IMG/VR virus record: IMGVR_UViG_2802429234_000002
Length of the DNA stretch: 30,476 nucleotides
Direction: 5' to 3' (one strand)
Source: a virus
Taxonomy: Duplodnaviria > Heunggongvirae > Uroviricota > Caudoviricetes
Shown here piece by piece: positions 1 through 30,476 of the stretch. How positions within the stretch are numbered: position 1 is the first letter of the stretch; each line of letters begins with the position of its first letter. The notes under the pieces were generated by a model that saw only the letters and a list, made by a program, of their open reading frames with translations, made no database searches and was not told the origin of the DNA. Both the position numbers and the translations under genes were made by a program.

Positions 1-798
1 TTAGAACATCACCTTATGACCATATTGCTCAAGAATCCCTTTTACGCGCTCCATGGTTTCTTTTTTCGGTGGTTTCACACCGTCGAGTTTGTACTCTTCG
101 CCCATCGCCACCCACTTATGTTTGCCTAACTCATGGTAGGGGAGGAGCTCGATTTTTTCGACGTTACCCATATCGCGAGTAAATTCACCGAGGCGATGAG
201 CTGAATCGTCATCGTCAGACCAGCCAGGTACTACGACATAACGTATCCAGACTTTCACATTTTTGTTCGCCAGATATTTAGCAAACTCGAGTGTACGATG
301 GTTGGAAACGCCCACCAGATTCTGGTGGATTTCGTCGTTCATCTGTTTGAGATCAAGCATTACCAGGTCGGTCACTTCCAGCAGTTCATCAATTACTGGA
401 TCGTAACGACGAACAAAACCGTTAGTGTCCAGACAGGTATGAATGCCTTCTTTTTTGCAGGCGCGGAACCAGTCGCGAACGAACTCGGCTTGCAGGATTG
501 CTTCACCGCCGGATGCGGTAACGCCGCCGCCGGAAGCGTTCATAAAGTGGCGATAGGTCACCACTTCCTTCATTAAATCTTCAACGGTAACTTCTTTACC
601 GCCATGCGTGTCCCAGGTGTCGCGGTTATGACAATACAGGCAGCGCATCAGGCAGCCCTGGAAAAAGGTGATAAAGCGAATACCTGGACCGTCTACGGTT
701 CCACAGGATTCAAAGGAGTGAATGCGACCAATAACTGACTTGGTAGCCCCCGCCGCAGCGGTATTTTCTGTTGTATTACAATTAGTTAAATTACTCAT
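1..798 (-). CDS. pflA: Pyruvate formate-lyase activating enzyme (radical SAM), host gene; the ORF as drawn carries a 19-codon N-terminal extension relative to the PflA N-terminus I recall ([11 protein letters not shown]...)
   Basis: 265-aa ORF with radical-SAM CX3CX2C motif (CLMRCLYC) and glycine-rich stretch [10 protein letters not shown]; sequence recognised from memory as enterobacterial PflA; stop codon at 1-3; the codon at the recalled start position (739-741) is AAG. Confidence 0.9.
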
Positions 799-829
799 AT
801 CGCTTCAATTGGCTCTAGTTAACTCTGGT

Positions 830-1825
830 TTATGGACGCATTATGGACATTCCTGACACCGGGTTAAGAGTCACAGCATCTTGTAAGAAATCCGGTGCAA
901 AGTGTGCGTAGGTCATAGTTTGCTGAATGTTAGAATGACCCAGGATGCGCTGCAATGTGATTATGTTACCTCCATTCATTATAAAATGTGTGGCAAATGT
1001 ATGCCTCAAAACATGCACTGCCTGTCCGTCAGGTAAATCGGGTTTTACTTCCCTGAGAGCGTTGCGCACTTTGTAGTAACTGGCATTAAAAAGCCTGCCA
1101 GAATTTTTGGTTTTGATCCGTTTAATCAAGTCCTGCGAAACGGGAATTGTCCTGCGCTTTCCGTTTTTGGTTTTCATAAACGTAACCATTTGGTTAATGA
1201 TGTGTTCAGCTTTTAAATTAGACACTTCACTCCAGCGTCCACCAGTAGAAAGGCAGACCAGAGTCGCATTTAATTCATCACCATCAAGCATGGATAGCAG
1301 CCGCGTAATCTCTTCACTGGACAAAAAAGCCATTTCCGTAACAGCTTCACGTAACCGCTTCACCTCACGGAACGGGTTGTGAGAGTGATATTCACCGGCG
1401 TCAATTAACTTGGTGAACATCCCGCTCATTATTGCCAGATGCCGATTTACGCTGGCTGGTTTTAGACCGTCGTTCATCATTACAACGCGATAATCAGTTA
1501 TCGTTTTCTTTGTTAGCTGGTCCGCCCTGGACACTCCCATCTCAGCAAATTTGGCAATTATTGTCGTCAAACGCCCCCGTTCAATATCTCCACGCTCATG
1601 TGATTTTCCGTGATATATCCACCATCTGCCTAACAACTCTGTAAGAGTTCGGCGGTCGGCCGGCTTCTCCAACCACTCTTTGTTGTGGTAGTTAACCAGG
1701 ACATGACGCTCGAATGCCTGGGCTTCACCTTTAGTTTTAAATTTCCGCCTGATACGTTTTCCATCTGCACCCTGCGGCCTGACGTCCACTTCATAACGAC
1801 CATCATCGAGCTTTTTAATAGACAT
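830..1825 (-). CDS. int: Tyrosine recombinase / phage integrase (P2 Int-like)
   Basis: 331-aa ORF; N-terminus MSIKKLDDGRYEVD resembles P2 Int; C-terminal catalytic region HVLRHTFATHF...ITLQRILGHSNIQQTMTYAH carries the R...HxxR...Y tyrosine-recombinase signature; first gene of the prophage next to the host junction. Confidence 0.93.
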   Translation of the reverse strand: MSIKKLDDGRYEVDVRPQGADGKRIRRKFKTKGEAQAFERHVLVNYHNKEWLEKPADRRTLTELLGRWWIYHGKSHERGDIERGRLTTIIAKFAEMGVSRADQLTKKTITDYRVVMMNDGLKPASVNRHLAIMSGMFTKLIDAGEYHSHNPFREVKRLREAVTEMAFLSSEEITRLLSMLDGDELNATLVCLSTGGRWSEVSNLKAEHIINQMVTFMKTKNGKRRTIPVSQDLIKRIKTKNSGRLFNASYYKVRNALREVKPDLPDGQAVHVLRHTFATHFIMNGGNIITLQRILGHSNIQQTMTYAHFAPDFLQDAVTLNPVSGMSIMRP

Positions 1826-1918
1826 AAAGCCCTCCGATGACGCTGTTTACTTCTACTACTTGAAAATTAATGCAATTTTCTTTCGTACATTTACTGCACA
1901 CATATGCTGAATAAATCG

Positions 1919-2218
1919 TCAGCCAGTCTTTTGGTCTGAGTGGTGCAAGGTTGTTGAGTCTTGCCCAATGTGTGCGAGCGCCGGGGCTATTTGTCCGGCA
2001 GCGGGATCTGTCTCATCAAACATGAACCAGTCACGGTATTTTCTGAACCTTTCTACTTTAAAAAACTTCTTAGCATTTTCTAGGGACATCATAGCCTTAC
2101 CTGATTCATAACCTGCATATGTGGTGTAGTTGATGCCAGCTAGTTCAGCTACCTCCTTCATTTTCAGACGTTCAGACTCACGGATAAGCTTCAAACGTTC
2201 GCTAGTGTCAGTTGACAT
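1919..2218 (-). CDS. C: Immunity repressor C (P2 C-like); start taken at the internal ATG giving 99 aa
   Basis: HTH-containing small protein upstream of int on the same strand; C-terminal GQIAPALAH motif resembles P2 C as recalled; divergent from cox. The track ORF extends to 2269 but P2 C is 99 aa. Confidence 0.8.
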   Translation of the reverse strand: MSTDTSERLKLIRESERLKMKEVAELAGINYTTYAGYESGKAMMSLENAKKFFKVERFRKYRDWFMFDETDPAAGQIAPALAHIGQDSTTLHHSDQKTG

Positions 2219-2321
2219 AAATTCTCTAACCTCGTATTCTTTTGCATAGTTGATATGATTTATCAGCATCTAACGACTCTAAATCGCTCTAGATCGCTGA
2301 CATCAATGTGAGGATAGCAAA
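2219..2321. promoter_or_regulatory. Lysis-lysogeny switch region (face-to-face Pe/Pc promoters and probable C operator)
   Basis: 103-bp divergent intergenic region between C and cox; contains two overlapping 12-bp direct repeats CTCTA[A/G]ATCGCT at 2277-2288 and 2287-2298, spaced one helical turn apart; P2 C is known to bind direct repeats. Confidence 0.5.
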
Positions 2322-2678
2322 ATGAATGTCGGATCTGAAATTTGTGACGAGAAAAGACAAGAAGTTTCTGCTCTTAAAAAAAACAAGCGTGATTCCATTA
2401 AGTTGGCTGCGGATCCGTCAGATTTACTGTCGAAAGAGGGTTTTGCTCTTTACATCGGTAAGACTCCTCGTGCGGTGGCTGAAATGGCACGAGCTGGAAA
2501 GCTGCCAGCATTCTATATGACAGACCCGTTAAAGCCGGGCGGTCACGCTGAGTTATGGATTAATCGTCGTGAGTGGGACAAATATGCAGCTCAACTAGTC
2601 GATGAAGCTCCGACAGAATGGCATGACTGGAAGAACCGCATAAGTTACAGCAAATCCAGACATGGCCACGCGGCCTAA
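2322..2678 (+). CDS. cox: Cox-like excisionase / early transcriptional regulator
   Basis: First rightward gene after the switch region; SD GAGGA upstream; positional equivalent of P2 cox; motif MTDP...WINRREW reminiscent of the Cox/Apl family; 118 aa, longer than P2 Cox (91 aa). Confidence 0.7.
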   Translation: MNVGSEICDEKRQEVSALKKNKRDSIKLAADPSDLLSKEGFALYIGKTPRAVAEMARAGKLPAFYMTDPLKPGGHAELWINRREWDKYAAQLVDEAPTEWHDWKNRISYSKSRHGHAA

Positions 2679-2687
2679 GGAGGAGCC

Positions 2688-3152
2688 ATGAGGCAAGATT
2701 TAAATAAAACATCGGTGACTATCATCAGAGGAAACCTTGAAGATGCATCACCATCTAACAGCCTGACTATTACGTATAGTGAGTTTGCTAATAGTACGAA
2801 AGAATATAAATCAGCCGATGAATTGAGAAAACAAAATATCATTTTGGATAATGATGAACTTGTTTTTATTAGTTCAGATGGTGATGAAGAAATTCTACGG
2901 CTGAATTTGAAATCTTTATTTCATGACTCTTTTTTGCGCATTAAATATGAATGCGTTGGTATGACCGTTCAAGAGCGCATGGAACTCGCTAAGGCTCTTC
3001 GTGAAACGATAATTTCTAAATCAGGCGATATAAATAGTATTAAATGGTCAATAGGGCTTGATGACTGGAAAAGTATTTTTGACATGATGACGCATCCGTA
3101 TAAACAGCATACGGATGCAAGATGCTATTTTAAAAATGATTTATATCAATAA
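2688..3152 (+). CDS. Hypothetical protein, 154 aa, no recognisable family; low-GC moron
   Basis: ATG 9 bp after the cox stop with strong SD (AAGGAGG); G+C about 37% by manual count of 2688-2759; not part of the P2 gene set I recall. Confidence 0.65.
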   Translation: MRQDLNKTSVTIIRGNLEDASPSNSLTITYSEFANSTKEYKSADELRKQNIILDNDELVFISSDGDEEILRLNLKSLFHDSFLRIKYECVGMTVQERMELAKALRETIISKSGDINSIKWSIGLDDWKSIFDMMTHPYKQHTDARCYFKNDLYQ

Positions 3153-3324
3153 AGCCTTTGAGTTGGACTGGCTTTTTAGGGTGAATGATCTCTCTTAATT
3201 GAATAGTTAATTCATCCACTTTTTTAGCGTCCTCAAAATCTCCCATTGGAGTTGGTAGGGTATTTGCTAATGCAACCGCTTTTTCGAGAGTGGTTATAAG
3301 TTCGTCAATATTTTGATTATTCAT
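3130..3324 (-). CDS. Hypothetical protein, 64 aa, no recognisable family; convergent with and overlapping the 154-aa ORF
   Basis: ATG at 3322-3324 preceded by SD GAGGT with about 5-nt spacer (minus strand); low GC; 3' end overlaps the 3' end of the 154-aa ORF by 23 bp. Confidence 0.5.
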   Translation of the reverse strand: MNNQNIDELITTLEKAVALANTLPTPMGDFEDAKKVDELTIQLREIIHPKKPVQLKGFIDINHF

Positions 3325-3424
3325 TTATTACCTCGCTTGTGGTTGGTTGTTTTTGGCGATTCGATCTTACCACAAGACCATGTGCCGGACATGGCTAAAA
3401 ACCGGCTCTGTTTCAGGAGGAGTT

Positions 3425-3595
3425 ATGCAGGAACCTCGTTGTATTGCTCAGTTATTGCGTAACGAAAGCCCTAGGGCGATTGACTTCACCATCACCCACG
3501 GGAAAGGACGCAAGGGAATCATTATCCGCACCAAAAAACAGAGTTCGTTAAAGAAGGCTCTGACCTTTCTGAAAAGCCGGAGGGTCTGGAAATGA
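3425..3595 (+). CDS. Small early protein, positional equivalent of P2 orf78; start set at the SD-preceded internal ATG
   Basis: AGGAGG at 3415-3420 followed by ATG 3425; stop overlaps the start of the next gene (ATGA at 3592-3595); track ORF begins at 3347. Confidence 0.55.
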   Translation: MQEPRCIAQLLRNESPRAIDFTITHGKGRKGIIIRTKKQSSLKKALTFLKSRRVWK

Positions 3596-4092
3596 CAGTG
3601 ATGACGCTTAATCTCGTTGAAAAACAGCCAGCAGCTATGCGCCGGATAATTGGTAAGCATCTGGCCGTCCCTCGCTGGCAGGATACATGTGATTATTATA
3701 ATCAGATGATGGAACGCGAACGGCTAACGGTTTGCTTTCATGCGCAGTTAAAACAGCGTCACGCAACGATGCGTTTTGAAGAAATGAACGACGTCGAACG
3801 TGAACGGCTGGTTTGTGCAATTGATGAATTGCGCGGGGCATTCTCAAAACGCCGTCAGGTTGGCGCAAGTGAGTATGCATATATTAGTTTTTTAACAGTC
3901 AGTCAGCGTCGCACTTTATTTATGCACGCACGGCTGACAGAAAAAGAATTTAACCAGCCATACTGGCGAATTAATGAAGAGTCATGTTACTGGCGTGATG
4001 CTTTATTCCGTGCATTACGTGAATTATTCAGTCTGTTTGAGTATGCACCGACAATTCTGACGTCGGTAAAACCAGAGCAATATCTGCATTAA
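3592..4092 (+). CDS. B: Putative replication protein B-like (166 aa)
   Basis: 166-aa ORF translationally coupled to the upstream small gene; position and length match what I recall for P2 gene B; no motif confirmation. Confidence 0.5.
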   Translation: MTVMTLNLVEKQPAAMRRIIGKHLAVPRWQDTCDYYNQMMERERLTVCFHAQLKQRHATMRFEEMNDVERERLVCAIDELRGAFSKRRQVGASEYAYISFLTVSQRRTLFMHARLTEKEFNQPYWRINEESCYWRDALFRALRELFSLFEYAPTILTSVKPEQYLH

Positions 4093-4155
4093 GTAATTAA
4101 CCAAAGTTTTTAACGCACTTAATCGTGCGGGGCTTCTTTTTGCCTGGAGAAAGTC

Positions 4156-4368
4156 ATGCATACAGTTTCTGAAAATCAGTGCGGTAAATACGCATTAATG
4201 CTGCAACAGGCCAGAACCGAAGCACAGGCTGACGCAGCAACGCGCTTCTCTTCTCATCTTGACGCCATGATTCGCCACATCACAAAGGCGGAGTTATCCC
4301 GCGTGGAGATAGTCGAGTTGCTCAGTCAGGAGTCTGCCAAATTCCATAATCTAGGACTCAATAAATAA
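4156..4368 (+). CDS. Small early protein (hypothetical), P2 orf80-region equivalent
   Basis: 70-aa ORF with SD GGAGA upstream; in the run of small ORFs between B and A. Confidence 0.55.
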
Positions 4369-4382
4369 CAGGAAAGTTGGAA

Positions 4383-4628
4383 ATGACAAATACAAAATGG
4401 TTCAGGAAACGCTTAACAGATTATCAACTTTCATTACTTAAAAAATTAGATGACAAGACTCCACTACATCCTTCAAGCGATGTCTTCCGCTCCTGGCCTA
4501 GCCGTGTGGAAAAAACATTTATAGCAATGGGGAAATGGGGACTTGTGACCAAATCAAGAGAAGGTTTCTGTATTACCGATAATGGCCGGGAAATGATTGA
4601 TTCTGCGGAGAGGGCATACAGCGAATGA
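4383..4628 (+). CDS. Small early protein (hypothetical), 81 aa from ATG 4383
   Basis: SD-like CAGGAAAG upstream; track ORF starts at TTG 4377; stop overlaps the next start (ATGA at 4625). Confidence 0.55.
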   Translation: MTNTKWFRKRLTDYQLSLLKKLDDKTPLHPSSDVFRSWPSRVEKTFIAMGKWGLVTKSREGFCITDNGREMIDSAERAYSE

Positions 4629-4915
4629 AAAATATATTGCTTAATAACTGGCTGAAGATTTCAGTTATGAAAAACGGTGATTTGTCGCTAGCTGATATTA
4701 AACGCGATAAAAACACTGGGGATATGGTGGAATCAACTATAGCCATTTATGCGGATAAATTAAACCTCCTGTCTGATGTGGTCAATTTACTTGTTAAACG
4801 CGCTGTATTCCACAAGCAAATTTCCTCCGTGGATGAACTGACGAAATTAACGACAGAAATCACCAGCTATTGCGCTGATGAATTTAAAAACCTTAACGAC
4901 AAAAGGAACTGGTAA
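4625..4915 (+). CDS. Hypothetical protein, 96 aa, AT-rich
   Basis: Translationally coupled at both ends (ATGA at 4625, TAATG at 4913-4917); visibly AT-rich coding sequence. Confidence 0.5.
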   Translation: MKNILLNNWLKISVMKNGDLSLADIKRDKNTGDMVESTIAIYADKLNLLSDVVNLLVKRAVFHKQISSVDELTKLTTEITSYCADEFKNLNDKRNW

Positions 4916-5139
4916 TGCCGGACAACGTAGATTTTATTCAGGAACAACAGGCTGAATTACTGGAGCGCCAGATTAACGCGGCAAGGGTAAAACATTGCGG
5001 TGCTTCTGCGCTGGTTTGCGAAGAGTGTGATGCACCAATACCTGCTGCCCGTCGTGCGGCTTATCCGTCAGCCACGCGTTGTGTTTCCTGTCAGTCAGTC
5101 TTTGAAGCAAAAAACAAACATTACCGGAGAACGGCATGA
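4915..5139 (+). CDS. C4-type zinc-finger protein (TraR/DksA-like)
   Basis: 74 aa with CxxC...CxxC (HCGASALVCEECDAP ... RCVSCQ); positional equivalent of the zinc-finger ORF in the P2 B-A interval. Confidence 0.65.
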   Translation: MPDNVDFIQEQQAELLERQINAARVKHCGASALVCEECDAPIPAARRAAYPSATRCVSCQSVFEAKNKHYRRTA

Positions 5140-5411
5140 GTATTCGTATTGAAATTGGCGAACGTTATGTCGTTACCAGTGACAGCTTTCAGTTTATTCT
5201 CCACGAGAAAAAGAGAGCGGAAAGCGGTAAAAACGCCGGTCAGGAATGGCTGGCGGTGGTTGGTTATTACCCGAAATTAAGCCAGCTCGTTTCCGGCCTG
5301 ATGCATCACGATATTCTGACCGGAAGCGCAAAGTCTTTTGCTGATTTAAACGCGCAGGTTGAGCAACTCAGCAGGCGTTGTTCAGAGGCTTTTGGCTCAT
5401 ATGGCCGTTAA
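5136..5411 (+). CDS. Small early protein (hypothetical)
   Basis: 91-aa ORF with SD GGAGA upstream; overlaps the start of A. Confidence 0.55.
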   Translation: MSIRIEIGERYVVTSDSFQFILHEKKRAESGKNAGQEWLAVVGYYPKLSQLVSGLMHHDILTGSAKSFADLNAQVEQLSRRCSEAFGSYGR

Positions 5412-7677
5412 AGCCTCCGGGCGTTTTGTCCCTCCGTCAGCATTTACCGCAGGCACCGGTAAGGCGTTTACCGGTGCTTATGCATGGAACGCGCCACGCG
5501 AGGCTGTCGGGCGCGAAAGACCCCTTACACGTGACGAGATACGTCAGGTGCAAGGTGTTTTATCCACGATTAACCGCCTGCCTTACTTTTTGCGTTCGCT
5601 GTTTACTTCACGCTATGACTACATCCGGCGCAATAAAAGCCCGGTGCACGGGTTTTATTTCCTCACATCCACTTTTCAGCGTCGTTTATGGCCGCGCATT
5701 GAGCGTGTGAATCAGCGCCATGAAATGAACACCGACGCGTCGTTGCTGTTTCTGGCAGAGCGTGACCACTATGCGCGCCTGCCGGGAATGAATGACAAGG
5801 AGCTGAAAAAGTTTGCCGCCCGTATCTCATCGCAGCTTTTCATGATGTATGAGGAACTCAGCGATGCCTGGGTGGATGCGCATGGCGAAAAAGTATCGCT
5901 GTTTACGGATGAGGCGCAGGCGCATCTGTATGGTCATGTTGCTGGCGCTGCACGTGCTTTCAATATTTCCCCGCTTTACTGGAAAAAATACCGTAAAGGA
6001 CAGATGACCACGAGGCAGGCATATTCTGCCATTGCCCGTCTGTTTAACGATGAGTGGTGGACTCATCAGCTTAAAGGCCAGCGTATGCGCTGGCATGAGG
6101 CGTTATTGATAGCTGTCGGGGAGGTCAATAAAGACCGTTCTCCTTATGCCAGTAAACATGCCATTCGTGATGTGCGTGCGCGCCGTCAGGCAAATCTGGA
6201 GTTTCTTAAATCGTGTGACCTTGAAAACAGGGAAACCGGCGAACGCATCGACCTTATCAGTAAGGTGATGGGCAGTATTTCTAATCCTGAAATTCGCCGG
6301 ATGGAGCTGATGAACACCATTGCCGGTATTGAGCGTTACGCCGCAGCAGAGGGTGATGTGGGGATGTTTATCACGCTGACCACGCCGTCAAAGTATCACC
6401 CGACACGTCAGGTCGGAAAAGGTGAAAGTAAAACCGTCCAGCTAAATCACGGCTGGAACGATGAGGCATTTAATCCAAAGGACGCGCAGCGTTATCTCTG
6501 CCGTATCTGGAGCCTGATGCGCACGGCATTCAAGGATAATGATTTACAGGTCTACGGTTTGCGAGTCGTCGAGCCACACCACGACGGAACGCCGCACTGG
6601 CATATGATGCTTTTTTGTAATCCACGCCAGCGTAACCAGATTATTGAAATCATGCGTCGCTATGCGCTCAAAGAGGATGGCGACGAAAGAGGAGCCGTGC
6701 GAAACCGTTTTCAGGCAAAACACCTTAACCGGGGCGGTGCTGCGGGATATATCGCGAAATACATCTCAAAAAACATCGACGGATATGCACTGGATGGTCA
6801 GCTCGATAACGATACCGGCAGGCCGCTGAAAGACACTGCAGCGGCTGTTACCGCATGGGCGTCAACGTGGCGTATCCCGCAATTTAAAACGGTTGGTCTG
6901 CCGACAATGGGGGCTTACCGTGAACTACGCAAATTGCCTCGTGGCGTCAGCATTGCTGATGAGTTTGACGAACGCGTCGAGGCTGCACGCGCCGCCGCAG
7001 ACAGTGGTGATTTTGCGTTGTATATCAGCGCGCAGGGTGGGGCAAATGTCCCGCGCGATTGTCAGACTGTCAGGGTTGCCCGTAGCCCGTCGGATGACGT
7101 TAACGAGTATGAGGAAGAAGTCGAGAGAGTGGTCGGCATTTACGCGCCGCATCTCGGCGCGCGTCATATTCATATCACCAGAACCACGGACTGGCGCATT
7201 GTGCCGAAAGTTCCTGTCGTTGAGCCTTTGACTTTAAAAAGCGGCATCGCCGCGCCTCGGAGTCCTGTCAATAACTGTGGAAAGCTCACCGGTGGTGATA
7301 CTTCGTTACCGGCTCCCACACCTTCTGAGCACGCCGCAGCAGTGCTTAATCTGGTAGATGACGGTGTTATCGAATGGAGTGACCCGGAGGTCGTGATGGC
7401 GCTCAGGGGCGCATTAAAACACGGACTGAGAACACCAAATCGTCAGCAAAGAAACGGAATCCCGTTAAAACCGCATGAAATTGCACCATCTGCCAGACTG
7501 ACCAGGTCTGAACGATTGCAAATTACCCGTATCCGCGTTGACCTCGCTCAGAACGGTATCAGGCCGCAACGATGGGAGCTTGAGGCGCTGGCGCGTGGCG
7601 CGACCGTAAATTATGACGGGAAAAAATTCACGTATCCGGTTGCTGATGAGTGGCCGGGGTTCTCGTTACCCATTTGA
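5401..7677 (+). CDS. A: Replication initiation protein A (rolling-circle HUH endonuclease)
   Basis: 758 aa from ATG 5401 (N-terminus MAVKASGRF as recalled for P2 A); HUH-type motif PHHDGTPHWHMMLF and tyrosine motif YIAKYISK; track ORF begins at TTG 5359. Confidence 0.9.
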   Translation: MAVKASGRFVPPSAFTAGTGKAFTGAYAWNAPREAVGRERPLTRDEIRQVQGVLSTINRLPYFLRSLFTSRYDYIRRNKSPVHGFYFLTSTFQRRLWPRIERVNQRHEMNTDASLLFLAERDHYARLPGMNDKELKKFAARISSQLFMMYEELSDAWVDAHGEKVSLFTDEAQAHLYGHVAGAARAFNISPLYWKKYRKGQMTTRQAYSAIARLFNDEWWTHQLKGQRMRWHEALLIAVGEVNKDRSPYASKHAIRDVRARRQANLEFLKSCDLENRETGERIDLISKVMGSISNPEIRRMELMNTIAGIERYAAAEGDVGMFITLTTPSKYHPTRQVGKGESKTVQLNHGWNDEAFNPKDAQRYLCRIWSLMRTAFKDNDLQVYGLRVVEPHHDGTPHWHMMLFCNPRQRNQIIEIMRRYALKEDGDERGAVRNRFQAKHLNRGGAAGYIAKYISKNIDGYALDGQLDNDTGRPLKDTAAAVTAWASTWRIPQFKTVGLPTMGAYRELRKLPRGVSIADEFDERVEAARAAADSGDFALYISAQGGANVPRDCQTVRVARSPSDDVNEYEEEVERVVGIYAPHLGARHIHITRTTDWRIVPKVPVVEPLTLKSGIAAPRSPVNNCGKLTGGDTSLPAPTPSEHAAAVLNLVDDGVIEWSDPEVVMALRGALKHGLRTPNRQQRNGIPLKPHEIAPSARLTRSERLQITRIRVDLAQNGIRPQRWELEALARGATVNYDGKKFTYPVADEWPGFSLPI

Positions 7678-7892
7678 GTAAAAACACAACGTGATTTGAT
7701 ATGGCATTGAATGGCTTATGCGGAGCAGTTATGGGGCAGCCGAAGGTCAATAGCATGCTGAATTAGAAGGCTAAATGCTATTGAGTGACTAGCATGTCGG
7801 TAAGGACAGCCGTTTGATCCGGGTCATAAAAGGCCATCCATTTAGTCTAATAAAATCATTGCGGGTAACCTTATGTCGACGCATAATTCGTC

Positions 7893-7907
7893 TTGAGCGA
7901 AGTCTTG
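7893..7907. repeat. Direct repeat copy 1 (TTGAGCGAAGTCTTG)
   Basis: Exact 15-bp match to 8157-8171. Confidence 0.85.
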
Positions 7908-7937
7908 TCAGTCTTTCATCGTATTGATGATGGGCGC

Positions 7938-7967
7938 AAAAAAACCACCCTGGCAGGTGGTTTTTTT
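7938..7967. terminator. Bidirectional rho-independent terminator (A7 - GC hairpin - T7)
   Basis: AAAAAAACCACCCTGGCAGGTGGTTTTTTT; serves the end of A (plus) and the small minus-strand peptide gene. Confidence 0.8.
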
Positions 7968-7979
7968 GTTTGAAGCATA

Positions 7980-8093
7980 TTAAAGCATAATGCTGACATT
8001 GATATTACTGACGTTTACTGACAAACCACTCGGACTACCGTTTGGATAGCCAAAGAGGGCCAGAACGAGAATGCAGTAATAGCATTTCTTCAT
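7980..8093 (-). CDS. Small hydrophobic peptide, 37 aa (MKKCYYCILVLALFGYPNGSPSGLSVNVSNINVSIML)
   Basis: ATG at 8091-8093 preceded by AGGAGG with 4-nt spacer (minus strand); hydrophobic N-terminal segment; terminator immediately downstream; lies where P2 carries tin/old. Confidence 0.4.
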   Translation of the reverse strand: MKKCYYCILVLALFGYPNGSPSGLSVNVSNINVSIML

Positions 8094-8156
8094 ATTGCCT
8101 CCTGTAAGTAGAGGGCAACTTCCACCGGTATATGCGCTTCTTAGGTGGAATGACTT

Positions 8157-8171
8157 TTGAGCGAAGTCTTG
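8157..8171. repeat. Direct repeat copy 2 (TTGAGCGAAGTCTTG)
   Basis: Exact 15-bp match to 7893-7907; the two copies bracket the terminator and the small peptide gene. Confidence 0.85.
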
Positions 8172-8238
8172 CCCTGAAATAATGCTCTGTTTAAACGCAA
8201 AGTGATTTGGCATATCACCGAACAGAGAGCCGGAAAAA

Positions 8239-8286
8239 CACAACATATAGTATGTCGTTGTTTCTAGACATACATTCTATGTTGTG
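8239..8286. repeat. Imperfect inverted repeat (18/20-bp arms, 10-nt spacer)
   Basis: CACAACATATAGTATGTC ... GACATACATTCTATGTTGTG; outer 9 bp and inner 6 bp pair perfectly. Confidence 0.7.
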
Positions 8287-8571
8287 TAACAAGGGCTTTG
8301 CATTAAACATGTTTGAGATTTTATTGATGTAGCTCAAAGTAAAAAACAGAGACTACGGATGATAAGGTCTTGAAAGCAATGTAAATTTTTTAAGGTTGCC
8401 AATTGCTTAAAAATGTACAGTTGCGGTATGGCGTACTTAAAAAGCTATGCATGCAACAAGTGAATGTTTTTGCATGCGTTGGGGATGTCCGTTCAGGCTG
8501 CGTGCGGTCAGGACTGGTGCGGATCCATAGTATCTATGCAACTGCATTAAAACCGCCCCGTGAAGCGGGCG

Positions 8572-8590
8572 GGCGAGGCGGGGAAAGCAC
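8572..8590. other. cos: cos site (19-nt cohesive-end sequence of the P2 family)
   Basis: GGCGAGGCGGGGAAAGCAC matches the P2 cohesive end as I recall it; located between A and Q as in P2; a GC-rich hairpin lies just 5' of it. Confidence 0.8.
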
Positions 8591-8732
8591 TGCGCGCTGG
8601 CGGTGGTGCTGATTTTATTTTTTCAGCGTCTGAGCGCGTCGTGATGGCGTTTAGATTGTGCGCCGGGGCGTTGGTGTGTCTGCGGGATGTTTTGTGCGGT
8701 GGTGAGCGTGTGAGGGCGTGATGACAGGGTGT

Positions 8733-8754
8733 AAAAAAGCCGCCCGCAGGCGGC
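8733..8754 (-). terminator. Rho-independent terminator after Q
   Basis: On the minus strand GCCGCC-TGCG-GGCGGC followed by TTTTTT, 5 bp past the Q stop. Confidence 0.75.
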
Positions 8755-8759
8755 GATGT

Positions 8760-9794
8760 TCAGCCGTTGTCAGTGTCCAGTGAGTAGTTTTTAAAGCGGA
8801 TGACCTCCTGACCGAGCCAGCCGTTTATTTCCCGAATCCTGTCCTGTAACGGGATAAGCTCATTGCGGACAAAGACCTTTGCCACTTTCTCAATATCTCC
8901 CAGCGACCCGACGTTCTCCGGCTTGCCTCCCATCAACTGAAAGGGGATGCGGTGCGCGTCCAGCAGGTCAGCGGCGCTGGCTTTTTTGATATTAAAAAAA
9001 TCGTCCTTCGTTGCCACTTCACTGAGCGGGATAATTTTAATGCCGTCGGCTTTCCCCTGTGGGGCATAGAGAAACAGATTTTTAAAGTTGTTGCGGCCTT
9101 TCGACTTCACCATGTTTTCGCGGAGCATTTCGATATCGTTGCGATCCTGCACGGCATCGGTGACGTACATGATGTATCCGGCATGTGCGCCGTTTTCGTA
9201 ATACTTGCGGCGGAACAGCGTAGCCGACTCATTCAGCCAGGCAGAGTTAAGGGCGCTGAGATATTCCGGCAGGCCGTACAGCTCCTGATTAATATCCGGC
9301 TCCAGCAGGTGAAACACGGAGCCGGGCGCGAAGGCTGTCGGCTCGTTGAAGGACGGCACCCACCAGTACACATCCTCTTCCACACCACGGCGGGTATATT
9401 TTGCCGGTGAGGTTTCCAGTCTGATGACCTTACCGGTGGTGCTGTAACGCTTTTCCAGAAACGCATTACCGAACACCAGAAAATCCAGCACAAAGCGGCT
9501 GAAATCCTGCTGGGACAGCCACGGATGCGGGATAAATGTCGAGGCCAGAATATTACGTTTGACGTAAATCGGGGAGCTGTGATGCACGGCAGCACGCAGG
9601 CTTTTTGCCAGACCGGTAAAGCTGACCGGTGGCTCATACCATCTGCCGTTACTGGTGCACTCGACGTAATCCAGAATGTCACGGCGGTCGAGTACCGGCA
9701 CCGGCTCACCAAAGGTGAATGCCTCCATTTTCGGGGCGCTGGCGGTCATTTTTTTTGCCGCAGGTTGCGGTGTTTTCCCTTTTTTCTTGCTCAT
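8760..9794 (-). CDS. Q: Portal protein
   Basis: 344 aa, same length as P2 Q; precedes the terminase large subunit; 1-nt stop/start overlap with P. Confidence 0.9.
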   Translation of the reverse strand: MSKKKGKTPQPAAKKMTASAPKMEAFTFGEPVPVLDRRDILDYVECTSNGRWYEPPVSFTGLAKSLRAAVHHSSPIYVKRNILASTFIPHPWLSQQDFSRFVLDFLVFGNAFLEKRYSTTGKVIRLETSPAKYTRRGVEEDVYWWVPSFNEPTAFAPGSVFHLLEPDINQELYGLPEYLSALNSAWLNESATLFRRKYYENGAHAGYIMYVTDAVQDRNDIEMLRENMVKSKGRNNFKNLFLYAPQGKADGIKIIPLSEVATKDDFFNIKKASAADLLDAHRIPFQLMGGKPENVGSLGDIEKVAKVFVRNELIPLQDRIREINGWLGQEVIRFKNYSLDTDNG

Positions 9795-11566
9795 CAGTAA
9801 AACTCCAGAATGGTGGATGTCAGCGGGGTGCTGATACCGGCGGTGAGTGGCTCATTTAACAGGGCGTGCATGGTCGCCCAGGCGAGGTCGGCGTGGCTGG
9901 CTTCCTCGCTGCGGCTGGCCTCATAGGTGGCGCTGCGTCCGCTGCTGGTCATGGTCTTGCGGATAGCCATAAACGAGCTGGTGATGTCGGTGGCGCTGAC
10001 GTCATATTCCAGACAGCCACGGCGGATGACGTCTTTTGCCTTGAGCACCATTGCGGTTTTCATTTCCGGCGTGTAGCGGATGTCGCGCGCGGCGGGATAG
10101 AACGAGCGCACGAGCTGGAACACGCCGACACCGAGGCCGGTGGCATCAATACCGATGTATTCGACGTTGTATTTTTCGGTGAGTTTGCGGATGGATTCCG
10201 CCTGAGTGGCAAAGTCCATGCCTTTCCACTGGTGACGCTCAAGTATTCTGAATTTGCCACCGGCCACCACCGGCGGTGCCAGCACCACGCATCCGGCGCT
10301 GTCGCCACGGTGTGACGGGTCGTAACCAATCCATACCGGGCGGGAGCCGAACGGATTGGCGGCAAAGGGGGCATAGTCTTCCCATTCTTCCAGCGTGTCG
10401 ACCATGCAGCGTTGCAGCTCCTCGAACGGGAACACCGACGCCTTGTCGTCAACAAATTCACACATGAACAGGTTTTTAAAATCGTCGGCGCTGTTTTCAC
10501 GTTTGAGCTGCTCAATGTCGAACAGTGTGCAGCCACCTTTCAGGGCATCTTCAATGGTGACAATCTGCCGCCACTGGCCGTCCGCACAGAGAAGACCTCC
10601 GGCAAGGGCGTTATGACTGACGTCGATTTCCACGCGTTCGGCGGCGCTGGCGCGTCCCCGGTTGAACAGTTCACCTGACCAGAACGGGTAGGCGTCGTGC
10701 GCCAGCGTGGACGGGGTGGAGAAATAGGTCGAGCGCAGGTGACTCTGTGAGGCCATACCTGATGCCACCTTACGCAGTACCTGAAAATTCGGGATCCAGA
10801 AAATCTCATCGACGTACAGGTCGCCGTTATGGCTCTGCGCGGTGTTGGAGTTAGTGCCGAGAAAAATCAGTTTTGCGCCGTTATTGCCCAGGACAATCGG
10901 GTCACCGGTCAGGTCAACGTCAACCAGACGGGCAAAGGCGATGATGTATTCGCGGAACACATACGCCTGCGTTTTACTGGCCGACAGAAAAATCTGGTTA
11001 TGACCGGTTTTCAGGGCGCGCAGCAGCGCCTCGCGGGAAAAATAAAACGTCGCGCCAATCTGGCGGGATTTCAGGATATCGCGGATGCGGTGCTCAAGCC
11101 CGGCGCGATACCAGTGCAACTGATAGTCGAAAGACTGCTCAAAGAAAATCTGCTCCAGCTTTTCGATGGCCTCGTCACTGAAAAAATTCTTTTTCGGTTT
11201 GCGCCGCCCGCCTTTGTTGCGGTTAGCGACGTTCGGATTAAGGTCTGCCTCGTTGCCGGTCTGACTGTAGCGGTTGACCCGCGCCAGTCGTTCAATCTGG
11301 CGTCCCAGCAGGTCAATTTCCTTGAAATCACCGCCGGTTTTCTGCGGTTTGATGATGAGCTGGGTCAGCCGCGCTTCCAGGCTCATTTCGACACGGCTGA
11401 TGGGGGCAACGCTGTCCCAGCCGTCGCGCTGTTTCCAGCTCTGCACCGTCGGGCGTTTCATCTGCAACATGGCGGCAATCTGCGGCACGGAAAACCCCTG
11501 CCAGTACAGCAGCGCCGCCTGACGACGCGGGTCGTGTAAAAGAGTGGTGTCTGTGGTGATGGTCAT
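9794..11566 (-). CDS. P: Terminase large subunit (ATPase/nuclease)
   Basis: 590 aa from ATG 11564-11566 (SD GAGGT); P2 P length; divergent from O. Confidence 0.9.
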   Translation of the reverse strand: MTITTDTTLLHDPRRQAALLYWQGFSVPQIAAMLQMKRPTVQSWKQRDGWDSVAPISRVEMSLEARLTQLIIKPQKTGGDFKEIDLLGRQIERLARVNRYSQTGNEADLNPNVANRNKGGRRKPKKNFFSDEAIEKLEQIFFEQSFDYQLHWYRAGLEHRIRDILKSRQIGATFYFSREALLRALKTGHNQIFLSASKTQAYVFREYIIAFARLVDVDLTGDPIVLGNNGAKLIFLGTNSNTAQSHNGDLYVDEIFWIPNFQVLRKVASGMASQSHLRSTYFSTPSTLAHDAYPFWSGELFNRGRASAAERVEIDVSHNALAGGLLCADGQWRQIVTIEDALKGGCTLFDIEQLKRENSADDFKNLFMCEFVDDKASVFPFEELQRCMVDTLEEWEDYAPFAANPFGSRPVWIGYDPSHRGDSAGCVVLAPPVVAGGKFRILERHQWKGMDFATQAESIRKLTEKYNVEYIGIDATGLGVGVFQLVRSFYPAARDIRYTPEMKTAMVLKAKDVIRRGCLEYDVSATDITSSFMAIRKTMTSSGRSATYEASRSEEASHADLAWATMHALLNEPLTAGISTPLTSTILEFY

Positions 11567-11739
11567 GAATACCTCGCCGTGATGAATACACGGCAAGGCT
11601 ACTGAGTCGCGTCCCGCGATTCGCTAAGGTGCTGTTGTGTCAGTGATAAGCCATCCGGGACTGATGGCGGAGGATGCGCATCGTCGGGAAACTGATGCCG
11701 ACATGTGACTCCTCTAATCACTATTCAGGACTCCTGACA

Positions 11740-12594
11740 ATGGCAAAAAAAGTCTCAAAATTCTTTCGTATCGGCGTTGAGGGTGACACCTGTGACGGGC
11801 GTGTCATCAGTGCGCAGGATATTCAGGAAATGGCCGAAACCTTTGACCCGCGTGTCTATGGTTGCCGTATTAACCTGGAACATCTGCGCGGCATCCTGCC
11901 TGACGGTATTTTTAAGCGTTATGGCGATGTGGCCGAACTGAAGGCCGAAAAGATTGACGATGATTCGGCGCTGAAAGGCAAATGGGCGCTGTTTGCGAAA
12001 ATCACCCCGACCGATGACCTTATCGCGATGAACAAGGCCGCGCAGAAGGTTTATACCTCAATGGAAATTCAGCCGAACTTTGCCAACACCGGCAAATGTT
12101 ATCTGGTGGGGCTGGCCGTCACCGATGACCCGGCAAGCCTCGGTACGGAATACCTGGAATTCTGCCGCACGGCAAAACACAACCCCCTGAACCGCTTCAA
12201 ATTAAGCCCTGAAAACCTGATTTCAGTGGCAACGCCAGTTGAGCTGGAATTTGAAGACCTGCCTGAAACCGTGTTCACCGCTCTGACCGAAAAGGTGAAA
12301 TCCATTTTTGGCCGCAAACAGGCCAGCGATGACGCCCGTCTGAATGACGTGCATGAAGCGGTGACCGCTGTTGCTGAACATGTGCAGGAAAAACTGAGCG
12401 CCACTGAGCAGCGCCTCGCTGAGGTGGAAACCGCCTTTTCCGCACTTAAGCAGGAGGTGACTGACAGGGCGGATGAAACCAGTCAGGCATTCAGCCGCCT
12501 GAAAAACAGTCTCGACCACACCGAAAGTCTGACCCAGCAGCGCCGCAGCAAGGCCACCGGTGGTGGCGGTGACGCCCTGATGACGAACTGCTGA
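11740..12594 (+). CDS. O: Capsid scaffolding protein
   Basis: 284 aa from ATG 11740 (MAKKVSKFF), P2 O length; directly upstream of the major capsid gene. Confidence 0.88.
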   Translation: MAKKVSKFFRIGVEGDTCDGRVISAQDIQEMAETFDPRVYGCRINLEHLRGILPDGIFKRYGDVAELKAEKIDDDSALKGKWALFAKITPTDDLIAMNKAAQKVYTSMEIQPNFANTGKCYLVGLAVTDDPASLGTEYLEFCRTAKHNPLNRFKLSPENLISVATPVELEFEDLPETVFTALTEKVKSIFGRKQASDDARLNDVHEAVTAVAEHVQEKLSATEQRLAEVETAFSALKQEVTDRADETSQAFSRLKNSLDHTESLTQQRRSKATGGGGDALMTNC

Positions 12595-12652
12595 CCGGCG
12601 TCAGTCAGTCCGGGAAAACCTTCACGATTAACCCTTAATTTCAGGAAAAACT

Positions 12653-13726
12653 ATGCGCCAGGAAACCCGCTTTAAATTTAATGCCTACCTGTCCCGTGTT
12701 GCCGAACTGAACGGCATCGACGCCGGTGATGTGTCGAAAAAATTCACCGTTGAACCGTCGGTCACCCAGACCCTGATGAACACCATGCAGGAGTCCTCTG
12801 ACTTTCTGACCCGCATCAACATTGTGCCGGTCAGCGAAATGAAAGGGGAAAAAATTGGCATCGGTGTCACCGGCTCCATTGCCAGCACCACCGACACCGC
12901 CGGTGGCACCGAGCGTCAGCCGAAGGACTTCTCGAAGCTGGCGTCCAACAAGTACGAATGCGACCAGATTAACTTCGATTTTTATATCCGCTACAAAACG
13001 CTGGACCTGTGGGCGCGTTATCAGGATTTCCAGCTCCGTATCCGTAACGCCATTATCAAACGCCAGTCCCTTGATTTCATCATGGCCGGTTTTAACGGCG
13101 TGAAGCGTGCCGAAACCTCTGACCGCAGCAGCAATCCGATGCTGCAGGATGTGGCAGTCGGCTGGCTGCAGAAATACCGCAATGAAGCACCGGCGCGCGT
13201 GATGAGCAAGGTCACTGACGAGGAAGGTCACACGACCTCTGAGGTCATCCGCGTGGGTAAGGGCGGTGATTATGCCAGCCTTGATGCACTGGTGATGGAT
13301 GCGACCAACAACCTGATTGAACCGTGGTATCAGGAAGACCCTGACCTTGTGGTGATAGTGGGACGTCAGTTACTGGCGGACAAGTATTTCCCCATCGTTA
13401 ACAAGGAGCAGGACAACAGCGAAATGCTGGCCGCTGACGTCATCATCAGCCAGAAACGCATCGGTAACCTGCCGGCGGTACGCGTCCCGTACTTCCCGGC
13501 GGATGCGATGCTCATCACGAAGCTGGAAAACCTGTCCATCTACTACATGGATGACAGCCATCGCCGCGTGATTGAGGAAAACCCGAAACTCGACCGCGTG
13601 GAGAACTACGAGTCAATGAACATTGATTACGTGGTGGAAGACTACGCCGCCGGTTGTCTGGTGGAAAAAATTAAGGTCGGTGATTTCTCCACACCGGCTA
13701 AGGCGACCGCAGAGCCGGGAGCGTAA
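12653..13726 (+). CDS. N: Major capsid protein
   Basis: 357 aa, P2 N length and position. Confidence 0.9.
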   Translation: MRQETRFKFNAYLSRVAELNGIDAGDVSKKFTVEPSVTQTLMNTMQESSDFLTRINIVPVSEMKGEKIGIGVTGSIASTTDTAGGTERQPKDFSKLASNKYECDQINFDFYIRYKTLDLWARYQDFQLRIRNAIIKRQSLDFIMAGFNGVKRAETSDRSSNPMLQDVAVGWLQKYRNEAPARVMSKVTDEEGHTTSEVIRVGKGGDYASLDALVMDATNNLIEPWYQEDPDLVVIVGRQLLADKYFPIVNKEQDNSEMLAADVIISQKRIGNLPAVRVPYFPADAMLITKLENLSIYYMDDSHRRVIEENPKLDRVENYESMNIDYVVEDYAAGCLVEKIKVGDFSTPAKATAEPGA

Positions 13727-13729
13727 CCG

Positions 13730-14473
13730 ATGACGAGTCCCGCACAGCGCCACATGATGCGGGTCTCGGCAGCGATGACCGCGCAGCGGGAAGCCGCCCC
13801 GCTGCGACATGCAACTGTCTATGAGCAGATGCTGGTTAAGCTCGCCGCAGACCAGCGCACACTGAAAGCGATTTATTCAAAAGAGCTGAAGGCCGCGAAA
13901 AAACGCGAACTGCTGCCGTTCTGGTTGCCGTGGGTGAACGGCGTGCTGGAGCAGGGCAAAGGTGCACAGGATGACATTCTGATGACGGTCATGCTATGGC
14001 GTCTGGATACCGGCGATATTGCCGGTGCGCTGGAGATTGCCCGTTATGCCCTGAAGTACGGTCTGACCATGCCGGGTAAACACCGCCGCACCCCGCCGTA
14101 CATGTTCACCGAGGAGGTCGCGCTCGCGGCCATGCGCGCCCACGCTGCCGGTGAGTCTGTGGATACCCGCCTGCTGACGGAGACCCTTGAACTGACTGCC
14201 GCTGCTGACATGCCTGATGAAGTGCGCGCAAAGCTGCACAAAATCACCGGTCTGTTTCTGCGTGACGGTGGTGATGCCGCCGGTGCGCTGGCTCACCTGC
14301 AACGTGCGACACAGCTCGACTGTCAGGCAGGCGTCAAAAAAGAGATTGAACGACTGGAGCGGGAGCTGAAACCGAAGCCGGAGCCGCAGCCAAAAGCGGT
14401 CACCCGCGCCCCGCGTAAGACCCGGAGCGTGACACCGGCAAAACGTGGACGCCCGAAAAAGAAAGCCAGTTAA
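13730..14473 (+). CDS. M: Terminase small subunit (endonuclease subunit in P2 nomenclature)
   Basis: 247 aa, P2 M length and position; basic C-terminal tail. Confidence 0.88.
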   Translation: MTSPAQRHMMRVSAAMTAQREAAPLRHATVYEQMLVKLAADQRTLKAIYSKELKAAKKRELLPFWLPWVNGVLEQGKGAQDDILMTVMLWRLDTGDIAGALEIARYALKYGLTMPGKHRRTPPYMFTEEVALAAMRAHAAGESVDTRLLTETLELTAAADMPDEVRAKLHKITGLFLRDGGDAAGALAHLQRATQLDCQAGVKKEIERLERELKPKPEPQPKAVTRAPRKTRSVTPAKRGRPKKKAS

Positions 14474-14572
14474 CAACCGAATGCGCCCCGCGCCAGGGCG
14501 GCACGCCGGTCAGTGCGGGTGAATCACCTGACACTGCACCGGCGTCCACCGCCCGACTTTTCAGAGGTAGTC

Positions 14573-15082
14573 ATGATGACGCTGATTATTCCGCGAAAGG
14601 AGGCTCCCGTGTCCGGTGAGGGTACGGTGGTCATCCCGCAACCGGCAGGCGACGAGCCGGTGATTAAAAACACGTTCTTTTTTCCCGATATCGACCCGAA
14701 GCGCGTCCGGGAACGTATGCGCCTTGAGCAGACCGTCGCCCCCGCCCGTCTGCGTGAGGCCATCAAGTCAGGCATGGCAGAGACGAATGCGGAGCTGTAC
14801 GAGTACCGCGAACAGAAAATTGCTGCCGGTTTTACGCGTCTGGCGGACGTTCCGGCGGACGACATCGACGGTGAAAGTATCAAAGTTTTTTACTACGAGC
14901 GCGCCGTGTGTGCGATGGCGACCGCGTCGCTTTATGAGCGTTATCGCGGCGTGGATGCCAGTGCGAAAGGCGACAAGAAGGCCGACAGCATTGACAGCAC
15001 CATTGATGAGTTGTGGCGGGATATGCGCTGGGCAGTGGCGCGCATCCAGGACAAGCCGCGCTGCATCGTGAGTCAAATCTGA
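14573..15082 (+). CDS. L: Head completion/stabilisation protein
   Basis: 169 aa from ATG 14573 (SD GAGGT), P2 L length. Confidence 0.85.
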   Translation: MMTLIIPRKEAPVSGEGTVVIPQPAGDEPVIKNTFFFPDIDPKRVRERMRLEQTVAPARLREAIKSGMAETNAELYEYREQKIAAGFTRLADVPADDIDGESIKVFYYERAVCAMATASLYERYRGVDASAKGDKKADSIDSTIDELWRDMRWAVARIQDKPRCIVSQI

Positions 15083-15285
15083 TGAAGACCTTTGCGCTAC
15101 AGGGCGACACGCTCGACGCCATTTGTGTCCGGTATTACGGGCGCACTGAGGGCGTGGTTGAGACCGTGCTCGCCGCAAATCCGGGACTGGCTGAACTGGG
15201 GGCGGTGCTGCCGCACGGCACCGCCGTCGAACTGCCCGACGTTCAGACCGCGCCCGTGGCTGAAACTGTCAATCTGTGGGAGTAA
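15082..15285 (+). CDS. X: Tail protein X
   Basis: 67 aa from ATG 15082, overlapping the L stop (TGATG); P2 X position. Confidence 0.8.
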   Translation: MKTFALQGDTLDAICVRYYGRTEGVVETVLAANPGLAELGAVLPHGTAVELPDVQTAPVAETVNLWE

Positions 15286-15288
15286 CGC

Positions 15289-15570
15289 ATGACAGCAGAA
15301 GAAAAAAGCGTCCTGTCGCTTTTCATGATTGGGGTGCTGATTGTTGTCGGCAAGGTGCTTGCCGGTGGTGAACCCATCACCCCGCGTCTTTTTATCGGGC
15401 GCATGTTGCTCGGTGGTTTTGTCTCGATGGTTGCCGGTGTTGTTCTGGTGCAGTTCCCTGACCTGTCACTGCCTGCGGTGTGCGGCATCGGCTCCATGCT
15501 GGGTATCGCCGGTTATCAGGTGATTGAGATTGCCATTCAGCGCCGCTTTAAGGGCAGGGGGAAACCGTAA
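15289..15570 (+). CDS. Y: Holin
   Basis: 93 aa with hydrophobic transmembrane segments and charged C-terminus; P2 Y length and position. Confidence 0.88.
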   Translation: MTAEEKSVLSLFMIGVLIVVGKVLAGGEPITPRLFIGRMLLGGFVSMVAGVVLVQFPDLSLPAVCGIGSMLGIAGYQVIEIAIQRRFKGRGKP

Positions 15571-16067
15571 TGCCGGTAATTAACACGCATCAGAATATCG
15601 CCGCCTTTCTCGACATGCTGGCCGTGTCCGAAGGGACGGCGAATCATCCGCTGACGAAAAACCGGGGCTATGACGTGATAGTCACCGGACTGGACGGAAA
15701 GCCGGAAATCTTCACCGACTACAGTGACCACCCGTTCGCACATGGCCGACCGGCGAAGGTGTTTAACCGTCGCGGTGAAAAATCCACGGCCTCCGGTCGC
15801 TATCAGCAGCTTTACCTGTTCTGGCCGCACTACCGCAAACAGCTTGCCCTGCCGGATTTCAGTCCGTTGTCACAGGACAGACTCGCCATTCAGTTGATCC
15901 GCGAACGCGGTGCGCTGGATGACATCCGGGCGGGGCGCATTGAGCGCGCCATTTCACGCTGTCGCAATATCTGGGCGTCCCTGCCGGGTGCCGGTTACGG
16001 TCAGCGTGAGCATTCACTGGAAAAACTGGTCACCGTCTGGCGTACCGCTGGCGGCGTACCGGCTTAA
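15570..16067 (+). CDS. K: Endolysin (lysozyme-like)
   Basis: 165 aa, P2 K length; follows the holin. Confidence 0.88.
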   Translation: MPVINTHQNIAAFLDMLAVSEGTANHPLTKNRGYDVIVTGLDGKPEIFTDYSDHPFAHGRPAKVFNRRGEKSTASGRYQQLYLFWPHYRKQLALPDFSPLSQDRLAIQLIRERGALDDIRAGRIERAISRCRNIWASLPGAGYGQREHSLEKLVTVWRTAGGVPA

Positions 16068-16081
16068 ACGGAGTAAACACC

Positions 16082-16507
16082 ATGAAGAAATTATCCCTTT
16101 CACTGATGCTGAACGTGTCGCTGGCGCTGATGCTGGCACTGTCCCTGATTTACCCGCAGAGCGTGGCCGTCAGTTTTGTCGCTGCATGGGCGATTCTGGC
16201 GACGGTTATCTGTGTGGTTGCCGGTGGTGTCGGCGTGTATGCCACGGAGTATGTGCTGGAACGCTACGGGCGGGAGCTGCCGCCGGAATCGCTGGCCGTG
16301 AAGATTGTCACGTCGCTGTTTTTGCAGCCGGTGCCATGGCGCAGACGGGCGGCGGCTCTGGTGGTGATGGTGGCGACGTTTATCTCGCTGGTCGCTGCCG
16401 GGTGGATTTTTACCGCGCTGATTTATCTCGTGGTATCGGTGTTCTTCCGGCTGATACGTACGGCCTGCCGTCAGCGTTTTGAGGGGCGGGAACTATGTCA
16501 AAGCTGA
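16082..16507 (+). CDS. lysA: Lysis timing protein LysA (membrane)
   Basis: 141 aa, strongly hydrophobic; P2 lysA position. Confidence 0.85.
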   Translation: MKKLSLSLMLNVSLALMLALSLIYPQSVAVSFVAAWAILATVICVVAGGVGVYATEYVLERYGRELPPESLAVKIVTSLFLQPVPWRRRAAALVVMVATFISLVAAGWIFTALIYLVVSVFFRLIRTACRQRFEGRELCQS

Positions 16508-16920
16508 TGATTGTGCTGGTCGTGTTGTTATCGCTGGCGGTGACCGGTCTGTTTCTGGTGAAACACAAAAATGCCAGCCTGCGCGCCTCGCTGGACAGGG
16601 CGAATAACGTCGCCAGTGAACAGCAGACGACCATCACCATGCTGAAAAATCAGCTTCATGTTGCCATCACCAGGGCAGACAAAAACGAGCTGGCGCAGGT
16701 GGCACTGCGTCAGGAACTGGAGAACGCCGCGAAGCGTGAAGCACAGCGCGAGAAAACCATCACGAGGTTACTTAATGAAAACGAAGATTTTCGCCGCTGG
16801 TATGGTGCTGACCTGCCTGATGCTGTGCGCCGGTTGCACCAGCGCCCCGCCTGCACCGACGCCAGTGATTGTCGCCAACGCCTGCCCGAAAGTGAGCCTT
16901 TGCCCGATGCCGGGCAGTGA
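16495..16920 (+). CDS. lysB: Rz-like i-spanin LysB
   Basis: 141 aa with N-terminal transmembrane segment then coiled-coil-like region; P2 lysB position. Confidence 0.85.
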   Translation: MSKLMIVLVVLLSLAVTGLFLVKHKNASLRASLDRANNVASEQQTTITMLKNQLHVAITRADKNELAQVALRQELENAAKREAQREKTITRLLNENEDFRRWYGADLPDAVRRLHQRPACTDASDCRQRLPESEPLPDAGQ

Positions 16921-17065
16921 CCCGGAGACGAACGGCGATTTAAGTGCCGATATCCGGCAGCTTGAGAACGCGCTGGCACGTTGTGCCAGCCAGGTAAAAA
17001 TGATTAAACACTGTCAGGACGAAAACGATGCTCAAACCCGACAGCCTGCGCAGGGCGCTGACTGA
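16775..17065 (+). CDS. lysC: Rz1-like o-spanin lipoprotein LysC, in the +1 frame overlapping lysB
   Basis: ATG 16775 with SD GAGGT; N-terminus MKTKIFAAGMVLTCLMLCAGC has a lipobox (LCAGC); proline-rich; 96 aa as in P2 LysC. Confidence 0.8.
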   Translation: MKTKIFAAGMVLTCLMLCAGCTSAPPAPTPVIVANACPKVSLCPMPGSDPETNGDLSADIRQLENALARCASQVKMIKHCQDENDAQTRQPAQGAD

Positions 17066-17495
17066 TGCCGTCACGGTGCTGAAAACCAGTCCAGAGATGC
17101 TGCGGATATTCGTGGATAACGGGAGTATTGCCTCCACGCTGGCGACGTCGCTGTCGTTCGAAAAGCGTTACACGCTCAATGTGATTGTGACCGACTTTAC
17201 CGGTGATTTTGACCTGCTCATCGTGCCGGTGCTGGCGTGGCTGCGGGAAAATCAGCCCGACATCATGACCACCGACGAAGGTCAGAAAAAAGGTTTCACG
17301 TTTTATGCAGACATCAACAATGACAGCAGCTTTGATATCAGCATCAGCCTGATGCTGACCGAGCGAACGCTGGTCAGTGAGGTTGACGGTGCGCTGCATG
17401 TGAAGAATATCCCGGAACCTCCGCCGCCGGAGCCAGTCAATCGCCCGATGGAGCTTTATATCAATGGTGAACTGGTGAGCAAGTGGGATGAATGA
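17028..17495 (+). CDS. R: Tail completion protein R
   Basis: 155 aa, P2 R length and position. Confidence 0.85.
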   Translation: MLKPDSLRRALTDAVTVLKTSPEMLRIFVDNGSIASTLATSLSFEKRYTLNVIVTDFTGDFDLLIVPVLAWLRENQPDIMTTDEGQKKGFTFYADINNDSSFDISISLMLTERTLVSEVDGALHVKNIPEPPPPEPVNRPMELYINGELVSKWDE

Positions 17496-17940
17496 GTTTA
17501 AGCGTTTTGAAGACCGGCTGACCGGACTGATTGAATCGCTGTCACCGTCTGGGCGTCGGCGACTGAGTGCAGAACTGGCGAAGCGTCTGCGGCAGAGTCA
17601 GCAGCGTCGGGTGATGGCACAGAAAGCCCCGGACGGCACACCCTACGCACCACGCCAGCAGCAGAGCGCCAGAAAAAAGACCGGTCGCGTTAAGCGAAAA
17701 ATGTTTGCGAAACTTATCACCAGTCGTTTTTTGCATATCCGCGCCAGCCCTGAACAGGCATCAATGGAGTTTTACGGCGGGAAGTCACCGAAAATCGCCA
17801 GTGTGCATCAGTTCGGTCTGTCGGAAGAAACCCGGAAAGACGGTAAGAAAATTGATTATCCGGCGCGTCCTCTGCTCGGCTTTACCGGTGAGGATGTGCA
17901 GATGATTGAAGAGATTATCCTGGCTCACCTCGACCGTTAG
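17488..17940 (+). CDS. S: Tail completion protein S
   Basis: 150 aa, P2 S length and position. Confidence 0.85.
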   Translation: MNEFKRFEDRLTGLIESLSPSGRRRLSAELAKRLRQSQQRRVMAQKAPDGTPYAPRQQQSARKKTGRVKRKMFAKLITSRFLHIRASPEQASMEFYGGKSPKIASVHQFGLSEETRKDGKKIDYPARPLLGFTGEDVQMIEEIILAHLDR

Positions 17941-17941
17941 T

Positions 17942-17959
17942 TGTGCCATTCCCGACACA
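17942..17959 (+). promoter_or_regulatory. Putative Ogr-dependent late promoter element (TGT-N12-ACA) upstream of V
   Basis: Exact TGT-N12-ACA dyad (TGT GCCATTCCCGAC ACA) in the S-V intergenic region, about 50 bp upstream of the V start codon. Confidence 0.6.
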
Positions 17960-18006
17960 TCATCGTTACATTGCCGCCGGTATGACCCGGAGGCATCCTT
18001 CCCGTT

Positions 18007-18642
18007 ATGAACACTCTCGCAAATATCCAGGAACTCGCGCGCGCACTGCGCAACATGATTCGTACCGGCCTTGTCGTCGAAACCAACCTTAAAGCCGGTC
18101 GCTGCCGTGTGCAGACCGGCGGCATGTGCACCGACTGGCTTCAGTGGCTGACCTGTCGTGCCGGGCGTTCGCGCACATGGTGGGCACCTTCCGTGGGGGA
18201 GCAGGTGCTGATTCTGGCCGTGGGCGGTGAACTTGACACGGCGTTTGTTCTGCCGGGGATTTATTCCGGCGATAACCCTGCGCCGTCTGCGTCGGCGGAT
18301 GCACTGCATATCCGTTTTCCTGACGGGGCGGTGATTGAGTATGAACCCGAAACCAGTGCACTCACGGTAAGCGGAATTAAAACGGCCAGCGTAACGGCTT
18401 CTGATTCTGTTACCGCCACGGTGCCGGTGGTCATGGTGAAAGCATCAACCCGCGTCACCCTGGACACACCGGAGGTGGTCTGCACCAACAGGCTGATTAC
18501 CGGCACGCTGGAAGTGCAGAAGGGCGGGACGATGCGCGGCAACATTGAACACACCGGCGGTGAACTCTCATCAAACGGTAAGGTACTGCATACCCATAAA
18601 CACCCCGGCGACAGCGGCGGCACAACCGGGAGTCCTCTATGA
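18007..18642 (+). CDS. V: Baseplate spike protein
   Basis: 211 aa, P2 V length and position. Confidence 0.88.
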   Translation: MNTLANIQELARALRNMIRTGLVVETNLKAGRCRVQTGGMCTDWLQWLTCRAGRSRTWWAPSVGEQVLILAVGGELDTAFVLPGIYSGDNPAPSASADALHIRFPDGAVIEYEPETSALTVSGIKTASVTASDSVTATVPVVMVKASTRVTLDTPEVVCTNRLITGTLEVQKGGTMRGNIEHTGGELSSNGKVLHTHKHPGDSGGTTGSPL

Positions 18643-18986
18643 CAGCGCGTTATCTCGGAATGAATCGCCGTGATGGCCTGACTGTCACTGACCTTGAGCA
18701 TATCAGCCAGAGTATCGGCGATATCCTGCGCACACCGGTCGGCTCACGGGTGATGCGTCGTGATTACGGCTCGTTGCTGGCGTCAATGATTGACCAGCCG
18801 CAGACCCCGGCGCTTGAGTTGCAGATTAAGGTCGCCTGTTACATGGCGGTGCTGAAATGGGAACCCCGCGTCACCCTGTCATCCGTCACTACGGCGCGCA
18901 GTTTTGACGGGCGAATGACGGTCACGTTAACCGGTCAGCACAACGACACCGGTCAGCCACTTTCGTTAACCATCCATGTGAGTTGA
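18639..18986 (+). CDS. W: Baseplate protein W (lysozyme-like baseplate wedge)
   Basis: 115 aa, P2 W length and position. Confidence 0.88.
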   Translation: MTARYLGMNRRDGLTVTDLEHISQSIGDILRTPVGSRVMRRDYGSLLASMIDQPQTPALELQIKVACYMAVLKWEPRVTLSSVTTARSFDGRMTVTLTGQHNDTGQPLSLTIHVS

Positions 18987-18990
18987 AACC

Positions 18991-19899
18991 ATGCCGATTA
19001 TCGACCTGAACCAGCTACCCGCACCGGATGTGGTCGAGGAGCTGGACTTTGAAACCATTCTCGCCGAACGCAAGGCGACACTGATTTCCCTTTACCCGGA
19101 AGATCAGCAGGAGGCGGTCGCCCGTACCCTGACGCTGGAATCCGAGCCTCTCGTCAAACTGCTGGAGGAAAATGCTTATCGTGAGCTTATCTGGCGTCAG
19201 CGTGTGAATGAGGCCGCACGGGCGGTGATGCTGGCCTGTGCCACCGGTAATGACCTTGATGTGATTGGTGCCAATTACAACACCACGCGCCTGATTATCA
19301 CCCCGGCAGATGATTCGACCATCCCGCCGACACCGGCAGTGATGGAATCTGACACCGATTATCGTCTGCGTATTCAGCAGGCGTTTGAAGGTTTAAGCGT
19401 CGCCGGGTCGGTAGGTGCCTATCAGTATCATGGTCGCAGTGCGGACGGGCGTGTCGCGGATATCTCTGTCACCAGTCCGTCTCCGGCCTGTGTCACCATC
19501 TCTGTGCTGTCACGTGAAAATAACGGCGTCGCATCCGAAGACCTGCTGGCTGTGGTGCGTAACGCCCTTAATGGCGAGGACGTCAGGCCGGTGGCCGACC
19601 GCGTGACCGTGCAGTCTGCCGCCATTGTTGAATACCAGATAAACGCCACGCTGTATCTTTACCCTGGTCCCGAAAGCGAACCCATTCGCGCTGCCGCTGT
19701 GAAAAAACTGGAAGCGTATATCACGGCACAGCACCGGCTGGGGCGCGACATCCGTCTGTCTGCCATTTATGCCGCTTTGCATGTGGAAGGCGTGCAGCGT
19801 GTCGAACTGGCTGCACCACTGGCTGACATCGTGCTCAACAGTACGCAGGCGTCTTTCTGTACCGAATACCGCGTCGTGACCGGAGGCTCGGATGAGTGA
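18991..19899 (+). CDS. J: Baseplate protein J
   Basis: 302 aa, P2 J length and position. Confidence 0.88.
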   Translation: MPIIDLNQLPAPDVVEELDFETILAERKATLISLYPEDQQEAVARTLTLESEPLVKLLEENAYRELIWRQRVNEAARAVMLACATGNDLDVIGANYNTTRLIITPADDSTIPPTPAVMESDTDYRLRIQQAFEGLSVAGSVGAYQYHGRSADGRVADISVTSPSPACVTISVLSRENNGVASEDLLAVVRNALNGEDVRPVADRVTVQSAAIVEYQINATLYLYPGPESEPIRAAAVKKLEAYITAQHRLGRDIRLSAIYAALHVEGVQRVELAAPLADIVLNSTQASFCTEYRVVTGGSDE

Positions 19900-20422
19900 T
19901 TCGCGCCTGCTGCCGACCGGCTCATCACCGCTTGAAGTTGCCGCCGCAAAAGCCTGTGCGGAAATTGAAAAAACGCCGGTCAGTATTCGTGAGCTGTGGA
20001 ACCCGGACACCTGCCCGGCAAATCTGCTGCCGTGGCTGGCGTGGGCGTTTTCGGTCGACAGGTGGGATGAAAAGTGGCCGGAAGCGACAAAACGCGCCGT
20101 TATCCGCGATGCCTATTTCATCCACTGTCATAAAGGCACTGTCGGCGCGATCCGACGCGTGGTGGAGCCGCTCGGCTATCTCATTAACGTAAAGGAGTGG
20201 TGGGAGACAAACGACCCGCCCGGCACCTTTCGCCTTGATATCGGCGTACTGGAAAGCGGTATCACAGAGGAAATGTATCTGGAAATGGAACGGCTGATTG
20301 CCGATGCCAAACCCGCAAGTCGCCACCTTATCGGTCTGAACATTATCCAGGACATTCCCGGCTATCTGTATACAGGCGGTGTGGTCTGTGATGGTGATGT
20401 TATTACTGTTTATCCCGGATAA
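19892..20422 (+). CDS. I: Baseplate / tail-fibre attachment protein I
   Basis: 176 aa, P2 I length and position. Confidence 0.88.
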   Translation: MSDSRLLPTGSSPLEVAAAKACAEIEKTPVSIRELWNPDTCPANLLPWLAWAFSVDRWDEKWPEATKRAVIRDAYFIHCHKGTVGAIRRVVEPLGYLINVKEWWETNDPPGTFRLDIGVLESGITEEMYLEMERLIADAKPASRHLIGLNIIQDIPGYLYTGGVVCDGDVITVYPG

Positions 20423-20432
20423 GTGAGAAACA

Positions 20433-23213
20433 ATGAGCACGAAATTTAAAACCGTTATCACTACTGCCGGAGCCGCAAAGCTGGCAGCCGCCACTGTCCC
20501 CGGCGGGAAAAAAGTAACCCTGTCTGCAATGGCCGTGGGTGACGGTAATGGCAAATTGCCGGTGCCGGATGCCGGTCAGACGAAACTGGTGCATGAGGTC
20601 TGGCGTCACGCCCTGAATAAAGTCAGCGTGGATAATAAGAATAAAAACTATATCGTGGCTGAACTGGTTGTTCCGCCCGAAGTGGGCGGCTTCTGGATGC
20701 GTGAGCTTGGTCTGTATGACGATGCCGGAACACTGATTGCGGTCGCCAACATGGCGGAAAGCTATAAGCCTGAACTCGCTGAAGGCTCCGGACGTGCGCA
20801 GACCTGCCGCATGGTTATTATTGTCAGTAACGTGGCGTCTGTTGAGCTGAGTATTGATGCCAGCACAGTGATGGCGACGCAGGATTACGTCGATGACAAA
20901 ATCGCAGAGCATGAGCAGTCCCGCCGCCATCCTGACGCCACGCTGACAGAAAAAGGTTTTACTCAGTTAAGCAGTGCAACAAACAGCACCAGTGAAAAGC
21001 TGGCAGCAACGCCAAAAGCGGTCAAGGCAGCAAATGACAACGCAAATTCACGTCTGGCGAAAAATCAGAACGGTGCAGATATCCAGGATAAATCAGCTTT
21101 TCTGGATAATGTTGGCGTTACCAGTCTGACGTTTATGAAAAACAATGGCGAAATGCCGGTTGATGCCGACCTGAATACATTTGGTCCCGTTAAGGCTTAT
21201 CTGGGGATCTGGTCTAAAGCTACCTCAACTAACGCAACACTGGAGAAAAATTTCCCGGAAGATAATGCTGTCGGTGTGCTTGAGGTTTTTGCTGCCGGCA
21301 ATTTTGCAGGTACGCAACGCTTCACCACGAGAGACGGCAATGTATACATACGCAGACTCGCCAATAAGTGGAATGGCTCTGATGGTCCGTGGGGCATATG
21401 GCGTCACACTCAATCAGCTACCCGCTCTTTGAGTACGACTATAGACCTGAATACGCTTGGAGCCGCCGAACATCTTGGTTTATGGCGTAACAGTAGCTCG
21501 GCTATAGCTTCATATGAACGCAATTATCCAGAGGAAGGCGCCTTTGCTCAGGGGATGCTTGAGATCCTCGAAGGCGGGAATTATGGAAGAACGCAACGTT
21601 ATACCACTCGCCGTGGAAATATGTATGTCCGCTGCCTTGCGGCAAGCTGGGATGCATCAAATCCGCAGTGGGAACCGTGGTTAAGAGTCGGTCATCAGTC
21701 AGAGAGTCGTTATTACGAAGGTGATTTAAATGTTCTAACCGACCCCGGTATTTACAGTGTTACAGGAAAGGCAATAAACGGTCCGATGCTGGACACCGTT
21801 GGCGCGACACTACTTGGGATACTGGAAGTAATCAGACGTTTTGATGGTGTGTCTGTCTGGCAGCGTTACACAACCACAGGGAAATCAGAAACCACACAGG
21901 GACGCACTTTTGAGCGCGTCTACGCCGGGAGCAAATGGACCGAATGGCGAGAAGTATATAACTCCTTTTCGTTGCCTCTGAATCTGGGCATCGGTGGCGC
22001 TGTGGCAAAACTCTCCAGCCTGGACTGGCAGACCTGCGACTTTGTGCCGGGCAGTCTGATAACCGTTCGGCTTGATAACATGACCAACATTCCCGACGGT
22101 ATGGACTGGGGTGTCATTGATGGCAACCTGATAAACATCGCAGTTGGTCCGAGTGATGATTCCGGTACGGGGCGCTCAATGCATGTATGGCGCAGCACTG
22201 TAAGTAAAGCCAACTACCGCTTTTTTATGGTGCGTATTTCAGGAAATCCGGGAAGCCGCACGATCACGACAAGACGTGTGCCAATTATCGACGAAGCTCA
22301 GACATGGGCGGCGAAACAAACCTTCAGCGCCGGTCTTTCAGGCGAACTGTCCGGCAATGCGGCTACAGCTACAAAGCTGAAAACCGCGCGAAACATTAAT
22401 GGTGTCAAATTTGATGGTTCTGGCAATATCAATATTAATACGCTGGTATCCAGGAATCGCGTTGCTGCATTAAGCGGGAGTGAGAAGGGGGTGCCTGGTA
22501 TTCAGATGTATGAGGCATATAACAATGGCTACCCTTATGCCTATGGCAATGTGCTTCATCTTACGGGGGTATCCGCAACCGGAGAAGGTGAGTTACTTAT
22601 CGGCTGGAGTGGAACCAGCGGTGCTCATGCACCAGCATATATTCGTTCAAGGCGGGATACAGATGACGCTCAATGGTCTGGATGGGCACAGCTTTATACG
22701 ACAGCACATAAACCATCCGCTGGTGATGTTGGTGCTTTACCGATATCCGGTGGCACTATTACAGGCGGTTTAACTGTTGATGGGGAAGTTGTTTCAAGGT
22801 CAGCAAACGGTTATCGCATCGTATGTGGGAACTATGGATTCTTTATCCGAAATGATGGTAATTTCACCCATTTCATGTTGACCAACTCCGGTGACAGTAT
22901 GGGGGGATGGAGTAGTTTAAGGCCATTCTATATTCAGAATTCCACTGGTGGAGTCACTATTGGCCATGGATTAACTGTTGCCGGACAAGTTGTGCCAAGT
23001 AACTACGGTAATTTCGACGGGCGTTATGTGATGGATGTTCGCCTGGGAACACGTGTTGTTCAATTGATGGCGCGTGGCGGGCGTTATGAGATGGCCGGAC
23101 ACACACTTACCGGATTAAGAATTATTGGTGAAGTTGATGGCGATGATGAAGCCATCTTCAGACCGATACAAAAATACATCAATGGCACATGGTATAACGT
23201 CGCACAGGTGTAA
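20433..23213 (+). CDS. H: Tail fibre protein H (conserved P2-type N-terminus, long mosaic C-terminal part)
   Basis: 926 aa; N-terminal about 230 aa resemble P2 H (e.g. [30 protein letters not shown]); the remainder differs and contains three tandem repeats of about 85 aa. Confidence 0.9.
21168..21956 (+). repeat. Three tandem in-frame repeats of about 277 bp (about 85-aa domain) inside H
   Basis: Protein-level repeats beginning DLNTFGP..., DLNTLGA..., DLNVLTD..., each with conserved L.LG.W...N.PE...G.LE...G...TQR.TTR.GN.Y.R...W at nt about 21168, 21444 and 21723. Confidence 0.75.
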
Positions 23214-23216
23214 ATT

Positions 23217-23744
23217 ATGCAGCATTTAAAAAATATAAGGTCAGGAAATCCGAAAACCATTGAACAATATCAACTAACAAAAAAATTCGACGTTATCTGG
23301 TTATTTTCAGAGGATGGAAAAAACTGGTATGAAGAGGTAAAGCATTTTCAGGAAGACACAATAAAGATTGTTTACGATGAGAATAATATTATTGTCGCCA
23401 TTACCAAAGATGCATCAACGCTTAATCCAGAGGGGTTCAGCGTCGTTGAAGTCCCTGATATTACCGCCAACCGACGAGCTGATGACTCAGGTAAATGGAT
23501 GTTTAAGGACGGTGCCGTGATTAAGCGGATTTATACGGCAGACGAACAGCAGCAACTGGCGGAGTCAAAAAAGGCAGCTTTGCTTTCCGAAGCTGAATCC
23601 GTGATTTTGCCGCTGGAGCGCGCTGTCAGGCTGAATATGGCAACAGATGAGGAGCGCAGCCGACTGGAGGCATGGGAACGCTACAGCGTTCTGGTCAGTC
23701 GTGTGGATCCTGCAAATCCTGAATGGCCGGAACTACCACAATAA
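23217..23744 (+). CDS. G: Tail fibre assembly chaperone
   Basis: 175 aa, P2 G length and position immediately after H. Confidence 0.88.
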
Positions 23745-23749
23745 ATACA

Positions 23750-23776
23750 GGCGGGCGGATTGCCCGCCTTTTCTTT
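23750..23776 (+). terminator. Rho-independent terminator after G
   Basis: GGCGGGC-GGATT-GCCCGCC followed by TTTTCTTT. Confidence 0.8.
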
Positions 23777-23873
23777 ATCTGTTGTTTCATCCATTGACCA
23801 GTCAGGACAAATAGCGTCTCATGCCCTGTACAACTGAAAATACCACTCACCCATTAACCACGGAGTTAAACGG

Positions 23874-25064
23874 ATGAGTGATTATCATCACGGTGTGCAG
23901 GTGCTGGAGATTAACGACGGCACCCGCGTCATTTCCACCGTATCCACCGCCATTGTCGGCATGGTCTGCACGGCCAGCGATGCGGATGCGGAAACCTTCC
24001 CCCTCAATAAACCGGTGCTGATTACCAATGTGCAGAGCGCAATTGCAAAGGCCGGTAAAAAAGGCACGCTGGCGGCATCGTTGCAGGCCATCGCCGACCA
24101 GTCAAAACCGGTCACCGTTGTCGTGCGCGTGGAAGACGGCACCGGCGACGACGAAGAAACGAAACTCGCGCAGACCGTTTCCAATATCATCGGCACCACT
24201 GACGAAAACGGTCAGTACACCGGACTGAAAGCCCTGATGGGGGCTGAGTCGGTTACCGGCGTTAAACCGCGCATTCTTGGTGTGCCGGGGCTGGACACCA
24301 AAGAGGTCGCCGTCGCACTGGCATCGGTATGCCAGGAACTGAATGCATTCGGGTATATCAGCGCATGGGGCTGTAAAACCATTTCCGAGGTGAAAGCCTA
24401 CCGCCAGAATTTCAGCCAGCGTGAGCTGATGGTCATCTGGCCGGATTTCCTCGCATGGGATACGGTCACCAGCACCACCGCCACCGCGTATGCCACCGCC
24501 CGTGCGCTGGGTCTGCGCGCTAAAATCGACCAGGAGCAGGGCTGGCATAAAACGCTGTCCAACGTCGGGGTAAACGGTGTTACCGGCATCAGCGCATCTG
24601 TATTCTGGGATTTGCAGAAGTCCGGCACTGATGCTGACCTGCTGAACGAGGCAGGCGTCACAACGCTGGTTCGCCGCGACGGTTTCCGTTTCTGGGGTAA
24701 CCGTACCTGCTCCGATGACCCACTGTTCCTCTTTGAAAGCTACACACGCACCGCGCAGGTACTGGCTGACACGATGGCTGAGGCGCACATGTGGGCTATT
24801 GATAAGCCCATCACCGCAACGCTGATTCGCGACATCGTTGACGGCATCAATGCCAAATTCCGTGAACTGAAAAGCAACGGTTATATCGTGGATGGCACAT
24901 GCTGGTTCAGTGAAGAAGCCAATGATGCGGAAACCCTCAAGGCCGGAAAACTGTATATCGACTACGACTATACCCCGGTGCCTCCACTCGAAAACCTGAC
25001 CCTGCGCCAGCGTATTACTTCAAGATACCTGGCAAGTCTGGTCACCTCGGTTAACAGCAATTAA
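23874..25064 (+). CDS. FI: Tail sheath protein
   Basis: 396 aa, P2 FI length and position. Confidence 0.9.
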   Translation: MSDYHHGVQVLEINDGTRVISTVSTAIVGMVCTASDADAETFPLNKPVLITNVQSAIAKAGKKGTLAASLQAIADQSKPVTVVVRVEDGTGDDEETKLAQTVSNIIGTTDENGQYTGLKALMGAESVTGVKPRILGVPGLDTKEVAVALASVCQELNAFGYISAWGCKTISEVKAYRQNFSQRELMVIWPDFLAWDTVTSTTATAYATARALGLRAKIDQEQGWHKTLSNVGVNGVTGISASVFWDLQKSGTDADLLNEAGVTTLVRRDGFRFWGNRTCSDDPLFLFESYTRTAQVLADTMAEAHMWAIDKPITATLIRDIVDGINAKFRELKSNGYIVDGTCWFSEEANDAETLKAGKLYIDYDYTPVPPLENLTLRQRITSRYLASLVTSVNSN

Positions 25065-25076
25065 GGAGCCTGACCG

Positions 25077-25595
25077 ATGGCAATGCCGCGCAAACTCAAG
25101 TTAATGAACGTCTTTCTGAACGGCTACAGCTATCAGGGCGTCGCGAAGTCCGTCACGCTGCCAAAACTGACCCGTAAGCTCGAAAACTATCGCGGTGCGG
25201 GGATGAACGGTAGCGCACCGGTAGACCTCGGCCTTGATGACGATGCGCTGTCAATGGAGTGGTCGCTCGGGGGCTTCCCGGATTCGGTTATCTGGGAGCT
25301 TTACGCCGCAACCGGCGTGGATGCCGTGCCGATTCGTTTTGCAGGCTCTTACCAGCGTGACGATACCGGCGAAACGGTGGCCGTCGAAGTGGTCATGCGT
25401 GGACGTCAGAAAGAAATCGACACCGGAGAGGGTAAACAGGGAGAAGACACCGAGTCGAAAATCTCCGTGGTCTGCACCTATTTCCGGCTGACGATGGACG
25501 GTAAGGAGCTGGTCGAAATCGACACCATCAACATGATTGAGAAGGTGAACGGCGTCGACCGGCTGGAGCAACACCGCCGCAATATAGGCCTGTGA
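25077..25595 (+). CDS. FII: Tail tube protein
   Basis: 172 aa, P2 FII length and position. Confidence 0.9.
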   Translation: MAMPRKLKLMNVFLNGYSYQGVAKSVTLPKLTRKLENYRGAGMNGSAPVDLGLDDDALSMEWSLGGFPDSVIWELYAATGVDAVPIRFAGSYQRDDTGETVAVEVVMRGRQKEIDTGEGKQGEDTESKISVVCTYFRLTMDGKELVEIDTINMIEKVNGVDRLEQHRRNIGL

Positions 25596-25651
25596 TTTTC
25601 ATCCGGTCAGCCTGACTGACCGGTTAACCCCGATTCAGATGTGAGAAAACC

Positions 25652-25927
25652 ATGAACAAAGAAAATGTGATTACCCTGGAAAATCCGGTCAAACGTGGTG
25701 AGCAGGTTATCAAACAGGTCACGCTGATGAAACCTAATGCCGGGACGCTTCGCGGTGTCAGTCTGGCTTCGGTCGCACACTCCGAAGTCGATGCACTTAT
25801 TAAGGTGCTGCCGCGTATGACGGCACCGATGCTGACCGAGCAGGAAGTCGCCGCGCTGGAACTGCCTGACCTTGTGGAACTGGCCGGTAAGGTGGTCGGT
25901 TTTTTGTCGCCGAACTCGGTGCAGTGA
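25652..25927 (+). CDS. E: Tail assembly chaperone E (zero-frame product)
   Basis: 91 aa, between FII and T; contains the slippery run T6G near its 3' end. Confidence 0.85.
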   Translation: MNKENVITLENPVKRGEQVIKQVTLMKPNAGTLRGVSLASVAHSEVDALIKVLPRMTAPMLTEQEVAALELPDLVELAGKVVGFLSPNSVQ

Positions 25928-26079
25928 CGTTTCCGAAAAATCTGTCGGTAGATGACCTGATGGCGGATGTGGCAGTGATATTTCACTGGCCGCCATCAGA
26001 ACTGTATCCCATGAGCCTGACCGAACTCATCACATGGCGCGAAAAGGCGCTCCAGCGAAGCGGAAACACGAATGAGTAA
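25652..26079 (+). CDS. E': Tail assembly chaperone E+E' (-1 frameshift fusion product, about 142 aa)
   Basis: Continuous open -1 frame after the slippery site, read codon by codon with no stops; arrangement matches the known P2 E/E' frameshift. Confidence 0.7.
25900..25906 (+). promoter_or_regulatory. Programmed -1 ribosomal frameshift slippery site (TTTTTTG)
   Basis: TTTTTTG within E; the -1 frame is open from 25906 to a stop at 26077-26079, overlapping the T start. Confidence 0.7.
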
Positions 26080-28519
26080 CAATGTAAAATTACAGGTATT
26101 GCTCAGGGCTGTTGACCAGGCATCCCGCCCGTTTAAATCCATCCGCACAGCGAGTAAGTCGCTGTCGGGGGATATCCGGGAAACACAAAAATCACTGCGC
26201 GAGCTGAATGGTCACGCATCCCGTATTGAGGGATTTCGCAAGACCAGCGCACAGCTTGCCGTGACTGGTCATGCACTTGAAAAGGCACGGCAGGAAGCCG
26301 AAGCCCTTGCCACACAGTTTAAAAACACCGAACGTCCGACCCGTGCTCAGGCGAAAGTGCTGGAATCCGCAAAGCGTGCGGCGGAGGACTTACAGGCGAA
26401 ATATAACCGCCTGACGGATTCCGTTAAACGCCAGCAGCGGGAACTGGCCGTTGTGGGAATTAATACCCGCAATCTTGCACATGATGAGCAGGGACTGAAA
26501 AACCGTATCAGTGAAACCACCGCACAGCTTAACCGTCAGCGCGACGCGCTGGCGCGTGTCAGTGCGCAACAGGCAAAACTTAACGCAGTAAAACAGCGTT
26601 ATCAGGCCGGAAAAGAACTGGCCGGAAATATGGCCTCAGTGGGCGCTGCCGGTGTGGGGATTGCGGCGGCGGGAACGATGGCCGGTGTTAAGCTGCTGAT
26701 GCCCGGTTATGAGTTTGCGCAGAAAAACTCAGAATTGCAGGCTGTGCTCGGTGTGGCAAAAGACTCCGCCGAAATGGCCGCGCTCCGCAAACAGGCGCGC
26801 CAGCTCGGCGACAATACCGCCGCCTCGGCGGATGATGCGGCCGGTGCGCAGATTATCATTGCGAAAGCCGGTGGGGATGTTGATGCCATTCAGGCGGCAA
26901 CGCCGGTCACGCTGAATATGGCGCTGGCGAACCGCCGCACGATGGAAGAAAACGCCGCCCTGCTGATGGGGATGAAATCCGCCTTTCAGCTTTCAAACGA
27001 TAAGGTCGCTCATATCGGGGATGTTCTCTCCATGACGATGAACAAAACCGCCGCCGATTTTGACGGCATGAGCGATGCGCTGACCTATGCCGCACCTGTG
27101 GCAAAAAATGCCGGTGTCAGCATTGAAGAAACCGCCGCAATGGTCGGGGCGCTGCATGATGCAAAAATCACAGGCTCAATGGCGGGGACGGGAAGCCGTG
27201 CCGTGTTAAGCCGCCTGCAGGCACCGACGGGAAAAGCATGGGATGCACTCAAAGAGCTTGGAGTGAAAACCTCAGACAGCAAAGGAAACACCCGGCCAGT
27301 ATTTACCATTCTGAAAGAAATGCAGGCCAGTTTTGAGAAAAACCGGCTCGGCACTGCCCAGCAGGCTGAATACATGAAAACTATTTTCGGGGAGGAGGCC
27401 AGCTCAGCCGCCGCCGTGCTGATGACTGCCGCCTCAACCGGAAAGCTGGACAAACTGACCGCTGCGTTTAAAGCCTCAGACGGGAAGACCGCCGAGCTGG
27501 TAAATATCATGCAGGACAACCTAGGCGGTGACTTTAAAGAGTTTCAGTCTGCTTATGAGGCGGTGGGGACTGACCTGTTTGACCAGCAGGAAGGCGCACT
27601 GCGTAAGCTCACGCAGACGGCCACAAAGTATGTGTTAAAACTCGACGGCTGGATCCAGAAAAACAAATCACTGGCGTCAACCATCGGCCTCATTGTCGGT
27701 GGTGCACTGGCGCTGACTGCTGTCATCGGTGCCATTGGCCTCGTAGCCTGGCCGGTTATCACTGGCATCAATGCCATCATCGCGGCAGCAGGCGCAATGG
27801 GGGCAGTCTTCACGACGGTTGGCAGTGCTGTTATGACGGCCATCGGGGCGATTAGCTGGCCGGTTGTGGCCGTGGTGGCCGCCATTGTCGCCGGGGCGTT
27901 GCTTATCCGTAAATACTGGGAGGCTGTCAGCGCATTCTTTGGCGGTGTGGTGGAAGGGCTGAAAGCGGCATTTGCGCCGGTGGGGGAACTGTTCACGCCA
28001 CTTAAGCCGGTGTTTGACTGGCTGGGCGAAAAGTTACAGGCCGCGTGGCAGTGGTTTAAAAACCTGATTGCCCCGGTCAAAGCCACCCAGGACACCCTGA
28101 ACCGTTGCCGTGACACGGGCGTCATGTTCGGGCAGGCACTGGCTGACGCGCTGATGCTGCCGCTTAATGCGTTCAACAAACTGCGCAGCGGTATTGACTG
28201 GGTACTGGAAAAACTCGGCGTCATCAACAAAGAGTCAGGCACGCTTGACCAGACCGCCGCCAGAACTCGTGCCGCCACGTATGGCACCGGTGGTTATATT
28301 CCGGCGACCAGCTCTTATGCTGGCTATCAGGCTTATCAGCCAGTTACGGCACCGGCTGGCCGCTCTTATGTGGACCAGAGTAAAAACGAATATCACATCA
28401 ACCTGACGGGCGGTACTGCGCCGGGGACACAGCTCGACCGCCAGTTACAGGATGCGCTCGAAAAATACGAGCGGGATAAACGTGCGCGCGCCCGTGCCAG
28501 CATGATGCATGACGGTTAA
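26072..28519 (+). CDS. T: Tail tape measure protein
   Basis: 815 aa, P2 T length; coiled-coil N-terminal half and long hydrophobic Gly/Ala-rich segment. Confidence 0.9.
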   Translation: MSNNVKLQVLLRAVDQASRPFKSIRTASKSLSGDIRETQKSLRELNGHASRIEGFRKTSAQLAVTGHALEKARQEAEALATQFKNTERPTRAQAKVLESAKRAAEDLQAKYNRLTDSVKRQQRELAVVGINTRNLAHDEQGLKNRISETTAQLNRQRDALARVSAQQAKLNAVKQRYQAGKELAGNMASVGAAGVGIAAAGTMAGVKLLMPGYEFAQKNSELQAVLGVAKDSAEMAALRKQARQLGDNTAASADDAAGAQIIIAKAGGDVDAIQAATPVTLNMALANRRTMEENAALLMGMKSAFQLSNDKVAHIGDVLSMTMNKTAADFDGMSDALTYAAPVAKNAGVSIEETAAMVGALHDAKITGSMAGTGSRAVLSRLQAPTGKAWDALKELGVKTSDSKGNTRPVFTILKEMQASFEKNRLGTAQQAEYMKTIFGEEASSAAAVLMTAASTGKLDKLTAAFKASDGKTAELVNIMQDNLGGDFKEFQSAYEAVGTDLFDQQEGALRKLTQTATKYVLKLDGWIQKNKSLASTIGLIVGGALALTAVIGAIGLVAWPVITGINAIIAAAGAMGAVFTTVGSAVMTAIGAISWPVVAVVAAIVAGALLIRKYWEAVSAFFGGVVEGLKAAFAPVGELFTPLKPVFDWLGEKLQAAWQWFKNLIAPVKATQDTLNRCRDTGVMFGQALADALMLPLNAFNKLRSGIDWVLEKLGVINKESGTLDQTAARTRAATYGTGGYIPATSSYAGYQAYQPVTAPAGRSYVDQSKNEYHINLTGGTAPGTQLDRQLQDALEKYERDKRARARASMMHDG

Positions 28520-28533
28520 GGAGGTGACGAAAA

Positions 28534-29013
28534 ATGATGCTCGCGTTAGGTATGTTTGTTTTTATGCGCCAGACGCTGCCACACCAGACCATGCAGCGAG
28601 AATCAGATTATCGCTGGCCGTCAAATTCCTGTATCGGTAAACGGGATGCCTTTCAGTTTCTCGGTGTGGGTGAGGAAAACATTACGCTTGCAGGCGTGCT
28701 TTATCCCGAACTGACCGGCGGGAAGCTGACGATGACCACGCTCAGGCTGATGGCAGAGGAAGGCCGGGCGTGGCCGTTGCTGGATGGCACCGGCATGATT
28801 TACGGCATGTATGTCATCAGCAGGGTGAGTGAAACAGGGAGTATTTTCTTTGCAGACGGCACACCCAGAAAAATTGATTTTACGCTGTCGCTCACCCGCG
28901 TTGATGAATCACTGGCCGCGCTTTATGGCGATATCGGTAAACAGGCGGAATCGCTCATCGGTAAGGCTGGCAGTATGGCGACTAAATTCACGGATATGAC
29001 GGGGGCGGGATAA
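28534..29013 (+). CDS. U: Tail protein U
   Basis: 159 aa, P2 U length and position. Confidence 0.88.
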   Translation: MMLALGMFVFMRQTLPHQTMQRESDYRWPSNSCIGKRDAFQFLGVGEENITLAGVLYPELTGGKLTMTTLRLMAEEGRAWPLLDGTGMIYGMYVISRVSETGSIFFADGTPRKIDFTLSLTRVDESLAALYGDIGKQAESLIGKAGSMATKFTDMTGAG

Positions 29014-30176
29014 TGCTGGATGCACTGACATTTGATGCAGGCAGTACGCTGACGCCGGATTACATGCTGATGCTCGACAGCAGGGATATTACCAGCAATA
29101 TCAGCGACCGTCTGATGAGCATGACCCTGACGGATAACCGGGGCTTCGAGGCTGACCAGCTTGATATTGAACTGAACGATGCCGACGGGCAGGTCGGGCT
29201 GCCGGTTCGTGGCGCTGTCCTGACGGTGTATATCGGCTGGAAAGGTTTTGCTCTGGTATGCAAAGGGAAATTTACCGTTGATGAGGTTGAACACCGGGGC
29301 GCGCCGGATGTTGTCACCATCCGCGCCCGAAGTGCAGATTTTCGCGGGACGCTTAATTCCCGCCGGGAAGGCTCCTGGCATGATACCACGCTCGGTGCGA
29401 TTGTTGAGGCGATAGCCTCCCGTAACAGGCTGGAAGCCAGTGTCGCTCCGTCACTGGCCGGAATTAAAATTCCGCACATCGACCAGTCGCAGGAGTCTGA
29501 TGCGAAATTCCTGACCCGTCTTGCTGAACGCAACGGCGGTGAGGTGTCGGTAAAAATGGGAAAACTGCTGTTTCTCAAAGCGGGGCAGGGGGTGACGGCC
29601 AGCGGTAAAAAAATCCCGCAGATTACCATCACCCGCAGCGACGGCGACCGTCATCATTTTGCGATTGCTGACCGTGGAGCCTACACCGGCGTAACGGCAA
29701 AGTGGTTACACACCAAAGACCCGAAGCCACAAAAGCAGAAGGTAAAACTGAAACGCAAAAAGAAAGAGAAACACCTGCGCGCACTGGAGCACCCGAAAGC
29801 GAAACCGGTCACGCAGAAGAAAGCGCCAAAAGTACCGGAAGCGCGCGAAGGTGAATACATGGCCGGTGAGGCTGACAACGTTTTTGCACTGACCACGGTA
29901 TATGCCACGAAAGCGCAGGCCATGCGCGCCGCTCAGGCGAAGTGGGACAAACTGCAACGGGGCGTCGCGGAGTTTTCCATCAGCCTGGCTACCGGTCGTG
30001 CAGATATTTACACGGAAACACCGGTCAAAGTGTCAGGCTTTAAGCGTGTCATAGACGAGCAGGACTGGACAATCACTAAGGTGACACATTTTCTGAATAA
30101 TAGCGGCTTCACGACGTCCTTAGAGCTTGAGGTAAGGCTTTCTGATGTGGAGTACGAAACCGAAGATGATGAGTGA
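29013..30176 (+). CDS. D: Tail protein D (late control gene D)
   Basis: 387 aa, P2 D length and position. Confidence 0.88.
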   Translation: MLDALTFDAGSTLTPDYMLMLDSRDITSNISDRLMSMTLTDNRGFEADQLDIELNDADGQVGLPVRGAVLTVYIGWKGFALVCKGKFTVDEVEHRGAPDVVTIRARSADFRGTLNSRREGSWHDTTLGAIVEAIASRNRLEASVAPSLAGIKIPHIDQSQESDAKFLTRLAERNGGEVSVKMGKLLFLKAGQGVTASGKKIPQITITRSDGDRHHFAIADRGAYTGVTAKWLHTKDPKPQKQKVKLKRKKKEKHLRALEHPKAKPVTQKKAPKVPEAREGEYMAGEADNVFALTTVYATKAQAMRAAQAKWDKLQRGVAEFSISLATGRADIYTETPVKVSGFKRVIDEQDWTITKVTHFLNNSGFTTSLELEVRLSDVEYETEDDE

Positions 30177-30257
30177 TGCGTTTTATTTATCTGTTTGTTT
30201 TATAAGGATAAATTAACTAAAATGGCAACATCAACAAAACCGGAAGAGGTGCTCGCG

Positions 30258-30476
30258 ATGTTTCATTGTCCTTTATGCCAGCATGCCGCACATGCGCGTA
30301 CAAGCCGCTATATCACTGACACGACAAAAGAGCGTTATCACCAGTGTCAGAACGTGAATTGCAGCGCCACGTTCATCACTTATGAGTCGGTACAGCGATA
30401 CATCGTGAAGCCGGGAGAAGTCCACGCCGTAAGGCCGCACCCGTTGCCGTCAGGGCAACAAATTATGTGGATGTAA
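30258..30476 (+). CDS. ogr: Late gene transcriptional activator Ogr (zinc finger)
   Basis: 72 aa from ATG 30258; CPLCQ...CQNVNC four-cysteine zinc finger; last gene before the expected attR, as in P2; track ORF starts at 30195. Confidence 0.9.
   Translation: MFHCPLCQHAAHARTSRYITDTTKERYHQCQNVNCSATFITYESVQRYIVKPGEVHAVRPHPLPSGQQIMWM

What the first reader, a model, noticed from the sequence alone, without database searches (positions are those of the whole stretch)
739..832. Prophage inserted at the 5' end of pflA, with a remodelled PflA start
The int stop codon (830-832) lies only 31 bp from the first ATG of the pflA ORF (796-798), so the attL crossover must be within or beside the pflA 5' end. 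From memory, E. coli PflA starts [11 protein letters not shown]. Here the codon at that position (739-741) is AAG (Lys) and the ORF extends 19 codons upstream ([19 protein letters not shown]) through AT-rich sequence with only a weak SD. This suggests that integration displaced the native pflA promoter and start, and that phage-derived sequence now supplies the 5' end, a known strategy for phages that integrate into protein-coding genes. pflA expression could then depend on read-through from int.
Basis: partly seen in the sequence, partly recalled or inferred. Interest (0 to 1): 0.55.

Follow-up and report, generated by a model that had tools for sequence, protein, structure and literature searches.

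The report
P2-like prophage rebuilds pflA start
A P2-type prophage has inserted into the first codons of the host gene pflA and supplies a new start codon plus 19 extra codons that keep the gene open; the insertion site was already known, but the same phage-made gene start also survives as a fossil in Salmonella after the phage has decayed.

Summary
pflA (1-798, minus strand) encodes E. coli PflA with Met1 changed to Lys (AAG, 739-741) and 19 extra N-terminal codons. The integrase stop codon lies 31 nt upstream of the new ATG. Comparing attB, attL, attR and attP places the crossover in a 13-bp core, GTCAGTTATTGGT (727-739). This core is the G of the native ATG plus codons 2-5. Everything upstream of it is phage DNA and is present in free phage genomes. 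The native promoter and ATG end up at attR, in front of a terminator.

This attB is the published site of P2-like phages PhiD145 and PhiD160 and of Pectobacterium ECA29. 405 of 5426 complete E. coli genomes carry the junction. The locus is therefore known.

Three points go further:
- The cassette's length and reading frame are identical in 12 diverged variants from at least seven genera.
- Salmonella enterica and two other lineages keep the phage-derived start next to a decayed integrase stump. In Salmonella, sopD2 lies in the scar.
- The first 11 codons are conserved (MSNLxxCxxxE) and the other nine are not.

How pflA is transcribed in the lysogen is unresolved. It could be read-through from the C-int operon or a promoter inside attL. 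Interest is moderate to low.

The parts
1..798 (-). Chimeric pflA ORF (265 aa): phage-derived codons 1-19, AAG (Lys) in place of the native ATG, then host PflA residues 2-246
   Evidence: PGAP annotates the same 798-nt CDS in E. coli lysogens as WP_000067977.1. The exact protein is on at least 1000 public contigs.
1..726 (-). Host-derived part of pflA, downstream of the core
   Evidence: Collinear with K-12 pflA, with 51 synonymous and 0 non-synonymous differences.
727..739 (-). att core: 13 bp, GTCAGTTATTGGT, identical in attB, attP, attL and attR. It is the third base of the start codon plus codons 2-5 of pflA.
   Evidence: Four-way alignments.
739..741 (-). AAG (Lys) where the native ATG start codon was. 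The middle base (740) is the attP/attB mismatch.
742..798 (-). Phage-borne 19-codon N-terminal extension ([19 protein letters not shown]) with the new start ATG at 796-798. Codons 1-11 are conserved and codons 12-19 are hypervariable.
   Evidence: Present in the attP of free phages. 12 variants share the same length and frame. Predicted disordered.
799..829 (-). 31-nt spacer holding the phage-supplied translation initiation region: weak SD (GAAG), AT-rich, little predicted structure
830..1825 (-). P2-type tyrosine integrase (331 aa)
   Evidence: Pfam Int_N and Phage_integrase. 100% identical to the Int in E. albertii NBRC 107761.
831..851 (-). Two direct ATGGAC repeats (832-837, 843-848; TGTCCA/CGTCCA on the sense strand). 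Putative P-arm Int arm-type binding sites.
   Evidence: Read from the sequence. Matches the P2-type arm consensus tgTGGaCa given in PMC3448106. Conserved in the alignment.
1919..2269 (-). Immunity repressor C (HTH), first gene of the lysogenic Pc operon. The 300-nt CDS annotated in E. coli lysogens corresponds to 1919-2218.
   Evidence: Pfam HTH_3. Annotation.
2322..2678 (+). Cox (early operon, divergent from C). Together with C it defines a P2-type switch.
   Evidence: Pfam Phage_Cox, 8.6e-29

Best explanation
**What it is.** This is attL of a P2-like (Peduovirus) prophage of the PhiD145/PhiD160 integration class.

**How the junction forms.** The integrase recombines a 13-bp core shared by attP and the first codons of pflA. 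The phage arm next to int carries a ready-made 5' cassette: an unstructured, weak-SD initiation region, an ATG, 19 codons, and AAG in place of the host ATG. After integration this cassette is fused in frame to pflA codon 2. The lysogen therefore makes a 265-aa PflA with a disordered N-terminal tail in front of an unchanged catalytic body.

**What happens to the native start.** The native pflA promoter, SD and ATG are left at attR, about 30 kb away. There they can only encode an 8-codon stub (MSVIGDIF*), which runs into a bidirectional terminator.

**How pflA is transcribed.** Transcription in the lysogen must start inside the prophage. The likeliest source is the constitutively active lysogenic operon Pc-C-int, because integration removes the terminator that follows int in attP. 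A promoter in the last ~200 bp of int may add to this or replace it.

**Shown:** the att anatomy, the phage origin of the cassette, and conservation of its frame and length.

**Inferred:** that the extended protein is made and is active, and where its transcript starts.
For: **att anatomy.** Shown.

**Phage origin of the cassette.** It is present at 99% identity or more in 19 deposited phage records.

**P2-type module.** C, Cox and Int are identified.

**Transcription.**
- No terminator-like site lies on the minus strand between 600 and 2400.
- A terminator, AAAGCCCCTCAACTGAGGGGCTTT, lies on the attR side between the core and ogr.
- In P2 the Pc operon expresses C and integrase (PMC3936717; PMC1904263).

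**Selection on the cassette.**
- Phages whose Int is 76-86% identical, in Scandinavium, Pseudescherichia, Rahnella, Citrobacter and a metagenome, keep the same ATG and the same 19 codons.
- This frame has 0 stops, against 1-5 (mostly 2-5) in each other frame.
- Three prophage-free fossils keep the ATG and the open extension although int has decayed: Salmonella, L095 and, more weakly, L097. The int remnants carry stops and 10-50 gap columns.
- These fossil genes have no other ATG, GTG or TTG upstream of the conserved GRIHS motif (L095 has a GTG at the old start position).

**Tolerance of a tail.**
- AlphaFold gives pLDDT below 50 for residues 1-18, with an ordered core from residue 23.
- Providencia-type PflA natively has a 16-18 aa N-terminal tail.

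**Gene body.** It is under strong purifying selection, with 51 synonymous and 0 non-synonymous changes against K-12.
Against: - No transcript or protein data were available.
- The SD is weak (-2.1 kcal/mol).
- Promoter scans found nothing above chance in attL.
- The fossils show that pflA can be expressed without an intact C-int operon, so read-through cannot be the only route.
- A recent review, citing Evans et al. 2010, describes ECA29 integration at this gene as a disruption of pflA. I could not read that paper or that genome.
- The 51:0 synonymous excess mostly predates integration, so it does not prove function in this strain.
Confidence: 0.8

Rival explanations
1. pflA in the lysogen is driven by a dedicated phage-borne promoter inside attL, within the last ~200 bp of int. 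Read-through from Pc-C-int is not required.
For: - In the closest studied analogue (HK022 at torS) the transcript starts inside attL, the int promoter is not needed, and no clear -10/-35 is visible (PMC6814406).
- All three fossils retain at least 80-235 bp of the int 3' end (at least ~150 bp of upstream sequence counting the int-to-ATG spacer) although the rest of the prophage is gone.
- A TATAAT (983->978, minus strand) lies in a block that stays TATNNT-like in most aligned sequences.
Against: - The scanner found no site above chance. The one hit in the window (867->840, 9 of 12 matches) overlaps the arm repeats and is not conserved.
- The conserved block also encodes the most conserved Int motif (HFIMNGGNI). 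Its persistence in fossils can be explained by ancestral conservation.
- There are only three deletion endpoints.
Confidence: 0.4
2. Integration inactivates pflA, as a gene-disrupting or 'active lysogeny' insertion. On this view the 265-aa ORF is an annotation by-product and lysogens lack PFL-activating enzyme 1.
For: - The review statement that ECA29 'disrupted the pflA gene'.
- The weak SD.
- The loss of the native promoter.
Against: - The ATG, the frame and the 19-codon length are conserved across 12 diverged variants.
- The cassette is retained, while int decays, in Salmonella and two other lineages that still have a conserved pflA body.
- 405 of 5426 complete E. coli genomes carry the junction. 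In the 30 top-ranked records listed, pflA is annotated as an intact CDS, not flagged as a pseudogene.
Confidence: 0.06
3. The extension did not originate in the phage. It was captured by an ancestral phage from a host whose PflA natively carries an N-terminal tail, as in Morganellaceae, through imprecise excision. This concerns origin only, not present function.
For: Providencia-type PflA has a native Thr-rich 16-18 aa tail behind a normal pflB terminator, promoter and SD, with no int remnant. Its composition is similar, including a TTE at a similar position.
Against: There is no detectable sequence homology between the native tails and the phage cassette. The lengths differ (16-18 aa against 19 aa). 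The conserved MSNLxxC start is absent from the native tails.
Confidence: 0.1

Closest known systems
P2-like coliphages PhiD145 and PhiD160, and prophage ECA29 of Pectobacterium atrosepticum (integration class listed in Nilsson et al. 2011, PMC3448106; primary papers Karlsson 2006 and Mandali 2010 were not readable here)
   Same: Both have a P2-type Int with a C/Cox switch. The published attB is MG1655 coordinate 950293. After the roughly 777-bp offset between genome versions (from memory), this falls inside the 13-bp core found here (951066-951078 in NC_000913.3). ECA29 is listed with the same site identity and is reported to be in pflA.
   Different: I could not compare the PhiD145 core sequence directly. 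The literature I could read gives only the site, or calls the gene 'disrupted'. It does not describe the in-frame start cassette, its conservation, or the fossils.
HK022 prophage at torS (Carey et al. 2019, eLife, PMC6814406)
   Same: int is the gene nearest attL. attL abuts the 5' end of a host gene. [quoted passage not shown] About 5% of E. coli carry such prophages, against 7.5% here.
   Different: HK022 integrates upstream of the torS coding sequence and changes only the promoter. Here the crossover is inside the coding sequence, and the phage also replaces the start codon and adds 19 residues. The regulatory consequences for pflA are unknown.
Gene-end-restoring integration, as in phage 21 and e14 in icd and many phages in the 3' ends of tRNA genes (established knowledge, from memory)
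   Same: attB lies inside a gene, and the element carries a substitute gene end so that the gene stays intact in the lysogen.
   Different: Those elements carry a near-copy of the displaced 3' end, so the product is essentially unchanged. Here the 5' end is replaced by a non-homologous sequence, which gives a longer protein and new translation signals.
Gene-interrupting prophages with reversible excision, such as phi10403S in comK (cited in PMC13492144)
   Same: The prophage sits inside a protein-coding gene.
   Different: In those cases the host ORF is split and inactive until excision. Here the ORF stays open.

Membership tests
P2-like (Peduovirus) prophage, PhiD145-type integration class | P2-type tyrosine integrase adjacent to att | tested here: met
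   Pfam Int_N (2.8e-22) and Phage_integrase (1.3e-18). 94-98% nucleotide identity to deposited Peduovirus genomes.
P2-like (Peduovirus) prophage, PhiD145-type integration class | C repressor and Cox in a divergent Pc/Pe switch next to int | tested here: met
   HTH_3 protein at 1919-2269 (minus strand) and Phage_Cox at 2322-2678 (plus strand).
P2-like (Peduovirus) prophage, PhiD145-type integration class | P2-type arm repeats (consensus tgTGGaCa) flanking the core | tested here: met
   Two repeats at 832-837 and 843-848 in the P arm. CGTCCACA and TGACCACA in the P' arm at attR and attP. The consensus is from PMC3448106. Binding was not tested.
P2-like (Peduovirus) prophage, PhiD145-type integration class | attB at MG1655 950293 (pflA 5' end) | tested here: met
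   The core maps to 951066-951078 of NC_000913.3. It equals 950289-950301 in the older numbering only if the ~777-bp version offset, recalled from memory, is right.
P2-like (Peduovirus) prophage, PhiD145-type integration class | Core sequence identical to the PhiD145 attP core | not testable with these tools
   PhiD145 partial records (AM158280, AM159077, AJ298559) and the primary papers are not held.
Gene-end-restoring integrative elements | attB inside a coding sequence, and the ORF remains open across attL | tested here: met
Gene-end-restoring integrative elements | The element carries a homologous copy of the displaced gene end | tested here: not met
   Beyond the 13-bp core, the phage arm has no similarity to the native pflA upstream region or start. 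It adds 19 new codons instead.
Gene-end-restoring integrative elements | The host gene product stays functional in the lysogen | not testable with these tools
   Inferred only, from conservation of the cassette and from the fossils.
Promoter-replacing prophages (HK022-torS type) | The native promoter is separated from the gene by the prophage | tested here: met
   The pflB-pflA intergenic region sits at attR.
Promoter-replacing prophages (HK022-torS type) | A mapped phage-encoded promoter drives the host gene | tested here: inconclusive
   Consensus scans gave nothing above chance. This needs transcript mapping.
Gene-disrupting or active-lysogeny prophages | The host ORF is interrupted in the lysogen | tested here: not met
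   An uninterrupted 265-aa ORF with a conserved start.

The most novel reading that the evidence does not exclude
The phage-borne pflA start cassette is more than a neutral patch. It has repeatedly become the permanent 5' end of pflA after the prophage decayed. On this reading Salmonella enterica PflA is a phage-host chimera, and the effector gene sopD2 sits in the scar of a P2-like prophage between pflB and pflA. The conserved N-terminal motif M-[S/T/G]-N-L-x-x-C-x-x-x-E is kept with synonymous wobble changes in live phages and in fossils, while the next nine codons drift freely. It may therefore give PflA a selected property, such as translation efficiency, stability or regulation, and so give the phage or host a new handle on anaerobic pyruvate metabolism.
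Probability: 0.3. Interest if true: 0.6.

Novelty: new member of a known kind. Interest (0 to 1): 0.4.

Why it matters
PflA is the radical-SAM activase that switches on pyruvate formate-lyase, the central enzyme of enterobacterial mixed-acid fermentation. About 7.5% of complete E. coli genomes, and strains of Klebsiella, Citrobacter, E. albertii and other genera, express it, if at all, from phage-supplied translation signals and probably phage-controlled transcription, with a 19-residue phage-encoded tail.

If the fossil reading holds, the Salmonella enterica pflA loci examined here (two extension variants; the arrangement is probably general for the species, which I could not test) inherited this chimeric start from an ancient P2-like prophage, and sopD2 occupies that prophage's scar. 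That would correct the view that integration at this site disrupts pflA. It would also add a 5'-end, protein-altering example to the known ways in which phages repair the genes they insert into. None of this changes basic understanding of site-specific integration.

Tried and rejected
- **Viral-contig scan with Int.** It returned 80 loci, but almost all are prophage predictions cut exactly at the int stop, so they show no att sequence.
- **tblastn of the 27-aa attP ORF against phages.** No match, probably because of the low-complexity filter. It was replaced by a DNA search.
- **First protein search with a 70-aa N-terminal query.** It returned only short fragments. Full-length variants are merged into one 90% cluster of 6565 members that mixes 246-aa and 265-aa forms, so prevalence could not be counted from cluster sizes.
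- **Promoter and terminator scans of attL.** Live and fossil loci gave no reproducible promoter.
- **Conserved block in the fossil int stumps.** I considered it as a promoter or SD-like element and set it aside. It coincides with the most conserved Int motif, so ancestral conservation explains it.
- **Phage P88.** It matched part of the query but has a different region downstream of int with its own terminator, so it is not a pflA integrator.
- **Literature.** Searches on pflA with P2-like, prophage or sopD2 found only the review line on ECA29 and the site table of Nilsson 2011. Karlsson 2006, Mandali 2010 and Evans 2010 are not held.
- **Codon-position test.** It showed no third-position excess over the whole extension. 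The claim is therefore limited to 'ORF and first 11 codons constrained, the rest only length- and frame-constrained'.
Full report
**1. The observation**

The window starts at the pflA stop codon and ends at the ogr stop codon. It therefore holds attL and nearly a whole P2-like prophage, but not attR.

- On the minus strand, int is 830-1825 (331 aa) and pflA is an uninterrupted ORF at 1-798 (265 aa).
- The 31 nt at 799-829 separate the int stop codon from the pflA ATG at 796-798.
- K-12 PflA is 246 aa. Its residues 2-246 are identical to residues 21-265 here, and its ATG is replaced by AAG at 739-741.
- The crystallised enzyme (3C8F/3CB8) matches residues 21-265 at 100%.

**2. Where the crossover is**

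I aligned four sequences:
- the window (attL);
- K-12 (attB);
- attR of a complete E. coli lysogen, NZ_CP082824 (pflB - attR - ogr ... int - attL - pflA);
- attP of two free phages, Yersinia phage vB_YpM_115 and Peduovirus P24A7b.

All four share GTCAGTTATTGGT, at window 727-739 in the pflA sense. The flanking sequences are:
- attB: CACCGCA-ATG-TCAGTTATTGGT-CGCATTCAC
- attP: GCTACC-AAG-TCAGTTATTGGT-GACATTTTTTGA
- attL: the left part of attP joined to the right part of attB
- attR: the left part of attB joined to the right part of attP

The core is thus the last base of the start codon plus codons 2-5. Everything from base 740 upward is phage DNA: the AAG, the 19 codons, the ATG and the initiation region.

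In the free phage the same ATG opens a 27-codon ORF that stops just past the core. At attR the native promoter, SD and ATG remain but encode only MSVIGDIF*. They are followed by a stem-loop terminator, AAAGCCCCTCAACTGAGGGGCTTT, that lies between the core and ogr.

**3. What the element is**

- C (HTH_3), Cox (Phage_Cox) and Int (Int_N plus Phage_integrase) form a P2-type switch and integration module.
- The int-C region is 94-98% identical to deposited Peduovirus genomes.
- 19 phage records carry the int 3' end, spacer, extension and core at 99% identity or more.
- Two ATGGAC repeats at 832-837 and 843-848, and GTCCACA/GACCACA repeats on the attR side, fit the P2-type arm consensus tgTGGaCa (PMC3448106).

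**4. How common it is**

- 405 of 5426 complete E. coli genomes contain the int-pflA junction. PGAP annotates the 798-nt CDS as pflA, WP_000067977.1.
- The exact protein occurs on at least 1000 public contigs, and Klebsiella pneumoniae has its own 265-aa version.
- The E. albertii type strain carries an Int that is 100% identical, at the same place.

**5. What was already known**

Nilsson et al. 2011 (PMC3448106, Table 1) list the P2-like coliphages PhiD145 and PhiD160 as integrating at MG1655 coordinate 950293. They give prophage ECA29 of Pectobacterium the same site identity.

With the roughly 777-bp offset between MG1655 sequence versions (from memory), the core found here, 951066-951078 in NC_000913.3, becomes 950289-950301. 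That range contains 950293. The integration site itself is therefore known.

A 2026 review, citing Evans et al. 2010, says ECA29 'disrupted the pflA gene'. I found no accessible text that describes the in-frame start cassette. The primary papers (Karlsson 2006, Mandali 2010, Evans 2010) are not held.

**6. Evidence that the cassette is selected and not accidental**

*Live prophages in other genera.* Int relatives (76-86% identity) have the same arrangement in Scandinavium (three species), Pseudescherichia vulneris, Rahnella ecdela, Citrobacter portucalensis and a metagenome contig: int, a short spacer, an ATG, exactly 19 codons, the replaced start position, then pflA.

Examples of the extension:
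- MSNLNTCNLTENTDAPGAVK|PVIG
- MSNLTSCNLKENTDNSEVAK|PVIG
- MSNLTHCKDKENTAITAPVK|AVIG
- MSNLNHCNTTENPTASGATK|SVIG
- MSNLTDCISTESTTESGGH-M-SVQG (Rahnella, which keeps an ATG at the old start position)

*Reading frame.* Across ten distinct DNA versions (52-77% identity; 95-98% among three near-identical Scandinavium/Pseudescherichia sequences; 28-45% G+C), the pflA frame has no stop codons. The two other frames have 1-5 stops (mostly 2-5) in the same 60 nt. There are no length changes.

*Two parts to the extension.* Codons 1-11 are 79-88% identical to the window at the nucleotide level, which is as conserved as the pflA body. N3, C7 and E11 are invariant. L4 is invariant in all but one variant (P0004 has Thr at position 4). 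Wobble changes are synonymous (AAT/AAC, TGT/TGC, AGT/AGC). Codons 12-20 are only 41-59% identical (70% in Scandinavium L007), yet they keep frame and length. There is no overall third-position excess, so the second part behaves as a spacer of fixed length.

**7. Fossils**

The extended pflA also exists without a prophage.

*Salmonella enterica* (L093, L094, L102). The order is pflB, its terminator, sopD2 on the opposite strand, about 570 bp, then pflA. The pflA begins MSNLNDCIKKENTAAAAEKK|PIIG or MSNLTNCITNESVAVTADKK|PVIG. The 230 bp directly upstream translate to Int residues 254-331 at 37-43% identity with in-frame stops (tblastn E = 3e-7 and 4e-8).

*Logan contig L095.* It has pflB, 430 bp that include Int residues 269-331 (74% identity, one stop), then pflA with [20 protein letters not shown]|PVLG.

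*L097.* It shows a weaker int remnant (E = 0.028).

In these loci the int stump is 55-63% identical to the window's with 10-50 gap columns. The adjoining ATG and 19 codons remain open and unshifted. The stump lies where an attL would, and the rest of the prophage is gone.

Salmonella and L097 have no other ATG, GTG or TTG between that ATG and the conserved GRIHS motif, and their pflA body is conserved. Their PflA must therefore start at the phage-derived ATG. L095 has a GTG at the old start position. This is the strongest available argument that the extended protein works. It rests on the established fact, from general knowledge, that Salmonella has PFL-dependent formate fermentation.

**8. 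Tolerance of an N-terminal tail**

- AlphaFold2 on a 32-sequence alignment gives mean pLDDT 85. Residues 1-18 are below 50, and the first strand starts at residue 23.
- Providencia-type PflA (L099, L101) natively carries a 16-18 residue Thr-rich tail. It sits behind a normal pflB terminator and SD, with no int remnant.

**9. Expression**

*Translation.* The phage initiation region has a poor SD (-2.1 kcal/mol, against -6.4 for native). It is AT-rich and nearly unstructured, with -2.7 against -11.1 kcal/mol for positions -31 to +30.

*Transcription by read-through.* In P2 the lysogenic Pc operon expresses C and integrase (PMC3936717, PMC1904263). Here nothing terminator-like lies on the minus strand from Pc to pflA. 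The terminator that follows the core in attP ends up at attR. Read-through from Pc-C-int into pflA is therefore the simplest model for an intact lysogen.

*Transcription from an attL promoter.* In the analogous HK022-torS case the host gene is driven by a promoter inside attL, not by the int promoter (PMC6814406). The fossils must also express pflA without C-int. Scans found no convincing promoter.

I put read-through and an attL promoter at roughly equal odds. They are not exclusive.

**10. Verdict**

The finding is real and correctly interpreted. The locus belongs to a known integration class, and the general strategy of a phage repairing the gene it enters is known. It is not very surprising to a specialist.

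What is not in the literature I could read:
- the conserved 5' cassette with its two-part structure;
- its fixation in Salmonella and other lineages, with sopD2 in the scar;
- the conflict with the published 'disruption' label.

Overall interest is 0.4.

Noticed in passing
L093 860-2560; L102 2228-4345 (Salmonella enterica): In Salmonella the effector gene sopD2 lies between pflB and pflA. It abuts the pflB terminator on one side. On the other side, about 300 bp away, is a decayed P2-type int 3' stump with the phage-derived pflA start. sopD2 may occupy the scar of an ancient prophage of this class.
   Followed up: partly
window 742-798 and homologous positions in L006-L012, L093-L097, L106, L107: In the phage-derived extension, N3, C7 and E11 are invariant and L4 nearly so, giving the motif M-[STG]-N-L-x-x-C-x-x-x-E. 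Wobble changes are synonymous. The following nine codons are hypervariable. No function is known for the motif.
   Followed up: partly
window 1-798: pflA is a mosaic. The first ~300 nt of the ORF differ from typical E. coli lysogens at 2-3 positions, while the remaining ~500 nt differ at about 48 positions (about 10%). That 3' allele is 98-99% identical to only three 'E. coli' genomes. In one of these (06-00048) pflA lies next to bcsC and there is no prophage. This suggests a recombination breakpoint inside pflA, near window position 500.
   Followed up: partly
L099 2361-2560; L101 300-480 (Providencia / Morganellaceae-type): PflA here natively has a 16-18 residue Thr-rich N-terminal extension, with an ordinary SD and no phage remnant. 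It resembles the phage cassette in composition but shows no detectable homology to it.
   Followed up: partly
L004 (Yersinia phage vB_YpM_115) and records vB_YpM_46, VB-YPM-4: Several phages isolated on Yersinia pestis carry the attP with the E. coli pflA core and cassette. This suggests that their natural lysogenic hosts are Escherichia-like. I did not check whether Y. pestis pflA holds a matching core.
   Followed up: no
window 2688-3324: Between cox and the replication genes there is a 154-aa ORF (2688-3152, plus strand) and a converging 64-aa ORF (3130-3324, minus strand). Neither has a Pfam match. Both are annotated as hypothetical proteins in E. coli EA2. They may be accessory cargo.
   Followed up: no
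window 7677-8760: The slot between the replication endonuclease gene (5359-7677) and the portal gene (8760-9794, minus strand) is only ~1 kb here. In P2 this slot holds the tin/old accessory genes. Here it has one 88-aa ORF (7980-8246, minus strand) with no Pfam match.
   Followed up: no
L003 5840-5870 (attR of E. coli URN1) and the attP of free phages: After integration the native pflA promoter, SD and ATG drive only an 8-codon ORF (MSVIGDIF*) that runs into the phage terminator. In the free phage the cassette forms a 27-codon ORF across the core.
   Followed up: yes

Follow-up and report, generated by a model that had tools for sequence, protein, structure and literature searches.

A variable two-gene cassette with a conserved promoter element at the cox-orf78 junction of P2-like prophages

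Introduction

Morons are accessory genes with transcription of their own that have been inserted between two genes lying side by side in related phages, and the classical moron is a single promoter-gene-terminator unit. Phage 186, which has the convergent promoters pR and pL and a CII-activated promoter pE, carries downstream of cII the early-lytic genes fil and dhr, which are non-essential and inhibit host functions. A transcriptomic signature of morons has been described, genes antisense to lytic operons with a promoter of their own are typical accessory loci, and the OOP antisense RNA of lambda lies opposite cII (PMC7067206). In the P2 early operon, cox and the replication gene B behind it are both under the promoter Pe (PMC10321612). 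The P2 hotspots for accessory cargo, old/tin between gene A and the portal gene Q and Z/fun within the tail genes, are covered by Rousset et al. 2022 (PMC9122126), the iLund4u preprint (10.1101/2024.10.15.618418) and NAR 2026 (PMC13586616), none of which mentions cox or the cox-orf78 junction. The last of these works covers roughly 8,000 P2-like prophages.

Here we describe a cassette at the cox-orf78 junction in a 30,476-nt stretch of DNA from a virus of the Caudoviricetes (IMG/VR record IMGVR_UViG_2802429234_000002), referred to below as the window. Like old/tin and Z/fun, this locus holds variable, AT-rich, non-essential cargo that lies between conserved P2 core genes and is exchanged across lineages. 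Unlike them, it sits inside the early operon, its architecture is fixed, with slots for one forward and one reverse gene beside a conserved promoter element, and its cargo proteins are small (58-324 aa), with 0 of 37 representatives matching PADLOC defence models.

Results and Discussion

Positions 2679-3424 of the window are one allele of a widespread variable locus. The cassette has three parts, namely ORF154, ORF64 and a non-coding stretch of about 100 bp (3325-3424) that forms a conserved element. The features of the cassette and its flanks are as follows:

2322-2678, plus strand: cox, encoding a 118-aa Cox family protein (Pfam Phage_Cox, 8.6e-29; phrog_1831, 1.2e-60), which opens the early operon and anchors the cassette on the left
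2677-2685, plus strand: Shine-Dalgarno site AAGGAGGAG of ORF154, overlapping the cox stop codon (read from the sequence)
2688-3152, plus strand: ORF154, 154 aa, forward cargo gene of family F1 (RefSeq WP_001248439.1, hypothetical protein)
3130-3324, minus strand: ORF64, 64 aa, reverse cargo gene of family R1 (RefSeq WP_001064716.1)
3325-3363, minus strand: predicted 5' leader of the ORF64 mRNA, CA-rich and unstructured, holding the Shine-Dalgarno site GAGGT
3364-3372, minus strand: candidate extended -10 promoter TGGTAAGAT (TGnTAnnnT), leftward for ORF64, identified by consensus match
3369-3406, no strand assigned: GC-rich conserved core TACCACAAGACCATGTGCCGGACATGGCTAAAAACCGGC, at about -15 to -50 of the leftward promoter
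3425-3595, plus strand: orf78-like gene, 56 aa, the right anchor (phrog_273, 5.9e-40)
3592-4092: B/RepB, following the orf78-like gene (phrog_235, 3.1e-104)

The RefSeq protein identical to the cox product is annotated as a Cox family DNA-binding protein, and the homologous B/RepB gene in related loci matches Phage_RepB (Pfam). The cox stop codon TAA occupies 2676-2678, the motif AAGGAGG occupies 2677-2683, and ORF154 starts 9 nt past the cox stop. The sequence AGGAGGAG, which resembles the ORF154 Shine-Dalgarno site, precedes the orf78-like start at 3415-3422; because the two genes have such similar sites, the cassette can be said to run from start codon to the next start codon. ORF64 has its GAGGT site on its own strand (complement of 3330-3334) with a 5-nt spacer, and the 3' ends of the two genes overlap by 23 bp (3130-3152). 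A first-pass annotation had given these coordinates, ribosome-binding sites and overlap, as well as a count of 27 G/C in the first 72 nt of ORF154, and all were confirmed. It had also placed ORF154 in one transcript with cox, and the position is right for this: lying directly after cox with its own Shine-Dalgarno site, ORF154 would be co-transcribed with it, presumably from Pe. A scan called no terminator between ORF154 and ORF64; the region between the genes has only weak hairpins (3101-3130, minus; 3152-3180, plus), and the RNA folding z-score for the 3'-end region of ORF64 (3100-3200) is -1.6.

The G+C content is 34.5% over 2688-3324, against 47.1% in cox, 45.7% in the orf78-like gene and B, and 52.7% over the whole window, and homologous cassettes in other hosts have 38-39% against 44-52% in their flanks. 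The junction is empty, with cox followed directly by the orf78-like gene, in locus L004 and in 76 of 80 RepB-anchored IMG/VR loci, P2-type ones included. This polymorphism of empty and filled junctions, together with the drop in G+C content from 46-47% in the flanks, supports the earlier proposal of a horizontally acquired, AT-rich insertion relative to P2, and a comparison of cox-orf78 junctions across P2-like loci confirms that insertion. At the same junction E. coli carries three unrelated cassettes of one architecture, that of the window, L002 (62 + 58 aa) and L003 (198 + 68 aa), among which no sequence similarity was found. The window cassette occurs in four of 5426 complete E. coli genomes and the element in 60; the cox/orf78 region is matched in 1670. 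E. coli strains DAX4, EA2, A3024 and BUCT2930 are lysogens with the cassette. In BEN2908, close variants of the L002-type genes (62 aa forward, 58 aa reverse) stand in the same arrangement at another integration site, preceded there by a different cox of 90 aa. The order cox, 139-157-aa forward gene, 62-64-aa reverse gene, orf78-like gene and RepB is found in Citrobacter-, Salmonella- and Yersinia ruckeri-type loci and in a metagenomic contig. The pair as a whole recurs at this site in P2-like prophages from Escherichia, Citrobacter, Salmonella and Yersinia. In Kluyvera the large protein is present with a different small partner.

ORF154 encodes an acidic, soluble protein (pI 5.2, GRAVY -0.54) with a predicted beta-rich N-terminal part and C-terminal helices. 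Its family, F1, comprises about 20 clusters at 32-44% identity in the Enterobacterales; a scan of GTDB species genomes with the family alignment returned E. albertii alone, and tblastn against 50,697 phage records gave no match. No match was found in Pfam, PHROGs, PADLOC, NCBIfam or PDB, the family profile reached only E > 0.1 against PDB sequences, and an AF2 model built from a 19-sequence alignment (pLDDT 54) gave nothing below E 2.5 in a Foldseek search of the PDB. With phmmer, residues 82-145 matched the HA-repeat protein P0026 (E 4.6e-7); a helicase-associated domain (PF03457) in the C-terminus was nevertheless rejected, as 0 of 19 family members had a Pfam HA match and the hhalign probability was 4.9%.

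The ORF64 product is likewise acidic and soluble (GRAVY -0.28) and is predicted to form a small hairpin of helices 3-22 and 30-47, and its C-terminal tail is conserved. Homologues at 52-65% identity occupy the same position in L008, L011 and L012 (Citrobacter-, Salmonella- and Yersinia-type) and in L015. ORF64 also lacks matches in Pfam, PHROGs, NCBIfam, PADLOC and PDB, and the finding of the first-pass annotation that neither protein is recognisable holds after these searches. Its single-sequence AF2 model (pLDDT 65) gave generic helical-hairpin matches only; a Rop-like reading was considered and is unsupported. The structure models of both proteins are of low confidence and match no known fold.

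Both genes are under purifying selection, which marks them as real protein-coding genes. Across homologues from several genera, dN/dS is 0.09-0.49 for ORF154 and 0.08-0.43 for ORF64, which settles in favour of coding the earlier question of whether ORF64 is a gene. When the window is compared with L006, synonymous changes make up 8 of 13 in ORF154 and 5 of 9 in ORF64, and all eight substitutions within 2882-3017 are synonymous and at third positions. One could instead read the cassette as decaying or neutral hitch-hiking DNA whose ORFs are annotation artefacts in an AT-rich spacer, which would agree with the absence of known domains, the low-confidence models and the rarity in E. coli. Such DNA would not be expected to show amino-acid identities of 32-65% in several genera, dN/dS well below 1, exclusively synonymous change over 2882-3017, or conserved start codons, Shine-Dalgarno sites and promoter; we regard this reading as very improbable and close to refuted. 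The window genes ORF154 and ORF64 are real and optional.

The non-coding stretch is conserved more strongly than either gene. Window and L006 have no differences over 3325-3424, whereas the flanking genes differ by 2-3%. The leader is conserved in cassettes with R1-type and with other small reverse genes. The candidate leftward promoter at 3364-3372, noted in the first-pass annotation as TGnTAAGAT, is present, and TGnTAnnnT stands at the equivalent place in 106 of 115 surveyed loci, with its T, A and final T invariant and its middle bases variable, and is shifted by a few bases into the core in seven more (together 113). The core contains an inverted repeat (CCATGT/ACATGG) and the arms GCCGG/CCGGC, and its pattern occurs once in the window and not in shuffles. 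It was found in 95 IMG/VR contigs, accompanies every cassette type and is missing from empty junctions; among the RepB-anchored IMG/VR loci, all 4 filled junctions have the element and none of the 76 empty ones does. It is also missing in phage 186 and in P2.

Several explanations of the core were weighed. A coding reading (M-C/R-R-T/A-W-L-K) was rejected on account of 1-3 nt indels after TAAAA. The stem shows compensatory changes at two positions, beyond which a pseudoknot or alternative-hairpin reading is not supported. RNA folding of the element is ordinary (z-scores +0.6 to -1.3). In an Rfam 15 scan the best match was RNA-OUT, whose 20.2 bits (E 1.5) lie well below the gathering score of 41. 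Judged by eye, the core does not fit a LexA, CRP, DnaA, Cox-box or Ogr (TGT-N12-ACA) site. A plain constitutive promoter leaves the strong conservation at -15 to -50 unaccounted for.

This conservation bears on a reading in which the locus regulates the lysis-lysogeny switch. Its main product would then be leftward transcription running antisense through ORF154 and cox toward Pe and into C/int, damping leaky early transcription and reinforcing repressor synthesis by analogy with lambda OOP and the convergent pE/pR promoters of 186, and the proteins would be secondary. A leftward promoter downstream of an early rightward gene, with transcripts converging over the 3' end of that gene, is shared with lambda OOP and the 186 promoters. 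A switch role is consistent with the invariance of the element over 100 bp, the lack of a convincing terminator after ORF64, the GC-rich inverted repeat at -21 to -37, which resembles a regulator binding site, and the convergent promoters that P2-like switches already use (PMC1904263). The cassette differs from those systems in that its leftward transcript would encode a conserved protein under purifying selection and in that the element matches no regulatory RNA family in Rfam. Selection on both ORFs implies that the proteins matter, and the enormous cargo diversity is easier to reconcile with conflict genes than with a switch component. The locus is missing from most P2-like prophages, which maintain lysogeny all the same, and Rho would probably terminate an untranslated antisense transcript short of Pe. 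Taken together, these points make a switch regulator an improbable account.

The cargo varies around the fixed element. In the 115-locus survey, which used heuristic gene calls and includes some wrong forward calls (e.g. 186 cII called as cargo), the start of a reverse ORF lies 36-170 bp to the left of the core in 114 loci, usually with a forward gene facing that ORF, and about 27 reverse and 29 forward families are mutually shuffled. The unit lies after cox in the window, before cox in SEN4/SEN5 and L108, and after cII in the 186-like loci L099 and L135. Among 37 cargo representatives scanned against Pfam, PHROGs, PADLOC and NCBIfam, the sole clear match was the miscalled 186 cII, and PADLOC-DB v2 defence models gave no match to ORF154, ORF64, 10 other cargo proteins or the 37 family representatives. 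F1 stands opposite R1 in 20 of 21 F1 loci from several genera, so the two genes could act together and not independently. R1-type proteins also stand opposite the unrelated forward families F4 (five loci), F7 (two loci) and F17 (one locus), and reverse-only cassettes occur, such as L101 with a 127-bp gap and no forward ORF of at least 40 aa.

These data divide the earlier suggestion that the pair is a toxin/antisense-type, abortive-infection or anti-defence module. The AT-rich two-gene cassette stands, and it has in common with toxin-antitoxin systems two small adjacent genes, one small acidic protein, a convergent overlap in the window allele and a mobile element as carrier. It departs from type II systems in that ORF154 and ORF64 are convergent with separate promoters instead of forming a co-directional operon. 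Searches of Pfam, PADLOC, NCBIfam and PDB found no homology to toxin-antitoxin families for either protein or for the family profile, and no known abortive-infection or anti-defence family was matched either. As neither protein is hydrophobic, a type I toxin does not apply. The coding overlap is 23 bp in the window, 4 bp in L008-L012 and 17 bp in L015, and gaps of 0-30 bp separate the genes in L002, L003 and L016; the overlap thus lacks conservation, which makes an overlap-dependent antisense mechanism unlikely. An obligate pair is contradicted by the ORF64 family facing at least three unrelated forward families and by the reverse-only cassettes. Coupling of the toxin-antitoxin type is possible, and is weakened by that partner shuffling and by those reverse-only cassettes.

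Such coupling would take the form of an effector and its inhibitor, toxin-antitoxin- or self-immunity-like. ORF154 would be a host- or phage-directed effector made from Pe, and ORF64 its cognate inhibitor, constitutive in the lysogen, binding the C-terminal part of the forward protein and neutralising leaky expression or the same effector from a superinfecting relative; firing of Pe would silence ORF64 through convergent transcription and so release the effector. The F1/R1 association speaks for such coupling. Its one exception, P0039 of L016, is a fusion of an F1 domain with a C-terminal domain of about 70 aa as in the 198-aa protein of L003 (43% identity, E 2e-11), and its small partner is of the 68-aa L003 type (39% identity). 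The fusion thus switched partner along with its C-terminal domain, which suggests that the small protein tracks that domain of the forward protein. Forward proteins opposite R1/R8-type partners also end, as judged by eye, in an acidic amphipathic helix (DDWDDIF, EEVKQVF, EELEQIF, DEMRQIL, YEEIAGLY), and the small proteins are predicted to be acidic helical hairpins like many antitoxins and inhibitors. However, in a convergent arrangement the 3' end of the forward gene is physically tied to the reverse gene, so the co-variation could be hitch-hiking. The R1-type proteins opposite F4, F7 and F17, the reverse-only cassettes and the absence of similarity to any toxin or antitoxin family also weigh against an effector-inhibitor pair, which we hold to be possible but rather unlikely.

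On balance we favour, as somewhat probable, a reading in which the cassette fills an optional site for cargo within the early operon of P2/186-like prophages, a site with two slots, a fixed regulatory end and accessory genes as contents. In the first slot, ORF154 would be expressed from Pe, and only during lytic development of the prophage or of an infecting phage. ORF64, in the second slot, would be transcribed in the opposite direction from the conserved extended -10 promoter; being driven by its own leftward promoter, it could be produced in the lysogen with Pe repressed. Strong transcription from Pe would be expected to suppress the leftward promoter, since the two units converge, and we infer reciprocal expression, with the small protein in the lysogen and ORF154 early in lytic growth. 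On this reading, recombination in the conserved flanks exchanges cargo between phage lineages.

We take ORF154 and ORF64 to be accessory conflict or host-modulation genes and not core phage functions, an assignment based on context, not homology. The small reverse protein would be a lysogen-expressed factor and ORF154 an early-lytic auxiliary factor comparable to fil and dhr of 186. The forward slot has a position like that of fil/dhr, and the 186-like loci L099 and L135 carry the cassette right after cII; no sequence similarity between fil/dhr and ORF154 was found. Like morons, the cassette is inserted between genes adjacent in relatives, has atypical G+C content and a candidate promoter of its own, and its reverse gene runs against the lytic operon. 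It is unlike them in that one promoter element is reused by about 27 unrelated reverse families, usually with a promoterless forward gene on the early operon, and in that no clear terminator was found.

Significance

P2-like prophages serve as a main model in work on defence hotspots carried by phages, and two or three of their cargo sites have been mined intensively. The locus described here adds a further site, in the early operon, with a grammar of its own: one slot for a forward gene, one for a reverse gene, and a promoter element that the cassettes share. Its conserved core is a regulatory puzzle. As a speculative and doubtful extension, the core and the extended -10 promoter may be the fixed anchor of an unrecognised cargo-exchange system of P2/186-like prophages that delivers state-specific gene pairs, one gene in the lysogen from a shared, possibly regulated promoter and the other at the start of lytic growth. 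Some pairs, ORF154/ORF64 included, would then be effector-inhibitor modules in competition among related phages, satellites and the host, and the core would be the binding site of a regulator common to these phages or their hosts. In practice, the 24-nt core pattern is a search handle that finds cassettes without protein homology. Since none of the approximately 27 reverse and 29 forward families has a known domain or a defence-model match, the site is a compact, easily cloned reservoir of candidates for phage-phage, phage-satellite and phage-host interference.

Prophage organization

The P2-like prophage adjoins pflA, with the integrase gene beginning 32 bp beyond it (window 1-830), and this pflA-side integration site is also used in the four E. 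coli genomes described below, in E. albertii (L007) and in L006, the locus with the closest variant of the window cassette.

Features of the window (positions, strand where assigned, identity)
1-798, minus, host gene pflA, with which the window opens
830-1825, minus, integrase
1919-2269, minus, HTH immunity repressor
2322-2678, plus, cox (Pfam Phage_Cox, 8.6e-29)
2688-3152, plus, ORF154, starting 9 nt past the cox stop codon with AAGGAGG upstream
3130-3324, minus, ORF64, with GAGGT 5 nt ahead of its ATG
3364-3372, minus, extended -10 motif TGGTAAGAT
3425-3595, plus, orf78-like gene (phrog_273)
3592-4092, B/RepB (phrog_235)
5359-7677, replication gene A, to the right of B/RepB

RefSeq gives this gene order for four E. 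coli chromosomes, which match the window at 99.1-99.9% identity over 2322-3600. The window Cox (2322-2678) is a long variant of 118 aa whose Phage_Cox match covers residues 26-106, and thus is extended at the N-terminus by about 25 residues over P2-type relatives, whose Cox has 88-91 aa. The classical P2 defence hotspot, from gene A to the portal gene Q (7678-8759), holds short ORFs of 40-88 aa and no ORF of at least 90 aa, so the prophage seems to be without old/tin-type cargo there. A second small variable slot lies in the early operon at 4377-4628 (an 83-aa ORF; GC 0.38-0.40 over about 4400-4900). An extra hypothetical gene between the DUF2732 and TraR/DksA genes is present in the window and locus L001 and absent from L005 and L004; in its place, L005 has an extra 272-aa gene immediately before gene A.

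The cassette as an optional insertion

Between cox and the orf78-like gene lies a cassette that is optional, exchangeable and AT-rich; purifying selection acts on its two genes, and a conserved, promoter-like element accompanies them. In L004, a relative whose cox is also of the long type and whose flanks are 89% identical, the orf78-like gene starts 10 nt past cox. A set of 80 IMG/VR loci was anchored on a RepB with 99% identity or more; the junction is empty in 76 of them, P2-type ones included, and filled in four. The insertion relative to P2 proposed in the first-pass annotation is borne out by these junctions, and homologs do not occupy this position in most of these loci. Homology to the empty site ends right after the cox stop codon and right before the orf78 ATG, and AGGAGGAG is present at both cassette junctions, so the cassette extends from start codon to start codon.

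Of 5426 complete E. coli genomes, 4 carry the window cassette. Two further E. coli cassettes at this junction, L002 (forward gene 62 aa, reverse gene 58 aa) and L003 (198 and 68 aa, respectively), have the same architecture, with no sequence similarity between any two of the three. Close variants of the L002 proteins, in the same architecture, lie in BEN2908 behind a different, 90-aa cox at another integration site, beside cpxP, which shows that cassettes move between P2 lineages.

Cassette genes

The ORF coordinates, Shine-Dalgarno sites, 23-bp overlap of the 3' ends and low GC content noted earlier were reproduced, with 34.5% GC in 2688-3324 vs 47.1% in cox, 45.7% in orf78 plus B, and 52.7% in the window. 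A word-indexed search of 5.8 billion proteins matched the cassette proteins to near-identical copies only (E. coli, E. albertii, E. marmotae); exhaustive HMMER and then profile searching gave an ORF154 family of about 20 clusters (136-219 aa, 32-44% identity), from sources including Citrobacter, Salmonella, Kluyvera, and Yersinia ruckeri. Every homologue context retrieved reads cox, homologue (plus), a 62-63-aa ORF (minus), orf78-like gene, and RepB, and these reverse ORFs share 52-65% identity with ORF64. The large gene has pairwise dN/dS values of 0.09-0.49, the small gene 0.08-0.43; against L006, 8 of 8 substitutions in 2882-3017 are synonymous, as are five of the seven ORF64 changes outside the overlap. 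Such comparisons establish two genuine genes, both under purifying selection, and that non-functional DNA lies here is essentially excluded. Selection on ORF64 shows it to be a protein-coding gene, not merely an antisense RNA, contradicting the non-coding alternative raised for it; an antisense module that tunes the switch is accordingly improbable in our judgment.

ORF154, ORF64 and the family profile had no match in Pfam, PHROGs, NCBIfam, PADLOC, or PDB sequences, and a tblastn search of 50,697 deposited phage genomes with ORF154 found no homologue. AF2 modelled ORF154 poorly (pLDDT 54), with strands suggested at 9-73 and helices at 74-150, and Foldseek gave no match; ORF64 is predicted to fold as a hairpin of two helices (3-22 and 30-47) whose conserved tail is flexible, and its structural matches are generic only. 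The first-pass annotation recognised neither protein, and these searches likewise linked them to no known family or fold. Each is acidic and hydrophilic. A helicase-associated domain at ORF154 residues 82-145 (phmmer match to an HA repeat protein) was rejected at a profile comparison probability of 4.9%.

The conserved non-coding element

The 100-bp element between ORF64 and the orf78-like gene (3325-3424) is missing at the empty junction, highly similar with all cassette types and genera, and better conserved than the cassette genes; it has no differences from L006, vs 2-3% in flanking genes. The window has its 24-nt core pattern, ACCATGYGYCGRNCATGGNTAAAA, once; the pattern never appears in shuffles and is present in 95 IMG/VR contigs, and in 4/4 filled and 0/76 empty RepB-anchored junctions. 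The extended -10 motif suspected at 3364-3372 is present on the minus strand, and TGnTAnnnT lies directly left of the core on that strand in 106 of 115 loci and is shifted a few bases in 7 more. The T, A and last T are invariant and the three middle bases vary (16 different hexamers), a sequence pattern that reads as the signature of a working extended -10 promoter. By heuristic gene calls, a reverse-strand ORF starts 36-170 bp left of the core in 114 of the 115 loci.

This accounts for the promoter part of the core and not for the GC-rich part at about -15 to -50, with its inverted repeat and compensatory stem (CCATG(Y)/(R)CATGG and GCCGRG/CYCGGC). Two positions of the second stem show compensation (G-C to A-T in nine loci; C-G to T-G to T-A); folding energies are ordinary, and the element matched no Rfam family. 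Our guess is an operator for a regulator. Indels of 1-3 nt exclude the core as coding sequence. The GC-rich core (3369-3406) recurs across several genera, in P2-like and 186-like prophages whose cassettes have unrelated genes (also L008-L016, L097-L191).

A wider variable locus

Many P2-like and 186-like prophages have a variable site marked by the core; the forward gene, reverse gene and element stand together after cox (window), before cox (SEN4/SEN5, L108), or after cII (L099, L135). In the isolated Salmonella phages SEN5 (L192, NC_028701.2: 24515-25310) and SEN4, the repressor gene and cox flank the cassette (158 aa forward, 60 aa reverse, core), which makes the forward cargo gene the first of the early operon; a 38-aa CDS annotated across the SEN5 core is probably spurious.

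BLAST clustering of the 115-locus survey, whose heuristic calls mistook 186 cII for cargo, sorted the genes into about 27 reverse and about 29 forward families, which occur in many combinations. None of 37 cargo representatives matched PADLOC, and the sole clear Pfam match was that 186 cII; a marginal T4 gp19 match (E 3.5e-4) was treated as spurious. The ORF154 family, F1, faces the ORF64 superfamily, R1, in 20 loci and another small protein in one, L016, where P0039 fuses an F1 domain to a C-terminal domain common to the L003 forward protein (E 2e-11) and the small partner is of the L003 reverse type. This co-occurrence and the L016 chimera favour a coupled effector-inhibitor pair, which we nevertheless hold to be unlikely given that partners are shuffled (R1 also lies opposite F4 in 5 loci, F7 in 2, and F17 in 1), that reverse-only cassettes occur (e.g. 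L101), and that the convergent 3' ends are physically linked. Such reverse-only cassettes imply a constant unit of reverse gene plus element, with the forward gene as an optional addition.

Forward proteins that are otherwise unrelated share a domain of ~70 aa (FGDL...Y.R.YY.NG...G.V.YG) at or near the C-terminus (L003:1867-2463; L016:5001-5651, P0039, P0036; L157, L112, L146), which suggests cargo assembled from modules; in L003, L016, L128, and L157 it lies opposite small reverse proteins of one type (M.KK.V.V.P.KI...).

Interpretation

In P2, cox and the genes that follow it are transcribed from the early promoter Pe, which the immunity repressor C represses in the lysogen. From its position, ORF154 would be made only while Pe is on, ORF64 would be made in the lysogen from its own promoter, and convergent transcription would give reciprocal expression of the two. 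Taken whole, we lean slightly towards this explanation, its weakest link being the biological role, drawn from context. For the toxin/antisense, abortive-infection or anti-defence module first suggested, PADLOC and Pfam gave no match, and the antisense-RNA-only reading of ORF64 falls. The finding is real, and its support is stronger than the first-pass annotation could know.

The A-Q hotspot was described by Rousset et al. 2022 (PMC9122126), and old/tin, Z/fun and the tail-to-CI site are listed in the iLund4u preprint (10.1101/2024.10.15.618418); neither these nor PMC13586616 mentions cox, orf78, or the core element, and no paper on the ORF154/ORF64 proteins turned up in the part of the literature covered. 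In its variable cargo the cassette is of the phage accessory-hotspot kind already known, with a fixed architecture that is unusual and a conserved element that the promoter reading covers in part.

Follow-up and report, generated by a model that had tools for sequence, protein, structure and literature searches.

What does a P2-like prophage keep between gene A and cos, in the neighbourhood where P2 carries tin and old, when that interval measures less than a kilobase? In the window, by which we mean the whole stretch of DNA analysed (30,476 nucleotides), gene A ends at position 7677 and cos (GGCGAGGCGGGGAAAGCAC) starts at 8572; the next landmark used here lies beyond cos:

8760-9794, minus strand: portal gene Q

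The interval is thus 894 bp long. The first-pass annotation had put it at about 900 bp and had described it as devoid of tin and old, which was borne out, since 894 bp leave no space for either gene. The adjoining hotspot is known for exclusion and defence genes (PMC9122126), and a 2026 survey reported no P2 genome in which both main defence hotspots were free of genes (PMC13586616). The related claim that the hotspot lacks cargo held for the phage of the window and for L040, but not for close relatives, which carry cargo beside the same segment of DNA. This cargo consists of ImmA/IrrE and two hypothetical genes at around 8440 and, in a second place, of an AAA ATPase pair between cos and Q. 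The segment itself, which was delimited by homology between P2-like prophages and Klebsiella, Enterobacter and Citrobacter copies, adjoins gene A and lies upstream of the point at which the cargo of the relatives is inserted (~8440):

7838-8345, no strand assigned: whole cassette, about 500 bp

These limits came from sensitive blastn of the window against loci L003-L007, L038 and L041; compared with the Klebsiella copies, the homology extended to 8388. Apart from the shared neighbourhood, the cassette is unrelated to P2 tin and old, which encode large proteins and are absent here. From sequence comparison, we read the region as a putative type I toxin-antitoxin-like cassette belonging to a family not yet described, and we give this reading a probability of roughly 60%.

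The cassette was present in 152 of 5,426 complete E. coli genomes, nearly always on the chromosome, and the E. coli copies examined belong to P2-like prophages, where they follow gene A immediately. E. coli W (ATCC 9637) is among the carriers, with a copy of 99.8% identity. It was also found in three INPHARED phage records and in 27 IMG/VR contigs. In PLSDB, about 400 plasmids of Klebsiella and Enterobacter, 347 of them conjugative and most of the carriers IncFIB/IncFII, contained the cassette at around 74% identity, with matches spanning query positions 32-436 of the segment 7850-8300. On the plasmids, the neighbours of the cassette are IS elements and genes of metabolism; phage genes are absent from the vicinity. 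A scan of species-representative genomes with a peptide-degenerate pattern gave one real match, in Citrobacter freundii, and E. coli K-12 is therefore without the cassette; three further matches of that scan were judged to have arisen by chance. RefSeq had no feature beneath the match in the E. coli records listed, and the annotation beneath the match in the phage and plasmid rows read was 'none' or 'hypothetical protein'. The cassette is an autonomous mobile unit and is not specific to P2.

Only one ORF of the cassette was conserved on either strand:

7980-8093, minus strand: putative toxin gene of 37 codons (ATG at 8093-8091, stop codon TAA at 7980-7982), product MKKCYYCILVLALFGYPNGSPSGLSVNVSNINVSIML

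This frame had been singled out as the only convincing coding unit of the interval, and indeed no other frame was conserved in relatives. The AGGAGG Shine-Dalgarno sequence and the terminator directly downstream, both reported at first pass, were confirmed; AGGAGG is located at 8103-8098, 4 nt before the ATG. The ORF was exactly 37 codons long in every lineage read from DNA, with the ATG and the GGAG kept, and phage, chromosomal, plasmid and metagenomic copies sharing 72-100% DNA identity all had the 37-codon frame. One library protein, P0031, has 38 residues. Lack of conservation of the reading frame in related prophages had been named as one of the observations that would speak against the proposal; there the 37 codons were kept, with pairwise dN/dS values of 0.08-0.35. 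Furthermore, the variable sites were distributed over codon positions 1/2/3 as 13/11/25, which is an excess at the third position. Judged by its substitution pattern, the 37-codon ORF is a real gene under purifying selection. An extension to 88 aa, proposed by some gene callers, was rejected because it contains stop codons in all lineages but that of the window; a homologue search with the extended form returned near-identical clusters only.

These observations also bear on an explanation in which the region would be a non-coding phage element acting in cis in replication, packaging or transcription control, with the ORF incidental. Such an element could be suspected from the location between a replication gene and cos and from the several inverted repeats. 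However, the coding-type substitutions, the occurrence of the same cassette on plasmids without phage genes, and the insertion of the cargo of relatives between cassette and cos with the cassette undisturbed make this explanation extremely improbable.

As the putative toxin of a type I-like cassette, the peptide is a small hydrophobic protein (<60 aa) of the kind expected at such a locus. Its consensus is M-x5-CILVL-x-LFGYP-x4-SG-x-S-x2-V. The hydrophobic N-terminus noted at first pass is present, but the stretch covers only about 13 residues: the most hydrophobic 11-residue segment has a Kyte-Doolittle mean of 2.2-3.2 and falls within residues 4-16. The tail is rich in Ser and Asn, and its last 15 residues carry no charge. 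Most known type I toxins are unlike a peptide with so short a hydrophobic stretch and an uncharged tail. AlphaFold2, run on the single sequence, placed a helix at residues 3-14 with low confidence (pLDDT 60). Insertion into the inner membrane, by way of residues 4-16, is probable. It is identical to ECW_m2278 of E. coli W (A0A0H3F021_ECOLW), which is annotated as 'hypothetical', and occurs on at least 1000 contigs. Among 1.84 billion representative proteins, seven matches to the peptide were obtained, all from the same family. No match was found in Pfam or NCBIfam at E values up to 10, none in PADLOC (anti-phage defence systems), and no usable sequence match in the PDB; the best and only PHROG match was a family of unknown function (E = 0.34).

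Downstream of the ORF, comparison of the lineages revealed a second candidate transcription unit running towards it:

7859-7887, plus strand: putative small RNA promoter, with -35 TTGCGG (7859-7864), a 17-nt spacer and -10 CATAAT (7882-7887)
7894-7968, plus strand: candidate antitoxin small RNA of about 75 nt, with seed UGAGCGAAGUCUUGUC (7894-7909), middle hairpin (7911-7935) and terminator
7937-7968, no strand assigned: bidirectional intrinsic terminator common to both convergent transcripts, with a perfect 13-bp stem between an A-run and a T-run

The terminator corresponds to an inverted repeat (I1, 13 nt, 100% complementary) that begins 11 nt past the stop codon of the ORF. It is nearly invariant across all lineages and gave partial matches of terminator type in Rfam on both strands. 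The promoter is preceded by an A/T-rich block (TAATAAA, 7849-7855); in every lineage read the -35 was TTGCGG or TTGCGA and CATAAT did not vary, while the spacer was free to do so. A promoter scan listed neither this promoter nor that of the toxin, both of which have a -35 agreeing with the consensus at 3 of 6 positions, and for the small RNA this explains why the scan missed it. A promoter-like site on the minus strand (7911-7883) was rejected because its TGTCAG is not conserved in other lineages.

The predicted small RNA has a fold z-score of -3.26 and comprises a mostly open 5′ end, the middle hairpin and the terminator. The middle hairpin is strengthened by covariation, as 6 of its 9 pairs were changed on both sides among 12 distinct sequences, and 85% of cells were paired, compared to 52-62% in whole-structure controls in which the 3′ partners were slid. 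Several of its G·U pairs would become A·C on the opposite strand and thus work only on the plus strand. The toxin transcript is predicted to end before reaching this hairpin, whose conservation therefore speaks for an RNA from the plus strand. Rfam 15, searched over 7000-9200 at E values up to 1, gave only sub-threshold matches driven by the terminator (RNAI and Phe_leader), and none to Sok, Sib, Rdl, IstR, OhsC, OrzO, par RNA II or the RyfA/TimR region.

The first-pass annotation had envisaged an antisense RNA transcribed from the plus strand across 7980-8250. No conserved plus-strand promoter was found there. The conserved partner would rather be the separate convergent gene downstream of the ORF (~7894-7968), which overlaps the toxin mRNA at the shared terminator only. 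The suggested resemblance to a type I system is therefore upheld by comparison with respect to the RNA partner, but the partner is not a cis-antisense RNA across the ORF.

How this small RNA could recognise the toxin mRNA is indicated by a direct repeat:

7893-7907, plus strand: copy 1 of a perfect 15-nt direct repeat (D2), TTGAGCGAAGTCTTG, which is the small RNA seed
8157-8175, minus strand: small RNA target in the toxin leader; copy 2 of the repeat is at 8157-8171, extended to 8173

A repeat of this length was obtained in 1 of 1000 shuffles of the interval. Copy 1 lies in the small RNA and copy 2 in the leader of the ORF, so that the two convergent transcripts are complementary. The target is located about 65 nt upstream of the Shine-Dalgarno sequence. 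In all nine lineages, which are few and related, the repeat core was invariant and a duplex of 14-18 bp was predicted between the small RNA and the leader, with energies of -25.6 to -34 kcal/mol. No substitution inside this duplex abolishes pairing in any of the nine lineages:

Window type: small RNA C to U opposite G, giving G·U
L043 and L057: mRNA A to G opposite U, giving G·U
L075: mRNA C to U opposite G, giving U·G
L074: both sides altered, G-C becoming A-U, a compensatory change

The sole change that breaks a pair, in the L008 type, is at the very end of the duplex. A candidate gene for a complementary small RNA, as expected at a type I locus, was thus found in silico through its promoter, hairpin, terminator and duplex.

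The two repeats could also be regarded as a scar of recombination or insertion, that is, a target duplication around the ORF, with the plus-strand element serving as the terminator of the early operon after gene A and with no RNA-RNA pairing. They do flank the ORF together with its terminator, which stands 260 nt past gene A, and L066 is a natural derivative that has lost the ORF through recombination between them. But the pairing-preserving substitutions argue against a neutral scar: the repeats are identical or wobble-compatible in nine lineages, one of them with a two-sided compensatory change, while the rest of the cassette has diverged by about 25%. Moreover, the promoter hexamers before copy 1 and the covarying hairpin are conserved on plasmids lacking gene A. 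We consider such a scar very unlikely.

If the cassette is type I-like, the toxin leader should hold the regulatory structures, and four elements were delineated in it and upstream of it:

8274-8302, minus strand: putative toxin promoter, with -10 TAGAAT (8279-8274), a 17-nt spacer and a -35-like TGCAAA (8302-8297)
8185-8227, minus strand: nearly invariant leader element, a nested hairpin, CUCUGUU...GGUGAU...AUCACU...AAACAGAG
8120-8150, minus strand: covarying leader hairpin, UUCCACC...GGUGGAA
8094-8118, minus strand: Shine-Dalgarno-covering hairpin in the consensus fold, pairing the anti-SD UUGCCCUCU (8118-8110) with AGGAGGCAA (8103-8095)

The motif ATGCAAA-N17/18-TA(G/A)AAT was kept in all lineages, and the predicted toxin transcript would start at about 8267 and end at about 7937 (~330 nt). 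No LexA-type box (CTGT-N8-ACAG) was seen in the module on inspection by eye. A hairpin at the 5′ end of the leader was preserved with differing sequences in the lineages examined. Much of the leader is invariant, and invariance is neutral with respect to any structure. The consensus folds and long-range pairings from RNAalifold changed when the whole mRNA was folded in place of the leader alone; because of this disagreement only the helices supported by substitutions were retained. The 5′ hairpin and the helix between target arm and anti-SD were compared sequence by sequence, the indel placement by MAFFT differing between phage and plasmid lineages.

In the element at 8185-8227, one pair is compensatory, being A-U in the window, G-C in Citrobacter and G·U in Enterobacter; its CUCU was also predicted to pair, alternatively and at long range, with GGAGG. 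The hairpin at 8120-8150 reads CCACC/GGTGG in the window, CCGCC/GGCGG in other phage copies and CCG.CAC/GTG.CGG on plasmids. The hairpin that covers the Shine-Dalgarno sequence likewise shows compensatory variants between lineages (CUG/CAG, UAA/UUA and CG/CG).

With its 5′ part, the small RNA target overlaps a seven-base arm, AGGGCAA (8175-8169), that is alternatively able to pair with the anti-SD. This competing helix is AGGGCAA:UUGCCCU in the phage copies, GGUGGCA:UGCCGCC in L004 and L057, and GGUGACA:UGUCACC in L074; in L043 the anti-SD is UGCCACC, by which a U·G pair becomes U-A. In L074, the substitution of one target nucleotide is matched in both sequences with which it can pair, that of the small RNA and that of the anti-SD. 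The overlap of the target with a helix in competition with the hairpin over the Shine-Dalgarno sequence suggests a three-way switch. When the partition function of the full-length mRNA was computed with the target blocked, the change in accessibility of the Shine-Dalgarno sequence was inconsistent between lineages.

The architecture is close to that of the par locus of the Enterococcus plasmid pAD1, in which convergent promoters, a bidirectional terminator, direct repeats and a stem covering the Shine-Dalgarno sequence are combined (PMC7472228). Besides this layout, par (Fst mRNA RNA I and antitoxin RNA II) and the cassette agree in having a 5′ helix and a peptide of some 35 residues, and both occur on plasmids and phages (PMC7472228). 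The convergent promoters, the bidirectional terminator and the Shine-Dalgarno stem by which a par/Fst-type locus is recognised were all found in the cassette. However, par has two direct repeats (DRa and DRb) over the translation initiation region, whereas the cassette has a single one, about 65 nt upstream of its Shine-Dalgarno sequence. The Fst/Ldr toxins possess a PXXXG(C) motif, a charged tail and a Pfam match, none of which applies to the peptide of the cassette (the motif was searched by eye). The hosts differ as well, the pAD1 plasmid being from Enterococcus and the cassette from Enterobacteriaceae; the Enterobacteriaceae relatives of Fst/Ldr (Ldr/Rdl) use a cis-antisense RNA.

With tisB/istR-1, zorO/orzO, shoB/ohsC and dinQ/agrB of E. 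coli, the cassette has in common a small hydrophobic peptide and a separately transcribed small RNA. In systems of the tisB/istR-1 type, the small RNA has around 16-30 nt of complementarity to the distal 5′ leader and not to the start site, and the primary mRNA is structured and largely untranslatable. The location of the repeat far upstream of the start site is likewise as in tisB/istR-1 and zorO/orzO. The small RNA genes of these four systems are upstream and divergent, whereas that of the cassette is downstream, convergent and shares the terminator; neither the peptide nor the RNA of the cassette has sequence similarity to them. The leader-targeting systems of E. coli have been treated elsewhere (PMC3919570, PMC11264685). 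The hok/sok family (pnd, srnB and flm) resembles the cassette in its carriage on plasmids and prophages, in an inactive mRNA with long-range structure and in the role proposed, post-segregational killing or phage exclusion. But hok/sok has the Hok domain (PF01848) and an overlapping mok, and the cassette has neither, as shown by the lack of a Pfam match and of a second conserved ORF; furthermore, unlike in hok/sok, the small RNA of the cassette does not overlap the translation start. The cassette is outside every named family tested, yet its working would be type I-like. No description of the peptide, the repeat or the cassette was found in the searchable literature, which covered few subscription journals.

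The mechanism that we propose is as follows. The minus-strand mRNA would encode the 37-residue peptide, whose N-terminus would form a short hydrophobic helix and whose Ser/Asn-rich tail is without charge, and the long leader of this mRNA would keep the Shine-Dalgarno sequence paired with the local anti-SD. The single-stranded 5′ end of the ~75-nt RNA would pair with this leader. In the absence of the small RNA, the target arm (AGGGCAA in phages, GGUGGCA on plasmids) would hold the anti-SD, and the ribosome-binding site could open; binding of the small RNA would free the anti-SD and so close the ribosome-binding site. The duplex between small RNA and leader may also be cleaved. Once the cassette is lost or shut off, translation of the more stable mRNA would follow, with damage to the membrane by the peptide. 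The toxicity of the peptide is assumed, by analogy and from the tight multilayer repression.

The peptide might instead be a non-toxic small membrane protein, acting in superinfection exclusion or as a modulator of host membrane proteins, with its expression tuned by the small RNA and with no addiction or suicide module. Its short hydrophobic segment and polar, uncharged, beta-prone tail are atypical of pore-forming type I toxins, it matches no toxin family, and the cassette adjoins a hotspot known for exclusion genes (PMC9122126). Such a protein would hardly call for an elaborate leader that keeps the Shine-Dalgarno sequence paired. Moreover, the hallmarks of toxic cargo include a repressor RNA devoted to it and driven by a separate promoter, as well as stand-alone carriage on large conjugative plasmids, and the ORF-deleted derivative L066 has retained the flank on the RNA side. 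We regard a non-toxic function as unlikely.

On the side of a type I toxin-antitoxin-like cassette, the parts that are supported by comparison are the coding gene, the conserved promoters, terminator and hairpins, and the co-varying intermolecular pairing with its competing helix. Its role is likely the stabilisation of the carrier, prophage or plasmid, and/or abortive infection, which we assume from the carriers and from the site beside a defence hotspot. A more far-reaching proposal, which we hold tentatively, is that the cassette would represent a new type I family of Enterobacteriaceae, combining a par-like convergent layout with a three-way switch in which small RNA and anti-SD vie for one leader arm, and would serve as a stabilising or abortive-infection module both in the defence hotspot of P2-like prophages and on the large IncF plasmids for resistance and virulence found in Klebsiella.

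The comparative support for the RNA logic is unusually clear, and the predicted switch depends on a few nucleotides that are seen to co-vary among natural copies. RefSeq/PGAP annotation lacks the gene in the E. coli genomes read, and elsewhere it is only 'hypothetical'; its carriers number 152 complete E. coli genomes and about 400 Klebsiella plasmids of clinical importance. If confirmed, the cassette would enlarge the type I systems of Gram-negative bacteria by a new family of toxins and a new regulatory arrangement. If the reading is true, the cassette would also be a candidate for what makes IncFIB/FII resistance plasmids persist, and the 'empty' hotspots of P2 would not be empty.

In the relatives, cargo genes enter at two distinct points (loci L042, 4335-6270, and L039, 4466-6641), which correspond to window positions 8437-8444 and 8597-8760. 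The cargo carried between the cassette and cos encodes an ImmA/IrrE peptidase together with two hypothetical genes, and that carried between cos and the portal gene encodes an AAA ATPase and a hypothetical gene.

The leader and upstream flank of the putative toxin gene contain the following elements in the window:

8238-8287, long imperfect palindrome (ACACAACATATAGTATGTC ... GACATACATTCTATGTTGTGT) covering the -10 element and start site predicted for the toxin
8312-8338, hairpin TTTGAG-N15-CTCAAA, within 8300-8388, upstream of the putative toxin promoter

The palindrome is conserved in the other phage lineage by its 10-nt ends alone, and it is not evident in the plasmid copies of the cassette. 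It may form a 5′ hairpin in RNA or serve as an operator. Upstream of the putative promoter, homology to the Klebsiella plasmid copies continues through 8300-8388.

The pattern was also matched at 5950-5993, on the minus strand, of contig OWPP01003510 (L066) from a human gut metagenome. This locus is a natural derivative of the cassette that lacks both the toxin ORF and the terminator. At its junction, the target repeat of the leader is joined directly to the flank of the repeat on the small-RNA side (GGTGGTAAGACTTCGCTCACGGCAAATTATGC). L066 is a deletion that arose when the cassette's two direct repeats recombined.

At least ten E. coli chromosomes recorded as complete in RefSeq have as their first bases the start codon ATG of the prophage's replication gene A (window position 5401); in NZ_CP066839.1, NZ_CP119008.1 and NZ_CP074033.1, for example, the cassette lies at record positions 2450-2900. 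These assemblies were apparently rotated to the phage gene A, mistaken for a replication-initiator gene. The interval from gene A to cos is also present, at 99.6% identity, in NZ_CP026085.1, a record labelled E. coli DH5alpha. This interval would not be expected in a K-12 derivative, and its presence suggests that the strain was mislabelled.

On plasmid pJ53-KPC_Vir (L003), the cassette has a second small-toxin locus as its neighbour: roughly 1 kb away lies a gene annotated as a DinQ-type type I toxin (5399-5536). The two most diverged copies of the cassette, on ENA ERZ28658541 scaffold_3893 (L074) and GCA_001654985.1 LXEU01000048.1 (L075), lie beside a gene for a secretin (PF00263) and a number of very small ORFs, a context for which no match was found in the plasmid collection.

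Contig Ga0268256_1001162 (L062) carries two copies of the cassette, at 3664-3707 and 6585-6628, both on the minus strand and 2.9 kb apart. These copies have diverged from each other and the seed is nearly identical between them, which raises the question of cross-talk between their candidate small RNAs.

Follow-up and report, generated by a model that had tools for sequence, protein, structure and literature searches.

Why does an exact 15-bp direct repeat enclose a terminator and a very small gene in a P2-like prophage? In the window (the whole stretch of DNA that was analysed, 30,476 nucleotides), TTGAGCGAAGTCTTG is found on the plus strand at 7893-7907 and at 8157-8171, and there is no third copy of the motif, even when 2 mismatches are allowed. 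As reported in a preliminary description of this DNA, the repeat is real and its two copies bracket a bidirectional terminator and a 37-codon minus-strand ORF with its GGAGG, all of which can be read from the sequence. The replication endonuclease gene A ends at 7677 and the portal gene Q lies at 8760-9794 on the minus strand, with the terminase gene beyond it, which places the repeat within the cos-proximal gpA–gpQ interval of the prophage. In P2-like phages this interval is a hotspot of accessory and anti-phage cargo (Rousset et al., PMC9122126).

Conservation of the repeat and extent of the module

To compare the locus between lineages we used an alignment of 12 representatives from at least 6 lineages, with 67-100% identity to the window. 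Across at least 7 lineages the rest of the module is 68-89% identical, and the two copies stand out from it as islands of invariance. In copy 1 the two bases at 7893-7894 vary between lineages, and the core that follows them, GAGCGAAGTCTTG (7895-7907), shows no change in any of the lineages examined, including those with as little as 68% overall identity. Copy 2 differs from this core by at most one base in every lineage examined, and only two changes are seen in it, a G to T at 8159 in the L010 group and a T to C at 8167 in L050 and L059-61, the latter shared by these loci possibly because of a single event. The invariant runs of at least 8 nt are GCATAATT, GAGCGAAGTCTTG, the terminator with its A and T tracts, 8185-8192, 8214-8227 and two short stretches of the toxin-like ORF, GAGCGAAGTCTTG being the longest of them outside the terminator. 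Since overall identity falls to 68-78%, this conservation is not an artefact of very recent spread. Conservation therefore bears out the earlier view that the repeat is not random and is functionally tied to the peptide gene and terminator that it encloses. The same cannot be said of the internal GTCTTG...GTCTTG repeat described in copy 1 (7890-7895 and 7902-7907), which is present in the window but not conserved, relatives having ATCTCG or GCCGTG at the GTCTTG position, and which is therefore probably a product of chance.

The homology extends well past the two copies. Local alignments to Klebsiella plasmid loci (L005-L008) and metagenome loci (L050, L059), at 72-78% identity, start at 7814-7838 and end at 8345-8388. 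They delimit a mobile module of ~575 bp (7814-8388) that comprises the putative sRNA gene, the shared terminator, the toxin-like gene, its 5'UTR and its promoter region, and that reaches ~80 bp to the left of copy 1 and ~215 bp to the right of copy 2. The repeats are hence internal to this mobile unit and are not its boundary. The breakpoints of the cargo in P2-like phages lie elsewhere too. Most P2-like phages and prophages match the window only up to ~7665, at the end of gene A, and again from near 8536, where the cos-side homology common to most of them starts; a second P2-like group shares the stretch from 7600 to ~8393-8444, and another group matches from 8448 onwards. Breakpoints are thus seen at ~7665-7680, 8393-8444, 8448 and 8536 and never at the motif, which answers in the negative the question, raised in the preliminary description, of whether cargo boundaries coincide with it. 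We take GGCGAGGCGGGGAAAGCAC, at 8573-8591, to be the cohesive-end (cos) sequence of P2, which is 19 nt long, in which case ~185 bp separate the end of the module from cos.

The segment 7860-8290 is found in 152 of 5,426 complete E. coli genomes, in each case over at least 80% of its length; E. coli KO11FL/W, 50EVAW and 600468 have it in identical form. No deletion variant between the copies was found among the 5,426 genomes, and no single copy with the interval missing was found among relatives. The module is also present in 27 IMG/VR contigs, in ~400 Klebsiella plasmids (mostly conjugative, of IncF/IncHI1B types), in Citrobacter and in metagenome contigs, the Klebsiella plasmid, Citrobacter and metagenome versions being ~68-78% identical to that of the window and having unrelated flanks. 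It is an autonomous and mobile unit. GTDB species representatives, when scanned with the 5'UTR motif, yielded 0 matches, and the module is absent from the whole of pKPN3, a plasmid of K. pneumoniae MGH 78578, the strain with dRNA-seq data (TSS/RIP-seq source PMC10907235). The text of a RIL-seq study of hypervirulent K. pneumoniae (strain SGH10, PMC11347178) contains nothing on the module, and a full-text literature search with the motif and peptide strings returned no relevant match. In the plasmid collection, twelve records carry a match of at least 99% identity to the window-type module; they are probably from Salmonella, judging by the organism tally, and may be P2-like phage-plasmids or mis-assigned prophage contigs.

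The putative antitoxin RNA and the toxin-like gene

On the plus strand, a putative sigma-70 promoter (7859-7887) lies just upstream of copy 1, with a -35 box TTGCGG at 7859-7864, a 17-nt spacer and a -10 box CATAAT at 7882-7887. Among the 12 representatives GCATAATT (7881-7888) is invariant and TTGCG(G/A) nearly so, and the spacer has diverged in sequence at a constant length of 17, as it has in the Citrobacter locus L075. Conserved boxes around a diverged spacer of fixed length look like the signature of a promoter, and a simple scanner did not report it because the -35 box of the window matches in only 3 of 6 positions. The invariant core of copy 1 begins 7-8 nt past the -10 box, that is, at the predicted +1. 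A putative antitoxin sRNA of ~75 nt (7895-7970, plus strand) would then consist of a 5' seed formed by this core, a central stem-loop (7911-7935) and a terminator hairpin with a U tail. Indeed, the sequence from 7895 to the T tract folds into a 5' single-stranded region, the central stem-loop and the terminator, with an energy of -29.3 kcal/mol, which corresponds to z = -4.7 relative to shuffled sequences.

Between lineages the sequence of the central stem changes and its pairing is kept, with 85.6% of cells paired against 41-61% in slid controls. Compensatory changes on both sides are seen in six of its nine pairs, and no shuffle out of 500 attained its covariation score. With 14 G·U cells and 6 C·A cells in the stem, the plus strand is more likely to be the one that folds. 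The RNA matches no Rfam family, its weak Rfam matches being driven by the terminator. A plus-strand ORF of 37 aa that runs across copy 1 (7814-7927) was rejected as not coding, given a stop codon in L050 and frameshifts in other relatives. Upstream of the -35 box, in 7814-7858, there is a conserved block TTGAT..GGTCATA(A/G)AA..TAATAAA, and at the far right edge of the module, at 8377-8388, there is another, ATGTAAATTT; these blocks might serve as UP elements or in regulation, or might contain the true promoter region of the toxin gene.

The bidirectional intrinsic terminator (7938-7968) has the form A7–CCACC-CTGGCA-GGTGG–T7, with the A7 tract at 7938-7944, the stem CCACC at 7945-7949 and GGTGG at 7956-7960, and the T7 tract at 7961-7967; the A and T tracts are invariant in all lineages. 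Since this terminator is common to both convergent transcripts, the 3' hairpins of the sRNA and of the mRNA would be complementary to one another. The terminator loop of the sRNA, CUGGCA (7950-7955), starts with CUGG and fits YUNR, the U-turn motif that recognition loops of antisense RNAs typically have. The loop of the mRNA terminator is exactly complementary to that of the sRNA, and the Citrobacter loop is CUGGCC.

On the minus strand, the 37-codon toxin-like ORF (MKKCYYCILVLALFGYPNGSPSGLSVNVSNINVSIML followed by a stop codon, 7980-8093) has the same length, with no indels, in 12 lineages. Its variable sites fall 13/11/24 by codon position and its dN/dS is 0.13-0.26, so that it is under purifying selection. 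The peptide starts with MKK, has an N-terminal hydrophobic segment CILVLxLFGYP and a polar tail SGxSVNVSxINV, carries no charged C-terminal tail and matches no NCBIfam, Pfam or PHROGs family. Two database proteins, P0002 (68 aa) and P0003 (71 aa), are versions of it that are altered at the C-terminus. In the window only, the frame is open upstream to an ATG at 8246, giving an ORF of 88 aa (7980-8246, minus strand) through copy 2; this extended ORF was rejected, as a stop codon interrupts it in relatives.

The Shine-Dalgarno sequence GGAGG (8098-8102, minus strand), located 4 nt before the AUG, is invariant in all lineages and is predicted to be mostly paired in the 5'UTR of every one of them, with a probability of being unpaired of 0.01-0.26. 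We considered a switch in which binding of the sRNA frees UUGCCC to sequester the Shine-Dalgarno sequence and rejected it, because partition-function folding with the target blocked changed the accessibility of this sequence in only 2 of 9 lineages. Further upstream, the 5'UTR contains a conserved stem-loop (8185-8227, minus strand), CUCUGUU...AACAGAG with an inner GUGAU...AUCAC, which is built on the invariant runs 8185-8192 and 8214-8227 and appears in the predicted consensus fold, but without covariation. The toxin promoter is the least certain part of the module and its placement is a guess from conservation. The candidate (8274-8302, minus strand) has a -35 box TGCAAA at 8302-8297, a 17-nt spacer and a -10 box TAGAAT at 8279-8274; TA(G/A)AAT and ATGCAAA are conserved in all lineages, and the -35 box is weak (3/6). 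Transcription from it would start at ~8267 and produce a 5'UTR of ~174 nt. Around the candidate -10 box there is a 10-bp inverted repeat, ACACAACATA (8238-8247) and TATGTTGTGT (8278-8287), found in the window and the B lineages and missing from the Klebsiella plasmid versions, which perhaps acts as an operator specific to these lineages or forms a hairpin at the 5' end of the RNA.

With this arrangement the two copies are read from opposite strands, and the 5' end of the sRNA, GAGCGAAGUCUUG..., is consequently complementary to the mRNA at -64 to -78. The evidence thus points to a direct repeat that yields RNA-RNA complementarity when transcribed from opposite strands, a reading that was absent from the preliminary description. 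Copy 2 (8157-8171, minus strand; CAAGACUUCGCUCAA) is the predicted target, 64-78 nt upstream of the AUG of the toxin mRNA. In the window the duplex comprises 15 nt and can be extended to 8173 through a U·G and a C-G pair; in the B lineage it comprises 13 nt, then C-G and U·G, and in Klebsiella and Citrobacter it comprises 17 nt, TGAGCGAAGTCTTGCCA. The edges of the repeat therefore vary, and the length of the duplex is held at 14-17 bp across lineages. The G to T change at 8159, in the L010 sublineage, is at an edge position and leaves the duplex one pair shorter, and the T to C change at 8167, the sole internal one, places a U of the sRNA opposite a G of the mRNA, which is a wobble pair. Seed-restricted duplex energies range from -25.6 to -34.2 kcal/mol in all lineages, compared to -16 to -20 (sd ~2.5) for shuffled seeds. 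Only these energies were used; full-length RNAduplex values were set aside as uninformative, because they ignore intramolecular structure. Within the module family the 13-nt core is never altered on both sides, and the intermolecular duplex accordingly displays no compensatory covariation. Support for the pairing hence comes from conservation, wobble compatibility and analogy with homologous systems, and not from compensatory change.

Relation to known type I systems

The homologous system is timP/TimR (ryfA/STnc2070), a type I toxin–antitoxin system of Enterobacteriaceae (PMC7667032, PMC11228461, PMC13000454). Compensatory mutagenesis and in vitro translation have proven that the pairing of its sRNA with the 5'UTR represses translation, and TimR acts by destabilising an activating pseudoknot (PMC7667032, PMC11228461). 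The connection to the module runs through a locus of Rahnella victoriana (L076) that was found in a peptide-based scan of species-representative genomes. This locus matches the Rfam model RF00126 (ryfA, timP mRNA) over the full model length with 57.8 bits and E = 1.4e-13, a score below the gathering score and to be compared with 314.9 bits for the K-12 locus, and its ORF aligns with the timP start codon. The peptide family of the window is 40-43% identical to the Rahnella ryfA/timP-locus peptide, collinearly and over the full length (BLASTP 6e-10 and 1e-7; hhalign probability 97%, E = 5e-11). BLASTP of the window peptide against E. coli TimP gave no alignment, so that the two are linked only through the Rahnella peptide, which is in turn linked to E. 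coli TimP by the RNA model only (protein hhalign probability 18%). Neither the window-family peptides nor the Rahnella peptide match NCBIfam toxic_TimP (NF040796) at E <= 10, a model that gives 86.8 bits for E. coli TimP, and Rfam ryfA (RF00126) has no match at E <= 10 in window positions 7400-8800.

The geometry of both systems is equivalent. Measured from the AUG, the direct repeat between the sRNA 5' end and the 5'UTR is located at -64..-78 in the window, -65..-83 in K-12 and -64..-88 in Rahnella, using TimR 5' ends that are annotated or inferred. As in the window, timPR loci encode a toxin of ~37-41 residues with an MKK or MKI start and an N-terminal hydrophobic signal-like segment, have a long structured 5'UTR with a sequestered Shine-Dalgarno sequence, and carry an sRNA whose 5' end is complementary to the 5'UTR ~64-88 nt before the AUG and is seen in DNA as a direct repeat read from opposite strands. 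The module thus appears to share with timPR its toxin ancestry (via Rahnella), the position of the target and the logic of the opposite-strand repeat. The two differ in the place of the sRNA gene, which is downstream and convergent with a shared terminator in the window but upstream and divergent in timPR, and in the pairing sequence, which in timPR is unrelated to that of the window and differs in each lineage. Furthermore, the module resides on prophages and plasmids, whereas timPR is at the chromosomal sseA–sseB locus. From this it seems that the antitoxin gene changed its place relative to the toxin gene, the position of the 5'UTR target remaining constant. In E. coli K-12 there is a second TimR-like copy between timR and timP (L009 1183-1277), in which the terminator and body are 84-90% identical to timR and the seed, AATGCAAGCGCGTCTCAGC, has diverged, being 74% identical to the timR seed region.

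The convergent layout recalls another type I system, par (Fst / RNA I–RNA II) of the Enterococcus faecalis plasmid pAD1, with its convergent promoters, bidirectional terminator and direct repeats that provide complementarity (PMC7472228). Like the window module, par is composed of convergent units that share a bidirectional intrinsic terminator with complementary 3' hairpins (conserved in all lineages of the module), has direct repeats transcribed in opposite directions that give 5' complementarity, sequesters its Shine-Dalgarno sequence in an intramolecular stem, and is carried by a plasmid or other mobile element. The differences are that the module has one repeat where par has two (DRa, DRb), that its target is 64-78 nt before the AUG and does not overlap the initiation region, that its peptide gives no match to the Fst/Ldr superfamily (Pfam, E <= 10) and that its host is Gram-negative. 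To our knowledge, the Fst systems of Gram-positive bacteria are the only ones for which such a par(pAD1)-like convergent design has been described.

A target far upstream of the start codon is also found in zorO/OrzO of EHEC, where the complementarity of the sRNA lies 72-92 nt upstream of the RBS (PMC2887945). Like the module, zorO/OrzO has an adjacent, non-overlapping sRNA gene and a short perfect complementarity far upstream in the toxin 5'UTR, and so does tisB/IstR-1, as cited in PMC11228461. In both of these systems, unlike in the window, the sRNA gene is divergent and upstream, the toxin is unrelated and the terminator is not shared.

Explanations of the repeat and their consequences

Taken together, we find it quite likely, with a probability of about 0.78, that the two copies of the repeat act as seed and target in a mobile, TimP-related type I toxin–antitoxin module that is unannotated and has a par-like convergent architecture. 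We base this reading on the observed anatomy and conservation of the module, the coding constraint on its ORF, the covariation of the sRNA stem, the homology of its peptide with that of the Rahnella TimP locus and the geometry equivalent to that of timPR. As in type I systems generally, the gene is a real coding sequence for a hydrophobic peptide of fewer than 60 aa (37 aa) and, at the sequence level, it is adjacent to a putative sRNA gene with a conserved complementarity of 13-17 nt. In the proposed mechanism, an sRNA of ~75 nt would be transcribed rightwards from the promoter at 7859-7887, copy 1 providing its first nucleotides, and the gene for the 37-residue hydrophobic peptide would be transcribed leftwards from ~8267, with copy 2 in a 5'UTR of ~174 nt. 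Both transcripts would end at the same bidirectional terminator. In the cell, the sRNA would pair through copy 1 with copy 2 of the toxin mRNA, the hairpins of the shared terminator being complementary as well, and the bound sRNA would keep the mRNA of the presumably toxic peptide untranslated, acting far from a Shine-Dalgarno sequence that is already sequestered. Repression could proceed as in timP/TimR, where an activating 5'UTR fold is destabilised, or by occlusion of a standby site, as in zorO/OrzO and tisB/IstR-1.

Other explanations of the repeat were weighed against this one. The copies could be DNA operator sites through which a host or phage regulator controls both convergent promoters together, and it is true that they are conserved as DNA in the same orientation and that copy 1 overlaps the predicted +1 of its promoter. 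However, the ~575 bp of the module encode no regulator, and the module moves among replicons and genera that are unrelated to one another (P2-like prophages, IncF/IncHI1B plasmids of Klebsiella and Citrobacter DNA), which disfavours the repeated regulator binding sites proposed in the preliminary description. Copy 2, moreover, is ~100 nt downstream of the candidate toxin promoter and within the transcript, the sole internal substitution preserves RNA pairing, and the homologous timPR loci use such a repeat, with a lineage-specific sequence, for RNA pairing (PMC7667032). We thus regard operator sites as unlikely, although they are the strongest of the competing explanations.

Less probable still is a repeat that arose as a target-site duplication or recombination site bounding a terminator-peptide cassette, or one that promotes deletion or exchange of cargo, both of which had been put forward earlier. 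A short exact direct repeat flanking a small unit would be in keeping with the gene turnover of the gpA–gpQ hotspot (PMC9122126), but homology between contexts continues past both copies, the cargo breakpoints are elsewhere, and relatives with one copy and no interval are lacking; none of the 152 E. coli genomes with the segment contains a copy-to-copy deletion product. Furthermore, the repeat has been kept through ~30% divergence, contrary to what is expected of a passive duplication scar. The least probable explanation, to which we give very little weight, is that the match arose by chance or remains from an old local duplication and has no function today. The window does contain two other exact 15-mer direct repeats at long range, that is, three at any distance, and of 400 windows simulated with a first-order Markov model, 49 contain a 13-mer repeat within 300 nt. 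Yet this pair is the only one with copies within 300 nt, a 15-mer repeat that close arises in just 3 of the 400 simulations, and the copies are almost unchanged while their flanks have diverged to 68% identity. Taken alone, the match that was earlier described as very unlikely by chance is only modestly improbable, and chance makes a weak argument for the non-randomness of the repeat, the strong one being its conservation.

If the copies are indeed the seed and target of a type I module, its role could be addiction to the prophage or plasmid, or (abortive-infection) defence in the P2 gpA–gpQ hotspot. More tentatively, and with odds that we place well below even, the locus may represent an undescribed mobile branch of TimP toxins that has been rewired to a par(pAD1)-like architecture and that possibly serves as an RNA-controlled abortive-infection or addiction module in the hotspot, triggered once the labile sRNA is no longer transcribed. 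Such a branch would extend the TimP toxin family to mobile elements. It would also provide a concrete proposed function for a segment that RefSeq leaves unannotated in all but few records among those listed, and that is carried by complete genomes of E. coli (152) and by Klebsiella plasmids of clinical relevance (~400).

Apart from the module, no cargo can be recognised in the gpA–gpQ anti-phage hotspot of this prophage, and if the mobile-branch reading is true, protein-based surveys would have scored such hotspots as empty. This suggests that RNA-regulated small-peptide modules are overlooked when phage defence hotspots are surveyed by their genes. In three relatives that are 87-89% identical, Peduovirus OU784750 (L002), Salmonella phage MET_P1_103_31 (L003) and E. 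coli S7 (L004), a gene for an ImmA/IrrE-family metallopeptidase and a further ORF come after the module (~2714-3200 in each). The window has neither the metallopeptidase gene nor the extra ORF, so that the module is the constant part beside gene A and the further cargo is variable.

Follow-up and report, generated by a model that had tools for sequence, protein, structure and literature searches.

A candidate NrdR-type operator at a predicted FNR-type promoter upstream of a small peptide gene in a P2-like prophage

NrdR is a tetramer when it binds two 16-bp boxes, and to our knowledge, its known role in Escherichia coli is the control of three ribonucleotide reductase operons only. The two boxes of an NrdR site are partly palindromic and lie 15 to 16 bp apart; C4, A6, A8, T9, T11, and G13 are conserved in them, and a synthetic box made to the consensus reads ACACAACATCTAGTGG (PMC12176259, PMC13584703). 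Besides the standard spacer of 15 to 16 bp, surveys accept spacers of 14 to 17 bp, or of 24 to 27 bp. E. coli NrdR bound spacers of 15 to 18 bp in vitro, with a KD of 66 nM at 18 bp, and a reporter with the 18-bp spacer was derepressed in vivo (PMC12051234). In a native E. coli box, a single change at G13 abolished NrdR binding, and operators with one mutated box were bound 530 to 1,000 times worse. Among the operons that NrdR represses is nrdDG, which encodes the anaerobic ribonucleotide reductase. At nrdDG, two FNR sites are centered at −64.5 and −33.5, of which the distal one is necessary and sufficient for activation (PMC10425943).

The DNA analyzed here is a stretch of 30,476 nucleotides (the window) that represents a P2-like (Peduovirus) prophage. 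On the + strand, the gene for gpA, the replication endonuclease, extends to 7677; genes Q (portal, 8760-9794) and P (terminase) have the − strand orientation. The sequence near 8572-8590 is presumably the cos core, judged by the P2 cos sequence. The interval between gpA and gpQ of P2-like phages is an anti-phage hotspot whose protein-coding cargo has been catalogued (Rousset et al. 2022, PMC9122126). In the window, this interval measures 1.08 kb and holds no protein cargo, only a gene for a 37-amino-acid peptide and noncoding DNA. Where the variable region borders on gpA, there is a conserved module (7678 to about 8395), and the DNA to the right of this module is variable. The location is that of the published hotspot; unlike the catalogued cargo, the module is largely noncoding, and neither the module nor its promoter is described in that work.

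The module is present in 158 of the 5,426 complete E. coli genomes (about 3%), in three phage records (one phage appearing under two accessions), in 28 IMG/VR contigs, and in 11 metagenome contigs; none of the species scanned has it in its representative genome, and no RefSeq feature underlies the module match in the 30 records listed. Its distance from cos is about 310 bp in the window haplotype and about 400, 1,940, or 2,970 bp in others, in which the intervening cargo includes an ImmA/IrrE peptidase gene. Directly past the right end of the cos core, at the equivalent of 8591-8740, E. coli LY180 (W lineage) has a sequence unrelated to that of the window, so that variable DNA also occurs between cos and gene Q, beyond the gpA-cos interval; several viral contigs break at the same point past cos, with cos matches of only 56 to 59 nt. 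Many complete E. coli assemblies start at base 1 with P2 gpA and carry the module at 2560-3040 (e.g., NZ_CP119441.1 and NZ_CP119008.1; loci L005 and L045), and these chromosomes have evidently been rotated onto the prophage replication gene instead of dnaA. Among all the loci that carry the element described below (viral contigs, metagenomes, and E. coli genomes), only two alleles of it were found. Allele A, the version in the window, is nearly clonal and always accompanies an empty hotspot, and allele B occurs in several diverged lineages.

A preliminary description of this DNA had reported an imperfect inverted repeat in the module, with arms separated by 10 nt and with 9 plus 6 paired positions. 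Both arms and their separation are indeed present in the window sequence, since arm 1 (CACAACATATAGTATGTC) occupies 8239-8256 and arm 2 (GACATACATTCTATGTTGTG) occupies 8267-8286 with a gap of 10 nt. The pairing is slightly better than described, with a perfect outer stem of 10 bp (8238-8247/8278-8287) and an inner stem of 7 bp (GTATGTC at 8250-8256 and GACATAC at 8267-8273) around the 10-nt loop. The distances given before, about 145 bp to the peptide gene and about 285 bp to cos, likewise agree with ours: the repeat is located 146 bp upstream of the ATG of the peptide gene at 8093 (− strand) and about 286 bp from the presumed cos core. When we counted perfect inverted repeats whose arms measure 10 bp or more and are 3 to 40 nt apart, the whole window contained 6 versus 0.94 expected (about 6-fold enrichment), and the gpA-cos interval (7678-8560) contained 3 versus 0.043 expected (about 70-fold enrichment). 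RNA folding of both strands, which had been proposed as a check, revealed a strong fold for the 66-nt repeat stretch of allele A, with −21.1 kcal/mol (z = −4.1) on the + strand and −20.6 kcal/mol (z = −4.6) on the − strand, and none of 200 shuffles folded as well. These data indicated that the inverted repeat is real and far beyond chance.

Some other repeats were seen in the prophage. A second perfect 10-bp inverted repeat (TCAATAGCAT, 18 nt, ATGCTATTGA; 7748-7757/7776-7785) is located in the fast-diverging spacer after gpA and is not conserved in allele B. Two 8-mers of the main repeat recur, one in the PP/PO region (TGTTGTGT, 11633-11640) and the other in PF (GTTGTTTC, 23782-23789). The half-site of the repeat has no other exact copy in the prophage and one more copy at one mismatch; the repeat is therefore not a reiterated phage operator, and an immunity operator was dropped as a candidate for this reason. 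Integron attC-like and LexA-like elements were rejected by eye since their core motifs do not fit, and the variable region begins about 110 bp away.

The outer arms are complementary because each of them is the outer half of a partly palindromic 16-bp NrdR-type box. Judged by its sequence, what looks like an inverted repeat with 30 nt between the arms is thus two adjacent palindromic NrdR-type boxes, which together with their spacer span 8238-8287. Box L (ACACAACATATAGTAT, 8238-8253) contains C4, A6, A8, T9, T11, and G13, and it differs from the consensus ACACWATATATWGTGT at two positions. Box R (ACATTCTATGTTGTGT, 8272-8287) is half-degenerate: it shows three mismatches to the consensus, keeps A8, T9, T11, and G13, but C4 is replaced by T in both alleles, and A6 is replaced by C in allele A. 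Three of the four half-sites in the pair are intact. The spacer (8254-8271) is 18 bp long in allele A and 16 bp in allele B, and it holds the allele A-specific inner right arm. Given the tetrameric state of NrdR on two 16-bp boxes, the arms would not be the site of a simple dimer on one dyad. The earlier proposal of an operator for a dimeric regulator therefore survives in part, as an operator made of two tandem NrdR-type boxes, and the simple dimer dyad is given up.

To score the boxes, we built a position weight matrix from only the six experimentally validated E. coli NrdR boxes, with sequences taken from PMC12176259. Among the 30,461 positions of the window, box L at 8238 ranked first with 19.5 bits and box R at 8272 ranked second with 10.5 bits. 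For comparison, the validated boxes score 14.5 to 18.6 bits and the nonfunctional nrdAB box 0, which does not bind NrdR, scores 5.4 bits. Box L thus scores higher than all six validated boxes, whereas box R falls below the validated range but above box 0. With up to three mismatches to the NrdR consensus allowed, the whole window yielded three matches versus 0.12 expected, and two of these are the arms. Compared with the synthetic consensus box of PMC13584703, box L is identical at 13 of the 16 positions, and its core CAACATATAG fits the published core pattern C.[AT].[AT][AT].[AT].G. The published operator definition demands this core twice (PMC13584703), and a search for the pair found the chromosomal nrdDG operators, used as a positive control, but neither allele of the element, as the window and loci L003 and L005 returned no match. 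The pair pattern fails at the repeat because box R is devoid of C4.

Compared with the nrdAB and nrdHIEF operators and with the pair built from the synthetic box, the prophage boxes have the same 16-bp, partly palindromic form, and their spacer is within the range of 15 to 18 bp bound in vitro. By the weight matrix, no native E. coli box comes as close to the consensus as box L. In contrast to validated operators, in which C4 and G13 are found in both boxes, one of the prophage boxes carries T4.

As an independent check, a search of viral contigs with nothing but the arm pattern returned unrelated phages, and three of these matches proved to be NrdR box pairs of canonical form, spaced by 16, 17, and 27 bp; an interpretation of the unrelated matches as chance hairpins was dropped in favor of NrdR-type box pairs. 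They are located near nonreductase genes, at 9809-9857 of contig L041, 5017-5064 of L036, and 1526-1584 of L040. The pair in L041 lies upstream of an operon with genes for an XRE-type helix-turn-helix protein, an MBL-fold (Apyc1-like) protein, and a GyrB-type topoisomerase, and that in L036 is followed by genes for a DUF5662 protein and a nicotinate phosphoribosyltransferase. A link of such genes to NrdR may be common among phages.

The DNA next to the boxes resembles the promoter of a reductase operon. In BLAST, 8295-8362 weakly matched the DNA between nrdD and treC on the chromosomes of E. coli and Salmonella (88%, E = 2e-12), and BLAST together with alignment delimited a block at 8293-8393 (− strand) with homology to the sequence that precedes chromosomal nrdD in Escherichia and Salmonella. 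Within this block, a 41-nt FNR core is identical to that of E. coli nrdDG at 39 of 41 positions in allele B and at 35 of 41 in allele A, and the 55 nt upstream of the core are about 75% identical to the nrdDG region. Downstream of GCAAA, past both FNR sites, identity to nrdDG is at the random level, except for the −10 hexamer found at the same distance. The homologue of FNR site 2 (TTGAGctacATCAA, 8324-8337, − strand) is identical to E. coli nrdDG and shows one mismatch to TTGAT-N4-ATCAA. The homologue of FNR site 1 (8293-8306, − strand) reads TTAATgcaaAGCCC in the window and TTGATgcaaAACCA in allele B, such that its first half-site is TTAAT in allele A and TTGAT in allele B. The centers of the two sites, 8330.5 and 8299.5, are 31 bp apart. 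The −10 hexamer (8274-8279, − strand) is TAGAAT in the window and TAAAAT in both allele B and E. coli nrdDG, and its spacing to the FNR sites is that of nrdDG. A 287-bp contig from a Bacillota assembly (NZ_VLXZ01000155.1, Alkalicoccobacillus porphyridii) also matched the promoter region of E. coli nrdD in a comparison that spanned roughly 130 nt, and this contig is most likely contamination.

Generic sigma-70 scans returned only weak, background-level candidates and were set aside, and the promoter was assigned by homology instead. When the published FNR positions are applied to the two site centers, each of them predicts the start of the peptide mRNA at about 8266 on the − strand, 8 nt past the −10 hexamer and within the loop of the repeat. 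By sequence, the two sites then stand at −64.5 and −33.5, the arrangement of an FNR-activated promoter of the nrdDG type. With this homology-inferred start, the boxes overlap the core promoter, since box R would cover −21 to −6, enclosing the −10 hexamer, and box L would cover +14 to +29 of the peptide mRNA.

The locus is therefore like E. coli nrdDG in its near-identical pair of FNR sites (allele B) with the same 31-bp separation, in the placement of the −10 hexamer, in its orientation towards a downstream gene, and in the presence of two NrdR-type boxes over the core promoter and the start site, the latter being predicted here. It is unlike nrdDG in other respects. The prophage boxes are situated about one helical turn further downstream than those of nrdDG (about −30 to −15 and +2 to +17). 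The box nearer to the promoter is half-degenerate, with the −10 hexamer inside it, and the gene downstream encodes the 37-amino-acid prophage peptide rather than a reductase. Furthermore, the homology to nrdDG stops just before the boxes, indicating that the boxes were not simply inherited in place.

We compared the two alleles of the repeat, as conservation of the dyad had been named as a check. The outer arms withstood this comparison, because both of them, and the whole left half, are kept in allele B, whereas the inner stem is confined to the window allele. The inner right arm reads TCTGG--TTGCATTT in allele B versus TCTAGACATACATTC in allele A; allele B is 2 nt shorter, does not form the inner stem, and folds no better than shuffled sequences (z = −0.5 and −0.9). 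Inside the repeat there are three polymorphisms, none of them at a conserved box position, which is weak evidence for an NrdR operator. The alleles diverge by about 10% across the module, comparable to the 7 to 10% at third codon positions of gpA, and the conservation of the arms is consequently no proof of selection. Two alleles alone also offer too little variation for covariation or consensus-fold analysis. In E. coli EC12, the segment equivalent to 8226-8395 is an allele B patch that covers the repeat and the FNR promoter within an otherwise allele A module with an empty hotspot. By its sequence, the promoter/operator block has evidently been exchanged by recombination as a unit.

The allelic differences at the inner stem form a cluster, in which a stretch of about 12 nt contains five substitutions and a 2-nt indel, versus about 10% divergence in its surroundings. 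We consider it fairly probable that this stem accounts for the strength of the hairpin but is without function, being a mutational by-product of an imperfect palindrome in which a template switch copied GTATGTC as GACATAC. Apart from the clustering, this would fit with the new bases of allele A being the exact reverse complement of the left inner arm, and with allele A being essentially one clone while the other state is common to several diverged allele B lineages. With two alleles and no outgroup, either state may be the older one, and TTGCAT of allele B, which recurs 25 nt away, might instead be the templated state. Most simply, the inner stem would be a clustered change, possibly hairpin-templated, and not a conserved requirement. 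An inner stem of this origin can be reconciled with either a working or a vestigial NrdR operator.

We put at about even the chances that the repeat is an NrdR-type operator at the predicted start of an FNR-type promoter that reads into the peptide gene. At such an operator, FNR would activate the peptide promoter when oxygen is absent, and NrdR loaded with dATP and ATP would bridge both boxes, cover the −10 hexamer and the early transcribed region, and repress the promoter by blocking RNA polymerase. Production of the peptide would then be expected at low oxygen and with a falling dATP signal. Repression would probably be weaker than at the reductase operons, and weakest in allele A, since box R lacks C4 and the spacer in the window is 18 bp. 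The features that speak against an NrdR operator are the T4 of box R, with C6 in addition in allele A, the 18-bp spacer, and the TTAAT half-site of FNR site 1 in allele A; the operator is possibly weakened or vestigial.

That it is vestigial, descending from or mimicking an NrdR box pair with no useful NrdR binding left, appears somewhat unlikely to us. The promoter would in that case respond to FNR only or be constitutive, and the element would persist only through the youth of the module. Such decay is suggested by box R, which fails C4 in both alleles and with it the pair pattern, given that defects at a single position or in a single box abolish binding in native E. coli operators, and the window allele adds the 18-bp spacer and a worse A6. 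The near-neutral divergence between the alleles points in the same direction. What random decay would hardly leave behind is a second-ranked box among 30,461 positions that is correctly spaced from the first, with the canonical 16 bp in allele B. Likewise, the outer half of box R complements that of box L at 10 of 10 positions, including noncritical ones, and its 10.5 bits are well above the 5.4 bits of the nonbinding nrdAB box 0.

The strong fold of allele A on the − strand (−20.6 kcal/mol, z = −4.6) would also suit an RNA hairpin in a − strand transcript with a start beyond the repeat (candidates at about 8302, 8311, or 8352). In the leader of that transcript, the hairpin might serve as a structural element or as a weak intrinsic terminator and so insulate or attenuate the peptide gene. 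In allele A, UUUUU follows the stem, and this U-run and the inner stem appear together relative to allele B; weak sigma-70-like matches are present upstream, and the outer helix is retained by RNAalifold if its input contains both arms. Nevertheless, we regard such a hairpin as improbable. The fold is not favored in allele B (z = −0.9), in which the U-run and stem are absent, and the upstream promoter candidates are no better than background. A scan of the − strand for intrinsic terminators made no call at the repeat, whose stem is AU-rich (3 G-C among the 10 pairs of the outer stem) with a 10-nt loop and only 4 to 5 U after it. With the covariance models of Rfam 15, no match overlapped 8230-8295 even at E values up to 10. 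Moreover, the promoter supported by homology starts inside the loop, and the peptide mRNA would hold one arm only, which also argues against a structured small RNA at the repeat. That suggestion of the preliminary description finds neither an Rfam match at the repeat nor a hairpin that is stable beyond allele A, and it is not supported.

The inner element of the repeat (TGTCGTTGTTTCTAGACA, 8253-8270) fits TGT-N12-ACA, quoted as the Ogr consensus in PMC3931495, and might be taken for the Ogr/delta site of a P2 late promoter. The motif is found in the window allele, but ACA is absent in allele B, the window contains 5 matches versus 7.6 expected by chance, and any TGTC-N10-GACA dyad satisfies the pattern automatically. 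A late promoter of this type would have a conserved TGT-N12-ACA dyad centered about 55 bp upstream of a late start, and the motif here is not conserved between the alleles; an Ogr/delta site is very unlikely. Finally, a terminase or host-factor site belonging to cos, as proposed before from the nearness of the repeat to cos in the window (about 286 bp), is refuted and can practically be dismissed, because the element is found about 300, 400, 1,940, and 2,970 bp from cos in related prophages (0.3 to 3.0 kb) and travels with the peptide module and not with cos, which excludes a role in packaging.

The only plausible target of the promoter is the peptide gene (7980-8093, − strand), which encodes the 37 amino acids MKKCYYCILVLALFGYPNGSPSGLSVNVSNINVSIML and is annotated as ECW_m2278 in E. 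coli W. Family and homologue searches returned no family match and no distant homologues for the peptide. Its predicted transcript has a 173-nt leader and a strong Shine-Dalgarno sequence (GGAGG at 8100-8104). In the leader, a hairpin at 8120-8151 shows a compensatory change between the alleles (CCACC/GGTGG versus CCGCC/GGCGG), and downstream of it, CCUCU could pair with the Shine-Dalgarno sequence AGGAGG. On the other side of the peptide gene, a candidate small RNA of 75 nt (7895-7970, + strand) is preceded by a promoter composed of TTGCGG (7859-7864), 17 nt, and CATAAT (7882-7887), and it folds with z scores of −4.7 and −5.0 in the two alleles. A bidirectional terminator at 7937-7968 is common to the candidate small RNA and the convergent peptide gene. 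A direct repeat of 15 nt, with an invariant core of 12 to 14 nt across the alleles, links the two genes: one copy, DR1, is located at 7893-7907, at the predicted 5′ end of the candidate small RNA, and the other, DR2 (8157-8171, − strand), gives the peptide leader a complementarity of 13 to 15 nt to that end. The layout at 7859-8171 resembles that of a type I toxin-antitoxin pair.

In timP/TimR, zorO/OrzO, and par of pAD1, small toxic proteins are repressed by a nearby small RNA, and par has a shared bidirectional terminator and direct repeats. The prophage peptide gene is similar to these systems in its short hydrophobic product, strong Shine-Dalgarno sequence, and long leader, as well as in its convergent small-RNA-like gene, shared bidirectional terminator, and direct-repeat complementarity to the leader, all three of which are predicted here. 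By analogy, the layout of the peptide gene and its candidate small RNA resembles that of small toxic proteins under nearby small RNAs. TimP has been described in PMC7667032. Unlike timP/TimR, zorO/OrzO, and par, none of which is known under an NrdR/FNR promoter, the prophage peptide has a predicted one and belongs to no matched family.

Taken together, the sequence features suggest that the element is an imperfect addition to the known class of NrdR operators, unexpected on a nonreductase prophage gene; the literature searched contained no report linking NrdR boxes to prophage genes. The gene predicted to be its target lies on the gpA side of a known anti-phage hotspot, and its toxin-like, unannotated peptide product has a candidate partner in the small RNA. 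A far-reaching and unlikely extension of this reading is that the prophage has wired a toxic peptide, held by its own small RNA, to NrdR and FNR, with release of the peptide when dATP falls, as a nucleotide-depletion-sensing switch for abortive infection or maintenance. If so, the trigger could be, for example, a lytic phage that drains or reprograms the dNTP pool, and the switch would be placed at the fixed edge of the P2 defense hotspot. Irrespective of such a switch, control of a nonreductase prophage gene by NrdR and FNR would, if true, extend the NrdR regulon to mobile DNA and clearly exemplify how a phage can borrow a promoter of its host to read the dNTP and oxygen state of the latter.

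Follow-up and report, generated by a model that had tools for sequence, protein, structure and literature searches.

Three tandem repeats in the tail fiber protein H of a P2-like prophage as probable pyocin-type knob domains of the fiber shaft

The window, i.e., the whole stretch of 30,476 nucleotides of viral DNA that was analyzed, harbors a tail fiber gene, H, the product of which contains three consecutive repeats. We interpret these repeats, with a probability of roughly 0.85, as a row of three pyocin-type knob domains within the shaft of H, the homotrimeric tail fiber of a P2-like (Peduovirus) prophage. Compared with H of phage P2, the protein is 257 residues longer, and the P2 H middle is substituted by a T6-type block, shared with gp37, in which the three units would form three beads. 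The finding adds a further case of tail fiber modules exchanged among Peduovirus, T-even and P1-like elements, and the domain boundaries at aa 240, 332, 425 and 518 would be useful for the design of chimeric fibers and retargeted pyocins; beyond annotation, its import is small.

Results

Gene H (20433..23213 including the stop codon; plus strand, as for all features described below) is an open reading frame that encodes a tail fiber protein of 926 aa with matches to Pfam families PF12571, PF03406 and PF21446 and to PHROG tail fiber families. Its N-terminal tail-collar or baseplate-attachment domain (aa 1-151, 20433..20885; PF12571, E 8e-58) is 84% identical to that of P2 H and 98-100% identical to those of other Peduovirus H proteins. 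It is followed by a phage tail fiber repeat (aa 170-211, 20940..21065; PF03406, E 4e-21), which aligns with residues 111-176 of the Mu fiber protein S (PDB 5yvq), and by the three putative knobs (aa 240-331, 21150..21425; aa 332-424, 21426..21704; aa 425-517, 21705..21983). A module common to H and T6 gp37 comes next (aa 518-656, 21984..22400), defined by the T6 gp37 alignment; it gives no match to the knob profile, has a pLDDT < 50 in the first of the structure models described below, and is 46% identical to T6 gp37 and 76-97% identical to other Peduovirus H proteins. Further along the chain a weak fourth knob-like domain is tentatively placed at aa ~699-757 (22527..22703), where the knob profile A4 gives an iE of 0.0017 and a profile that excludes the window gives 14.8 bits, compared with a shuffle maximum of 10.8. 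The distal part is composed of a gp34-type trimerization domain (aa 757-834, 22701..22934; PF21446, E 3.8e-26), which resembles T4 gp34 (4uxe, 5nxf) and Mu S (5yvq), and a C-terminal tip of the P2 H/Mu S type (aa 832-926, 22926..23210), which is 79% identical to P2 H residues 578-669, aligns with the C-terminal domain of Mu S (5yvq residues 385-503) and is presumed to be the main receptor-binding end.

Immediately downstream, gene G (23217..23744) encodes a tail fiber assembly chaperone of 175 aa (phrog_136 “tail fiber assembly protein”, E 1.3e-79), placed as in P2 and L-413C. The surrounding genes follow the P2-type order, i.e., V-W-J-I of the baseplate (ORFs at 18007-20422), H, G and the sheath gene FI (23874-25064), and this order around H is identical in the annotated relatives. 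H thus displays the tail-collar domain, the gene order and the C-terminal tip of a P2-type (Peduovirus) H protein. The window is 96% identical to the Peduovirus phages D8, 12W and P24E6b, and the element is an integrated P2-like prophage of E. coli.

A preliminary description of this DNA had noted three in-frame tandem repeats in H and had given a length of 669 aa for P2 H compared with 926 aa here; both lengths are correct, and the repeats are confirmed within the boundaries given above. The conserved D-L-N motif begins at aa 246, 338 and 431, i.e., at intervals of 92-93 aa or 276-279 nt, in agreement with the period of about 277 bp given earlier, and the conserved core spans 85 profile positions, which accounts for the 85-aa repeat that had been reported. 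The first position named in that description, 21168, is precisely GACCTGAAT, the DLN stretch of unit 1, and the last, 21956, lies at the W..W motif of unit 3. Because a BLASTP comparison of H with itself returned the identity match alone, Smith-Waterman alignment with shuffled controls and, later, profiles were used. Units 1 and 2, which are 40% identical at the protein level, align with a Smith-Waterman score of 192 (shuffle mean 25.8, z = 32.8). A window-free knob profile, composed of 35 sequences of which none is from the window, assigns 99.9, 96.9 and 43.2 bits to units 1, 2 and 3, respectively. A possible fourth tandem knob at aa 518-610 was rejected at -1.8 bits on the same profile.

The link to pyocins is provided by the family profile. 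[quoted passage not shown] This segment falls at about residues 455-529 of the pyocin chain and corresponds to Knob2, which comprises residues 445-528 (Buth et al. 2018, PMC6116203). The same study lists AS12 gp42, phi11 gp45, phage K gp144 and T4 gp34 among the knob homologues. Profile A4 also matches the Pa193 gp47 fiber (E 3.4e-5), and proteins that are 74-98% identical to the module carry the NCBI name “pyocin knob domain-containing protein”. The pyocin fibers were reached by the family profile only; Pfam, NCBIfam and single-sequence PDB searches gave no match over H aa 240-656. Neither Pfam nor NCBIfam holds an HMM for the present knob family, so HMM-based pipelines leave the region without annotation, a gap that an HMM derived from alignment A4 would close.

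The predicted fold is also that of a pyocin-type knob. An AlphaFold2 monomer model of aa 236-520 (mean pLDDT 88.4) displays three separate beta domains with a drop in confidence at both linkers, each a small sheet of five or six antiparallel beta-strands with loops, about 85 residues in size. In knob 1 the strands are found at model residues 23-92 (block pLDDT 88-94), while the block of knob 3 (model residues ~191-280) has a pLDDT of 86-92. A first model, based on a shallow alignment restricted to E. coli, reached a pLDDT of 60, with aa 510-625 below 50; a more diverse alignment lifted the pLDDT of the knob region to 88, and the first, lower-confidence model had given the same list of evidence for the knob fold. 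Profile and model together bear out the earlier proposal of a fiber-shaft module. The location in H fits as well, i.e., the knobs at aa 240-517 of 926 lie between the PF12571 domain and the tip formed by the last 95 aa, which is similar to P2 H and Mu S, and in T6 gp37 the module is found at aa 120-392 of 994, in the proximal half of the protein.

That H is a mosaic, as proposed earlier, is seen from the P2 H matches, which are confined to aa 1-207 and 832-926, while aa 226-656 are 55.7% identical to T6 gp37 residues 105-531. Individual units have counterparts at the same position: knob 1 shares 67% of its residues with T6 gp37 unit 1, and knob 2 shares 69% with unit 2 in T6 gp37 and likewise in L-413C H. 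The three-knob module is also found in many other Peduovirus H proteins, and it occurs in fibers of P1-like plasmids at 88-97% nucleotide identity. Among E. coli genomes, over 1400 match H and 263 contain the complete module. The knob family is common, with 511 representative clusters at E <= 0.001, and 138 of 248 neighboring pairs in its arrays are directly tandem. Full-length H is 64-81% identical to H of L-413C, vB_YpM_50 and NC_070906. The suggestion that the region is a site of recombination is upheld by nucleotide identity to L-413C and NC_070906, which places junctions at knob boundaries: in the comparison with L-413C, identity falls from 96-100% to 40-70% at aa ~235, and in that with NC_070906 a patch of 62-80% is limited to knob 3 (aa ~436-525) with flanks at 91-100%. 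Taken together, the mosaic junctions are found at aa ~235, ~436-525 and ~655.

Discussion

By analogy with homologous crystal structures, the arrangement of the fiber may be envisaged as follows. In each unit every chain would contribute one small five- or six-stranded antiparallel beta-sheet bearing surface loops, and the sheets of three chains would pack around the fiber axis into a single globular bead, so that the three units would appear as a string of three beads linking the baseplate-attachment domain to the distal fiber. As in R-pyocin fibers, the beads may nucleate trimerization and folding and act as rigid spacers by which the fiber length is set, and their exposed loops may provide weak, secondary binding of surface saccharides. 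Binding to the main receptor would be a function of the C-terminal P2/Mu-type tip, folded with the help of the chaperone G. The array presumably moves as a block, at times knob by knob, through recombination at the borders of domains, from one tail fiber gene to another among unrelated phages.

Two alternative readings concern the repeats as such. If the likeness of the third unit were fortuitous, H would contain only two true repeats, and the pairwise comparisons could be taken in this sense: in Smith-Waterman alignment with units 1 and 2, unit 3 barely exceeds shuffled sequences (z 1.8 and 3.1), and hhalign yields a probability of only 43%. However, the hhalign P value is 2.5e-4, an HMM constructed from unit-1 and unit-2 sequences only assigns 8.9 bits to unit 3, a score reached by 1 of 2000 shuffles, the score of unit 3 on the window-free profile (E 1.6e-15) far exceeds the best among 5000 shuffles (14.0 bits), 18 columns are invariant across all three units, the third units of L-413C and T6 likewise match at 31-38 bits, and in the confident model the strand pattern of unit 3 matches that of the other units. 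The window-free profile score and the confident model refute chance resemblance, the probability of which is practically negligible. The other reading, i.e., that the repeats are a recent, unstable tandem duplication of DNA in which slippage or unequal crossing-over varies the fiber length between strains, gains some plausibility from the wider knob family, in which arrays comprise 1-6 units. Furthermore, a database protein (P0039) bears two triple-knob arrays, and knob duplications and whole-knob deletions are known from Alteromonas phage fibers (PMC10579305) and Pseudomonas (P.) syringae tailocin fibers (PMC12208367). Yet the units of H are indeed diverged at the DNA level, as had been stated, with unit-to-unit identities of 54.7, 41.8 and 38.0%, and copies at 38-55% identity are too diverged for slippage or unequal crossing-over. 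Tandem Repeats Finder reported no array over the H repeats, and in an exact-seed repeat search (family D4) the sole in-register DNA match was the 22-nt DLN stretch of unit 1 (GACCTGAAT), which is seen again 276 nt downstream at 82% identity; thus, H displays neither the high nucleotide identity nor the detectable array of an unstable DNA tandem repeat. In addition, identity is 43-99% between units that occupy the same position in different phages and 17-42% for all remaining pairs, whether from one protein or from two; two units of a single protein are never as similar as same-position units, which indicates that there was no recent duplication or gene conversion. The inter-unit DNA identity and the same-position closeness refute such an event for the recent past, and we regard this reading as very improbable; as judged from the sequences, the array appears to be an ancient triplication.

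The same reading is at odds with the copy number among relatives. The region had been described as a likely site of repeat-number variation, but three units, no more and no fewer, were counted in each of the close relatives examined, and 223 of 228 records of the phage collection cover at least 80% of the three-knob module. Three loci with partial matches in E. coli were examined for two-knob alleles, and this interpretation was rejected as all are decayed prophages: those of AZ 191 and ETEC6334 break off beside IS21 or IS1, while in E1624 only a fragment of the gene is left, followed ~240 nt downstream by an IS1.

A different question is whether the knobs, rather than being shaft elements, participate in recognition of the host. 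In this alternative, the knob array, especially knob 3, would be a true receptor-binding determinant that binds LPS or O-antigen laterally and sets the host range together with the C-terminal tip. Of the three units, knob 3 varies most (mean column entropy 1.65, compared with 1.31 and 1.38 for knobs 1 and 2), it is swapped as a discrete patch in NC_070906, and in the comparison with L-413C the identity is only 44-47% for knobs 1 and 3 but 98% for the N-terminus. Slightly greater variability is seen at predicted non-strand positions than in strands (entropy 1.53 vs 1.30), a difference that is marginal in the better model (p = 0.037) and not significant under the first model (p = 0.10). The variability of knob 3 and of the non-strand positions hints at surface selection, and the knobs may therefore be more than structural elements. 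Two-point binding has been proposed for R-pyocins. Among the regions of R-type pyocin fibers Knob2 varies most, a larger share in the killing spectrum was proposed for it than for the C-terminal domain, and sialic acid is bound by a knob-like domain of the K1F endosialidase (PMC6116203). In the tailocins of P. syringae it is chiefly the distal knobs that show low identity (PMC12208367). On the other hand, the variability signal is weak, and the suggestion that the repeats may set host range is not supported. Near-identical arrays are joined to unlike distal parts, i.e., the knobs of vB_YpM_50 are 95-99% identical to those of the window while aa 657-860 are only 31-35% identical. In T6 gp37 the module is proximal, and the next gene, a distinct one, carries the annotation “tail fiber adhesin”. 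In the P2-like phage P88, the fiber of which may be built differently, the host range was altered through residues 716-746, toward the C-terminus of the fiber (PMC5285337). We consider a role of the array as a true receptor-binding determinant to be unlikely, if worth keeping in mind. The narrower proposal that knob 3 is an exchangeable secondary site for LPS or O-antigen, which would set the host range jointly with the C-terminal tip as proposed for R-pyocins, appears somewhat more doubtful still; if true, exchange of single knobs would offer a distinct, finer-grained path of host-range evolution.

The interpretation as shaft knobs can be viewed against the known fibers. H of the plague-diagnostic, P2-like Yersinia phage L-413C (NC_004745, 913 aa) is 64.6% identical over its full length and shares the plan, i.e., the P2-like N-terminus, three knobs at aa 242-513, a P2-like tip (77%) and G directly after H. 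The two proteins differ in knobs 1 and 3 and are largely unrelated at aa 657-860 (30-34%), and their host specificity presumably differs. The preliminary description would have been weakened if its repeats were insignificant or if its architecture were standard elsewhere; the internal repeats are significant, but the same plan is found in L-413C H and part of it in T6 gp37. The architecture therefore existed previously in a well-characterized phage, and the repeats are real, correctly seen and already known. The mosaic nature of L-413C H was described by Garcia et al. 2008, according to the summary in PMC7460101; we found no explicit account of three knobs in a P2-like H in the literature, where Garcia et al. 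2008 is represented by that secondary summary. T6 gp37 (AP018814, 994 aa), the distal subunit of a T2/T6-type T-even long tail fiber, has three knobs in the same order, but its N-terminus joins gp36, while that of H is of the P2 baseplate type, and its distal end differs from that of H. T4 gp37 gave no match to the knob profile. P2 H (NC_001895) has in common with H the N-terminal 207 aa (84.5%), the C-terminal 95 aa (79%) and the order I-H-G, but it contains zero knob units and its middle region is unrelated; absence of the knob-bearing block explains the difference in length between the two proteins.

[quoted passage not shown] G-x-L-x-V ... Q-x-Y ... R ... W-x-x-W with a profile E of about 1e-14 to Knob2. 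The pyocin fiber has two knobs where H has three, and the H units exceed those of the pyocin in length (88-93 aa), knobs 1 and 2 having additional loops. The distal parts are also different, i.e., a gp34-type trimerization domain and a P2/Mu-type tip in H, and an iron-containing shaft and a lectin-like foot in the pyocin, as are the hosts (E. coli and Pseudomonas, respectively). Repeated shaft knobs are also found in the fiber of Alteromonas phage A5, which displays a knob duplication (PMC10579305), and in P. syringae tailocin type 1 fibers, which have three repeat units of paired knobs (PMC12208367). These fibers have little sequence similarity to the pyocin fiber or H, whole-knob deletions occur in them, and the copy number varies among related fibers, while in H it is fixed at three among close relatives.

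Repeat Units and Knob Fold of the Tail Fibre Protein

The tail fibre gene H (20433-23213, plus strand) encodes a protein of 926 residues in which a D-L-N motif is found at residues 246, 338 and 431, i.e., with a period of 92-93 residues (276-279 nt). The profile-defined units span residues 240-331 (unit 1), 332-424 (unit 2) and 425-517 (unit 3). The repeat region as delimited in the preliminary description starts at position 21168, which is exactly GACCTGAAT of unit 1; this segment recurs 276 nt downstream at 82% identity. Units 1 and 2 share 40% identity, and their Smith-Waterman score of 192 compares with an average of 26 for shuffles (z = 32.8). Because unit 3 scores poorly when paired with unit 1 or 2 (Smith-Waterman against shuffles, z 1.8-3.1), it was subjected to three further tests. 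An HMM built only from unit-1 and unit-2 sequences gave 8.9 bits, a score equalled by 1 of 2000 shuffles; hhalign gave P = 2.5e-4; and an independent knob profile, composed of 35 units from unrelated database proteins and free of any sequence from the window, gave 43.2 bits (E 1.6e-15), where the top of 5000 shuffles was 14.0. The observation of three tandem repeats is correct and statistically solid. Their earlier characterization as diverged in DNA while sharing a clear protein motif also holds, as the unit-to-unit DNA identity is 55, 42 and 38% and TRF reported no tandem array in the DNA of these units.

The units are pyocin-type knob domains. Pfam and NCBIfam hold no HMM for this family, and proteins 74-98% identical to the module, i.e., the shared block containing the knobs, are labelled "pyocin knob domain-containing protein" by NCBI. 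A profile of the knob family (A4) matches the crystallized R1 and R2 pyocin fibres over the Knob2 stretch (E 2.7e-14 to 1.1e-12) as well as the Pa193 gp47 fibre (E 3.4e-5). In the AlphaFold2 model of residues 236-520, obtained with a diverse alignment (mean pLDDT 88.4), three distinct beta domains, each with five or six strands, are seen, with dips in confidence at both linkers. Each knob described by Buth et al. 2018 (PMC6116203) is a five- or six-stranded antiparallel sheet, where the loops point outward and the sheets pack in the trimer interface. The knob homologues compiled in that study include AS12 gp42, phi11 gp45, phage K gp144 and T4 gp34. A poorer first structure model of H gave the same list. 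Both the knob family and the three-knob architecture are already known, and NCBI annotates them as such.

History and Copy Number of the Units

Units at the same position are 43-99% identical across phages, while every other pairing of units, whether in one protein or across proteins, gives 17-42%. The triplication is therefore older than the dissemination of the module, and the units have not evolved in concert. A search with the unit profile of 1.84 billion representative proteins yielded 511 clusters at E <= 0.001. Among the best 148 of these 511, one knob per protein is found in 25, two in 49, three in 44, four in 15, five in 9 and six in 6, and 138 of 248 neighbouring unit pairs are directly tandem. 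One database fibre protein (P0039, 1300 residues) harbors two full triple-knob arrays, at residues 216-483 and 720-985, which looks like a duplication of the entire three-knob block.

The repeat-number variation that had been proposed is not borne out. All close relatives examined carry three units, and the divergence of the DNA copies is too great for them to misalign by homology. In E. coli genomes, the truncated matches inspected are fragments of the gene within decayed prophages; of these three, two break off directly beside IS21 or IS1, and the third has an IS1 nearby.

Distribution and Recombination Junctions

The P2 H protein, 669 residues long as stated in the preliminary description, has only residues 1-207 and 832-926 of the window H in common and lacks knobs. 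H of the plague-diagnostic Yersinia phage L-413C (913 residues) can be aligned from end to end (64.6% identity), and its three knobs occupy residues 242-513. As summarized in PMC7460101, Garcia et al. 2008 described this protein as a mosaic in which the N-terminal 207 residues and the C-terminus are P2-like and the middle is itself mosaic and foreign. Three knobs are also found in H of vB_YpM_50, NC_070906 and P24A7b. Residues 105-531 of T6 gp37 are 55.7% identical to residues 226-656 of H, with three knobs at T6 residues 120-392, whereas T4 gp37 gave no match to the knob profile. A tblastn search with the module matched 228 phage records, 223 of them over 80% or more of its length; T-even gp37 genes, about 60% identical, make up the majority.

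The module is also present in P1-like plasmid fibres at 88-97% nucleotide identity (32 plasmid places match). The 1181-residue fibre of a 96.6-kb E. coli ETEC1701 plasmid (L012:1396-4941) carries the same three knobs at residues 540-807, with 96-99% protein identity to those of the window. E. coli FY26 and NCTC11151 carry the same H gene (98% identity). The FY26 gene (NZ_CP101741, L001:3001-5781) is an intact 926-residue ORF that differs from window 20433-23213 at 16 amino acids; RefSeq splits it into three fragments, two flagged as pseudogenes, which appears to be an artefact of annotating a mosaic fibre gene. The summary row for NCTC11151 carries the same feature names.

Nucleotide identity profiles of H against its relatives place the junctions at domain boundaries, in agreement with the proposal of a mosaic and a site of recombination. 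Identity to L-413C falls from 96-100% to 40-70% at residue ~235, and all relatives compared diverge at residue ~655. Against NC_070906 (L002:2501-5260), identity drops to 62-80% in knob 3 only (residues ~436-525, window 21738-22007), while the flanks remain at 91-100%; this confined segment is a recombination patch. A second, small patch against NC_070906 is seen at residues 196-225 (71-73% nucleotide identity), and P24A7b shows the same patch.

Role of the Knobs

By analogy with pyocin structures, the three knobs are best read as trimeric beads of the fibre shaft, presumably acting as nuclei for folding and trimerization and as rigid spacers. Primary receptor recognition would then reside at the C-terminal tip, assembled with G. 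Very different distal regions are joined to knob arrays that are nearly identical to one another. The T6 module is positioned proximally to a separate gene annotated "tail fiber adhesin". For P88, a P2-like phage, a change in host range was mapped to fibre residues 716-746 (PMC5285337). Both folding and saccharide binding have been suggested as knob roles (PMC6116203), and the knobs may add a secondary, lateral sugar-binding function to that of shaft beads. Consistent with such a role, knob 3 is the most variable of the three units, variability is slightly higher at positions outside the strands than within them (p = 0.037), and the same pattern of variability is found in pyocin Knob2 (PMC6116203) and distal tailocin knobs (PMC12208367). 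The initial interpretation is retained as regards a mosaic shaft module and recombination, but not copy-number variation; a role of the array in host range is a hypothesis.

Prophage Context

The window represents a P2-like (Peduovirus) prophage integrated in Escherichia coli. Its first 25 kb are ~96% identical, over 85%, to phages D8, 12W and P24E6b. The left end of the prophage, with integrase, cox and replication gene A, adjoins a host radical-SAM gene. Because this radical-SAM/4Fe-4S ORF (1-798, minus strand, truncated at the edge of the window) adjoins the integrase (830-1825, minus strand) within window 1-1825, the left prophage-host junction lies inside the window. The interval between gene A and the portal gene Q is a frequent site of variable cargo in P2-like phages; here it is ~1.1 kb (7678-8759) with a single small ORF of 88 residues (7980-8246, minus strand) that has no Pfam match. 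Upstream of gene H is the baseplate gene I (19892-20422); downstream come gene G (23217-23744), for the chaperone of fibre assembly, and the sheath gene FI. The gap between G and FI is just 130 nt (23745-23873) and holds no cargo gene, whereas P2 carries fun(Z), and L-413C and vB_YpM_50 other ORFs, at this position.

Remaining Domains of H

The knobs (residues 240-517) are preceded by a tail-collar domain (PF12571, residues 1-151) and a fibre repeat (PF03406, residues 170-211). They are followed by a 139-residue module shared with T6 gp37 (residues 518-656, window 21984-22400), which is conserved with T6 gp37 (46%) and Peduovirus H proteins (76-97%), is modelled poorly (pLDDT about 33), is assigned to no family and gave no match to the knob profile. 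A weak, candidate fourth knob-like domain (residues ~699-757, window 22527-22703) lies just ahead of a gp34-type trimerization domain (PF21446, residues 757-834); its score against the independent knob profile is 14.8 bits (shuffle maximum 10.8). A weak match to the knob profile is also seen for the C-terminal part of T4 gp34. The C-terminal tip (residues 832-926) shares 79% identity with the C-terminus of P2 H and can also be aligned with the C-terminal domain of fibre protein S of Mu. The gp34-trimer-like region contains a 50-nt direct repeat (22749-22798 and 22950-22999, spacing 201 nt, 70% identity), with a third, partial copy at 23111, which probably reflects a repeated structural motif of the distal shaft.
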